A stretch of 62,397 nucleotides of DNA, counting the filler, from Diploschistes diacapsis (Eukaryota): assembly GCA_023645945.1 (NCBI GenBank). It is 6 parts of 6 records of this genome, joined end to end, with 100 filler letters (N's around TTAATTAATTAA, not from the genome) between each part and the next. Parts side by side here need not be neighbours in the genome. Positions count along the whole stretch, not along the records: positions 19,930 to 26,440 come from JALAIB010001379.1; 5 more parts are not named here. One strand, given 5' to 3'. Below the pieces are notes generated by a model. The model searched no databases. It saw only the letters and a program-made list of their open reading frames with translations, and had not been told where the DNA came from. Shown in pieces: positions 1-62,397 of this stretch. The position numbers and the translations under genes are program-made. The first letter of the stretch is position 1. Every line of letters begins with the position of its first letter.

Positions 1-628
1 CGTTTATATTATAGATATATTCGGGCGCGTATTATCTTTTATTATATTAAATTATTATTATATCGAATTATCGTTATATAACTTCGTAACTTATAGCATT
101 AAATTTATTCGACTCGATTTATCTCGTTTAAATATTAATAATTTTAAAAATCGTTTATAAGATCGCGATATTTAATTTTTATCGATAGATTAAAAATTCG
201 CGATTATAACTTCTAAATTCGAATCGAATCGAATTTTTTCGCGTCGAATCTTTTCGACTATTTCTATTATTAATACAGACGATGCAAGAAAGCTAATTTA
301 TATAAGACGTATAATCTATTATATTAATATCTTTTTTTTTAAATTTAAAAAGATTTAAATCGTTTCGTGATTATTAAAACGAAATTAAATTTTATTGAAT
401 CGATTTATAATAATCGATCGAGATACTTTAAATACGCGAATAATTTCTTTAATATTAATATATTATTATAATTTTAAAATCTATAAATAATCGTTAATAT
501 TAAATTCTATTAGAATTGAATTATTATTATACGAGATAATTATTATTAAGAAAGATCGAATATAAGATGAAAATAGTGATTTAAAGTGGCCGGAATCTGG
601 GGGTGGCCGGAATCCCCGTGAAACACGT
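1..628. mobile_element. RIP-degraded AT-rich transposon relic ending in a pogo/Fot1-like right TIR
   Basis: Very AT-rich, and the surviving C/G is mostly CpG. Ends GTGGCCGGAATC x2 ...GTGAAACACGT followed by TA (629-630). A second TGAAACACGT-TA end sits at 653-664. Confidence 0.7.
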
Positions 629-1042
629 TAACTTGTGTGGGCGGATGACTTGTGAAACACGTTAATGTTTTTCTTTAAACTTCTTCTATCACTTTCGATC
701 TTATCCGTTCCCGGGTCTACGCCGAATTCCTATTCCTTCAATAAACCCATTCAGACATACCGCCGCGCTTTAAGCCAAAATAACTGGATTTATGGAAAGT
801 GACAGATAGAAATAATCCCTCTAAATGCCCCCTGCTGAACCTAACTCTAAACAGCTTTTAAGATCTTTGACAGGCTTATTGGTCGCGGAATGCATTCTAA
901 TATAAACAATATCCCACAGCAGAAAGCTGGTATCTAAGGAATTGTAAAAGGTATGCTGCATGCATGCGTTACATAAAGTGCTAATTTATGTAGGTACTGC
1001 ATGTTAACTGGATTATGCTTTGTAGTCTTCGCTTTTCCCCTA

Positions 1043-1361
1043 ACGTGTTTCATCACACAACGGCCCACCTTATAAAGCGGCTTATAATTCCTACATCTTC
1101 GTAAAATGTATTTCTTAATATTTCTATCTTTCGTATAAATAATTATATATATAATTTATAAGGCTTAAAAGCTCGGTTAAAACTATTTAACGTTATTATA
1201 TTATAATGTGATTGCGCTAGATAGTTTTAAGCGAGCTTTTGAGTCCCATAACCATACACAAAATTATTTGTACGAAACTAAATCTGTTTTCAACTACATT
1301 ATACGAAGGTGCAAGGATTGTGACCCGCTCCATGAGGTGACCCGTTTTTAATAAAACACGT
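1043..1361. mobile_element. Non-autonomous Tc1/mariner (pogo-like) MITE, copy A
   Basis: TA|ACGTGTTTCA...AAAACACGT|TA, imperfect TIRs of about 45 bp, GTGACCCG direct repeats in the right TIR, no ORF. Confidence 0.8.
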
Positions 1362-1363
1362 TA

Positions 1364-1572
1364 ACGTGTTTTATTATATAACGGATCATATTATAAAGCG
1401 GGTTATTATATTATAGTATAATTGCGTTAAATAGTTTTAAGCGAGCTTTTGAATCCTATAACCACATATAACATTATTTATACGAAATTAAATCTGTTTT
1501 CAGTTATATTATACGAAGGTGTAGGGATTGTGATCCGCTTCGTGGGGTGACCTGTTTCCTAATGAAACACGT
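1364..1572. mobile_element. MITE copy B, an internally deleted tandem sibling of copy A
   Basis: TA|ACGTGTTTTA...TGAAACACGT|TA. Aligns by eye to both ends of copy A, mostly through C>T/G>A transitions. Confidence 0.8.
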
Positions 1573-1732
1573 TACGACACGTCTACGGCTGCTGAATAAA
1601 TAAAAATCTACCATCCCTAATGTACCGCCAATCTACGTGTTTGGAGCAGGGCCTTGGCGTACTCCCCCGCAAATTCCGAACAAGTACTATTTCTTTTAGA
1701 ATTTCGCATCACCATCCATCCAACGAGAGGAG

Positions 1733-3722
1733 ATGGCTGTGTTAAGACCCTTCCGATTGCTGAAGCAGGATCTCTGCAGTTTGGAAAGGCGCTACGTCAG
1801 TGATTGGAATTTCTTCAACCAATTAATCTTTGCTAGCGCCATATATACCTTCTTCACTAAGTACAGAAGTCCACTGCTACTAACGTAAATCGTGCCACAT
1901 CGAATTGACATTGGTAACAGCATTTTGCCTGGCCTCACATTTGCGAGCGACCTCTACGTATATACCAACAAAGAATGGGGCGCCATAGAGGTTGTGCTCA
2001 GCACGGGCCTTTGCGGCTTGATATTTTCGTTGTAGGCGTCCCTTCAATTGTCATGCTCTCTTCCAGCATGGCTTTGAAGTTTCCTGGCGCTCGAGGTGCT
2101 CATTCTTTCAAAGCTTTTCCATCCAGCCCCTTACAATTCTTGGGGTAACTGGCCCCTTTTCGGTTCTTGCCGAGTACATCAGTATGCTTTGTACAGAAAC
2201 CTTGCAGGTATCTCCAATATATTTCGGCGTTGGTTTCACCCTTACTTCTACAGATCCAATTCCTGCCCTTCATGGCCTGGTGCCTGTTACATGCAGCTTG
2301 GATGCATTGCATGCTTGGTAATTGTGGTAGTCTGATATACCAAACACTTGTGGACTAATGATTCACCAGCAATCTTCAATGCACATGACTGGACCATGAA
2401 ATATGTGACGACCTTCTCTACCGAGATATTCTCCTTGCTCAATAGCATCATATACTTCCACAAAGCCATTCAAGAGCTGCAAAGGGTCCACGATGACCTC
2501 TCCTTTGCGACGTTCTTGTACACCATTATAGGCGCCTTTGGAACCGCGGGGCTTGCTATTCTCCTTTCTACGGCCGAAAGCTGGAAGCCATTATTCCCTC
2601 GGTACTTTCGCATGTTTCTGACGGAGTATGCTGCCGCTATCTCTATTGTCTTGTTCATTGGGCTTTCGCACCTAGGCGAGCTTTCTACTCTTGATCAGTC
2701 AACCCTTCAAGTCAGTCCGTACTTTCGTCCCAGCAACCCGGGGCGAGCAACTTTCATTGTAGCATTCTGGAGTCTACCCAAACTCTGGGTGCTGGTTGCG
2801 ACAGTACCGGGCCTGATCATCACAGTGTTGTTCTTCTTCGATCACGAGGTAAGTAGTATAATATGCACCATCGACCGTTACGGCACCAAAAAGCCTGCTG
2901 GCTTCGCTTGGGACATTGCCCTTCTGGGTGCTACAACGGCAATATGCGGTGTACTTGGTATACCACCGGCCAATGGACTTCTACCACAGGCACCCTTGCA
3001 TTCTGAGAGTCTTATGCATAGAGAAATCAATTACAATGCCGTGAATGCAGATATAGGGCAAAGGACGGAATCACAAGCGGTTTCCTGTGTCTATGAGCAA
3101 AGATGGAGCGCCTTCCTCCATTCGGGTGCCATCATTATATTTGTAGCCCCTCCGATGCAACGTCTTTTAGGCTTAACTCCCACCAGTGTTCTCGCCGGCC
3201 TCTTCTTCTTTATGGGCGAACAAAGTCTTTCCACGAAGTATGTATTCGATGAAGAATTCCTACTTTCCATGCTTACAGTGACCAAGTCCTATTTTACATC
3301 GCTTCTTCTACATTCTAACTCCAATCTCCGAATTGCCAGCCCTTCCGTCTCCTGTCATCAGCTACACGAAAGTACATGCGTACACAATGTTACAGATCAT
3401 CATCACAGTCATTATATTCATAGTGACATTAACGAGGGCGGCGCCTGCATTTCCACTCGTCATTGTTGCCTTGGTGCCTGCACGGCTTCTGCTCATGAAT
3501 CGAGTATGGGACTGCGAGACCCTCCGGTTTGTTGACACCTGGGCCTGCAGGTGAGTACAACATGCATTGTCCTCATTCTTCGATTACTTAGTGCGTGCTA
3601 CTGATTGTGGCTGCAGAGAAGGAACCCCTGAAGACAATATAGACAGAGGTCAGGTTCTTCAGATGGTCCAGGCCAGTAACGAGTTGGAAGCACAAGGTCC
3701 TAGTAGATGTTGTGAAACGTAA
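1733..3722 (+). CDS. BOR1: HCO3-/boron transporter family (SLC4/Bor1-like), multi-exon
   Basis: Spliced reading MAVLRPFRLLKQD..YVSDW..FFTNILPGLTFA..FSIQPLTILGVTGP; MKYVTTFSTEIF, FFFDHEVSS, GIPPANGLLPQAPLH, EQRWS motifs. First intron 1861-1920, last 3551-3616. Confidence 0.85.
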
Positions 3723-3763
3723 ACCCTCAAAGCAAAGGTCGATTCCGTCCTCACACATTAAAT

Positions 3764-5990
3764 CTAATTCCTTCCAAACCAGAATTCAATACGCTCAATT
3801 GGATCACATTTCTTTCCGGTTGTCTCAAGATTCTTGATGGATAGTCACCGTTTGAGGTCAGCTGAAGTTAGCTGAATAATATCAGTGCACTCTTCGGACA
3901 CAGGATACTGGATTCAAGCAATTACCTTGGTAAGGTCATTCTGCTGTAACAGCCTTCTCACTCTGTTGTCATCTATATCGGAATCTCCCACGTTCCTTAC
4001 CCTTTTCTTGGGCACAGTATGCTCCTTACCTGGGGATTCTGGTGCGCTTCGTTTGGGAAAGGATATTGCTCGACGGTTTCCAGCTTCCCACAGATGGTGC
4101 TGCTTCGACAATTCATCGCCCCAGTCTTCGACGAGCCCACCAGCGCGCTACAACTATGTCAAAATTTCGTTCTGCATAGACCAGAGCAGGTGGCTTACTT
4201 TGAGGATTTGCCTGTATTTGGGCATTGTCTTGTCCTCGACTTCCGTAGGAGCCTCCTCCTCCAACGCCATCGCCTGTAGAACACGGTAGTGCCACTGCAT
4301 CGCTGAATTTATTTTAACGGAGTATAGAATAGGAACGTGGAGCCCTCACCAGGATTGGGATACTTTACAGGCGTAAAATGCCCTTTGGGTAGCTGTAGCT
4401 GTTGCATAATTTGTCGCATCTTGTTTACTATAGAGTCCGGTGATACTACCAAAGCAGTGTCGGGGTTGGTCCGAATGTCATCAGCAAATGGGAGAGGGAT
4501 CAGCCACAGGCCGGACGGTAAGCTCATCCCGTTCTCTTCATGATAGTTCGCTAGACCGGCTGTAATTGCTGCCACTTGAGGGATTGCGTTCTTACGAGCA
4601 ACAAACCACGCAATGGCCAGTCGCCCGCCCCCAGCCAACTTTTGCCGCAGTGCTGAAAATACACGTGTAGATCCCACATAGCCTTCCTCGGAAGGGTAAA
4701 GGAAAGTAGCCCCTTTCAAATTCGCCCATGTCGGTAAGCTTTCGTGGTTAATCACCTTGAACCCAACAATCCGGATGATCGCCTCACCGAAGTTACGAAT
4801 GGTCGCTATCTCTTCGGGCGAAAATGATACTTGCTCACCTCCAAACTTGTAAGCTTTTCGAATCTCAGGTTTGGTAACTCCATGGCCCGTGTCATACGCA
4901 ATTTTCCTGGACTGTCCAACGGCAATTCGCGCTTCCTGACCTCCAAGCCAAATGTACGAAGTTCTTTTCGGTTCTTGGCGTTTGAAGATTATGTACCCAT
5001 GAACAGATATTGCCAGTTCAGGGCTAAGTTTCAATTGTATATTCGCGAATAAAGCTCTCTTCGGAACAATACGTGACCTTAATGATGCCAGTAATGAGAC
5101 TAGTAAGCTGGGGCCCTTTTCACAATGTATATCTACAGTATCTCCAACTGAGATGACTGGTGCGTTTGGGTCGTTGGATGTATCACTGTATATTACATCC
5201 TACACAGTTTAGCGGATATGTATATACCTAGTTGGGGCATCAAACTAGACATTATAAAACTTTGTCCTGTCAAACGTTGACTCAGGACTGACTACGGGAA
5301 ACAGCTCAATGGTGACCCCAAGATCGAAAAGGTCCTTAGCTCGCTGCGTTGCTAACGTTTTAAGTCTATCTTCGTTGCGATGAGGATCGTCATTGTCTGT
5401 TACAATAAAAAGTCGCCTTGATGCGAAGTTGGCGGTTCTGCTTCCAAATAGTACACTGGCATAGAAGAGCGTGTTCGCCAGAGATTTCGAGCCAGAGGCT
5501 AGCAGTAACTTCTCTAGTTGACCTTTGTCCTCTAAAAAATCCTTGAGCCGCTTCACGTCTTGTGCGGATGGAACGCACAAATCCAATAGGAGGTAATCGC
5601 AGGGACTAGCATCTGGATCCTGTGGCTCAGTATCACGTTCTTGAAGCTGAGTTTGATTGCTGTTGACTCCGTGAAGTATGACTCCCATCATATCGTTTGG
5701 ATTGGATATGATGCGCAATGTCAGAAGCTCGTAGGCACACTTCAAGGATGCCAAAAGCGCGCTATCAAGCTTTGGATTCTTACCACCAGGAATGGGCGGG
5801 ATAGTGAGCATAGTGTCGCTCACATCAATCATGAAGAGAACAGCGTCTTTCGTATGTTTGTATTGCTAGAAAGGAGTCAGCAATGATATACTCGTAAACC
5901 TAACAGGATTATCGCACGCACTAAGTCATCTGTTTCTTCTTCCTCTTCCCCCTCTTGTGTATCAATTTTCCATTCCCTACTTTCAACCAT
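3764..5990 (-). CDS. KU70: Ku70 NHEJ DNA end-binding subunit, multi-exon
   Basis: Acidic N-terminus, vWA ([19 protein letters not shown]), core ([50 protein letters not shown]) and a C-terminal SAP-like segment. Confidence 0.93.
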
Positions 5991-6566
5991 CTTTTTGGTA
6001 TCTAGAGAGATCGTTTAAATGAGTTCTGAATGAGATATTTTATTCCCTTTTGGTTTCTTCCGTCTCCATTCCTTGGGTGATGGGGACTATTACTGACCCT
6101 CTAGTTTATGCTGAAGCGCGCGAGCGGCCCTTGGGTGTTGATGAAGAGCAAAGCCGGTACTTCATGTGCAACACAAAAAGTCTGTGAGCCCAACGCGCTC
6201 GTTTTTGGATGGTATGTTAAAGACATTTACCAAATACTGAATTTGAGGAGCCAAACTTTTTGTTCCCCCACGTTAAATTCTATTGTTCATTTCAAGGTAT
6301 GCACGATGTATAAAGTTAGTTGTAGATTTATTTTTAGATTTTATCTTTTATTAACGTCTTGAACGGTTTATCCGGCCACAATTTTTTTCAACGATTTTAG
6401 TTTTATTATACTGAGGATTTTTGTGGATATTGGCGGGCTTGGATGGAAGTTAATCGATTTTAATAAAATCGGATACTAGTGCTTATTTATGAATCTTAAA
6501 ATTTAAATCGTATGCGAATGTTCGAGTTATTATCCGCGTATTTAAACTTTGTCATTCGATTATAAT

Positions 6567-6666
6567 NNNNNNNNNNNNNNNNNNNNNNNNNNNNNNNNNN
6601 NNNNNNNNNNTTAATTAATTAANNNNNNNNNNNNNNNNNNNNNNNNNNNNNNNNNNNNNNNNNNNN
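6567..6666. other. Artificial contig spacer (N44-TTAATTAATTAA-N44)
   Basis: Six-frame stop linker flanked by Ns, identical at five positions. Confidence 0.97.
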
Positions 6667-7711
6667 GGGCCGGGGTGGATGGGTTGTGTCATGTTCGGGA
6701 TTGGATATGCTGTTGTTTAGTTTATTGGCACTATGCGCAGCTGATTCGATTGTACGCACACACATGCATGCATCATGCAAGCTCGACTCAGTCACCTGTA
6801 ACCTACCTTCTTCGCAGTCCAACCTTATACCCCGTGCAACAGGGAAGTAAATTTTCGGCCCCGACAACTTGTGCGACTTGAGCAACTTGTGCAACTCGTG
6901 CAAACTACCAAGTAGGACCTCCATACCTCCTTATAGGGATGATCAGGACCTGATATCAGAACTTTACCCATCTCACAGATGACTGCGCACAATCCCACCA
7001 CGTCGGAATCCCCAACCATGGCCCCGGGGGAAGCCCGAGGTCCAGCTTGGGTAATTTTAGGCTACCTAACTAACGTACGGGGATAAATCATGAAGCTTCC
7101 CGGATCAGTATTGAAATATTCTGCTCGGTGATTTAGTGATTAGTTTTTCTGTCCATTGTGGAATGGGGAGTCTATAAGCATCCGAACGAACGGGTTTTGA
7201 AGGTGCCAATGCAAAGCAACATTTTTAAATGATACTGTAAATGGCAGGATTGGCAAGAGCTAGAACGGGGAAGTTTGAGCTCGCGTTATCACACAGCGCC
7301 CACAGCGCCATTTCTCTAGATACCCGTTTAGCAGCCCCGGCGAGTCCGAGCTGAAGGAGTCGAGTGGCTGGTAGAGTAATGTGGATCTCTGCAATTGGAT
7401 CGTGGCACTACATGGAAACGTGCTATAGGCTGTGTACATAGCAATAGCGTGCGCTACGTACCGGTAAAAAAATTAATAATCGATTTTATAAATTCTCTGT
7501 ATGATTGAAGGTTAATAATCAACGTGGCCTGGAGCTACCATGACGAAATAAAATATTGGAAGTCTTGTTTTCGGATCAACTGTATATAAATAGCTGTACG
7601 CCTCGTCACTTATTACAACGTACAGCCATCCCTAATTTTAACGAATCACAGTAATTGCAGCGTTCTTACCTCACAGCATTCGTAGAAACAACACCCGCCA
7701 CCAAGATCGTC

Positions 7712-9500
7712 ATGGTTTCCCTCCTCCAAACCGCCCTCGGCGGCGCAGCCTTCTACCTCCTCTACTGCATCTACTGGGAGCTCACAACAGGCGCCTCGCG
7801 GCGCAAGCTCGCCGCCGAAAACGCGTGCCAGCCCGTGCGCAAGTTCCCCGACTGGGACCCGATCCTCGGTCTGCAGACCTACTTCTGGAACGAAGCCGCC
7901 AGCAAGACGCACACGTTGCTGGAACAAGGCACCCGGCGCTTCCGAGACATGGGCACCAACACCTTCCGCCTGAAACTCATGGGCGCGCCCGTCATCTCGA
8001 CGATCGAGCCCGAGAACCTGAAGCACATCCAGTCGCTCAGCTTCAAGGATTGGCACCTCGGCGAGCGCCGCCTCGAGGCCTTCCTCCCGTTACTCGGGCC
8101 CGGCATCTTCGCGACCAACGGCCAGCAGTGGCAGCATTCGCGCGAGATGCTGCGGCCAAACTTCGTGCGCAGCCAGGTCAGCGACCTCGCCACGTTCGAG
8201 ACCCACGTGGGACACCTGATCGATGCGATTCCGCGCGACGGCAGCACGGTGGATCTGCAGGAGCTTTTTTTCCGCCTGACGATGGACAGCGCGACCGAGT
8301 TTTTGTTCGGGGAGAGCACGAATTGCCTGGCGCCGGGGACGTCGACGGTCAGCCATAGTCGGTTCGCCAGCGCGTTCAATGCGGCGCAGGAGAATATTGC
8401 GTTCATGGGGAGGATGGGGCCGCTGGCCAGGTTTTGGATGGGGAGGAAGTTTAAAGAGGATTGCAAATACGTGCAGGGTGAGCTATTGTTCTTTTTTTCT
8501 TAGCAGCGTTGTTGCGGAGGTCGATTGCAACAGAAGTTCTACAGCATCCCGCATCCACTCTTTCCTTCCCCACTTCTCTCCCCTTCCCATTCACAACCGC
8601 AGCACGTCCCCTTCCCTACTCCTAGCTAACACCCACCCAGACTTCGGAGACGCCTTCGTCTCCAAAGCCTTCCAGCGCCGCACCACCGGCAAAACCGATC
8701 CAAACCGCTACATCTTCGCCGACGAGCTGATCACGCAGACCCCCGACCGTTTCCGCATCCGCTCTGAGCTGCTCAACATCCTGCTCGCAGGCCGTGACAC
8801 CACCGCCTCGCTCCTCAGCAATGTCTGGCACACGCTCTCCCAGCGCCCGGACATCCTCGCCAAGCTGCGCGCCGAGCTCGACGCCAGCCTGCACGGCGCG
8901 CCACCGGACTTTCAGCAGCTCAAGGACCTGAAGTACCTCAAGGCCGTGCTGAACGAGAGCCTGCGCTTGTACCCCGTCGTCCCGATCAACAGTCGGCAGG
9001 CGTTGCGAGACACGACGCTGCCGCTGGGCGGCGGGAGCGATGGGAAGAGCCCGATGCTCGTGCCGGAGGGCACGCTGGTGAACTGGAACGTGTACGCGAT
9101 GCAGCGGCGCAAGGACTTCTACGGGGAGGACGCGGAGGAGTTCCGGCCCGAGCGCTGGCTGGGCGAGAAGGGGTTGAAGCCCGGATGGGAGTATTTGCCG
9201 TTCAATGGCGGGCCGAGGATCTGTCTTGGGCGTAAGTCACGTTTTTTTTTTTTTCATCTTGCTGGCATCGTTCTCTCGTTTCTCGGCTTCAACGGGGGAT
9301 TTTGATCGTTTGGGATTGAAACCGAGGCTAATCTGGGGATTGGGCGGGCAGAGCAATTCGCCCTCACCGAGGCCTCGTACTGCACGGTGCGCCTGATGCA
9401 GCAGTTCAAGCACGTCGAGAGCAGAGACCCACGGCCGTGGACCGAGTGGCTTACGCTGACGTGTACGGGGTTCAACGGGTGCAAGGTTGCGCTTAGTTGA
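7712..9500 (+). CDS. Cytochrome P450, CYP52 clan (alkane/fatty-acid hydroxylase-like), 3 exons
   Basis: GIFATNGQQWQHSREMLRPNF, AGRDTTASLL, ESLRLYP, FRPERW, heme motif PFNGGPRICLGQQFA. Introns about 8478-8640 and 9232-9351. Confidence 0.93.
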
Positions 9501-10843
9501 TATGGAGCGTGATTTATGATGATGGCGATGGACTCGAGCGCATTTTGTTTGGGAAAGCTATGGCGGTGGCGGAACGGGATTCAAAAGCTGACGGACGGAC
9601 CGAGGGTGAGGCATGGGCACCTCTGTACCTACCAACAAATCCGTATGCTATATGGTATGGAAAGACGGCGATGATAAGGAGTCAGAGGTCTGGGTATGTG
9701 GTTCTTGTGTTTGCCCCTTGGGATGACGGTAGGGAGGGCCTGAGAGTGGGGGACCTTCCCGGGAAATGTGACGGTTGGACCTGCAGGCAGATGGAGATAC
9801 AGGGTCGCGCTTTGCATGTGGTTGTTTGGAGGGTGGAATTGGATGGTGATGTTGATGGTGATGGCGATGGGAACGGCCCCAGGCGGGACCTGAGAGGCAC
9901 CAGCCAGCCGCTGGGCGTACATATATCACTAAGGTTGTTTTTGTTTTCGAGATAAACGCCATCCATCGTCTTCTTCTGAAAAGTTCCATGAAGCTAGTCC
10001 CTGCGCACTGAGATATGGGAAACTGCGTCATTTCTGGCAGGAGGAGGAGGATGGTGTTCTAACGTGAGTGGTGGAAGCGGAAAGTTGGAATAATAAGCCC
10101 CGATGTCCTGGCTACTACATATGTCCGTATAAGTTGGAAGTGTAGACTAGCATATCGACGGCTAGTACGGAGTACGTACGTGTACAGAAAACCTCGTAAA
10201 TGATAAATGACTGATAATGTGCTGCTCAGAGTTTTCACCGCATACAGGGTTTTTCTTAGGGTGGAGGTGCCCCAACCACACATCCCTTTATGATCCAGTT
10301 GGTTTTCCCATGTTTCTTTGTCTCTGTCATTTTCATTCCTGTTCCTTGTTCCTGTTTTGGTATACTGCTTCCGGAACTGCTTCCAGACCACTACATAACC
10401 AGACAACCTTATGCTGTACATCCCCATGGTCCATGGGATGGCATGCAAGCCAAATCCTGGCTGCCTGTGGGTCACCCAACACACATACGAACCCTCTGGC
10501 CAATGCCACCGCCGCTGCCGGGACTGGCTTGGTCCGTCTTCTCAACGGTTCTGGCTTGGCCTAAAAATGGCGAATGGCGGAAGGGAAGGTAGGTTTAATA
10601 TAGGATCGGGAACGCTGCAGGCCCGAGAAATTATCACGCAATACTTACACGAAGCTTGCAGACACAGCTCTGAATCTCTCTTCATGTTTTCCGTGTCGAG
10701 TATTTCCAGGGGTTGATATAAGCTCTCCACTTCCTGCTCAACTCCATTCTTCGCCTTCTCTAGTATTGCTTGTGGCTTGCAACTTCTCATTCGTTTATTT
10801 CCCCATATTCCGCAAGCCAACATACTCCATCATCCTCTTCAAG

Positions 10844-11740
10844 ATGAAGTTGTCACTCATTGTTCTGGGCCTCGCATCAACTCTTGCCTCTCATGTCTCA
10901 GCCTCCTCCTATCTACCTTTCAGCGTCTCCCCTTTAAGCACTCATGAGCCCAATGGCAATCCAGAGGGGGATGTGAACTATTATCATATCAACTTCACCG
11001 TCTCCTCCTCCAACGATGCATCTGGCGAGTCCAGCGCCATCTGCACGAACAGCTGGTCCGACAACGACTGGGAGCAGCCGCAGGCCTACTCGGTGAACGT
11101 ACCTACCGGCTCATGGATTGCCTGCTCGCCCAGCACGTATAGTTTCCAACTCTACCCCTACTTCAGCATCGGCAACTTCACCCTCGGTATCCAGCAGAAC
11201 TTTACATCTTCCACCACCTGGGCTCGAATGCTCGCCTCCGGAAGCACGCACATCACAAACTCCACCTCGGACTTTACCTGCACCATCGATCCGAACACGG
11301 TGCAGTACGTTCAACACGCCTCGGGCGATTGCTCCATTCCTTCCGGCGAGCACGCTATCTCCGTTCCCGTCACCACCGCTTCCGCCGCTCCAAACCCTTG
11401 CTCCAATGCTGCAGTCATCAACACAACCTTTGTCGTCACCGCTCAAACCACACCAGAACAATCGATATTAGTCACTGGCTCCATACCAGAGCTAGGAAAC
11501 TGGGACCCCATATCCGCAGTACAATTGAGTTCGAGCAACAACGATGGCACCATCGCGGCGCCGACCTGGCAGGGCTCCGCGTCTCTACCGGCTGGGTCTG
11601 ATTTTCGGTACAAATACCTGATGCAGAACGGAGATGGGAGTATGGCGTGGGAGTGCTGCGAGAATAGGCAGTACGCTGTCCCGTCGCCGGCGTGCGGGAA
11701 GGTTGTTGCGGGCAACAACCCCGACACGTTTAGAGGTTAA
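10844..11740 (+). CDS. Secreted protein: signal peptide, uncharacterised Cys-containing beta-rich domain, C-terminal CBM20 starch-binding module
   Basis: MKLSLIVLGLASTLASHVSA signal; CBM20 pattern VTGSIPELGNWDP..W..LPAG..F.YKY..WE...NR. Intronless. Confidence 0.85.
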   Translation: MKLSLIVLGLASTLASHVSASSYLPFSVSPLSTHEPNGNPEGDVNYYHINFTVSSSNDASGESSAICTNSWSDNDWEQPQAYSVNVPTGSWIACSPSTYSFQLYPYFSIGNFTLGIQQNFTSSTTWARMLASGSTHITNSTSDFTCTIDPNTVQYVQHASGDCSIPSGEHAISVPVTTASAAPNPCSNAAVINTTFVVTAQTTPEQSILVTGSIPELGNWDPISAVQLSSSNNDGTIAAPTWQGSASLPAGSDFRYKYLMQNGDGSMAWECCENRQYAVPSPACGKVVAGNNPDTFRG

Positions 11741-13209
11741 GCCGTGAGCCCCCGGTTGATGACCTGATGGCTGCAAAGGAGTTGGATGGAGCCATTTTAC
11801 TTGCGCCGTTTTGTTGCAGCGCTTTCCAGGACGGCTTGGTAATTATAGATTGCGTTTAGAAAAAGTAGGAGGCCTACGGTTGTTGTTTAACCCGACCTAG
11901 CATAGCATAGCCTGGCCTTGCGTTTGGCGATTTATAGAGGACTGAGCCGAGGCCAAAAGGAAAAGAGGACACGGCATTTCCAGAGCTACCGCTCTGACGA
12001 AAAAGAAGCAGCGTATTCTACTATCCAATTAGCATCCAATTAGATTAATGCACATCATCGACTTTAGGCTAAAGACTGCAGCAAGCAGCCTCTGTCGTGA
12101 AGTACACGTGTACGGTACTGCTTCCCACAGTATACAATCACACGTTACTACAGTAGTATATACGGGAGATTGCTATGCGCACACACCGACCCAAAACGAT
12201 CTATATTCTAACTACAAAGTATCGTGTCTCGAGAACCCAATCGCCGCTCGCTGGCGCAGCGAACTGCAGAGATAGTGACTACTAGTATAAGTATAGTAAT
12301 TTAAACGAGTTGGCTGCAGGTATGTCTCACTATTACCTGCGGGCTTGTGGCTGGCTATATCCACTGTCTCATGGCACATTCATAGTGGTAGCTCCGGTTG
12401 CAGCTCTCCAAGCTGAGGCTTCATTCATCTGCTAATAACCTAACTCGAAAGATTTAGCACGCAATAAACACTTCTATAGTGATAATTGAGAATATCCAAC
12501 GGAGGTACCTAGGCGTTCTCCTCAATTGCCCTGTGGGCAAATGCCCTTTCTTGTCAGAGTCGTGAATTTGTCATGTGTGTCGCTGCTTCACGTTTTCCGC
12601 AACAGTGCGGGGATAGATGCTCCGCGTCTTGTTGCTCTGGGCAAACTCTGTGATGGATTTTGTATGCACTCGGGCTACAACTGTGCTGGCTGCAGTCACT
12701 GGGACCGGAGTTCCGTTTCGAAGTTGAGGTGACTTTGCGCTTGCAGCTGGAGCTATGGCTGCACTTGCATCGTGAGGGATCTGGTGCTGGAAGGTGTTAC
12801 AGGTATATAAAACTCCTGCAAGTCCATGCATCTTTCCCTACCTATAACAACCACAAGTCCAAGACAGTGGGGAGGAGGACAAGGGAATCATGCGGAGCTT
12901 GATGGGAGGGGGGTCGATGGGAGGCAATGCCGAGTGATAGAACCATAACTGATGTGACTTGATCGCTTCTGTACAGTTTTATCTGTGAGAAATTTCAAAT
13001 GACAGGAGCTTCAGGTGCTCACTATACAATCTCGCTCAGGACTGGCTGATGGCTATGTACATCTCTTCACCCATCTATTGCACAAGCAAAGACAAGTAAA
13101 GGCAGTCTTCCTATCCTTTCCAAGCAACACATCTTCAAACCCTTCCCCCTTACTCCCTAATAATCAAACTCGCCATCCCCATCCCCGTACTCGTGCACAA
13201 ACTCAGCAC

Positions 13210-13309
13210 NNNNNNNNNNNNNNNNNNNNNNNNNNNNNNNNNNNNNNNNNNNNTTAATTAATTAANNNNNNNNNNNNNNNNNNNNNNNNNNNNNNNNNNN
13301 NNNNNNNNN
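13210..13309. other. Artificial contig spacer
   Basis: N44-TTAATTAATTAA-N44. Confidence 0.97.
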
Positions 13310-13699
13310 CGGTAGTAGCGAGGCGAGCGGAAGCGATAACTTAGAAACAGTAGTTAGTGAAGGGTTGGGGGGTCGGAAGGTTGGGAAGTGGTACCGGCTG
13401 GGTGGGAGAGGGATGATGCGAGCGTTGGCGCGGGCGATGGGGTCGAAGGAGGAAATCTGTTCGTGAGTTGGTCCTGGAGTGGAGTATGAGGAGTAATCAG
13501 GGTCGGCTAGTGATTCTGTGTCGATTGAGGATGCTGAAGGCAGAGCCGCTTCGGACGATTGAGAGCTTGGTTCAAGAGTGGTAGTTGTAGACTCATGGCG
13601 ACGCTGACACCGAATGACACTGGTTGAGCGATAGAATCGATGAGACTGGAATACCTGTTGCAGGCTCTGCAGCCGTACTGGCAGCTTTGAGGAAGGCAT
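13310..13699 (-). CDS. MRPL7: Mitochondrial large-subunit ribosomal protein uL5m (54S L7), 5' part, truncated by contig end
   Basis: Arg/Ser-rich presequence; FDPIARA..LPPS|YRFRSPRYYR across an intron at about 13340-13394 matches my recollection of the Pezizomycotina L7 N-terminus. Confidence 0.6.
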
Positions 13700-14270
13700 T
13701 GTCGCAGCTTGGGAACATCTATAGCTTGACTAACCGTTCTCGTGGGAAATCATTGACTTTGGACTTTTCCAGCCCTACAGCCTCGCTAGTGTTGAGATGG
13801 CGGTCGCGCTAAGCCGGATTCTAAGCGATCTAAGCAAGGGCAGCTATTGGCTCGGGCTTCGAGGGTTCCCATAATCTATCTCGCGGTTGCTACAGTGAAC
13901 CGTGCCCATGCCCTTCCCACATATGATTTAACTAAATCGACATGAGTTATTCTGACAGTATCTCCCAGTTTCGAGTTCATCATCGCTCTATTGAGAAAGA
14001 CGGTTTATCAAGGCCACAGTTGAAGGTCATGACCACAACGCGTCATCCTCTCGATTCAGTCCGGCGAACCCGGAGGAAATAAGGCATCAACATAATACGG
14101 AATCTGCGGAAGTCACTTGCATGACGGTCGCACCTGCATCAAGTGAAGTATGAGTGAAATCAGAAGATTATTGAGCCGTAAGGACGGGTTGAAGTGGCCT
14201 AGAGACAAAGTAGTACTCTCTTTTTAATGCCTTAGTTGAACGTCTATCTTTTGACCTTATTGTTTGGAGC

Positions 14271-16823
14271 ATGTTTGGGTCCCTTGGGCGCTCGGTTGCG
14301 CGTAGAAGATATAAGAGGAATCAGTACAAATGCACAGTTTGGCGGCCTGTTTATGTCTCATACTCGTTCTAACCTGCCCCATCTAGAGTCGGTCAGCTGA
14401 GCAACCAAGCCAACTTCTCGGTCTTCTCAATGGCGATGAAGGAAAAGACAGGCCAAAGATACCTGGAAGAGAAATAGAGAAGAAGGTATCAGAGCTCTAG
14501 CTGGGATATTGGATCCAAATTGATTTGCCGGACAGGTCAAGGAGGTCAAAGATCGACTATTGCGATCCGGCATCAGGACGTATGAGGAGTCGGACATCAG
14601 CTTCGTGTTGAAGTCGAGCTACATCAGAGGAGATACAAAGAAGGCTTTTGAAAGTCTCATTCTAATTAATGAGTCTGTCGAGGGGGTAATAAGACCCTAT
14701 AATCCAAGGATCAGCCTACTAGGGGCAGTAAACTGGAATGGCGTCTCATGTTACCTTGATTCGATACTGTTCGCTATGTTTGCGCGTCTAGATAGCTTTG
14801 AAGCTATGCTTTACAAGAGCTTTAACGATCCGAAACAAGATAGGCTGGCTACCCTGATTCGAGTATGGGTGAACACGGTTCGTGCTGGGAAACTGGCCGA
14901 GGCGGACGTTGTATGTTATACTACACTATCCCTGTAAGGCCCTGGTACAGGCGCTCACTGGCTTCTCTACCTAGGTCAAGCAATTACAAGAATCCCTTGC
15001 AAAATGTGGCTGGCCGGAAGCTGCAGACTTCGAGCAGCAGGACGCCTCAGAGGCCTTCTCTTTCATCACCGAAAAGCTCGATCTCCCCATGTTAACTCTC
15101 AAAATGGACTTGTTCCACACAGGAAAAGAGGACGTTAATGACGATCACAGGTTTGTCCGCGAACGATTACTCGAGGTGGCCATTCCAGAGGATCGGCCGG
15201 AGGGATCTACGATTACTCTCGAGGATTGTCTAGAGACATACTTTAACAGCCGAGTCGAAGTGAAACGATATTTAGGGAGAAGAACCACGATGAACTCCTT
15301 CTTCGCCCGGCAGCAATCGTGGGACTCAAACAAACTAGGACCTTTACATATCGAGAGCGTCGAGGTGGCGGAGCCAGGACCATCCGCTCCGGCCACTGGA
15401 GCGCCTCCGGCTCTTCCGGCCTACTCTCCGGTTCGTCCAGGTCCGCAACCTCTACGACAATCGCAAAGGCAGCCTAGCATTATCCAAGAAACTCTTGTCT
15501 GGGACAAGGAAAAGGACGAGAATGCAGCCCTCAAACCAGATACGCAGGTCCAGCAAGGCAATCACCACTCGCGGCAAAGAGCCATGAGTATTCGCAAAGA
15601 GGTTATGATGCCTGCCTGGCAGTTTTTCAGTTTAATTCGTACGTTTACCCAACGTCCAATGCCGACCCAGCTAACCGAGCCTAGCCTGGTACACTGACGT
15701 TTCCCCACAATCCGACGCCCAAGTTGCCGCTCACTTCTCTTCCAAACGTCCCGTTCTCGGCATTTGCCTAAAGCGCTATCTCTTCACTCCTACTGGCGAA
15801 GCCATCAAACGCACTACCCACATTGACATTCCTATCGAGATCGGCCTTCCTCACTTCATTCACGATGACACCATGTCCGACAACGCTGCGGCGTTCGGCA
15901 ACTTCAAGCTCTCCCTCCAGTCCGTAGTCTGCCACCGCGGCGTTTCTGTGTATTCGGGCCACTACGTCAGCCTCGTGCGTGGATCCTGGTCAAATGGCGA
16001 AGACAAGTGGATGCTCTTCGATGACCTTACAAATCCGCGCATCAAGGCCGTGGAGATCGACCGCGCGCTGAAGGAAGAAAGCCCTTATCTGCTATTCTAT
16101 CAGATCCAGCCGATCGAAGGCAAGCCGGGGGATGTCAGTCGGAACGAGCGCCCGCCGTCGTATCTCTCCGAGGCCAAGGACTCGGCGATTGGGGACATGT
16201 CGGCAGCCGTTAGCTTCGCAGACAGACGCAGGTCGAGCGATGTGGACCCGGGCACAACGGGCGGGCGGCCAAGTCTCGAAGAAGCAGATAGTGCACGCCG
16301 GACAGGGAGGACGAGTACCTCGCGTGACCGCGGCGAGAGAAGGTTGAGCATAGCCTTCACAAATACCAGTACGGCCAGCCTAGCGAAGACCGACGACACG
16401 AACAACAGCCTCAGTGTGGGCGCGGGCATTACTAGGAGAGACTCCCGCCGCAGCAGACGCAGCGCACATAGTCGCACCCAAAGCCGCGCGACGAGCCAGA
16501 ACGGAGGCGGGGATATTAGTGGAAGTAAGAGACTCAGCAGCACAATCCAGCGCTTCGCGGGCAAGATATCGCCTTTGACTGCAGGCGTGGGTGGTAAGGC
16601 AAGTGAGTCGGCTATCGTCGACGAGCCGGTGCCTCTGCCACCGCAGCCGGAGCAGTCCGCGTATACGGAGAATAGAGAGTTGTTGGCGGTAGGAATGGGA
16701 CCGGAGATGGCGGATCCGGGGAAAGGGAGGCTGAGGAAGGAGATTAGGGACAAGAGTGTTGGTAGGGAGAAGAGTAAGTTGAAAAAAGAGGAAAGGCCGG
16801 ATAGGGAGTGCGTTATTATGTGA
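14271..16823 (+). CDS. Ubiquitin-specific protease (peptidase C19), multi-exon, start uncertain
   Basis: Cys box NWNGVSCYLDS, QQDASEAF, LGICLKRY, His box HRGVSVYSGHYVS..WMLFDD. C-terminus ends ECVIM. Confidence 0.85.
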
Positions 16824-17748
16824 GGTGCAGTCATGCGCAGGCAGAGCCCTCCGTTGTCGTGTTAGCTGGGTAAAGATGCCGTGCTTTCTGGTTGGGGCTT
16901 GGTGGTCTTGGACATTAGGATTATGCTCTTATGGTATGGATAGAATATTACGCATTTAGATACCAGGTACAGGGACACCGCAATCTCTCACCCTATACAG
17001 ATTTTGGTAGGCTGAAATAATTCCGCAGGGCCATACACTCTGTTTACACTATCCAAGATCAGCACAGGAGTTTTCTTGTAATTCAGACACAGAGCTTCGC
17101 ACGCTATTGGTTTGCGCAGCAGTTCGATCAACTCCAGCGCCTATTTCCAGAATACCATGCGTGGTGGCCTCCCGAAGTGTTAGGAACATCTCAGCTTACT
17201 GAAGCATCTCCAGCACCTCCAGCGGCCATAGCGACTCCACCAGTATGGAGCAGATGTTAAGAGTGACTGAGGCTACTCTCGCATTTAACGCACTAAGTGC
17301 GCCTGGATCTTGATGTAGGAGAGTTTCTCTACCGTGCAATCCTCTTATTCTTAACATGAAGGCGTGACAGGTCTGACATTCAATATTCCAGGCATGGGGC
17401 TAGAACAACTGGGGTATGAGTGGCTTGCTCTATGGTAAATAGAGAATCTCTGTGTCTCCTTCAATCCAGTTTGTGTTCTCTTCTACCAAGTCAAACGTAA
17501 CACGGTGCCACGTGGAAAGTCGAACCGTCGAAGCAATAACGGAGAAGATGCTGCAGGCACCCAGATATGGAAGGCACGATGCTTGAACCAGCGAGATGGT
17601 GATCGACTTTTTTACCCAATGTCAGATTGATTCATCAGGAATACGTGCCAATATATATGTCTCGCACGCCACTCGTTTCACAGCACTCTCCTATCCATTA
17701 CTCTCCCTTACCTTATCAAACCTCTATCATTCCCGAAGGTTGCTCGCA

Positions 17749-18957
17749 ATGGCTGCTTCAACTGCTAGCCACCCTCGCTCGATCCATCCAGAAGCTACTC
17801 AAATTGCCGTTGAGCCTTCTCTCGTTGGGCATGCGGTGAGTCCTCAGCCTCGCAGTTCGTGCTCCTCTAATCTACCTAGAACGGCGATGCAGACTCGGCC
17901 TACGACTCGGAAGTGAACAGCTACACTACCTCTCTCGCGTCAAGCGTCGTCAACTACAAGTATGAGAATGGCCGCCGCTACCACGCTTACAAAGAGGGCA
18001 GCTATCTCTATCCCAACGATGAAAAGGAGAGCGACCGCCTCGACACTGCCCATAAGATGATTGAGGTCGCACTCCATGGCAGACTCTTTACTACCCCTAT
18101 CACCAATCCCAAGCGCGTCCTGGATATCGGTACTGGCACGGGCATTTGGGCCATCGAATTCGGCGACAGGTTCCCTCACGCCGACGTCGTGGGCAACGAT
18201 CTGAGCCCCATTCAGCCGCGGTGGGTCCCACCGAACGTGCACTTCGAAGTGGATGATGTCGAGGCCGAGTGGACCTACTCGCAGAAGTTCGACTTCATTC
18301 ACTGTCGGACGATGAGCGCTTGCATTCGTGATTGGCCGGCGCTTGTGAAGAAGTGCAAGGAATTTACTACGCCAGGCGGATACTGTGAATTTACCGACTA
18401 TGATATCCAGTGGACGTCGCCGGACAATAGTCTGGAGCCTGATGGCTTGCTGCTCACTATCAATCGTCAATTCTTTGAGGGACTAGAGGCTCAGGGCTTA
18501 GAGGGCAACCCGGGGAGACATCTAGAAAAGTGGGTGAAGGAGGCAGGTTTCGAGGATGTGCATGTGCTGAAGCTGCCTCTTCCGTGCGGAACTTGGCCGA
18601 AGGAGAAGCGCCTGGTAAGTTATTTTCTCTTGGACTTGACCGCGTAGTAGTGACGCAGAGGGCTGACCATCTCCTGCGCAGAAAGAAATCGGTGCGTGGA
18701 ACTATCTCCAGACCACCGAAGGCCTCGAAGGTTTTCTGAGTGCGCTCTACACTCGTCAGCTGGGCTATTCGAAGCAAGAAGTCGAGGTCCTCATTGCTAA
18801 GATCATCAAAGAGCTGCGCGATCCCAAGATCCACGGGCTCTACTGGCTGTACGCTATAAAAATCTTACCGTGTGACTTCGATCTGACTGGTATCAGGTAC
18901 AATGTCTACGGGCGCGTTCCCATGGACAAGAGCAAGAGCTCGGAAGAAGTCGAATAG
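17749..18957 (+). CDS. LaeA-like SAM-dependent methyltransferase, 4 exons
   Basis: YENGRRYH..YPNDEKESDRLD, VLDIGTGTGIWA, DLSPIQP.WVPPNVHFEVDD, P.GTWPK. Confidence 0.9.
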
Positions 18958-19545
18958 AACAATAGCGATGTCTGCGTGGCTTGGCTTTTGCTTCTGTGAG
19001 AAGATCTGAGCCTATTGAGCTTCTCGATACGCATGGTGCTGGCTCATTCGCTGGCTTATTTGTGGATTATTCGCCACAGAACGGTTACGTAGATGGGGCT
19101 TTTGTACACGATGTTTGCTCGCTCCATACAACCTAGTAAAAATGCAGTTTACTACCGAGAATTAACGAAAGTTTGGCATCATCGGAATGCTTGATGCCGT
19201 GACATTATCAGTGGGTATCGCTTGCATTAAACTATGGAGCTCTAAATGGCCCCTCGCACCATCCCCATTAAAGAATAAGAATGGTAACAGAATGGTTTCG
19301 TCACGCCTCTTTCACCCCATTAAGCCCGTATTATATCTCTAGCACGGCAGGCTGCAGATACGAGAACAGGCCCTGCGCTCAACAGCGTCTTTTGCGTACC
19401 CGTGTAAAACGACGTGTTGCTTGAAGCACGAGAATCCTGGGACATTTAGCTCCCAGTAGCTGTTCGACGTCAAAAAAAAAACCCCCCCCGGGTCCCCCCC
19501 CCCCCCACTACGATCAGAGCAAATCTGGTCGAAGTCAACCGTGGA

Positions 19546-19573
19546 CGGCAGGCAGGCAGGCAGGCAGGCAGGC
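19546..19573. repeat. (GGCA)n microsatellite
   Basis: Perfect tandem GGCA units. Confidence 0.85.
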
Positions 19574-19829
19574 GATAGCGACACAGGCCCCTCGAGTACT
19601 ACAGGGCGCGGAGCGGAGCTTCGTCGACTTAGAATGATAGGTGGAGCTGGTGGAAGATGGCTGGATACCTCGAATGCCGTTCGTTGCACGGGATCGGGAG
19701 AACTCGGGGGGGACTTCCGGGCTGGAGTGGCCACCGCTTCGTCGTGCGCTCTTGTCCTGCCTTCCTCGATGCTGCACACATCTCGACATCATCTCGTTTT
19801 GCAGGCCCCAGCCCAGCCTTCTTTATAAC

Positions 19830-19929
19830 NNNNNNNNNNNNNNNNNNNNNNNNNNNNNNNNNNNNNNNNNNNNTTAATTAATTAANNNNNNNNNNNNNNN
19901 NNNNNNNNNNNNNNNNNNNNNNNNNNNNN
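19830..19929. other. Artificial contig spacer
   Basis: N44-TTAATTAATTAA-N44. Confidence 0.97.
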
Positions 19930-20421
19930 GTTTACTCCAATACCTCATTTATGATGCCTTTTTTACCCCCCACCCGTATTTGAGCTTCACTTATCCCGCT
20001 TCTCCCATAGCCAAAGGAACAGAAGCCAGCTTGACCTTGAGAGCCTCCCTCAAGGTGCTAAGTAACTACTATTTCTACACCAACTCACCACCTTGGCTCA
20101 ACTTAGCATTCTACACAAAGCCACGTTCACTCCCAAATACCAGACATCTATATTGTCACTCTCTAAAGAGCATACTGCGAGTAGCCTACGTGCTGGAACA
20201 AAGACTTTCTTACTGCCGCTTTGCACTTCGAAAGTTCTGAGACCCCAGTACACCCGAGCCAGCAAGAGAACCCCATTGGGGAGGGACTTGGAACAGTTCC
20301 CCATCCTTTACTACTTCCTGCAGTCTGTGCATCTTTGCTCCAGAGAGCCGTAAGCTACAACTCCAACTTCGAGAGGAGACTCCGCGCTCTGTAGGTCGTC
20401 GGTACACCGGGCTCGGACAAG

Positions 20422-21468
20422 ATGAGTAGCCCAAAGAGAAGGATCGAGACAGATGTAAGCAAAGAAGAGACTGGCCGATGAACATGGAAGAAGGAAAAGT
20501 GAACGCTGACCCCCACTCTCTCTGCGTTACGCAGGTTATGAAGTATGGTTCAAGCACTTCGGTCGTATTGCAAGTGTATACTAACCTGAAAAACAGGATG
20601 TGCGTCCATCTAAGCAAAGGCCTGAAGCAGGTATAAAAGGAACAGCCACTGATGGGCATTATCTAGGTTGATGAGCGACTACGAAGTGACGCTGGTCAAC
20701 GATAACAGTGAGTGGCAGCTTTGGCATCAGAAGGGAGCTCCTTGCTAACGCTGGCACAGTGTAGGCACTTGGCTTTCCGGATAAAAGCTCCAACTGTACG
20801 GTACGAGCAACTAATAACTCCCAGGCAAGAGTTCTACGTCCGCTTCAAAGGTCCAGAAGAGAGTATGTCTTACCGGTTTCCACATTCGAGCCCAGCTTAC
20901 AACTTCAAGCCCCCTTCGCCGGCGGTCTCTGGAAGATCCACGTCGAGCTCCCCGATACATACCCCTACAAGAGCCCTAGCATCGGCTTCGTGAACCGCAT
21001 CTTCCACCCCAATATCGACGAGCTGTAGGTCTACCGCTCCACCACCCCTTATCCACTCGGCCCATTCGAAATCCAGGCTGATGGGTGCCACCAGGTCCGG
21101 CTCCGTCTGCCTCGACGTGATAAATCAAACCTGGTCGCCCATGTTCGACATGATCAACATCTTCGAGGTCTTCCTCCCACAACTCCTGCGCTACCCGAAC
21201 CCCACGGACCCCTTGAACGGAGAAGCGGCTGCGCTGTTGATGAGGGACCAGAAGAGCTATGACGTGAAGGTCAAGGGTGAACTTGATACCCCTAGCATCC
21301 AGCGGTAGGCAGAGAAAGTGCTGATTATAGACAGAATATGTTACCAGGTACGCCAACAAGGACGCCGCAGATGAGGCGGGCGAAGATAGCGAGTCGGACG
21401 ATGAGATGAGCTCCGTGGGAAGCTTCGATTCGGAGGACGACGATCCGGCGGGGATCATGGAAGTTTGA
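20422..21468 (+). CDS. UBC8: E2 ubiquitin-conjugating enzyme Ubc8/UBE2H, 9 exons including microexons
   Basis: Spliced [79 protein letters not shown], acidic tail. Confidence 0.92.
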
Positions 21469-22905
21469 TCTCCATGGACGGATATGATTACGATGAACGC
21501 TTTTATCAGCTTGCACGGTTTTCGGAGTTGTTCCCGACGCACAGCAGGCAGCTTTCCGACTCGGTTTCAATTTGTTTCCATGGTTCTTGCCAGGTATAGC
21601 TTTCTGGGTCTTCTATCTCGACAGCTGATGTGTGTCGTCCGTCGCATCTCCCCTTTACTCTGTCTGCGGCGTGATGTTGAGCTGGAGCGCGGTGCCTATC
21701 TAGAATGGACACGGGCAATAGGCATTTGATATAGGCGGCTTCTCGAAGCCCGATACGGGTAAATTGAATATCATTGATTAAGGAACACTCCTGGAGCTGT
21801 ATGCATCTTGTCCGCATGACCGCTAAACCGGCCGTTCTATTCACTTACCTGAGGCCTCACCTTGGAAATTTCAACAAGGCATTCGTGTACCCCACTGAAC
21901 TCACGTTTGTAAAGAAGAGCTCCCTTCAGAAGCTATTCAAACTTACAGAGGCCCCCTCTAACAACTGCCCGATCTTGCCTTTTCCCATGGCCGCAATCTA
22001 AGCAATTGCTCTATAATGCCTGTGCATTTGTGCCGTAGCTTTCACTTACCTCCAGCCCCCCTGACTTCTTTTGGCATTTGGAGGACTTCCACTTGCCGTG
22101 TGTCTGTTCAGAGGAATATCAGCAGCCAAAATCACCCGATGATGATGATAACCGTTCATTCGGAGCAAGGACCGTTCCAAGCACTAAGCTTGAGCAAAGG
22201 GGTGAATTCGAGAAAGGGCGCTTTTTTCGGAAGCCTGTACATACAGTGTTTTGCCGGTGGTTGTTTGTCAACCTGGGTGTCTGTCTGTCCCCTTTGGCAC
22301 GGGCGTTATGCCAGTTCCTGTTAGCCACTTTGAGTACATTGTAGGTAGGTCTCTTTGTGAATTCTCTGACTGTGGCCGAGATTGCCTGCTGTGGTCTGCG
22401 AGTTAATTCCACGGCTATGTCCCTGGCGATGGAGATGGAAATATGCATGCCAAAGTGCATACTTCTCAGAAGCGCTTTCTGTGTCTTTCTTCACCCGTGT
22501 CCATTCTAAAATCCGATCTGAACATTAATTCAAAGGATCTTGAGCTTCGTTATCCCGAATAGCCTCCCCTATAACCCATTTGAAATAAGAGTAGCGATAA
22601 AATGACCAGCATAAATTCAGCGCACGGTATGAGCTTCAAAAGTAAGTGAAATCTCCTGCTTTTATATTCTCATGTTGGTGTCACCACACTGAGGCGACAT
22701 GGTTTCCCTCCTTGAGCCTACACCTTCTCTAGACTCGGGCCCCATATTGGTGTCGTAAGGTTTCAGAGTCAAGCAGCAGCTGCTAATCTCTTCGTTCTTC
22801 GTAGGCTTGAGCGACTCCGGAGCGTCAAGGACGGGAAGTAGGAATCTCTCTGCTCCGGGCACGTCGGTGCTTGGTGGTGCCGCCATCAGCCAGCAATATA
22901 CCACC

Positions 22906-24156
22906 ATGTCTATCACCGGCGTCAACTCCGAAGGAACCTCAACTCTGGGGGTTCCTCTGCCCACTTCAACCGCCGCGATGACCCCATCGGCCCACCCAGC
23001 AGTCAAGCGTGACGGCCGACTCGTGGTCATCGCGGCGGCCATCTGCTTCATCGTGGCCACCGTGTTCCTTGTCACGCGTCTTCTCGGCCGCCTCATCCTC
23101 CGACGTCAAAATCCCAACGCGAACACTCGATTCGGCGCCGACGACGCGCTCATAATCCTCGGATACCTCTTCTTCGTCTCGTACTGCGTTAGCTTCGTGG
23201 TAACAGTACTCATCTTGGAGCACGGCTATGAAGTCGGTCATGTGACAAACGAAGCGCGGTTCCCGCTCCAGAAGCTCATCTTTACCCTCCAGCTCCTCTT
23301 CGCTCTGTCTTTTGGTTTTACGAAGATGAGCGTCGCCATGATGCTGATCTTTCGCATCTTCAGCCACACCATGTTGAGAATATACAAAAGGTGGGCCATC
23401 GGCATCAGCGTGGTGTGTGGCCTTTGGTTCGTCGGCGCTTTCGTCGAGCCCTTTGTCCTCTGTACCTCAATTTCCGCCTACTTCAATCTTATAGTTACCG
23501 AGTGCGGAAATGTTGAAGAAGCTCTGACAGTCGTCAACGCGCTCGACATCGCCACGGACTTTGCTCTTTTAGCTGAGCCCCTGGTCCAGTTGTACAATTT
23601 GAAAAATATCTCTCGAGCCCGTAGGATTAAGGCGACCATAGTTCTTTCGACGGGGTTTCTCGCCGTGATGGTTGCCATAACCCGGTTCGTCGTCATTGTG
23701 CAGACTAACTACGCCGACCCCCCGGAATCATGGCTTCTCTTCCTCATGTCAATGATCCAGACCACTCTGGGTATTTGTGTCGCTTGCATCCCGAGCAGCA
23801 GACCTTTCTTCGAGGGGCTCCTGGCCTTTATCAAACGCCGATGCTGCACTAAACGTCGTCCTGCCTCTGTCTCTGCCCCTGCCCCTGCTTCGGGCTCTGC
23901 TCCGATGCCTGCTCCTGTTCCAGCCATCGCCCCCACTGTCGCAGCTGCTCCCCACCGCCAACCAAGGCCGACTGCATTCACAACGGGACTAGGCTCTCAA
24001 CCAGGGAGGACTTTAAGCATCAACGATCCGCTCAACGATAGTGACGTCATCGAGCTGCAGAAAATGCTCCGGTCGTCAGCCGTCAACATGGACAACTCAT
24101 CGACTGTAACTCTAGGTAGAGTTGGTCCTGCGGCAGAAGCAAGAGAGACAGTTTAG
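22906..24156 (+). CDS. PTH11-like integral membrane receptor (fungal rhodopsin domain, no CFEM), intronless
   Basis: About 7 hydrophobic segments with FGADD, FTKMSV, DIATDF, ITRF and GICVACIP motifs; Pro/Ala-rich tail. Confidence 0.85.
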   Translation: MSITGVNSEGTSTLGVPLPTSTAAMTPSAHPAVKRDGRLVVIAAAICFIVATVFLVTRLLGRLILRRQNPNANTRFGADDALIILGYLFFVSYCVSFVVTVLILEHGYEVGHVTNEARFPLQKLIFTLQLLFALSFGFTKMSVAMMLIFRIFSHTMLRIYKRWAIGISVVCGLWFVGAFVEPFVLCTSISAYFNLIVTECGNVEEALTVVNALDIATDFALLAEPLVQLYNLKNISRARRIKATIVLSTGFLAVMVAITRFVVIVQTNYADPPESWLLFLMSMIQTTLGICVACIPSSRPFFEGLLAFIKRRCCTKRRPASVSAPAPASGSAPMPAPVPAIAPTVAAAPHRQPRPTAFTTGLGSQPGRTLSINDPLNDSDVIELQKMLRSSAVNMDNSSTVTLGRVGPAAEARETV

Positions 24157-24181
24157 AGAGTAGGTGAGGACGAGAGGGATA

Positions 24182-24253
24182 TGGAGACGGAGACGGAGAT
24201 GGAGACTGGGGAGGTGGTTGTGCTGGTGCTGGTGGTGCTGGTGCTGGTGCTGG
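24182..24253. repeat. (GGAGAC)n and (GGTGCT)n simple repeats downstream of the PTH11-like gene
   Basis: Visible tandem hexamers. Confidence 0.7.
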
Positions 24254-24757
24254 TAATTGTAGGGGGTGGAGAAAGAGCAAGGTAGTGTAGTGTCGGTGAT
24301 TCGAGAAGGCGCCAAGCGGGGGCACGTGGGATGAAGGGAGCATCTGTGTGGAGGAGAAAAACTGGTGATTTTTCTGTTTAGCATTTTTATGGTTACCCCT
24401 CCTCCCCTCACAGCGAATTCGAGATGAACTTTGCTTGCTTCCGTCCTTGCTGGCGTATCGGAAGATAGCTGAAGCCAATGGTTGCCAATGTGCACACCAC
24501 GAATCTGTGAGTAGTGCTGCCGGCTGCAATTGTTGAAGAAGAACCCTTGGATCATGGGCCTGATTCATGGCGACTCGCCCGTGCGCATCCGACTAAAAGA
24601 AGTACGGAAGCAGAGGGACCATGTAACATCGCGGTGTATTCCGTCTGCATTTATATTCTCTTCCCCTGGCTCTTTCCTTCATGTTCTTCATTTGCTGGCT
24701 TTGCGCTTGTATTGATCAAATCGTCTTCGAAACCGCTCACTTGGCCGGAGCGTAGCC

Positions 24758-26440
24758 ATGGTGGGTACTATGGACATTACCAAGGATGAGCTCTCGTCAC
24801 ATCCCTCGAACGAGGAGCAAGATGAGAAGATCATCGCTGGCGCACCCGGCGTCGTAGTAGTGCCTGAAGACCCGGCAGCGCCTTCAAGGGATGTCTCCTC
24901 TAAGCGACAGAGTCTGAGTGATATCTTCACAATTGTACGTGTATCCTGCAGCCAAAACTTAGTGCTCTACTGACTTACCCCCAAAGTTCGCGGCCGGCTT
25001 CGCTCTGATATCCGACGGTTACTTCAACAACTGTATCTGTCCCTTGTTCTATACCTCCATTCAGCGCTAACGCTCCCAGTAATGACGATGGTTAACGTTG
25101 TCCTCAAAGCCGAGTACCCCAAGGACTACACCCCCTACATCTCCACGCAAGTCAGCAACGCCCTCCTCGTCGGAGAGATCTTGGGACAAATCACCATTGG
25201 TCTAACTTGTGATTACTTGGGCCGCAAAGCTGCTATCGTGATCACGACCGTCATGATCATAGTTGGCGGAATCCTTTCTGCGGCCGCGAGCGGGTACACC
25301 ACGCTCGGCATGTTCTGGATGCTTACAGTCGCGCGGGGAATTACCGGATTCGGAGTGGGAGGCGAGTATCCCGCTAGCTCGACGAGTGCGAGTGAAGCAG
25401 CGAACGAGCACACGCTAAAGCAGAGAGGACCGATTTTCATTCTCGTGACCAACCTGCCACTAAGCTTCGGTGGACCGTTTGCGGTGATCGTGTTCTTGAT
25501 AGTGCTTTCCGCTGCTGGAGCGACGCGGTATTCGACCATCTGGAGGGTGTGCATGGCTATTGGGTGTATCTTTCCATTGAGCATATTCTACTTTAGGTTG
25601 AAGATGCTGAATTCGAAGCTCTATCGGAGGGGGGCGATCAAGAAGAAAGTACCGTATGGGCTGGTACTGAGATATTACTGGAAAGATCTGATTGGGACTT
25701 GTGGAGCTTGGTTTCTATATGATTTGTGAGTCCATTTTCGCAGAGCGGTTGAACAATCTTTCTGCGTATCGTTGCATTAGAGATTAATAAGCACTCAGCA
25801 TCACCTTCCCCAATGGCGTCTTCTCGGGAACCATCATCTCGTCCGTTGTACAAAACTCGAACATACTCAAGACCGCTGAGTACCAGCTCCTCCTCGGCAC
25901 AATCGCCCTTCCTGGCGTCTTCATTGGCGCTTACCTCTGCAACAAAATTGGCCGTAAAAACACCATGATGCTCGGCTTCAGCGGCTACCGTAAGTCCCAT
26001 CCCTCAATCGCCCTTCTCATTCCAGAACTAAACTCTCTCCAGTCGTGTTCGGCCTGATCATTGGCCTATCCTATTCCAAAATCACCAAAATCGTCCCCCT
26101 CTTCGTCGTTTTCTACGGCCTCATGCAGTCCTCCGGCAACCTCGGGCCAGGCGACATGCTGGGCCTAATCTCATCCGAGTCCTACGCCACCGCCGTCCGC
26201 GGCACCTGCTACGGTTTTTCTGCGGCAATCGGCAAGACCGGCGCGGCCATCGGCACCGAAGTTTTCACGCCCATTCAAAACAGCCTGGGCAAGAATTGGA
26301 CATTTATAATAGCAGCGATATGTGGAGTGGTGGGCGTGCTGGTGACGTTTTTCTTCGTGCGGAACCTGACGGGTGCGGATCTGGCGGAGGAGGACGAGAG
26401 GTTCAGGGCGTACCTGTTGAGCCAGGGGTGGGTGGGGGAG
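24758..26440 (+). CDS. GIT1: MFS glycerophosphoinositol/glycerophosphocholine permease (Git1-like), 3' end truncated by contig end
   Basis: AAGFALISDGY, CDYLGRK, RGITGFGVGGEYP..SASEAANE, GTCGAWFLYD, FPNGVFSG, NLGPG, RGTCYG.SAAIGK. Confidence 0.85.
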
Positions 26441-26540
26441 NNNNNNNNNNNNNNNNNNNNNNNNNNNNNNNNNNNNNNNNNNNNTTAATTAATTAANNNN
26501 NNNNNNNNNNNNNNNNNNNNNNNNNNNNNNNNNNNNNNNN
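26441..26540. other. Artificial contig spacer
   Basis: N44-TTAATTAATTAA-N44. Confidence 0.97.
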
Positions 26541-26745
26541 AAAGGAAATCGAAATCTATACGGATTATTAAAACTTATTAAAGGTTACGATTACGAAAAG
26601 ATGAAATCCACGATAATTTAAATAATTAAAAATGCTCGAACGATATCGATTTACGATTAAACGTATTATTAATAAAATTAACGAAAGAACCAACGTATTT
26701 AATAAACGATCAAAGTATCCATATAAAAAATGCCTAATATCCGGC
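26541..26745. repeat. AT-rich RIP-like repeat relic at contig start
   Basis: AT-rich with retained CpG, same texture as 1-580. Confidence 0.6.
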
Positions 26746-26764
26746 TATATTCGTTACTCCGTAC

Positions 26765-27090
26765 TTAATCGGAACCAATTCCCCAGTCTTGATCTCGCTC
26801 GAGGCCGTGGCTTTGCTTCTGGTAGGTGTGAGGAGATTTAAGCGGCCAACCTATGGGTACTTTCAGTACGAAATCCTTGTCTTCGATCTTAAAACATTGA
26901 CCATGTCGTTCTCGCCCCAAACCCAGGCAGTAGGAACTCCTTCGGGAGCATATTTCGCTTGGGGCACATCCTTCCGTCGTGGGAACTTTGTTGACTCGGG
27001 ATCGAATGGAATGGCTGTAGCGGTCTTGTTGATGGTGAGGAAGTCTCTAATTTGTGTTCATCTGCTTTGAGCTGTAGTGCTACCTGTCAT
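26765..27090 (-). pseudogene. Putative cyclase (kynurenine formamidase-like) family gene, 5' fragment interrupted by AT-rich repeat
   Basis: IPFDPESTKFPRRKDVP..APEG..AWVWGENDM, intron 26851-26901, then VGRLNLLTPTR..SEIKTGELVPI, which is the typical fungal cyclase N-terminus. The next intron runs into RIP-like DNA. Confidence 0.7.
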
Positions 27091-29372
27091 AGTCCAAGGG
27101 TGTGAGAACAGAAGGAAAGCGCAAAGAGATGATGTGAATGGGAATTGATCAAGGGGTCAATTCGAGTAGCAGGAAACTCTGTTTCATGCGGACGTCGTAC
27201 CTTGAACACCCCGCATTCCGCGGTAGAGTGAAGAGACTCCATTACGTAGCTTCGGACTTCCACTGCGGGAGATGGGTAGAGGGAAGCCATCTATCTTGCT
27301 TTTTGCCGCGGCATCTTGCCAGGTCTGGGATGGGCTTGATCTCCGGCTGCAAGGAGAACCCCAAGATCCTGCGATACTGCATTGAAACCCGAGTGGTTAT
27401 TTACTGTCAGATATCGTGAAGAAAATGATCGATTACCTTAATTAGGTGGAGAAAAAGAGCCGAGATAGGGTAAACCCTAACCCCCCAATTTATACCAGCG
27501 CTCTTTACATCAATATACTAACCTCCTACGCTTTCGAGAGTAATTGCACCTTATCTCGCATCTGGTTGAAAGATTCAATATTTCAGCCTGATAACCAAGA
27601 TGCCACTCGTCTTAGCTACTTTCCTACCGTGCATCCGTCAGCGGGGCCCCTCGACATCGATGCTTCTCAAAGCTCTTCCTAGACCCCAAACACAAGTGGT
27701 CCTGGCTGTGATTTCCGACTTCGTATGTCACCTAAAGCATGCGTGGGCCTGCGCAAGTGAATGGTGCTTGTCTAGAAGAACATGGTCTAACGACTGAGTA
27801 AGGCTTCATATGTTGGGTCAGCACAAATAATGAGCCACCGCCAACAAAAGCCTTGCCAGGAATTCCTTTCAATTGCATTCCAGGCCAAGCAAACATAATC
27901 TGCATACTGCACTTCATTGATTTTCTCTCAAGTTAATGACCTTCTATCAGTTCTAGAATATGTGTCAAACAAGTGTGAAGTCTCTTTTTCAAGTAATTGT
28001 ACATAACGTCTTCTCTTATACACCTACTGTCTCCGTTCCTTCTCTTGAGCATTTCAACTATGTTCAGAGCCGCCACAACATATGACTTTTGTGTTTCTTT
28101 CAGGGTGCTCGTGTTCTTCATCAAGCCACAACATTTGCCCTTCTAAAGGTTTCAACCATAGTCACATACTGAAACATGTTCGGGGCCCATTGTCATCCAG
28201 CAGCATCCCCACATCTCAAACAACCTTCTCATCCACCTTTCGTTCCTTGAATTTTGCACACCGACCCCTTTGATACCAGTCAGATCCTCTTCGGGTTTCC
28301 ACAAGCCCTTCAATCTTGACAGGCTCCAGGACTGCATGGTGCTTGATACCCTTCGGACTCTGCTCCATCATGTAGCCGCTCCAGCAACCAATATATTACT
28401 AAAGCTTCAGACGTTTTAGCAATGAGCTCCATCTTCAATGTCATGAATCTCAACTTCAAGCGGTTGGGTTATTAGTTCGTCATTGTGTCTGTATCAGCTG
28501 CTCTGCCGCCGGGTCCAATAGATATTTTATCAATAAGCATTGCGGCAAGCTATATATCACTAAAAAGCGTCGAAAGCTCCTCGTTGATAAGGACTTCCTC
28601 CAAGTTAAGATTACTTGTTCTCCACTGCGGCTTCTTCACTTGATGTAAGATACTTCCAACAAGCTGGATATCTGCTTATCCTGCTCAAAGTACTGTTACT
28701 AATTTCCCTTGCAGGATATGGGGATCAAGCCCAGTCATATCGCTTTTAGGAACCTTGTCCGGAACTGCAAACCAGTCTGCTTTCGCTTTCTTGTCGGACA
28801 CGTATATAAAGGTATATGTATTATATTCCATTCGTACTACAACGCGGCCCCATAGCAATCATGCTGAACGGTGCTAGGGCACAGTCAGACTGGGCCGAAT
28901 CCTTCGGCCAGGCCAATCACGTGCCATGGTAGTGTCCTACAGCTCCAGTGGTTCGCAATAGTTTAGTCATTTCCGCTCACGACAATATCTTGAGTGGTAT
29001 CAATACGGAAACAGTGGAACATATGCTACGCTTCCTAGGGTCAGTAGATGCACTGACGCGACACCCAGCGGTAAAATTTTAACTATCCTTCCCAGCAATC
29101 AATCCGCCTTAGCTGCATTTCGACTAACGGCATCAATAGTGTGTCTGTACTCTCAACCTCCATAGCATCTCCATTCCCCTCTGCGGCAACATCACCATCT
29201 CCAACCTCGACATCCTCCTCAAGCTTACCAAAGCGCAGGGCAGGCTGAGAGTCTCCAGTGGCCTCTAACACCTGCGAACAGTACCCCAGGTTTACTCCCA
29301 CTCCAAACAGAATCAGCAACTCATTACTTGCGACGGGACAATCCTAAATAAGCGCAGGTTGTTGGACCGGCC

Positions 29373-32300
29373 TCAAGGCTCAGACTCGATATTGATTCCC
29401 AGCTTCTCCTTCAACAGCTTGACTATTCCTTCGTGCTGATTCATAGTTGCGTGATCTAGCGGCGTAAAACCGTCGTTATCCTTGGAATCTGCTGCCACGT
29501 CATCCCGATCTAATAGCAGCTTTACTACCGCCGTTTGCCCGTATATAGTTGCGAATGATAGGGGTGTCCGACCCTCTTTGTCCTGGCAATCAGCTTCTAC
29601 ATCCTCCCGAGCTAATAGCAGCTTCATCGCTTCTTCCCCGCGCCGAGCTGCGAATGATAGGGGTGTCCGACCCTCTTTGTCCTGGCAATCAGCTTCTACA
29701 TCGTCCCGATCTAATAGCAGCTCTACCACCGCCTCGCGCCCAGACTCGGCTGCCCATAATAGAGGTGTTCGACCATTTTCATCCTGGGAATCTGCCATCA
29801 CATCATCCCGATCTAGTAGCAGCTTTACCACTGCTAAATGCCCATTCCCAGCTGCCCACGATAGGGGTGTTTGACCATTTTTATCCCAGGAAGCTGCCAT
29901 CACATCATCCCGATCTAGTAGCAGCTTTACCACTGCTAAATGCCCATTCCTAACTGCCCACGATAGGGGTGTTCGACCATTTTTATCCCGGGAATCTGCC
30001 ATCACATCATCCCGATCTAGTAGCAGCTTTACCACTGCTAAATGCCCATGCTCAGCTGCCCACGATAGGGGTGTTTGATCATATTCATCCTGGGAATCTG
30101 CCATCACATCATCCCGATCTAGTAGCAGCTTTACCACTGCCGAATGCCCTTTTGCAGCTGCCCACGATAGGGGTGTTCGCCAATGTTCATCCCGAGAATC
30201 TGCTATCACATCATCCCGATCTAGTAGCAGCTTTACCACTGCTAAATGTCCATTCTCAGCTGCCCACGATAGGGTTGTTCGCCAATTTTCATCCCGGGAA
30301 TCTGCTATCACATCATCTCGATCTAGTAGCAGCTTTACTACTGCCGAATGCCCTTTTGCAGCTGCCCACAACAGCGGCGTGCGACCATCTCCGTCTTCAG
30401 GGTTCACCACTGGTTCCGCTTCTAGACATTGCTTTGCAAGACTTGCCAAACCAAAATATGCGGCAAGGTGCATACCAGTGAAGCCGACTGGAGCATAGAC
30501 TAGTTGACGATGAGGAAAAAGTTCTAGCATTAATCTCTGACTGGTGCAAGAAACTCTCCTCTTATCCAATAGGAAGGTCAAAGCCGCGTCGCCAATTGCA
30601 TCTTCCGCTCGAGACGCATGAAGACCCCAATTTGAAGCTGCATATTGAAGTAAACAATGGCTATCTAGTCGAGCTTCGCATTCTTCTTTTGAAAGGCTTT
30701 CATCACTTTCAAACACATCAAATGAGAGATACGTGAGACAAATTTTCGCAATCTGCCTATGAGCACGAGGAAACCATTTGTGCTTCGAACCCCTAAAATA
30801 CTCTTCAACCGTGAAATGTACCAGGCGTATCGTTTCGCTTTCAGGATCGATTGTGACCAGTCCAGCCGAAACCGACACGATGAGTGCTTCCTCTGGTATC
30901 GCTTCTTCGTCCAATTCAGGGTCGCCAAGTTGGGTAGCCAACGCCTCCTTTAGTTCGTCTAATGTTAGAGGTCGGAACGCATTCGATATCCAAGCCAAAG
31001 CAGACATTGCAAGCTCGCTATGCTCCCGGACTTGACCCTGGATACGGCTCATTGCTTCATCATAAGTCTCGTTCAACCTGGTTGGCAGGGAGTCTACAGC
31101 CTTCCGAATGTTACGGATACTTGTTTGACACCCAAGTCGGTCCAAGTGCAGACGTGGTAGTAAGAACCTAGAAAGGTAATCAGCAAGGTTTGAGCCCAAT
31201 CTGGCTTCTCGAGGCATGACTGACATTCCTTGGGCCTTTTCGATTAATCCTTCGACAATCGTATTGGCAAGCTCGGCATCCTCTTGTATTTTGTTGGCAA
31301 AACTAAACTGGGAGGGATTCGCAATTCGCGAACGTATGTATGACTCGATATCCACGTCTGCAGCACGGATGTCAAGACGACGGGATCCCGCTAATTGTTC
31401 TCGGATGACATGATTTTCTCGTGACGTGAAAAATAGCGTGTACCCTTGGGAGGCGCTCTGGTGCTTCTGTAATTTCAGAAGTTCCTGCAGTAGAGGAAGT
31501 TGTAACGCATCTTCCTCGTGCTCGTTCGTGAAATGCTCATCCAAAGCATCTATGAGAATGAAAGATCTCCGGAACGATTTTGGAAAGGACGAAAGTAAGC
31601 TTAGATACTCCGCAAGTGATAATGAGCTTTGACCGTGGCTGTGTGCAGAGTAGAGATTGATGACTTCCTCCGGCATATCTTTCTGCTGCATGACTATCTG
31701 TTTCACTAGGCTTGAGATCAATCTGACGGTTGTCTGATTCGTGCGATCCTTGTAGTCACAATATGCAAAGGATATGGATACATCCTCTTTGACAAACATC
31801 TGTTGGAGGCTTTCGATAACAATCGACCTGTATGCTATCCATTAATCATGCTTGTGACTGAGGAAATACAGTGTGCAAGAGCAGACGTACGTCATGACAG
31901 ACTTTCCTGCTCCGGCTGTCGGTATCGTCAGTCTAAACTGTCGAACAAACATTCGTGTACTTACGGATGCCCGGACACCATAGCGTTGAGGGGGACTCAT
32001 CATGACCATTTCGCCATGCTTTGAAAGCATCTTCATCCAACAGCCACCGTCCTGTACCAGGATGCCGCTTAGAGAGGATGTCCCTTTGCTTCTCGTCGAA
32101 ATTCAAGTTCGAGAGCCATGTTAGGATCTTCTGGTTCTGTTCTAGGTCATGCCATTCTTTTTGTTCCTGCCTCGCTCGCTTTATCTCTTTATGGTTTATC
32201 ACCCCCAGGGTTATGGTATCTATGGATACCATATTGTTGAAAATCTCGCATTGGTGACGAAGTTTGTCTACAGAACTCTGTGCGCGTTTATTCAAGAAAG

Positions 32301-32676
32301 CGCTCTTCAATCTCTCCCATCCCATTCTATGTCCCTTACCCCTCTTCTTCAAATCATCTAACAATGCTTCTAGCTCAGCTTTGCATGATTTGATTGACAA
32401 TGCAGTTTCAGCCGCGGAGGGAGCATCTGGTCCCAAATCCGACAGCAACGCCGACCTTCGATCCTCGAATGCTTCTTTGAAGTCTGGATTCAAAACCAAG
32501 TTTGTATTGGTTTCTGATAGAACGGTTTTGAGGCTTTGAAGCTCCCTCCTGAACCCTTCCACATCTGCGGGTGCATCTTTCCAGTCCAGCCCAAACCCAG
32601 CAACAACCTGAGTGATCTGAATTGCCAATCCAAGAACGCCAACAACCCCAGCTGCGACTCCAAACGCTTCTGCCAT
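29373..32676 (-). CDS. Fungal NLR-like STAND protein: HeLo-like/SesA-type N-terminus, NACHT, ankyrin repeats; 4 exons
   Basis: MAEAFGVAAGVVGVLGLAIQI; RHPGTGRWLL..F..W; P-loop GIPGAGKS assembled across an intron at about 31915-31964; Walker B FILIDALDE; KAQGM|FL; LVHFTVEEYF; 11 ANK repeats. Confidence 0.92.
29400..30485 (-). repeat. Tandem 102-nt (34-aa) ankyrin repeat array
   Basis: ACATCATCCCGATCTAGTAGCAGCTTTACCACTGC recurs every 102 nt. Confidence 0.95.
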
Positions 32677-33719
32677 AATATAGACTGGCAATATTTGATG
32701 GAGTTGCTTTTTCTCTCAACACGTCGGAGGGCGGGGAGTGTAGGTAATGCGTTGGACCTGGGCAAAAAATGATTCTGGAGAGAACAGCATCGAGGGTGGG
32801 GTCTGACGATCTAGCCTGATTTAGGTTGTGGCTTAGAATACCCCATATATAATGCTGCGTTCTACTAGGCAGAAGGGTAGGCAACGACATGACTGGCATT
32901 TTTGTTATCGTCCAATCACAACCATCGCCCTCGAGCATTCTCCAACGTCTTTAGCGAGCTTTGATGACATGTTGTTCGTTACGGGCCATAGTCCAACTCG
33001 GCCGCTGACGATCAATGGTTTATGCCGTTGTGCCTGAAGACCTCGGTTCGGCTGTAAGGCTGACCAATAACCGAACGAATACGCTCTCGCCCCCGTGAAA
33101 GCGTGTCTTTGCACGGCTACCCAACACCCCTCAGGGCAATGAGCGAAGGGGGATTTAAATGAAAAAAACATAGTCCTTTGGTATTAGATAATTATGTATT
33201 AAACAGGGATTGCGCTACGTGTTATCCCAAAAGATAACGCCAAGAGTACCAAGCACGTGAATGAATTGGAGTTTGTGGGTTGTGAGGTCAATGGGTATAG
33301 ATATTTTAATAACGCTCGTACCATTAAGTACGCGTTTGCTTTTAAAATCAACTATTTTTATAATCTACATGCACACATCAAAGATGTACGCGCTTACGGA
33401 CGCAGTGCAGCAATACATAAAACTACTTGGCAGATACACTTTATATGGACAATAAACGGAACAAATAGTGCTCCCGAGACAAACGGAAGAAACTGGTCCC
33501 ACCAAATATATATCGCGATTACCGTCTGGTAACTGCAACCGCACTTTTTTCGTCAACGTCTTACGACCCCCCATAAAGATGCTAAAAAGTCGAGGAAAAT
33601 AAGAATAAAGAAGTTAAAGCTTTTAAAAGTTGCTGGATTTCTCTTCGATTGTTTTCAATGCATTTTCGTATAGATATAAAGGGCGAAAAAGGTATTTTTC
33701 TTTTTATTAAAATGAGAAA

Positions 33720-33756
33720 TGGAGGGGACCTAACTACTTTTGGGCCTAGTACTGTA
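33720..33756 (-). mobile_element. Possible solo Tc1-like terminal inverted repeat bounding an AT-rich tract
   Basis: Minus strand reads TA|CAGTACTAGGCCCAAAAGTAGTTAGGTCCCC, like Tc1-type CAGT..CCAAAA ends. AT-rich DNA lies on its inner side (about 33150-33720). No partner TIR seen. Confidence 0.4.
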
Positions 33757-34154
33757 AGTAGTGCTCCCTATCTGCCTTCATTTGTAAGACCATTCGTGCC
33801 TTGCCCCTGTATCATCAACGGCGATGAACCCGTAATAATGCTTCATCTACTTCTGCGTCTTCTAGCGCAAGAATGGAGCCCAAAGATATTCAGCCCAGGC
33901 GAAAGATATACAGTAGAGCTCTGCTATTCCCGTAGTCCATCCGAGACATGAAGATAGGTAAAAAATGTTGCACCTGAATGGCTCGTAGTAGACCATCGCC
34001 GTAGCTATGCGTTGGACGAGAAGATGAGAAGACGTTCAGTTTCGCTCGCTTCGCCTTCGATACAGCTCTTGAATCAATGACGCCAAAGAGCCCATATGTA
34101 CAAATGAGGGTGTTCTATACAAGCACAATCCATCCAAAGTGCAGTTCGTAGCAA

Positions 34155-37100
34155 TCATCCTAGAACGTCATCTATGCTAGTAATTATCGTCGACTCGCCC
34201 CGTGTTGGTGGGCTTCTAGGATCTCGTTCGAAATCCCGAAGGCTTCTCGGCCCACCCAAAGACGGCTCGGCGAGATCACCCGCGAGCGACTGATGTAGGG
34301 GATTGGCGGTAAACTCTGCCGCTCTCGGCGACAGAATATCGGGTTCGGCATTGTTGTGGAGCGCATTGGAGTCGAGCGAAGGGATGTTGAGGGAGAGACC
34401 GTTGGACAGAGAAAATAGAGGTTGTAACGATCGTTTCGATAACATGCTGTTGAAGCCAGCGGGTAGAGATGGGACAGGGCGCAACGAGCGCCGGGGTGTT
34501 TCACCTGGAAGGCTAAGGTTGGGTGGTGGAAGAGAGTCTCTGCCCTTCGCGGGGTTTTGGATATGTACATTCCCCAACTTTGAGAGATGCAGGGACGGCG
34601 GTGGTAGTGTGTCAGTGTCTCGGGCTTGGGTTTCGACGCGAGAACCGTCAGTAGCTGAAAGATTTGCACTCGGTTGTGGCAAGGAGGACATGTCCTCGGA
34701 TTGATTTTGAACCCTGACCGGTTTAGAGAAGGGCAGCTTTAGCGTGAACGGCGCCTTCTCCACCGATTCAGGTAGTGATGAAACGTCGCTAGCATCCAAG
34801 TCGATTGGATCTTCCTTCGACGATTGACTTGCAGTTGAGTCAAGGCTGGCAGTCTCCTCGTGGTTTGGATAATCGCCAGGTGCTTCGGTCGGTGACCACG
34901 CTGTACCCACGGGTGCGGAAGAGGGTCCGGCATTGGTCGAGTCCATGCTAGGTGCGGTAGCATACTGCGTCCTCTGAGGATCAGAGTGACCTGGATGGAG
35001 TTCCTCCTCCCCTTCGTCTGTGATTGGGGGCATTGTTCCCGCGCTCTGGTGATGTGACATTAATACGCTGTCGGTCATAGTGCGGGAAAGAACCTTTGAT
35101 CCACCTGGCCGCTTTTGCGGCTGAGAGGCAGGGAACTTCTCCGCCAGCAGTTTTTTGAAATCACCCAGCTCGTACATGAAATGCATGTTAAGATCGATGA
35201 ACTTGCTTTGTTTCTTTGCCAGCTCTCGAGCTTCGTCCGGAGACAAACGAGGATTTTTGTAGAGACCATAAGCGACAATGAGACTTGCGGATCTACTCAC
35301 GCCAAGCTGGCAGTGGATCAGAACCCGTTTACCTCGCATCACGCGGTTGTCGATCAGTTCGCATATCCTCAGCCAATCTTCATAGACCTTACTGTTGTGC
35401 TCCCATGGAAGGTGGATGTACTCCGGATCGGCTTGCTCAGGAGGGGCAGCCTTTGGAGTCTCGGGTCCCTCGTCTTCTGATGCCATAGCCTCCAATGCTG
35501 AACTGAAAGACAACGAGGAGGCTGCAGAAGGCGGCACGTCGGGCTCTTTCTCCGGACCTGGAAGGATCGTGCACTGAACCCCGGCGTCCTTGTACCGCGG
35601 TTCGGGCACGACGTTCACCACCTCGGGCCCATCTTGCTCTAGGAAGGGATTAATAACTTCTTTTGCAACGTTAATGATGACGTCGAATTCACGGGCTTCT
35701 TTCTTTGTGGGTTGATGGTATAGGTACACACTCGGGGGATATATACAAATCGGGCCCTCTGGGTAACCTGGTGTTTTGGCTTCTCGGGACAGGGGGAGTT
35801 CGTGCAACGGAGTGGATGGGTTGTGTTCGACAGTGTGGTGTATGACTGAAGAAGATATGGGGCTTTGGAAGGCACTGCGAGGAATGTCCAGGGGAGGACG
35901 GGCTGTCCTCAAGTATGGGCTCGACTCTGTCGAGCCACCGAGGCTCGGAAGTTGCATGCCTCCTTCAGGACCAAAGCTCGGCGTCGGAAGGGTCGGCTCG
36001 TGAGAGTTACCGAACGGTGGTAGTTGCATTCCGCCGCTGGGAGCCATCGAAGGCGAGAACAACGGCTGGCCGTCACCCTCCCTCATATCTGAGAGAGACC
36101 CAAAGGCAGGCGTTTCGGGGACTGACTGGAGCTTCCCGCTCAAGTCACTACCCTTCGAGCGAAGTGGCAGAGGCGCAACCGCTCGTAACGGAGTATCTGG
36201 AACTGATGCATGCGGTCCTTTCGGGTCCGAAGTAGTAATCGTTAGACCCAGCCTGCTCCGACGCGGTGGCTGCATGGATGGGCCGAAGAATGACGGTGAG
36301 GAAGGTTCAGAGAATGGCCGTTCTGCAGGATGTTTCCCAACCTGCGGGAGTCCTGCTGACGTAACGTGACTTGGAATCGCCGTAGGCAATATCCTTGAGT
36401 TCCCACCGGCTGGTAAAGAAGACGCGCTGCATTCGCCGTGCCGCGAAAGCGACGACCTGGCGAAAGCAGTGTTCGGTGCTTGTCTTGTGCTGATGCCGGT
36501 TGTATTTATTGACAGATTCTTGCTGTTCCGAGGTTTTTTGCTTGGCGATCCGGACTGCTCACCTTGTTGGGTGGACGCCGGTGTCATTGATCCAAACCGG
36601 GCTGCCTCCATTGACGGATTACGTGGCGCTTGAATCGAATCTTTGCGGTTTCTCAAAGAGGGGAGTAACAGGTTTGGAGATTCTGGGGACGAGCTCGGAG
36701 AGGGTTCGGTGAGTGTAGAGTCCATTGTTGAAATGGTTGTCGTGGGCGACGGTTCCGTCGATTCCGTTCTGGCCGTAGCGGAGGACCCCCGGCGGATATG
36801 AGAGACGGAAAGCGCACCCTGATGGGTCGTTGCGCGGGTGAGCGGTTGTGCCCGCGATGACGGACGGGAACTTGAACTCGAGTTGTTCGACCCTATGCCA
36901 CCATTCTTCTGACTTGCCCCTTCGCTCCCAAATACCGACATAAACGTAGGCAGAGAAGATAGTAAAGATTGCGACCCTGCCGCCACAGGCATAGCTGTTG
37001 CGCTGGGAGTGCTCCGCCTTGTTGAGATTACGGCGCGCTTCCGAAGCGACGCTAGGGTGGGTTCGTTCAAACAGACCGCCCAGCAGTCTTGTTGTCCGTT

Positions 37101-37205
37101 TCCTTCTGCTCTGCCTCTGTGTAGCTTTCCGGCTCTTTCATCTGCAGGAAAGGTCGGGTCAGTAGCTGCGTGCACTGGCTGAGGACGGCATTCGATGGAA
37201 GGCAT
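34155..37205 (-). CDS. Dual-specificity MAPK phosphatase (Pmp1/Msg5-like), intronless; start could be 36992
   Basis: YPEGPICIYPPSVYLY..FDVIINVAKEV..YIHLPWEH..VLIHCQLGVSRSASLIVAY. The 1080-aa ORF-track version starts at a non-ATG codon. Confidence 0.88.
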   Translation of the reverse strand: MPSIECRPQPVHAATDPTFPADERAGKLHRGRAEGNGQQDCWAVCLNEPTLASLRKRAVISTRRSTPSATAMPVAAGSQSLLSSLPTFMSVFGSEGASQKNGGIGSNNSSSSSRPSSRAQPLTRATTHQGALSVSHIRRGSSATARTESTEPSPTTTISTMDSTLTEPSPSSSPESPNLLLPSLRNRKDSIQAPRNPSMEAARFGSMTPASTQQGEQSGSPSKKPRNSKNLSINTTGISTRQAPNTAFARSSLSRHGECSASSLPAGGNSRILPTAIPSHVTSAGLPQVGKHPAERPFSEPSSPSFFGPSMQPPRRSRLGLTITTSDPKGPHASVPDTPLRAVAPLPLRSKGSDLSGKLQSVPETPAFGSLSDMREGDGQPLFSPSMAPSGGMQLPPFGNSHEPTLPTPSFGPEGGMQLPSLGGSTESSPYLRTARPPLDIPRSAFQSPISSSVIHHTVEHNPSTPLHELPLSREAKTPGYPEGPICIYPPSVYLYHQPTKKEAREFDVIINVAKEVINPFLEQDGPEVVNVVPEPRYKDAGVQCTILPGPEKEPDVPPSAASSLSFSSALEAMASEDEGPETPKAAPPEQADPEYIHLPWEHNSKVYEDWLRICELIDNRVMRGKRVLIHCQLGVSRSASLIVAYGLYKNPRLSPDEARELAKKQSKFIDLNMHFMYELGDFKKLLAEKFPASQPQKRPGGSKVLSRTMTDSVLMSHHQSAGTMPPITDEGEEELHPGHSDPQRTQYATAPSMDSTNAGPSSAPVGTAWSPTEAPGDYPNHEETASLDSTASQSSKEDPIDLDASDVSSLPESVEKAPFTLKLPFSKPVRVQNQSEDMSSLPQPSANLSATDGSRVETQARDTDTLPPPSLHLSKLGNVHIQNPAKGRDSLPPPNLSLPGETPRRSLRPVPSLPAGFNSMLSKRSLQPLFSLSNGLSLNIPSLDSNALHNNAEPDILSPRAAEFTANPLHQSLAGDLAEPSLGGPRSLRDFERDPRSPPTRGESTIITSIDDVLG

Positions 37206-37999
37206 GTTCGAAGTCTTCGAGGTTGACTGAGCCTCGGACTCGAAATGGATTGCAACATAGCATGGGCATCGGAGCCAGTATACATTTATTGGACCGAGAT
37301 TCAAGATATGCCGTTGCTGAAGAGCAGCAGACCAATGGCTGCATCGAGCACATCTGGAATAGGACTCACATGAAGAAACGTGCCTCGAAGCGCTCAACTT
37401 CTTTGATAGTCACCCCCCAATTGATTACTGGCGCCACCGCTATCCAAGAAGGAATTGCGCGCTTAGCTCTATCACACTTTCAAAATAAATATTTGACGGA
37501 GACGATGGAGCCAATTATCGAAATGGTGGAAATCCTAGTAGACCTCCAGAAACAGTTCCCCTCACAACAAAGGAAATCCAAAAAGAAACCGAGGAATGAG
37601 GAAGACCAGTTGAACGAAGATCAAGTGGCAAAGGGTCGAAGTCCTTTTGAAAGTACAACGTAGAGATAGCCGTTTAGGTTTAAGTTTTCGGTGGGATGTG
37701 ATGGTTGATGAATCGACGATGGTGGTGGTGGGCGAATGGTCGAGCTGGTCGGTTGTGGGAATTGGGGTTGGAACACCAATCAGTAAGAACAAGTCACAAG
37801 GGGCCTGTTGGCTTGCGGGTTGGGGAGAACTTGACTGGAAGAGGAATGAATGCAGGACGGGGTAACGAGACACCATAGGCAGCAGATTGATGGGCATGAC
37901 GACCGCGCGGAGACACAGACAGTATGGGGGTGTCAATAAGGATGGCCAATAGGGAGTAAGTGAATCTAGCAATTTCCCCGTGATCCCCGTGATCCTATA

Positions 38000-38036
38000 A
38001 TCCATGATCCATGATTCATGATCCATGATCCATGAT
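38000..38036. repeat. (ATCCATG)5 heptamer tandem repeat
   Basis: Five 7-nt units, one variant ATTCATG. Confidence 0.85.
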
Positions 38037-39018
38037 ATCACCAAAATTCTGATCCGTCGGCGCTTGATGATGGAGCTGGCAACTTGGGACAGGTTGCAGC
38101 CTGTAGGCTGCAGCCACCCAGGAAGGAGCATTGGATTGGTCGAGTATCCCCCACTATCCCCCAATAATAGCCCCCCAGCTGTTCTATACTTAGCCGCGGA
38201 GCAAAGGGGCAACGCAACCAATAACGAAGGACCCTCTGTTTCTAAATATAGAAGGAATGATTTCGCTTTAGAGATTATTCGTCCCTTCTCTCTCAAGCGT
38301 CCTTCATCATGTCCGTGATCCTCAGACCTTTCTTCCCTGGTGCGAGCCATAGCAGCACGAGGGGGCAGCCAAGTCCTGGACTCCTGGCCCTCATAGGCTG
38401 ATGGGAATTGACCATCTCTGCGATCATCGGTGCCACCTGACTTCAAACCAAGATCTAGATTATTCTAGGGGATGTCAGAGGAGCGCACCATGATATAGTA
38501 CGAAACAAGGGTGTGGCGATAGTAAAGACCAACGATTGGCTGTCTGTATAGAGCAAGTACAAAGCTTTGACCAACCCCCCACCATGATAACGCTAAGCCG
38601 CAATTAGATAGATGAAACAACGGCCCCTTCAGTTATTTCTCATGCTTGTCAGGCTCAGGCTCGCTTCTGTCAATAATACCGCTTGGCTCAACACTCAACA
38701 AGGTTACAGGTGGTGCTCAATGCCTCACCAACCTCACCAGAGCCAAGTTTCTATCTACTACTACCCCTATTATACATGCAACCTACGTTAGTTTGTAGCA
38801 TCCATGAAAACCGAAATTGACCTTACACCGCTTCAGATCCCATGTCTCATTCTTTATTCCCAACTTGGTTTTGTTGGCAATAATCAGGCGCTGGAGGCTT
38901 TGGCTTCGCGCATTGTTGCCAATTTGCAATGATAATTATAGATCCGAGATCTTCGGCCGTTATTCGGGTCTTGACCGATGTCGCTTACAAAAACGCTACA
39001 GCAGGAGGAAATGGGATA

Positions 39019-41547
39019 TCATCGCTTGTCAGTTCCTTTCAGTGTCCCTAACGTGAAGCCATCAGAGTCTTCTGTGGTGACCGCCGCTTTCTCCTTCGAT
39101 GTTCTGGCCTGAGAGCTTTGGTCCTTGTCGTCTCCAAATAGAAAACCGGCTTTACCCCTTGCCGCATTCTTCCTATCACGTTCGGGGGAAAACGGCGCGG
39201 CGGAGACGAAGTTGGTCTTATTGTCTTCGGTGCCTAGCATCCACGAGAAGGATGATTGCGCAAGCGACGGCCTTGAGCTCTGGAACGGTGACTGCTGCTG
39301 CGGTGACTCGGTTCTGGTGATCCGTGGGACTGCAGAAATGTGGGCTGGTCTCCTTATAGGGGCTCTCGTAGGACTATGAGCCTCCGAATCTTGACCATCT
39401 TGCCGTTTTGTTGTCACCGGTCTAGACAATACAGGCCTTTGTGATGCTACCGGAGCAGTTTGGTCATTAGACGATGATCTTGTGGCTCTATGCTTGAGGA
39501 GCCTATCATTATGGCTAACCCTACGGCCCTCTTGCCCTGTACTATGCGTGATTAATGGCATCGCAGAGTTCTCGAGGTGTATCTGGAGGAACTGCAACTT
39601 GGCAATGCTGAGCGTCAACCTGTTAGCTCCAGCCTCTTGCTTCTCTTTCTCGAATTCCTTTGCTTGCATTGATATATCTTCTATTGATTCTTGTAGCATT
39701 TTTGCAAGGATCTTGTTGCGGTCTTCCAACGCTTGAAGCTTGCCGCTTAGCTCACCGAGGTCGCTCGCTGGCCGATCCTCATCAAACGGATGACGAGCAC
39801 TAGACGAGCGTCGAGGAGTGTTCGATCCAGATTGTAGCCCATGTACCGCATTACGAAAAGCCTGACTCAGGCCCCATTGCTCGCTGCGTCTGTACATGCC
39901 CTTAGCTGCCTCTTGTAGGAGGCCCTCAATGCCTCCAGATTCTTGAAGCATCTGGCCAGGAGACCTCATCGGCGACTTTGTCCTACTAAACTCTCCAGAG
40001 TTTCGGGGGGTATGGAAGGACGTTTTGGACCAAGATCGACCGTGATTTCTAGAATTACGCCGAGTCGGAGCCTTCCCGGAATACTTCGAAATCAGCCAAG
40101 CGCCTCCTTGTTCTGTCAAATTTCGACGCAGGTAGAGCGCATCCTCCACAAAAGTGACAGGCCCGTGAGGCGCCGGGGGAACTGGATACCGGAGTAACAG
40201 TGCGAGCGCCGAGCTATAGTCAGCTTTCAAAACTACACGCTTATTAGCTCCGTCATAAGTCACATCGAAACATAGGCTTACGTTGCCATCTGAGGCGTAC
40301 GAGCATAGCAACGCAAACGTAGTCTACAAGACCCAGCCCCGGGTCCTCAGCGAAGAGCATGTCCCAGAGGCATAGTACGGTTTCGAAGGGAAATTCTCTT
40401 CCAAACAAAAGTCGAATCCAGCGTCTATCGACGTGTTTTTAGCAATGTTCTTAATGATTATTGTAGAGGTGCCGTGAAAAGGGGGGAACGGGGGAAGGGT
40501 GAAAGATCCGGAAGGATGAAATAGGGGAACTCCATAAGTTGAGTAGCAGTCCCCATAGCACGTACATCAGGAAAATCTGTGGTAAGATATCAATGGCAGT
40601 CAGATGAGCAGCCAGCTCAGGATCGGCCCTTTGAAGATAGTCTTCGTGAATTCTGCGACTCCTATCCACTATTGCGGAAGTACCTATATTTGCTGGCCCA
40701 GGTGGAGCGATGCTAGTAGTCGTCTCGTAGAAAGACTTAGCGGTTTGCATAAGAATCCCAAATATAGTGAACGCATCATGTTCGATGTGCCTCTGATTCA
40801 GTATTGAAAGCAGCAGTTGATCGTCCGTCGCAGCATCGGTGCCTGTCTCTTTTGCTTCTAACTCGATCGCGTCCCGGGAGATAACCCATAAGACAGGAGC
40901 GAGAAGCTCGTGCATGCCCTGGCGATACCCAATATCTACATTGAGCTTGCAGTAGATGAAGAGAATGTCAAGCAACATAGTCTGAGTCTCAGGTTCCCTA
41001 AAGTATAGGTTCTCCGGCATGCATCGCTCCACATCTTGGAATATCTCCGCCCTGAGTATTTCATCATTTCGTAAGGTATTCCAGGGACTCTTTCAAGGTC
41101 TCAGCAACAGGTCAGAGGCAGCACAGACCTATGGGTTATTCCACTTACAGCCTCATCGTCAGCTAAAGGATCCGCCGCCGCAAGATCATCCGAATTCTTG
41201 AGACCGCGGAGAAGGTGATCTTTCAGGGAACCGTAAGCGCTTCGTGAGTCACGAATGGTTTTGGGCCATGTGCTTTGATCGAGGTTTTCGAAGACCAGGA
41301 AAGCCTGCAATCGATCAATTGGCTCGTTCTAGTTTACAGGAATGTCTAACCAACCTTCCAACATACCGATCTCAGGCCGTCAGTACAAGGACTATCTGTG
41401 ATACCACGCTTTACAGAGGCACGTAAGTCTGAAAGATTAGAGGCATTGGCAAAAGTTACATCCCAGCGGGTCCTTGTTTAGTTTAGCACTTCGAGGTAAG
41501 GTAAAATTCATAGAGCTTGCATACCGTGATTCTGTAAGAGACCTCAT
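39019..41547 (-). CDS. TBC-domain Rab GTPase-activating protein (TBC1D5/Gyp6-like), multi-exon
   Basis: GLRSVCWK, DPL, IFQDVERC (R finger), YRQGMHELLAP (Q finger), EHDAF, RWIRLLFGREF, LLLRYP. Confidence 0.9.
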
Positions 41548-41848
41548 GGTGCCAGCTTTGACAGTGCAATTAGTATTACACGAAATGTTAGAACAAAATT
41601 TGATGACAAATGACCTGTGGCAGATAATCTTGCTCCTCCAGAATTGTGCTTCAGGCAGCTACGCACATGAGCTGTTAGATGCGCAGTGTCCGCCTAGGAA
41701 TACCAGAGAATTGAGATTTTGCTCTTGCTCTTGCCCCGACCATGATGATCGCACTCGCCAGAACATTTGAGACCCGCACAAGCCTTTACGTGAAATGCCT
41801 TGCGTCAACTTTGACTTCACTTTGAGACTTTTCTCTCCTGATTGAACC

Positions 41849-43417
41849 ATGTCTGCCGATCTCTGGGCTGCTTTTGCAGATGCACCAGATGATTTATCTA
41901 GCAACCCCTGGAGTCAGCCTTCTCCCACCCAAGCGAGCCATAGGAGGGATGGCTTCGACCACGTAGACCAAAGTTCTTCTATCGACCAGCAGTCGAGTGA
42001 AACTGAAGGGAAAGTCCATTCTACGGAACAGCTGCAGTCACCGTGGGCAAGCTCTCATATAATAAGCCCTATCTCCCAACCTGCTTTTGCAATTGCGGAG
42101 CATAAGACAAACCAATGGGCCACATATAAGCCCACATACGAAGCCGATTGGTCTGGTTCGGAAAGTCCTTCTGTTTTCGGAGACATATGGACAAAAGCTC
42201 CATCAAGCCCAGAGCCAAAGCTACGGACAAGCCACCAGACGGTGGAACTATCGTCCATGGAGGACTGGGGTGACTTTGAAACGCCAGCAGACAGAATCTC
42301 AAAGGATGTATCAGATCTGAGTCTACAAGCCAAGCAACCGCAGCAGGGTTCGAGCATGCAGAGCGCGCCTACGTCCTCCGTGAGTCTACGAGCTGGAGCT
42401 TCAGAAGCCATCCAGCGGAGAAATCGAGGTTCGGTAGGTAGAGACCCTTATACTGATTTCGAAACTATCCAAAACCCACTCCAACAAGACAAGGCTTCCC
42501 TGAAAGACTGCCAGGTAATTCATCCGTCCGATTCCCTGTGCGAGCGTGGAACTGCCCTGGTGTATGAGGATGCCCCATACAAAGAAGATGAGTGGGGAGA
42601 ATGGGGAGAGTTATCGCCGGATCCTGTGTCAAGCTCCCATTTCTCCGAGAAGGAGACTCCAGTAGCCAACAATGCTGTTATGAACCCAGAAAAGCACGTG
42701 CAACACGGACATGATACGCTCAAGTCATCGTCAGCGGCGAACCCGAAGAGTCAAGCTCCTGGGGAAGAAACAGGGACTGCCATTCCTCCTACCAATGTCC
42801 CACCTCCATCAATCCTCATGCCTCTTGTGTCTGGGCTCGTCGAGAAACTCCCCTTACAGGTAGACAATGCTATGCAAAACCTTCCTCAACCAGGCGAATC
42901 CGCTAAAGCCCTCGAAACGGCGCTACGCAAATGTCTGGCTTCACTTAGGGTAGCCGCTCGGATCACCGCAGGTCGTAAACTGCGGTGGAAGCGAGACACA
43001 CACTTGGCTCAAAGCATGAGAATTGGCCAAGCCGGCAAGGGAATGAAACTGAGCGGAGTTGATCGCAATGAAATTAAAAGAGAGGATAGAGAAGCTGCCG
43101 AGTTCGTCCACGTCTGGCATAAACAACTTGGCAGCATTCGGCGGGCTCTAGCCCTAGTCAACAACCAAATATCTGGAAGCCTTTTGACGCTGCCTGAGAT
43201 ATCTGTGGCCATGCCGATTCGGACAATTAGAGTTGCGGACGGGGGAATTCCGGCGCCAAAGTGCTGCGTACTATGTGGGCTTAAGAGGGAAGAGAGGGTA
43301 GATAAGGTAGATGTGGATGTGTATGATGCCTTTAACGAGTGGTGGACGGAGCACTGGGGTCATACTGACTGTAAGATATTCTGGTTAGAGCACGAACGGT
43401 ATTTACAGCACCGATAG
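41849..43417 (+). CDS. Conserved fungal hypothetical protein with C-terminal Cys/His cluster
   Basis: 522-aa ATG ORF. Disordered N-terminus with DWGDFE/EWGEWGE motifs; ordered C-terminus PPTNVPPP..AGRKLRWKRD..CVLCGLKREER..WW.EHWGH..C..FW. Confidence 0.8.
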   Translation: MSADLWAAFADAPDDLSSNPWSQPSPTQASHRRDGFDHVDQSSSIDQQSSETEGKVHSTEQLQSPWASSHIISPISQPAFAIAEHKTNQWATYKPTYEADWSGSESPSVFGDIWTKAPSSPEPKLRTSHQTVELSSMEDWGDFETPADRISKDVSDLSLQAKQPQQGSSMQSAPTSSVSLRAGASEAIQRRNRGSVGRDPYTDFETIQNPLQQDKASLKDCQVIHPSDSLCERGTALVYEDAPYKEDEWGEWGELSPDPVSSSHFSEKETPVANNAVMNPEKHVQHGHDTLKSSSAANPKSQAPGEETGTAIPPTNVPPPSILMPLVSGLVEKLPLQVDNAMQNLPQPGESAKALETALRKCLASLRVAARITAGRKLRWKRDTHLAQSMRIGQAGKGMKLSGVDRNEIKREDREAAEFVHVWHKQLGSIRRALALVNNQISGSLLTLPEISVAMPIRTIRVADGGIPAPKCCVLCGLKREERVDKVDVDVYDAFNEWWTEHWGHTDCKIFWLEHERYLQHR

Positions 43418-43955
43418 CCTGTAACAGATTGACTTCGTCATGGGAGACGATGGCCATATTTGATTTTATGTTTTAGTCGAGTCTCGGTGAGCGTTCAAAT
43501 TAGATATTGAAATGGATAGAGACATCATTTGGGGTATGGTAAGTTGGCTGGCATATCGCCGTATCTAGCCGGCGCGAATTAGATGCTTCCTAGGTTTGGT
43601 CAATGATTCTATCGCTATGACTGCCGACTTGGCTCCCATGCTCTGTTGCTTGCGATCCACTTGATTCGTTGACCATATCGGACTCTTCTTATGTACTTAT
43701 AGCTCGAGTCCAAACTGAATGGTGAAGAGATACAGAGTCAGTAGGGAGCGTGGTTGCCCCATGTCGAACCGAGAATAGAGCTCGGGAATTGCACGACATA
43801 GAAGCCTGTCGCTGTACACAATCATAACATCGAGAAGAAATAGGTGGCTTTCAGAATTGCTCTTATTTGCTTATGCAAGTATCTTCAGCCTCGTCGCCTT
43901 GACTTCAACACCACTCCATTTCCTCGAATTGAATTAGACACCCGGAAAGCCCCCT

Positions 43956-44579
43956 CTACCGACTCTTCTCCTTGGACTCCTTCAGCACTTTCTTGACGAT
44001 CTTTTGCTCCTCAATCAGAAACGCCCTCACCCTGTGAATTTCGTTAGAGAAAGCCGGATGGTTTGATCTTGTTATACGGCGTAACTTACACCCTGTCCTT
44101 CACACATGAACCACACCTCGAACCACCATAAGCGCGCCGTACACTCTTCCTAGGTCGGGAGATGGTGGCATATTGTCGAGGTCTGAGAGCCGAAATACCG
44201 GGCAATTTCCGACCACAGTCCCCGCACTTTGGGGCTGTAGGCTTTTTGCCAATATGTAGATATCGTAGTTCTCCGCCAGGGGTCTTGATGATACGGGTCT
44301 TGTTGGACTTGGTGTTGTAACTAGAAATTTCTCCGTCAGAATCGAAGCCATAGCCACCAGAGAATGACAATGTTCTGCGCAATTTATTTGTGGGAATGCA
44401 CCAAGAGCAATTCGCGTGACCTTTTGGCTTCCCCCTGGCGTAGGGATCGCGAAGGCTTTATAGAGCGAGAAAGGTGTCTTACGGTTTCCTCCGACGCTGC
44501 GTAGAATGGTCAGGTTACCCTCGAGAAAGGAAGTATGGAAGGAAGTAGCACTCACGAATGTCAGTCTGTTGGACCCCAT
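43956..44579 (-). CDS. RPL34: 60S ribosomal protein eL34, 4 exons
   Basis: MGSNRLTF|RRRKP|YNTKSNKTRIIKTPGG..PKCGDCG..RAYGGSRC..CVKDR|VVRAFLIEEQKIVKKVLK. Confidence 0.95.
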
Positions 44580-45131
44580 CTCGACTTAGAATCTGCTTGT
44601 TGCGACGATAAAGCAGTGCGACTTGTCTTCGAAATTGCTGTGATAGGAACGTCGTCGGCTAAAGCGTTGTGTGCGAAGAGCCCTGTAAGGCTGAGAATGT
44701 TCGGGTTGCTACTTCGTAGATACCCACTATCTAATCTCTGTGAACCCCTCCTATCTTACTGCTTCACACTACATAGGTGACTTACATGAAAACGAACCTG
44801 CTCGTTCGTCTGTACTCCATCTCCAATCCCGTTGTCCCTGAAGGAGCTGCCCACTTTACTCCATAGAGCTAGATGTATCCCTTTTAACGCAATTGAGAGA
44901 GTATTGCGTGCGGTTCAAGTCAATTCAGGCACTACCTGGTTGCACCAGCACAGGCACAAGTGTGATAATCGTCCTACATCCTGTCTGCACTACTTTGTCC
45001 CTCAGACTATCACCCTCCCAAAACCAGCTAAGCTCACAAATACTATCTCTGGTCCCTACTTATTACGATTTTGCCGACCCGCCCCTCTTGGGCTGAGCAA
45101 CGCCCTTCAGTCTTCCCTAAAGACTCTCACC

Positions 45132-45577
45132 ATGGGCCTCGTCTACAACACATACCTCAATTCCGACCGGATATTCGGCTGCAAGGCCTGCAAGACACAT
45201 CTCGCTGCATATGATGCTATCATAAGCAGGGTACGCTTCCGCTCCGCCATCTCTGCGCCCTTCCCTCATCCCCTTCTCCTTCCCTGCTATCTCCACAACT
45301 ACCTCTTCTCTCTAATCCTCCGACTAACATCTCCGGCCTCTAGCATTTTCGTGGCCAACACGGCAAAGCCTATCTCTTCCATAGCGTTGTCAACATTATC
45401 GAGGAAGACGCCGCGGAGCGCAACATGACGACGGGCCGACACATTGTGCGGGATATCAAATGCCGGCAGTGCAAGGACACGGTAGGGTGGAAGTATGATA
45501 AGGCATACGAAGCAAACGAGAAGTACAAGGAGGGGAAGTTTATTCTAGAGGCGGAGCTCTTGTGTTCAGTACAGTAA
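45132..45577 (+). CDS. MOH1: Yippee-like zinc-binding protein (Moh1), 2 exons
   Basis: MGLVYNTYL..GCKACKTHL..ISR|HFRGQHGKAYLF..MTTGRHIVRDIKCRQC..VGWKYDKAYE..EKYKEGKFILE. Intron 45231-45343. Confidence 0.92.
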
Positions 45578-46141
45578 GAGATATGGAGAGAGAAGAGTAA
45601 CTTTGGTAGACAGAGGCGGAGACACGGAGAAAATATGGGGATTGAAGAGAGGCTACTCGACAAGCTGTATGAGGAAGGTACATATTCTGAGGGGCACCAC
45701 AATGAGACTGAAGACCACCGCATTTGGATCCTGGGCGTTACTTTGTATGGATAGGGTGGACAAATTGCGGGCGTATTGAGTAGGATTCAACGGGCATGCG
45801 TAAAGCACTGGATTTGGTTGCATGGTTAGGATGGGGACGCTCTGTGTACTCCTTATTGGATATTTCTTCGTCGTATTATGCACAGAGGTGTATAAAATTG
45901 TGCAGCTCTAGCCAAACCATGAGGCTAATGTATTGGCACATGTAGGGTTTGTTACATGATGAAATAGGGATGAGCCACGGATGTGCGGGGAACAAAAGCC
46001 AATTGAGATGCCCAAGGACGTCATTAAGATAATAGAGTGCTGCGTCCGAAGCTTAAAGGAAAAATGGCTGGTTGAGATTTCCTTTGCCGACTTTACATGA
46101 ATTGAAAGCGTGGTAGTATCTGGTATAACAGGAAACTTGAT

Positions 46142-47721
46142 ATGGCATCACAAACAATGAACGCGGTAGTCTTCCATGGCCCGCAGAAAGTGGCATTGGA
46201 GCAAAGACCGAGGCCGAAGATCCAGGAACCTTCAGATGTCGTAGTGAAAGTCGCCTACACTGCGCTTTGTGGAAGGTATGCGAAATTGCCGAGACAGGAA
46301 ATTCGAGACACTTACTGACCAGGTTTGCTTAGCGAGCTACATGTCTTTAGGGTTAGCGCCTAGCTTGTTAGAAGGTAATCTGGAAGCTGACCAATGACCT
46401 GAAATAGGGTCATCAAGCAAGCCCAACCGGCTTTATTATGGGGTATGGGACAAAGACTCAGCTGCCGTTGCGTGCGCCCAGTTAACCCGAAGCCAGCCAC
46501 GAGTTCACTGGAATTGTTTACGAGGTTGGCTCAGGGGTAAAGGACTTCAAGAAGGGAGACCACGTAGTGTCACCCTTCACCTTATCATGGTATGTCGTGC
46601 AGGGTGTTATATAAGAGAGCCCCTGTCAATTTCTTTGAAGCTCAGAATGCTTTTATTGTAAGAATGGCCATTCTTCTCGGTGCGAGAAATCACGGCTCTT
46701 TGGGTCACCTCTGCTCGATGGGGCACAGGCCGATTATGTTAGGTCCGCCTTTCGAGGAAAACATTCCATGATTTGATGAGTGTAGTAGGTCCTCATACCT
46801 CTTGCGGATTCTACGCTCGTCAAAGCTCCGGACGGGATAGACGACAAAGCCCTGATACTGATGGCCGACATCTTTCCAACAGGTAATAGCCACGCTCTGT
46901 TAGTTAGAGTTGATTAATAATGTCAGGCTATTTCGCTGCCCACAATGCTTTCAAGGAGCTATCGAAAGAGCAAATTTCGACTGCAACAGTTGTCTTGATT
47001 GGCTGCGGTCCCGTTGGCCTATGCGCCCTTGTGAACGCCCAAGAGTACAAGCCGAAGCACCTTCTTGCAGTAGATTCAATTCCCTCAAGGCTTGACCTCG
47101 CCAAGTCCCTCGGAGCCGAGCCCTGGAATTTCCAGGAGAACCGCAAAGGGCTTGACGAGCGAATCAAAGAGTTAACAGACGGTCGAGGAGCCGATGGAGT
47201 GATTGAAGTCGTCGGTCTGAGCCCGGCAATCAAGATGGGATTCGAGCTTCTTCGACCCTGGGGGGTTATTTCTTCTGTTGGTTTGCATAACGCAGAGGTA
47301 TAAAGAAACATGAAGCAACTTTTCCTGGAGCTAACGGACAGTAGATACCTTGGTATACCTCTTGTTAGCATGAGCAAGTTGCTTCTAACAGCTAGCAGGA
47401 GCGGACGGCAGGCATATGACAAGAACCTACGGATTCAGTTTGGCCGTTGCCCTGTCAGATCGATCTTTGAGCAGTCACTAAAGGTTCTAGAGAAGAACAA
47501 GCACAGATTCGGGTATCTTCTCTTGAATTCCCACTTTAAGATAATGCTGACCTATGAGTTTCATGGCCGATAAGATCATGCCGCTCAGCGAAGCAGTGGA
47601 AGGGTATGAGCTATTCGACAAGATGAAAGTCCAAAAAGGTACACCAGCCCCAGCAGCATAACTGGCTTCATTGACTTACAATTCTGCAGTGATCTTCACG
47701 ACAGAACTGGCAAGTGAGTAA
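46142..47721 (+). CDS. Zn-dependent medium-chain alcohol dehydrogenase (MDR), about 11 exons
   Basis: ALCGSELH, MGHEF, C..CFYC..C, MADIFPTG, GCGPVG, GADGVIEVVG, QFGRCPVR. Confidence 0.9.
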
Positions 47722-48506
47722 GGGATGAATACGGTTCCATAACCTGGACTGTCCCTATAGACTTGGACTTATGTGTGTATGTAATGAGCAACTCAAATCT
47801 GTGTCGAAATTTGAAAAGCTTCCGGGACCGGTTAAATGATCATCCGCATCCGCAAGACAAACCAGGAGAGGTTTAGCGCCGAGCCAGTCCCGCCACCCAT
47901 TATAACTGGCAGTTTCTGGGAGAAGTATACCTATGGTTATACCACACTACACTGCACGGGCGGGTACTCCACCTCATGCACACCCATCTTTTTCCGCACA
48001 AAGCTTCTAACCGACTTCACCCTTTCTCCCCGCATAGAAAATTTTTGTGTGTCAGGACCTTCTAGCAAGAACAAGCAGAAAGTCTTGCATTAGCTAAGAT
48101 ATACCCTTGGACTGTTGTTTGGAAGCGAACATTGTTCACCATAATCGTCTTTCAGCATTCGGCATCTCTCCATTCACACCTCATAAGCATCCATCTTCTC
48201 CACCTTCCCAAGCTCATCCGCCCACTTCATCGGCTCAACCCCCTCCTACCGCTTGACAGTCACTGTCGGCCCATATCTTGTCAAAGCTGCCGTTTGCCCT
48301 TCTCCGTTGTTAGTGTCAGTCGAAGCTTGGTGTTGCATTAAAGCAAGCTTCCCCAGCTGCTTAACCCCAAAGCTAGGGTGACTCCAAAGCTCCATTAAAG
48401 CAAGCTTAGGAAGAGGGCCTTGGTCAAGCAGGATACTGCTCAGATTCTTCTCTCCCTATTCGAAGTCCGCTATCTGTCGACTTGCTGCAAAACAATCACC
48501 TTCACA

Positions 48507-49661
48507 ATGGCCACCGACATTCGCAACGACACTGACACAATTAATATCGCCGATTCCCTAGGGAGAGTTACTATTGTCAACGATGGCGATCATGCTGACG
48601 GCGACGCTGCGCCTAAGACCGAGGAAGAATATGCCCAATCACAGCTGACACTGCGAGCTATCGTGTCCTCCAAGGAAGCCGGAGTCATCATAGGCAAGGC
48701 CGGTAAGAATGTTGCCGACTTGCGCGATGAGACTGGTGTGAAGGCTGGAGTGAGCAAGGTGGTGCATGGCGTTCACGATCGTGTTCTAACGGTCACGGGT
48801 GGGTTAGAAGGGATATCGAAGGCGTATGCAATCGTGGCCAAGGGCCTACTGGAAGGGGCTCCACAAATGGGGATGGGCGGAATCATTGCTGGAAATGGAA
48901 CCCACCGTAAGTTTTCCTTCGGCCAGAAACGTTCGTTATACATTCCAAGAGATCAGATGCTGAGTGCTATAGCCGTCCGCCTCTTGATCTCTCATAATCA
49001 GATGGGCACAATCATTGGCCGCCAAGGTCTAAAGATCAAACACATTCAAGATGCCTCTGGAGTTCGCATGGTTGCCCAGAAAGAGATGCTTCCTCAATCA
49101 ACCGAGCGCATTGTTGAAGTTCAAGGGACCCCGGAAGGTATTCAGAAGGCAGTGTGGGAGATCGGAAAGTGCTTGGTTGATGATTTCCAGCGTGGGGCTG
49201 GAACTGTGTTGTACAACCCTGCAGTGAGAGCAGAAGTTGGGAGAGGTGGTGCTATACCACCCGTGCCCGGATATGGAGCTGGTCGGGCCTATAACCGGAC
49301 CGGGAATGGGGCCGACTTTAGCGAGCCGAACGGTGGCCTTTATGGTCGGCGCTCTAATTCCGACGCTGCCACCCGCGGCCCGCCTACCATGACCGAGGAC
49401 GGGGAAGAAATACAGACCCAGAACATCAGCATCCCCGCGGATATGGTAGGCTGTATTATCGGAAGAGGAGGCAGCAAGATTACGGAAATTCGGAAGAGTT
49501 CTGGAGCCAGAATCTCCATTGCCAAAGCCCCGCACGATGAAACCGGAGAGCGAATGTTTACCATCATGGGTAGTGGCGCGGCCAACGAAAAGGCTCTTTA
49601 TCTACTTTACGAGAATCTTGAAGCCGAGAAGAACCGTAGGAGCCAACAGCCATCTGAGTAA
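48507..49661 (+). CDS. Triple-KH-domain RNA-binding protein (Rnc1/Hek2/Pbp2, hnRNP K-like)
   Basis: Three GxxG KH motifs (IIGKAG, IIGRQG, IIGRGG). In-frame intron 48907-48972. Confidence 0.92.
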   Translation: MATDIRNDTDTINIADSLGRVTIVNDGDHADGDAAPKTEEEYAQSQLTLRAIVSSKEAGVIIGKAGKNVADLRDETGVKAGVSKVVHGVHDRVLTVTGGLEGISKAYAIVAKGLLEGAPQMGMGGIIAGNGTHRKFSFGQKRSLYIPRDQMLSAIAVRLLISHNQMGTIIGRQGLKIKHIQDASGVRMVAQKEMLPQSTERIVEVQGTPEGIQKAVWEIGKCLVDDFQRGAGTVLYNPAVRAEVGRGGAIPPVPGYGAGRAYNRTGNGADFSEPNGGLYGRRSNSDAATRGPPTMTEDGEEIQTQNISIPADMVGCIIGRGGSKITEIRKSSGARISIAKAPHDETGERMFTIMGSGAANEKALYLLYENLEAEKNRRSQQPSE

Positions 49662-51164
49662 AGGATCAGTTCTGGCCGAGCCCGCCATTTGAAAGATTCA
49701 TTCCAGCCGCATTGCGCTATCCACCTGCAACAGGAGGCTACTTGACCTGCCAGATCGACTATCTGCCTTAATTACCACAGATCCATGTGTTCTCGAGCCT
49801 TCTCTACAAATCCGTTTGCAACCTTATCAACTTACCAGACTCGACTCACGACTTTACGAACATCTATGGTCGCGATATTACGATTTCATGCCAGCAACTC
49901 TGCCACCTTGCACCCAGAGCGCATACCTTCGGTCACGAACTCCGACATCCTGTTCGCCCTTGAGCTTGCTTCCATCTCTTCGAATTCCTACCACATCCAC
50001 TAACCACGGCCACCAAGACACTTTCTCTCCTTAATCATCCCACGACCATCACCAGAGTAAAACATCTTTGGCCCTCAAGCCTTTCTACAGTTCTTCACCA
50101 AGGGAATCTTGATGCCACCAAGATCCCGTTGGAGGTTGGAGGTGTGGGCTGGTGGGTCTAGATACGTGGAATCGCTTCCAAGGCTTTTGCTTGTACCTAG
50201 CGTGAGAGCTATTACCATCTGAGATACCCTTTGGTTATTAGCAGTCCATAGCAGAATAAAAGTTGATTTCTTCAGTAGGTTTCCATTCCTACTAAGTGAT
50301 TGAGTCAGCGCATGTAATTCTTTTGCCATCGGCTCCGGATCCCTGCTGTAGATCGATGCACTTCTGGCCACACGAGCTGCAGTGTCATCCTTAGAAAAGG
50401 GAGCTCGGTCTCCCGGGAGGGACCTCCATCCACAGAGGCGAGCGACTCTGGGCCTAATCTTACTCGGATAACTACGCGTTTATTGTAACTAGTACTATTC
50501 TCTACAGTAGCATGTTAACGAAGTGCCGGGTAGGAGAAGCTCTTCGTGGTATGCTGGTATGCGGGGAAAGGGGATGGTAGCTACCTCGTAGATACCACCA
50601 GAAGTAGACTACAATTGAAACCCTGTGATATAGAATCCCAGCTCTGTATAAGAGCTTCTGTTGAACCGCAGTTTCTTTCAGTGCCGCACCAACAACAGAA
50701 TAGCCTCAATGAGAACAGCGCAATGTCTTATACCTTGACCGGTCACGAGCCATTATTGATCAAGAGACGAGCAATCGCCTTGGCCCCACTACTGCGCTTG
50801 TCATGTACAATGATGGCTCCTAAACCCACATCTTTTAAATTTTTTGAAGCAAGATTGGAGGCTCTATTTAGTAGCGGAGAGTACTAACTACCAAGTTTCT
50901 TGCGTAGCCTGCGCAGCTGGCACAGCCTTGATCTTGTATTGTTGAAGGCTACGTTCGCAAATCTTGCATGAACCGAAAACCACATCGCCCACACACGTGC
51001 CCGACCCGCCACGCGGATCCCGTCACGGCTACAAGCTTGATCCTACTAGTACCCTTGACTTCCTCTAGCCAGTGTTGATTCAGTCACCTTCTTTGGTTTT
51101 GTGAGTCAAGGCCACAGGGACTGCTCAGCCGTCGAGATTGGGCAGGTTCCGCCTGCCTTCGACG

Positions 51165-54100
51165 ATGGTTGAGGAGCAGAGCAAAGATGAAGGTCAGCTC
51201 ATGAGGAAGCTGCAAGGCAAGGGAGTTTAGAAGGCTGATGCTCCCCAGACCTCAAAAGCAAGCCCAAATCCCAAAGTCTTCTCGATATCCCGACAAATGG
51301 AAGCACAGCAAGTGTTCTCGCCGAAGCTTCCAAGAGAGCGGCGAAGATACGTTTCTCCGTCGATGGAGGAAGACCAGGGGACATCGAAGTCATGGCAAAG
51401 TCACCTATTGTGCCAGAGTACGATCATGGCTACAATAGTGGGGTTTCCGGACTACGACGGATTCGAAGGCCTGCATCAAGAGCACCGACCTTATCTCCAT
51501 CCCCAGAATCATCGTTTGCCTCGCCATCTAGATCGTCCTCGATGACACTGAATATCTCTCACCCAAGGACATTCACACCAGTAGGGCCTCATTCACCGGC
51601 TCTTACTGGTTTCGCGGAGGACCTGTCAAAATTTCCTACAGAATCTCTACACTCTTTCTCATTTGCACATCAGTCCGAAGATTTGCTTCATGATCGCCAA
51701 GACATCATCCAACGGTCAATAGAATTTATGCGGGACAAACTTGGCTCGGTGAGCCAGAATCCAGGTCTGGTCAGTGCGCAAGCGAAATTGAGCGGAGACA
51801 TTGCGATACAAAGTATGTTGGAGCTTTTGGCCAGAGCAAACATTTTGGGCAATGCATCAAACACAAAACATGGGCTTGGTGCTGTAGGGTCTTTGACTGG
51901 ACCAGCCAATGTTGATGGTCAAAATGTATTCGAAAAACAATTCTTTCCACAATCCGAGTCGCCCGAACCAGCAGAGGATAGCCTTTCCCCTAGGTCCCTG
52001 GATGCTTCCCCTAATCAATTATCAGGAGCCGACTCGAGCATGCCGAAGCTCTCTGAGCAGTCGAAATCATCAGGCAACAACCAGCCGCTTGCCTCAGAGG
52101 ATCCAGTACAAAACGTGGCCCTTAGCGAATCCTCAGTAGCCAATGCTACGCAGGCCTCCGCTTTCAGAACTGGATTGAAACGAACTTATACAGATATTGT
52201 ACCTCTTACCTTGGAGACAAAGCTCGAAAGTGCTCTTGCAAAACCTTACATGGCCCAAAAAAAGGCCGAAGAGAATCAGCTTCTTTCGCCTCCACTGTTT
52301 TCCTCGTTCGGAAAGCCCGCCATTCAGACTGGTGTTGCCGGAACGCATGGTCACGCTCACAAGTGGGCTCCAGCTGCACAAGCAATCTTCACAACTGAAA
52401 CAAAAGCACCTTGGACAATTCTGGCTGCCAACGATCTTGCATGTCTTGTTTTCGGTGTGACTAAGGCTGAGGTGCGGAAGTTGAGTATGCTCGAAGTTGT
52501 CAGAGAAGACGGTAGACATTGGCTGGAAGAGAAGCTGCAAGCTCCAGGCCCGGACTTGTCATCAAGGTCCAGATCTTCTTCTACTGTGAAGCCAGCGCGG
52601 AAGGGTCCGAGCCCACCATCCTCCATGGCTATGCGTGGCGGGATAACAGCAATGTTGCTGAGCAAGCCTCCGTCTAGAACCTCCAGCAAGAGATCGCAAA
52701 CCGATGACGGTAGCGGCTCAAGCTTCAGTGGGAATAGTGCCAAGAGAGGAGGGCCTCATCACCAAGCTAACAAGTCGAGAGGTGTCTTACTCTGCGGTGA
52801 CGTTGTGCCGATTCAGAAACGCAACGGAGCCACTGGCTCTGCTAGTTTGTGGGTCAAAGAGAAGAAAAGTGGCTTGATCTGGGTATTAGAGGAGATCGTC
52901 GAGGACAATGCTACGATTACGCTCGATGAGACTGGCACAGTTCTTTCCGGCAACGGCGCCGTTGATGTTCTCTGGGGCCATGAGCACATCGAACGCGAGG
53001 ATATCAAGAAGTTGATTCCTCGGATGCCAATGATGTCAGGGATCCCAAAACGGGTAGATTACGAAGCCCTGAACAAGATCAGGTATTTGACCGTCAAGAA
53101 TTGTGAGGGGTATTCTGTACCTACTTCCGTATCTGCAGACCCTGCTCTAGGAGAAGTCAAAATCTCAAGCTTTCCGCACATTGCGGGCATTATGGTCTTG
53201 AACTCCCAGACGCTCGAGATCGCAAGCTCGAATTCGGTCTTTTCTGCGGTGTTATTCGGACAGCATAAACCGGATGGACTCCATATAACGGAGCTGATTC
53301 CAAACTTTGCGAAAGTGCTTGACTTCCTTGTCGAAGAGGAGGGTGTGGATATTGTGGAGGGCATCGTAGTACCGGAACACAGCTTTAGAAGAGCTAGGAC
53401 GATGTTGGCTTTGCGAGAGGGAAGTAAAGATGCCGCGGCAATATTCCTGAGACCGTTAGGACTGAGCGCCAAGCATCGCGACGGCTCAGATCTAAACGTC
53501 GATATTCAAATGAGGGTCATGCGAAGCGAGAGGAGCATCCCACAAGAGTCCGTCATCGTTGAGAAAGACGAGGACGAAGAGGAAGAAATTGAAGTGAAGA
53601 GCTCGGAGGTTGTCTATGCGCTGTGGATCACCTACTCCAGATTCCTCCACTCCCTCGCCACAACCGGGACACGCGCTGCGCCTCTGATATCTCGCTCTGG
53701 AACGCCTCCACGGCAGCCCTCCCCCGGTCAATCCATCACCATCGTTTCTCCAGATCAAGCGCCACAAGAACCCCCAAAATCGATGACTCCAACCTCATTC
53801 CTTACGGAGCAGATCAAAGAAGCAACCTCGGAACCGATTTCCAAAAGGCACGGTGCACAGCCTCCTATCAGCATCGAGAAAGAGCCTCCGTCGACGGATG
53901 AGCCACGGAAGAAGAAGACGATAGCGGACTTTGTTGTTCTCGAGGACATGGGCCAAGGTGCTTATGGGCAAGTAAAGCTAGCCCGCTACAAGAACCCTCC
54001 GGGGAACAAGGTCGTGTTAAAGTACGTCACGAAGAAGCGCATTCTGGTCGACACCTGGACGCGGGATCGTAAGCTTGGCACTGTCCCGCTCGAGATCCAT

Positions 54101-54784
54101 GTCTTGAATTACCTTCGCAAGGACGGCCTCAAGCATCCCAACATTGTCGAGATGACGGATTTCTTGGAGGATAACACCAACTACTACATTGAAATGGTCC
54201 CTCACGGCCTGCCCGGGATGGACCTCTTTGACTACATCGAGATGCGCACTACTATGGAGGAGGCAGAATGCAGGAACATTTTTCGACAAGTCGTCGCAGC
54301 CCTTCACCACTTGCACACCAAAGCTCTCGTCGTCCATAGAGATATCAAGGATGAGAACATTGTCCTAGACGGCGAGAATAATGTGAAACTAATCGATTTT
54401 GGGAGTGCGGCGTACATCAAGAGCGGACCCTTCGATGTGTTTGTTGGAACTATTGGTGAGCTTTTCTTCCCCCACAATAACAATACTTTCCTCGTGTGAA
54501 TTGCTCACGAATTTGTAGATTATGCCGCTCCCGAAGTCCTTCAAGGCAGGTCCTACCGGGGGAAGGAGCAGGATGTGTGGGCCCTCGGCATCCTACTATA
54601 CACCATTGTCTACAAAGAAAATCCATTCTATAGTGTCGACGAAATCCTGGACCATGAGCTGCGGGTGCCATGGATTATGAGTCCCGGAAGTATCGGTTTG
54701 ATTCGAGCAATGCTGAACAGGGACGTTTCGAAGCGCATGACGATCGAAGAAGTCAGCCAGCATGCTTGGCTGGCAAGCGAATAG
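51165..54784 (+). CDS. PAS-domain serine/threonine kinase (Psk1/Ppk6-like), 3 exons
   Basis: QAIFTT..PWTILAANDLACLVFG (PAS-like); kinase GQGAYGQV, KKRILVDTW.RDRKLGTVPLEIH, HRDIKDEN, DFG, GTI|DYAAPE. A short exon from ATG 51165 splices in frame to 51249. Confidence 0.92.
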
Positions 54785-55788
54785 AGGAGTGAGGGCTCAC
54801 GAACGAAGTGGCCAGGCTCTGTCGCATGTCCCGCGATGAACGGGCTCATGATGGGAAATGTGTATGAGTAAGTGGGTTGGCTGATTGAAGCTAAACGTTA
54901 TGGCCTGAGAACAAGAACGATTCGTTAGGTGTTGCATCGATTGAAGTGCATTCGATCTTTTCCTCAAACCCACGCAATGAGCATCTGCACCATGCATCTG
55001 AATACTATAGTCGCAGCGTTGGGAGATATGCCGCTTGTATATAGATAGACGTGCTTATGATACCCTTTTTATCGACGAGCAGTGGGGAGGTTCTTTGGGA
55101 CATGGATGGCAGGGACAAAATAGACAGGGAGTTTGAGGTTCCAATAGAGCTGGCAAGATCAAGACTGCCTACTATACCCTGACGTTGCGCATGTATATGT
55201 CGTATATCGAATGTAGATGATAAATCGTTCGGTTATAAAACCTTGTTTACTGCGCGACACAGTAGGGGGGGGCGCACATTGTAGAGTCGCAGTGCACCTA
55301 TAGTACTCCTTTTGCGTCATCTGCTCAACCAACGAGACATACCAGACAGTATCAATACAAACCAGACTCATGGGAATTCCAAGTACATGCTCTCAGGGAT
55401 ATGCTATGCGGGCTATTGGCGGCGACTTATGATCTAGTAGAGCTCAAAGGCGTTCGGGCGTCTGGGGCGAATTGGCTAGGGAACAGGAAATAGAAGATGT
55501 GATTGATCTATTGCCAAAGGCCTAGGGGGGCACCACAGCTACAACAAGGCGATTAGGTTAGACAGGCGCGCTTGAGGTATTCATGGAGCGTTCACGTAAC
55601 ATGAGCAATCAGCCGGCCTTTTTTCTTTTCTTATACTGCCTGCTCACACAATACAAATTCATACAGTGCAACCCCCCCTTTCCAGTGAGTACCACCAAAA
55701 AAAAGAAAAAGCCTCTGCCTTCTTCAGGTTTGCGCCCATGCAACTCCCTCCTCTCCTCTTCCCCTTTTCCAAAACATCCTAACCCCAC

Positions 55789-55888
55789 NNNNNNNNNNNN
55801 NNNNNNNNNNNNNNNNNNNNNNNNNNNNNNNNTTAATTAATTAANNNNNNNNNNNNNNNNNNNNNNNNNNNNNNNNNNNNNNNNNNNN
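55789..55888. other. Artificial contig spacer
   Basis: N44-TTAATTAATTAA-N44. Confidence 0.97.
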
Positions 55889-56367
55889 GAAACAGTTTTA
55901 ATTTATTAATTAATCTATTTATTATTCTGCCTTAACATTCCTCTTGCTACAAAATTAAACACCTGATCAATACCTCGTGTCTACTTTATGGAGATAGAGG
56001 TCATAACATGTCCGTCTCAGTGTCCGTGACACGAAACGGCTAGCCTACGATAAACTGTTATAGAATTCTTTATAGACATTTATCTTCTTTAAACCGACCG
56101 CGCCGCTAAAGATTACGGCAGAAGTAGCTCAATTTAAACAATTTTAATTTTATTTTGACGTCGCCGTCGGCGATGCTGCTATATGTAGCTAACACAAGGC
56201 GGGCCGACAACGTCGCTACTAAGGCATTTACAGAGGGGGGGCTGAACCTCTATTCTTTTGCTTTTATTTGATCTGAGCTCTTGCGTATTAGTCTTCAGGG
56301 AATGGCCAGGGTCGCCTTCACTCTAGCCATTGGGGAGGTGTAATGTAATGCTTGAAGCATAAGTGAG

Positions 56368-57938
56368 TTATGTGTTTCCTACATCGGAAACAATCTTTCC
56401 GATCTCATGAGCCGGTCCTTCGGACCTCTGCGACATTCGAATAGGTTGTTCTTCATCCTTTACCGGTGCTGGTACGTCGAGGGACCCTAATTCCTTCGCA
56501 ACTCGGGCAGCTTCTTTGGCCTGGGTCTCCTCATCTACAAGTTTGTCCTTCAACTCCAGAGCTTCCAGTTCAGCATTGATCTCAATCTCGTCACTCGGTG
56601 AGCTCATTCGCCCATTTCCCTCCGCAATCAGAGATTCAACATCCTGTGTCTTCGACATCTCTTCGCCAAACTCTTGCAGAACAAGCGTTACCGTGTCTGC
56701 TCCTCCAATCTCAGCATTCAGGCCCCGAAGCACTTTGGCGCCAGACCGCAGCGCTCCAATCAGTTCGATCTGATTGGCAGCTTCCTTCACTTTGTCATAG
56801 ATTCCGTCAATTTGAGCAAGGCTTTCACTCCTTCGGTCAAGTAAGGCTTCCTGGGTTTTTCGAGACCTAAGAAGCCGCAGAGCTGCTGGGCGATTCCTGG
56901 CTGCAACGGCCGCTTTAATATCTTCAGTTAGATTTTCTATATTGAGTGATATATTCGCGCATTGCTTGCCAAGGTCGAGAACCAAGGTCGTCAGCGAAGC
57001 TATATCTCGATCTTGGGCGGTGATTTCTGGTGGCCGACCGTCTGTACCTCGAAATTTAACCATCTGCTCTAGTCAGCGGGTTTGTAAACACACCAGAGGA
57101 TCGGCTGGAAGCCTATACCCTCTCATTAAACGCAATCTCTCCCTCCTCCCGTGACAGGTATGTTAAGATAACTTCGAGATCTTCTGTAGATATGCCATCC
57201 TGTATACCGAGGACCTCAGAAACTTTGGCCTCAAACTCGCTCATTGGCATAATTTTCTCAACAACATTATCTCTCCAACTTGTAATTGAAGCGACCTTCT
57301 TGCTAGTCTCCTAGTTTTCACGATATTTAGCCACACGAGCTGGTTGTCAGTAGCAGTCCCTTACCTTGAGGTTTTTAGTGAAGATGAAGCGAGCCTGGGG
57401 ACTTTTATCAAAGCCCGTTCCGCCAAGACCCAGTTGGTTCAATGTCCAAGTGATTAACCACCACGGTTTACTTGTGGCCCTTGAGGTAAGGACTCTGGTA
57501 TTTGCTTGCAGGAACGGTTGCAAAGGCAGCAATTCTCTTTTGCGAACTGCTTCATTCTGAGGGTGTTAGGGACCGTATTAGATTCGGACCAGAGCTACCG
57601 AACGTACTACGACAGCTCCGAGTGCGGCTGGTTGACCCCATTCTCTAGTTTCAAGAGCCTGTAACAATACTGGCCCCGTATTGAGAAGCATAGTGTTTTT
57701 CTTGCATTCTGGTATTAACCCAGCCTTTGCAGCTTTTGCCAGACCATTTATCCACACGGCAACATTAGCTGCGTAACCGTCGGGATTTGTGACCTTCTGA
57801 CGCGTGAAATCGGAATAAAGCGAAGCAAGGCGAGCCCTGTTGTGAGGCCAGGTCAGAGATCATTTCGAGTGTAGAAAACGTGTTTTACCTCCTAAATTGT
57901 TCATCTTGCCCTAACAAGAACTCTAGAAGCTCATGCAT
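56368..57938 (-). CDS. CHM7: ESCRT-II/III hybrid Snf7-family protein (Chm7/Cmp7/CHMP7), multi-exon
   Basis: MHELLEFLLGQDEQFRR|ARLASLYSDF..NPDGYAANV..W; WGQPAALG; C-terminal Snf7 helices (AALRLLRSRK, EINAELEALE). Confidence 0.85.
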
Positions 57939-58996
57939 CGTTCGTCCAGAGGATTAATAATAAGTCGCTACAATAGCATTATATGTTAACCTCTGTTGGT
58001 TGGTTGGCAGAAGGTCATGCGGTTCTTTTAACTACATTAATTTTGTAGCCGTCCTTCTAGCAGAACTATGAGCATAGCAAGCTTAGCTTCAACACCTGGT
58101 GATGTGCTGACAACCAACCCAGGTCTTTTCTTGACGTGATTTCGTCGAATCCGTGTCTGAATCCCCAAGCTGCTGATTCTTGTACACACACGGTATTAAG
58201 AAGAATGGGGAGACAGTAATCGGAATCGGAGATTAGGCAATAGTATAACACACATATCTACCTTGCTTGCAGACTCAAACAGATGTCCGCTAACTACGAA
58301 TTAAATAGTATAATACTGTCCACACGACTAAGGGTACTGGTGCCTGCTATAGGAACTTCATTACTTGTAAAAGATCTGACATGAGTCCACTCTTGTGATA
58401 TTTTCCTTTAGTTGGCCCTAATTTATACATGTTACGGTTCAAAGTTCTGTATAAATGTCGCAAAGTCAGGCTCTAGTTGGTTAGGACGAACATCAACTTC
58501 TGCGTATAGCCGTACGTATCGCTTGGTGCTCACTCCAATTTATACTGAGCTAGATAGCTAAAGTAACTTGGTTACCTTCTTCAGAGAGTTGTGTCCAGTA
58601 GGGTTTATTGTGACCTGGCAAGCCTGAAATGTGATCGTAATCTGGTGGAGCTATCATGACACCGCATTTGTCGTTCAGATACCTTGGGACATGCAGATCG
58701 AGTCCATAATTTGCGGTATCTGGTTTTCAGAATCAAATCACAAGATGTTGAACGGACTTTGTAGGCGACCGTGGGAAAGGCGATCTTGCCCTCACCTTTA
58801 GGTGTCATGCACTCTCTAATCCTGAGCCATGTCATACGAGGCAGACTTCTTCAATCCATTAGGATATTAGGCTATAGTCACAGACACTGGGAGACTGTAT
58901 AGGCAAATTGTCAGGACACTGCGGTGTTGACGTCGACTTCAACGACGCTGCTTCATCGATAGAAGGGTTATAGGTAGGAAACCTCCAAACCAATAG

Positions 58997-61148
58997 TTAG
59001 GTAAACCCGTCGTCCGCATGTCCCATAGAGTTGTGAAGCCTATGATATAAACTTTTACGTTCCACCTGTTGGATGAGAGCAGCGGTGGATTGACCTGCTC
59101 TTGTCTCATTATTATCGCGAAGCTCCCCATGCTCTTCATCTTCCTCAACAGCTCCTCTAGTCAAATCCTCCGGACCTATGTCGGTATTATTAGGGGTTAT
59201 TCGTTCATGAAGTTGCTCCCAAGGACCGACCATGGCTGCAAATGGGGGAGTTTCATTACTGTTCATGGACGTCGCGTAGAGCATTTTGGCATCGCCAAGA
59301 CGTTCTGCCGCAATAGACAGTTTGCCGACTACAAGCCACATGTGCGTCGTCAAAAAGTGCCAAAGAGCAGCCTTGCGGTTCCGTGAGCTCCATCGCAAAT
59401 CACCGACCCCAGATCGGGATTGAAACAGCCACGCAAGCTGCTCGGATAGGATGCATTGTGGTAGAGGGTTTAGGATCGAGTTTTCAAGTAGTCGTATCGC
59501 CCACCGTGAAGCCTCGTGACGACCAGCATCGCCGCGTGCACTAAATAGTCCAATTGCAAGCACGAGACAGCGAAGCGTGCCCATTGGATCTGAGCATCTT
59601 GACAGGAACGAGTAAGAAGCTGAATCCAACATCTGATTGATTGTGTCAATGTTGGATTTGAATGCTTGATCTGTCTGCGAGACAAATAGAAGACTAAGAG
59701 CAGCCATTTCGTTGGCGAGAGCGGCGTGTCTCCATGCCTTGTCATCTACAAAATCTGCTCGAAGTAAGTCGTAAATGCTGGCGGACAGCTTCCAGTCTCT
59801 CAGCATAAAAGCGTAGTATGCAAGGCGATGCAAAGTGGCTTCGGGGGAATCTGGGAAGTAGATCCCTGCATTAGCATCATAATTACTACCGCCTGGGTAA
59901 GAAGAGCCTGTTTTCGAGCCACGACCTGACCCAAAGGCGGTCCATCGTTTCGAAAGCGACATAAACCTGCCGCTTAGACCACGGCGCCTGGAAGCTACTT
60001 GATCGTTCCATGCTATGACGCGACCCTCCATAAATGGTATGATGGACTGTGTAGTTAGTTCCCGAACGAAGCTTTTGATGACAGCGGCGTCGGCTTCGAA
60101 AAGATATTGTTGTAATTCATCAACACCATGATTTTGATCTATAAGCAATCAGCAGTCACTTGTGAGAACATCCAGCTCATAAACTCTTACTCTTCCGTCG
60201 TATGCATTCAAGGTCCTCGTCAGCTGAAAGCCATCGGCTGATAGGCAGACCAGTTGCTTCCTCGCTTTGAGCGTTGCACTCTATACTTCGGATTCGCAGG
60301 AGGTGGCAATGTAATCCAAAATGCCTTTTCATCTGGTCGAACAATGCGGTTGTTTTAGCCATATCGTCATGATCTTCGTCATGTATCAGCAAGTAATAGC
60401 GCAAGAACTCGTCGCTCATCCACGATGGAATATTTCTGCCACCGCGCCTGGTCTCATTGTAAAGCTCTCGAAGAGTCTCGATAGGTGTCACACTTTGTGA
60501 ACTGATAGCTATCAGACATGCAACAGGATGCGTAAAGTCTTCTCGTGGGACGAGCAGTCGTCTAGCGAGTAGCTTGCGGACATACAAGGTGTAGTAGGAG
60601 GGGATATAGGACTCTGTTTCAGCAGAATGATAAGAACTGCGAAAGCCTCTTGAGAGCTGCTCTCCTTGCTTTTGAATTTCGGAATGAAGTACTTCATTCA
60701 CAGAGTCTCGATATTTCGCCCCACTAATAGAGCCTACTCTATCAGCGGCAATAGAGGAGTCGTCATTCTCTGCACTTCGCTTTGCATAATCGATGGCTCC
60801 TCGGAAAGGCACGAAGTGAATGCCATAATTCTCCAAGTTCTTGCTGATACCGGTACTATCTCTGGTCACGATGTCCCCATAAATCCTTTCTCCAAATGGT
60901 CGAAGTAGGCCAGTAAGGCCTCCGTATATACCCTTTAGCCGCACTAATTCTTCGGTATCTGTTGAGGCTAGAACATATACATGTGGTAAAAATGATTGCA
61001 GTATGACCTGTAGAGGGTGCTCTGATTCCCCGTTTGAAGCGAGCTCTGTTGCCTCATTGCTTCTCCTTGCATTGGTGCTTTGAAAGCCGGCTCCTACCTT
61101 GGGCGGAGAGTTTCGATCCGTGATATCAAATGCCGTCCCATTCTTCAC
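58997..61148 (-). CDS. TRS85: TRAPP III subunit Trs85/TRAPPC8, 5' end unresolved
   Basis: SFLPHVYVLAS.DTEELV, F.HPVACLIAISS, LRYYLLIHDED, MKRHFGLHCHLL, QSIIPFME, WNDQVASRRRG, AFMLRDWKL. Confidence 0.88.
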
Positions 61149-62341
61149 TAGGCTCCATTACCGAACTGGTGTCTGTATGACAACACAGGGCAGCTTACTC
61201 TTTTTTAGGCCTTTGTTATAACAGTCGAGTAACCTACAGTTTCATCATGTGTTGTCGCAAGCCTATGCTTCATGATGATGATTTATGATTTAAAAAGCGT
61301 TCACAGGTGATTATTCGCGATAGTGGCTGATAGGGAAGTTTTTATTCCCTCTTAGGGTAAATTAATCATGACTTGACCGGGTTGTTTTAGTGTTTATCTC
61401 GCCGGTAGATCCCGGTTGGGATTTTGATCATTTAAACAAGGAACTCGGCCACCTCATATTGCAATTTTTATTATTTTTCAATTTATTGGATTATTTGTTT
61501 GTCACTAGTTGCGCAGCTCCAGACCACATTAAACAAAAAATTAAAAAATATATTGTAAAAACACATATCCGTCCGAGGACATGTTTATATGAAATGTTTA
61601 TGGTTTGATCGATAGTCAATTTTACTGTCTTGATGTTGAAAGTGGTGGAAGTCCTAATAGATAACCGATGACTAATAGTGTATTCTGCAGCTAGTCCTAA
61701 CTAGGAAATATTCCTAGCCTGCCTAGCCTGGTAGCTGACTATTGTTCAATGATTATATTGAAGAGGTTGGAGGTTTTTTAAATAAGAACGATGGAGGGTG
61801 AGAGGCCTTTTATTGGCACATTTCACGCTAGTGTGATTAGTAATAATTTAATCTAGAATGTTTTTTATCCTTCTAAATCATTTTATGCATTAGTAAGCCG
61901 AATATTCAAACATGCTAGAAAGCTTAGTAAACAATCTGACTAACCTATTTAGGTTAGTATTCTGACACTTGATATTCTAATAAACTCTAAACATAATATC
62001 ACATAACATTTATTTGTATCTTTTATTTCTTTAATATCTGTTAGGAAACCTTTATCTTTGCTAACTTTTGTATTCAATATAATAATGTTAAAAGGTGGAA
62101 CTGGGTGTTATGATCCAAGGTTCCTACCATGGCACGTTCAAGCCGTTTATTGTATCTAGTTATGTCCGCCGGTGATCAACCGTGTAACAGATACCTGTGG
62201 CAGTCCTCCGGACAAGCGGGGGATCTCAGCCCTAGTGCCGCGCCAAGGCCGCAGGCCCACATAAGAGGAGTTTTCAGGAGAAGTCTTTTATTTTAGTTTC
62301 CAGAACTTAGTTTATCATTATAATTATTACATTATTATATA

Positions 62342-62397
62342 ACGTATATGTATAGCGAGCGGACACTCATAGCGAGCGGACACCCTTCTCGATTCGT
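62342..62397 (+). mobile_element. Left TIR of a pogo/Fot1-family element (window end)
   Basis: TA|ACGTATATGT followed by the direct repeat ATAGCGAGCGGACAC x2, the usual ACGT-plus-twin-repeat layout of fungal pogo-like TIRs. Preceded by AT-rich DNA. Confidence 0.6.

Follow-up and report, generated by a model that had tools for sequence, protein, structure and literature searches.

What joins exon 4 to the rest of the coding sequence in a gene of Diploschistes diacapsis in which excision of the next 117 nucleotides as a single intron leaves the reading frame off by one? The gene lies on the + strand at 20422–21468 of a stretch of 62,397 nucleotides (the whole of the DNA analysed here, referred to as the window, along which all positions are counted). 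The original prediction had proposed that the 117 nucleotides (20708–20824) consist of an intron (20708–20759), a single coding base (T at 20760) and a second intron (20761–20824), and that the A before, the T between and the G after the two introns are spliced together into a Met codon. The sequence is exactly as had been claimed, and translation confirmed that removal of 20708–20824 in one piece shifts the frame, a stop following about 43 codons on. In our view T 20760 very probably forms a one-nucleotide exon, used constitutively, that completes a Met codon of a UBC8/UBE2H-type E2 gene in this filamentous ascomycete.

The gene and the single base at 20760

Our model of the gene, obtained by translation, has nine exons, which when joined amount to 555 nucleotides, are in frame and open throughout, and encode a protein of 184 amino acids that includes LVNDNMQEFYVRF; the residues NDNMQEFYV are those read across the joints between exons 4, 5 and 6. 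All eight introns are short (47–80 nucleotides) and bounded by GT and AG, with a branch-like motif near the 3' end (Table 1). The frame would also be kept if the three-nucleotide exon 3 were skipped; an intron-free contig from a relative (L017, described below) retains that exon. The translation contains the letters that in E2 enzymes make up the HPN motif and the catalytic Cys (Table 1).

Table 1. Exons and introns of the UBC8/UBE2H-type gene, in window coordinates
Feature	Position	Strand	Description
Exon 1	20422–20454	+	ATG start, 11 residues; donor GTAAGC follows; from model translation
Intron 1	20455–20534	+	80 nt, GTAAGC..CAG
Exon 2	20535–20542	+	8 nt; from model translation
Intron 2	20543–20596	+	54 nt, GTATGG..TACTAAC..CAG
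Exon 3	20597–20599	+	3 nt, GAT; from model translation
Intron 3	20600–20666	+	67 nt, GTGCGT..CACTGAT..TAG
Exon 4	20667–20707	+	41 nt, ends GAT AAC A; last A is base 1 of the Met codon
Intron 4 (intron A)	20708–20759	+	52 nt, GTGAGT, branch GCTAAC at 20744–20749, CAG
Exon 5	20760–20760	+	Single T, base 2 of the Met codon
Intron 5 (intron B)	20761–20824	+	64 nt, GTAGGC, branch CTAAT at 20811–20815, CAG
Exon 6	20825–20862	+	38 nt; first G is base 3 of the Met codon, then CAA GAG
Intron 6	20863–20909	+	47 nt; joint of 20862 to 20910 present in run X1
Exon 7	20910–21024	+	UQ_con core, HPN motif
Intron 7	21025–21094	+	70 nt; joint of 21024 to 21095 present in run X1
Exon 8	21095–21276	+	Catalytic Cys in SGSVCLDV
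Intron 8	21277–21334	+	58 nt
Exon 9	21335–21468	+	Acidic C-terminal tail, TGA stop

The identity of the gene rests on two comparisons. Exon 8 matched the Pfam family UQ_con (PF00179) with 52.1 bits and exon 7 with 46.8 bits (cut-off, 27). A full-length close relative in the protein database, P0013, is 97% identical to the window over exon 8, and among PDB structures it was most similar to 8pmq_E ("E2-24 kDa," 1.3e-71), which we take to be yeast Ubc8, and to the UBE2H structures 8pjn (1.8e-66) and 2z5d (8e-65); the RAD6 and UBC13 classes of E2 followed far behind, at about 1e-27. Because of the UQ_con matches and this ranking, the gene is, as judged by similarity, an orthologue of UBC8/UBE2H. 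UBC8/UBE2H is the E2 of the GID/CTLH ubiquitin ligase.

Within the 117 nucleotides T 20760 is the only base that stands between an AG and a GT, and the introns on its two sides are both complete (GTGAGT..GCTAAC..CAG, then T, then GTAGGC..CTAAT..CAG). At 52 and 64 nucleotides they are of the same size as the gene's six remaining introns (47–80 nucleotides), whereas a single intron of 117 nucleotides would be the longest. With A 20707 and G 20825 the T yields ATG: it joins an exon end in phase 1 to an exon start in phase 2, and thereby restores a conserved Met and keeps the protein open. Because the bases adjoining both outer borders are G, removal of any one canonical intron could not supply the T that separates A from G.

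Related loci, transcripts and public gene models

A collection of metagenome contigs was queried with exon 8, which returned 586 stretches that matched the pattern, of which 387 were confirmed as relatives; the best 80 (L001–L080) were kept. An attempt to assign taxa to the 80 loci by tblastn with 36 named proteins gave nearly equal scores for different classes and was set aside as unreliable. Six of the 80 (L040, L048, L050, L051, L065 and L066) stop short of the site, leaving 74 informative loci. The complete layout (A/GT..AG/T/GT..AG/G, with slashes at the exon-intron borders) was present in 52 of the 74, including four (L068, L072, L075 and L076) in which the next codon is for Ser rather than Gln; the other 48 were parsed separately. 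One more locus, L026, is partial: it begins inside intron A and shows AG/T/GT and the second intron. An uninterrupted ATG was found in 20 of the 74 informative loci from this best-80 set, and all 20 keep the Met. Six of the 20 are intron-free open reading frames; the other 14 retain other introns of the gene and are genomic lineages that do not have the two introns at this site.

To count lineages rather than loci, the 53 intervening sequences (those of the 52 loci and of the window) were clustered at 70% identity, giving 30 clusters, the window's included. Between clusters the intervening sequences are essentially unalignable (median identity 59%, maximum 68%), and the first intron varies from 46 to 79 nucleotides and the second from 50 to 95. 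YAG/T/GT is nonetheless invariant in all 30 clusters drawn from the best 80 of the 387 relatives. Every cluster has a YTRAY branch motif 8–27 nucleotides from the 3' end of intron A, and position +5 of the donor is G in 30 of 30 for intron A and in 29 of 30 for intron B. When the intervening sequences of the 30 lineages were shuffled base by base, a usable AGTGT arose in 3.4% of the shuffles, as against 30 of 30 real sequences. The check for conservation of AG-T-GT that accompanied the original prediction was thus positive in every lineage. The one-base-exon layout is not a product of chance. Since the lineages share a common ancestry, their agreement is the conservation of five bases amid a background that has drifted rather than 30 independent recurrences.

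We also considered whether intron B has an unusual donor relative to intron A, and rejected this as too weak after comparing three donor positions over the 30 clusters. A purine at +3 was found in 20 of 30 against 25 of 30 (p = 0.23) and a T at +6 in 15 of 30 against 22 of 30 (p = 0.11). A C at +6 was more common in intron B (12 of 30 against 4 of 30), with an uncorrected p of 0.039 that may be noise.

One of the 74 informative loci, L058 (positions 2100–2300 of that contig), has the first intron alone (A/intron/TG). Among the best 80 of the 387 relatives its nearest neighbors are L063 and L067, both of which have the T exon. Besides the second intron, L058 is without introns 1 and 2, so that exons 1–3 are fused, and the TG has been kept. 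From its sequence this locus looks like a case of precise loss of the second intron. The opposite arrangement, with an intron only between AT and G, was seen in none of the 74 informative loci from the best 80 of the 387.

The exons that precede the site are themselves unusually small, and the arrangement of an 8-nucleotide exon followed by a 3-nucleotide exon was found in 26 related loci in addition to the window (again among the best 80 of the 387). Variants of it, such as the fusion of both into 11 nucleotides, were found in a further 26 loci, in some of which, as judged by eye, the 3-nucleotide exon has other letters (ATT or GCT), and in 16 loci the stretch is uninterrupted.

How the site is read in RNA can be approached through contigs that have no introns. 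L017, of 1,199 nucleotides, is intron-free and has a complete, uninterrupted open reading frame with both untranslated regions, and the nine-exon layout of the window is found again in a genomic contig, L037. When L037 was spliced according to the model, with its exons of 8, 3, 41 and 1 nucleotides included, it aligned with L017 in one gapless block in which 1,183 of 1,197 positions (98.8%) were identical; the 8- and 3-nucleotide exons are both contained in L017. We infer an RNA origin for L017 from the absence of all eight introns, an intron-less DNA copy matching the untranslated regions so closely being far less likely, and regard it as cDNA-like evidence from a near relative. On that understanding of L017, the comparison of the two contigs shows that the T is used in the mature transcript of the relative. 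Five more short contigs (L004, L033, L059, L078 and L079) are likewise intron-free, with complete open reading frames and Met at the site, and six database proteins from short contigs that are probably transcripts (P0013, P0044, P0067, P0071, P0093 and P0104) read NDNMQEF.

A single sequencing run, X1, was found that bears on the window gene. It is labelled "RNA? (probably DNA)," accounts for 18% of sampled words, is without cover over 20300–20656 of the gene, and its contigs were placed at 85% likeness. In one X1 contig 20707 and 20825 are separated by a single letter, a T (depth 3.94; the shorter side of the joint has 38 letters), and another has AAC AT directly before 20825. Because of the 85% likeness at which they were placed, the contig with the T joint may be from another organism, possibly one that simply does not have these introns, and we count the joint as weak support for the presence of the T in the mRNA of the window gene.

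Public gene models tell how the site is commonly handled by prediction. Among the best 120 database proteins found with exon 8 (P0001–P0120), 16 read NDNMQEF, 18 have the site bridged by other letters, 20 have lost the downstream exon and 23 the upstream exon, and 43 are without either flank; 61 of the 120 are thus visibly altered or cut at the site. Ser-X, Arg or Lys at the site, or read-through at an intron end, are the usual workarounds. Four named models, from Hortaea (P0080), Salinomyces (P0033), Diplocarpon (P0103) and Kuettlingeria (P0045), read NDNMY, as would result from excision of the first intron followed by translation from the T into a GTAYG donor. From protein models alone, this is indirect evidence for the same layout in named Dothideomycetes, Leotiomycetes and Lecanoromycetes. 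A practical consequence is that UBC8 is mis-annotated in a large share of the public genomes of filamentous ascomycetes.

Alternative readings and a proposed route of splicing

Two models with a single intron keep the frame, and both have been chosen by gene finders in public proteins. An intron of 113 nucleotides that starts at an alternative donor, GTGGCA at position 20712, and shares the acceptor that ends at 20824 leaves the protein in frame and open, and would give NDNSEQEFYV, with Ser-Glu in place of Met; P0114 (NDNSKQEF) and P0096 (NDNSTQEF) contain the equivalent solution. The GT on which this donor depends, however, is no more than the last two bases (+5 and +6) of GTGAGT, a strong donor, and 8 of the 30 lineages do not have it, their +6 base being C, A or G. 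Moreover, GTGGCA has no G at +5, a base present in all 30 intron A donors, and Ser-X never appears in the intron-free contigs or transcript-like proteins, which have Met at that place. We therefore regard the Ser-Glu reading as very improbable. An intron of 122 nucleotides (20708–20829), ending at a cryptic AAG acceptor within exon 6, is also permitted by the sequence, as the A of exon 4 followed by AG TTC is in frame. It would give NDNKFYV, a protein two residues shorter, and P0025, P0051, P0100 and P0101 indeed read NDNKF[YF]V. This reading would delete the Met-Gln-Glu that is kept in the 20 uninterrupted loci and in the transcript-like contigs; it needs Gln to be encoded by CAA and is impossible where the codon is CAG, as in L037; the X1 joint arrives at 20825 and not at 20830; and the NDNKF form is absent from every intron-free contig. 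We hold it to be extremely unlikely. That the gene is broken, or that the assembly has lost a base, with AG-T-GT lying by coincidence inside one intron, could be argued from the canonical ends of 20708–20824 and from the masked runs of N near the gene. Against such an accident, the remainder of the UBC8 gene is intact, and the layout recurs in 52 complete loci and one partial locus and in all 30 diverged lineages, compared with 3.4% of shuffles, which leaves it with next to no probability.

A further proposal, made in the original prediction, would add to the one-base exon rather than replace it, namely that the T is sometimes skipped by splicing of the donor at 20708 to the acceptor at 20824, and that the ensuing frameshift would expose the mRNA to nonsense-mediated decay (NMD) and allow UBC8 output to be tuned by splicing. 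Skipping would bring in the stop about 43 codons downstream, in exon 7, with two further exon junctions beyond it, and PMC4674806 reports skipping in 33% of transcripts for a one-base exon created artificially in potato invertase. The skipped joint was not seen, the sole X1 joint across the site having the T, and the 30 lineages display no conserved feature beyond ordinary splice signals. Nor is regulation needed to account for the long conservation of the layout: ATG is the only codon for Met, and the coding requirement fixes the T. We judge regulated skipping to be quite unlikely.

How might so small an exon be spliced? Recognition of short introns by intron definition is established in fission yeast and is assumed for filamentous fungi. 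Under such a mechanism each of the introns beside T 20760, having a complete set of donor, branch point and acceptor, would be recognised across itself, and an exon would have no minimum length. The upstream intron would be cut after the AG that ends at 20759 and the downstream intron before the GT that begins at 20761, so that A 20707, T 20760 and G 20825 would come together as the Met codon of the mature mRNA. In the window the branch motif of intron A lies about 11 nucleotides from the donor of intron B, and the -3 and -2 bases of that donor are the acceptor AG of intron A. It is hard to see how complexes assembled on the acceptor of intron A and on the donor of intron B could coexist, and because of this closeness and this sharing of the AG we propose that the two introns are most likely removed sequentially rather than simultaneously. 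The product would be the same whichever went first. Removal of intron A changes the exon-side context of the intron B donor from A-G-T to C-A-T, which is slightly nearer to the usual consensus, a weak hint that the upstream intron is removed first. Both intron definition and sequential removal are what we infer from the layout, the ordered two-step splicing of the original prediction being plausible on steric grounds.

Relation to known one-base exons, and other features of the window

One-base exons have been reported in APC11 of Arabidopsis (Guo and Liu 2015, PMC4674806), in CYP621A of Fusarium (Nelson and Syed 2026, PMC12940212) and in Coprinopsis (PMC12230235). The original prediction had held that such exons are very rarely documented and are missed by gene predictors. 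Predictors do commonly go wrong on this gene, only 16 of the best 120 proteins being correct at the site; as regards fungi, such exons are now documented in PMC12940212 and PMC12230235.

The closest parallel is CYP621A, which its authors present, in 2026, as the first case in a fungal gene, and which is documented in 20 Fusarium orthologues with support from SRA reads (PMC12940212). As in UBC8, the exon belongs to a nuclear fungal gene, joins a phase-1 end to a phase-2 start, consists of a single base between AG and GT within what seems to be one over-long intron, is missed by predictors, and was demonstrated from an intron-free relative and transcript reads. The two differ in that the base in CYP621A is G (AGGGT) and the gene a rarely expressed P450 of one genus, whereas in UBC8 it is T (AGTGT) in a housekeeping E2; furthermore, the UBC8 exon occurs in no fewer than 30 lineages, between which the introns cannot otherwise be aligned, and is chained with exons of 8 and 3 nucleotides. 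The exon of APC11 resembles it in being constitutive and required for the frame, and the authors of that study argue for intron definition and for one-by-one (recursive) removal, citing a 9-nucleotide potato exon whose downstream intron is removed first (PMC4674806). APC11 is, however, a plant gene that was tested with reporter constructs, and the evidence for UBC8 is comparative, together with one cDNA-like contig of a relative. For Coprinopsis cinerea, a long-read annotation lists 13 one-base exons in 13 genes (PMC12230235); these too are in a fungus, but a basidiomycete, and the sections consulted neither name the genes nor describe conservation across species.

Two other arrangements invite comparison. 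In stwintrons (PMC5587772), as in UBC8, two short fungal introns are in contact and are very probably removed in two consecutive reactions. The likeness to stwintrons drawn by the original prediction does not extend further: in a stwintron the internal intron splits the donor, branch or acceptor of the external one, a signal that comes into being only once the internal intron has been excised, and nothing is retained, whereas here each intron leaves the splice signals of its neighbor uninterrupted, the signals of both are intact before splicing, and one base is kept. A stwintron is thereby excluded by definition. Recursive splice sites (ratchet points; PMC4674806) share with UBC8 an acceptor AG beside a donor GT and the successive use of the two, but they leave no base behind and occur in very long introns, as compared with one coding base and introns of about 50–65 nucleotides. 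A recursive site in the strict sense, with an exon of zero length, was rejected because a T separates AG from GT in all 30 lineages; the UBC8 element nevertheless probably works like one.

A search of freely accessible articles, main text only, found no report of a one-base exon in UBC8. One-base exons as such have already been published; the UBC8 case is a new and unusually deeply conserved one. It resides in a constitutively needed E2 gene, in diverged lineages and next to exons of 3 and 8 nucleotides, and would be a convenient natural substrate for tests, useful for asking how an intron-defining spliceosome copes with an acceptor and a donor that overlap. One can go further and imagine that the exon is ancient, older than the divergence of several filamentous ascomycete classes, that no fungal housekeeping gene has a denser chain of ultra-short exons than the one it forms with the 3- and 8-nucleotide exons, that the introns are removed in a fixed order, that skipping of the T leads to NMD, and that the supply of E2 to GID/CTLH is thereby coupled to the kinetics of splicing; taken as a whole, this picture is in our estimation unlikely.

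Finally, we note some other features of the window. Pairs of 44-N runs, 12 bases apart, are found at 6567–6666, 13210–13309, 19830–19929, 26441–26540 and 55789–55888. Four of the five pairs recur at intervals of about 6.6 kb, and they look like masking rather than natural sequence; one pair lies about 500 nucleotides upstream of the UBC8 start codon. An open frame of 465 amino acids on the + strand (22759–24156) matched only its own product, which has PF20684 on record, at E ≤ 1e-10. On the minus strand, at 29373–31841, is an open frame of 822 amino acids whose best named match (57% identical) belongs to Alectoria sarmentosa, a lichen fungus, which hints at an origin of the window in a lichen-forming or related ascomycete; the relatives of this frame contain NACHT-associated and ankyrin-repeat Pfam families, in the manner of NLR-like proteins.
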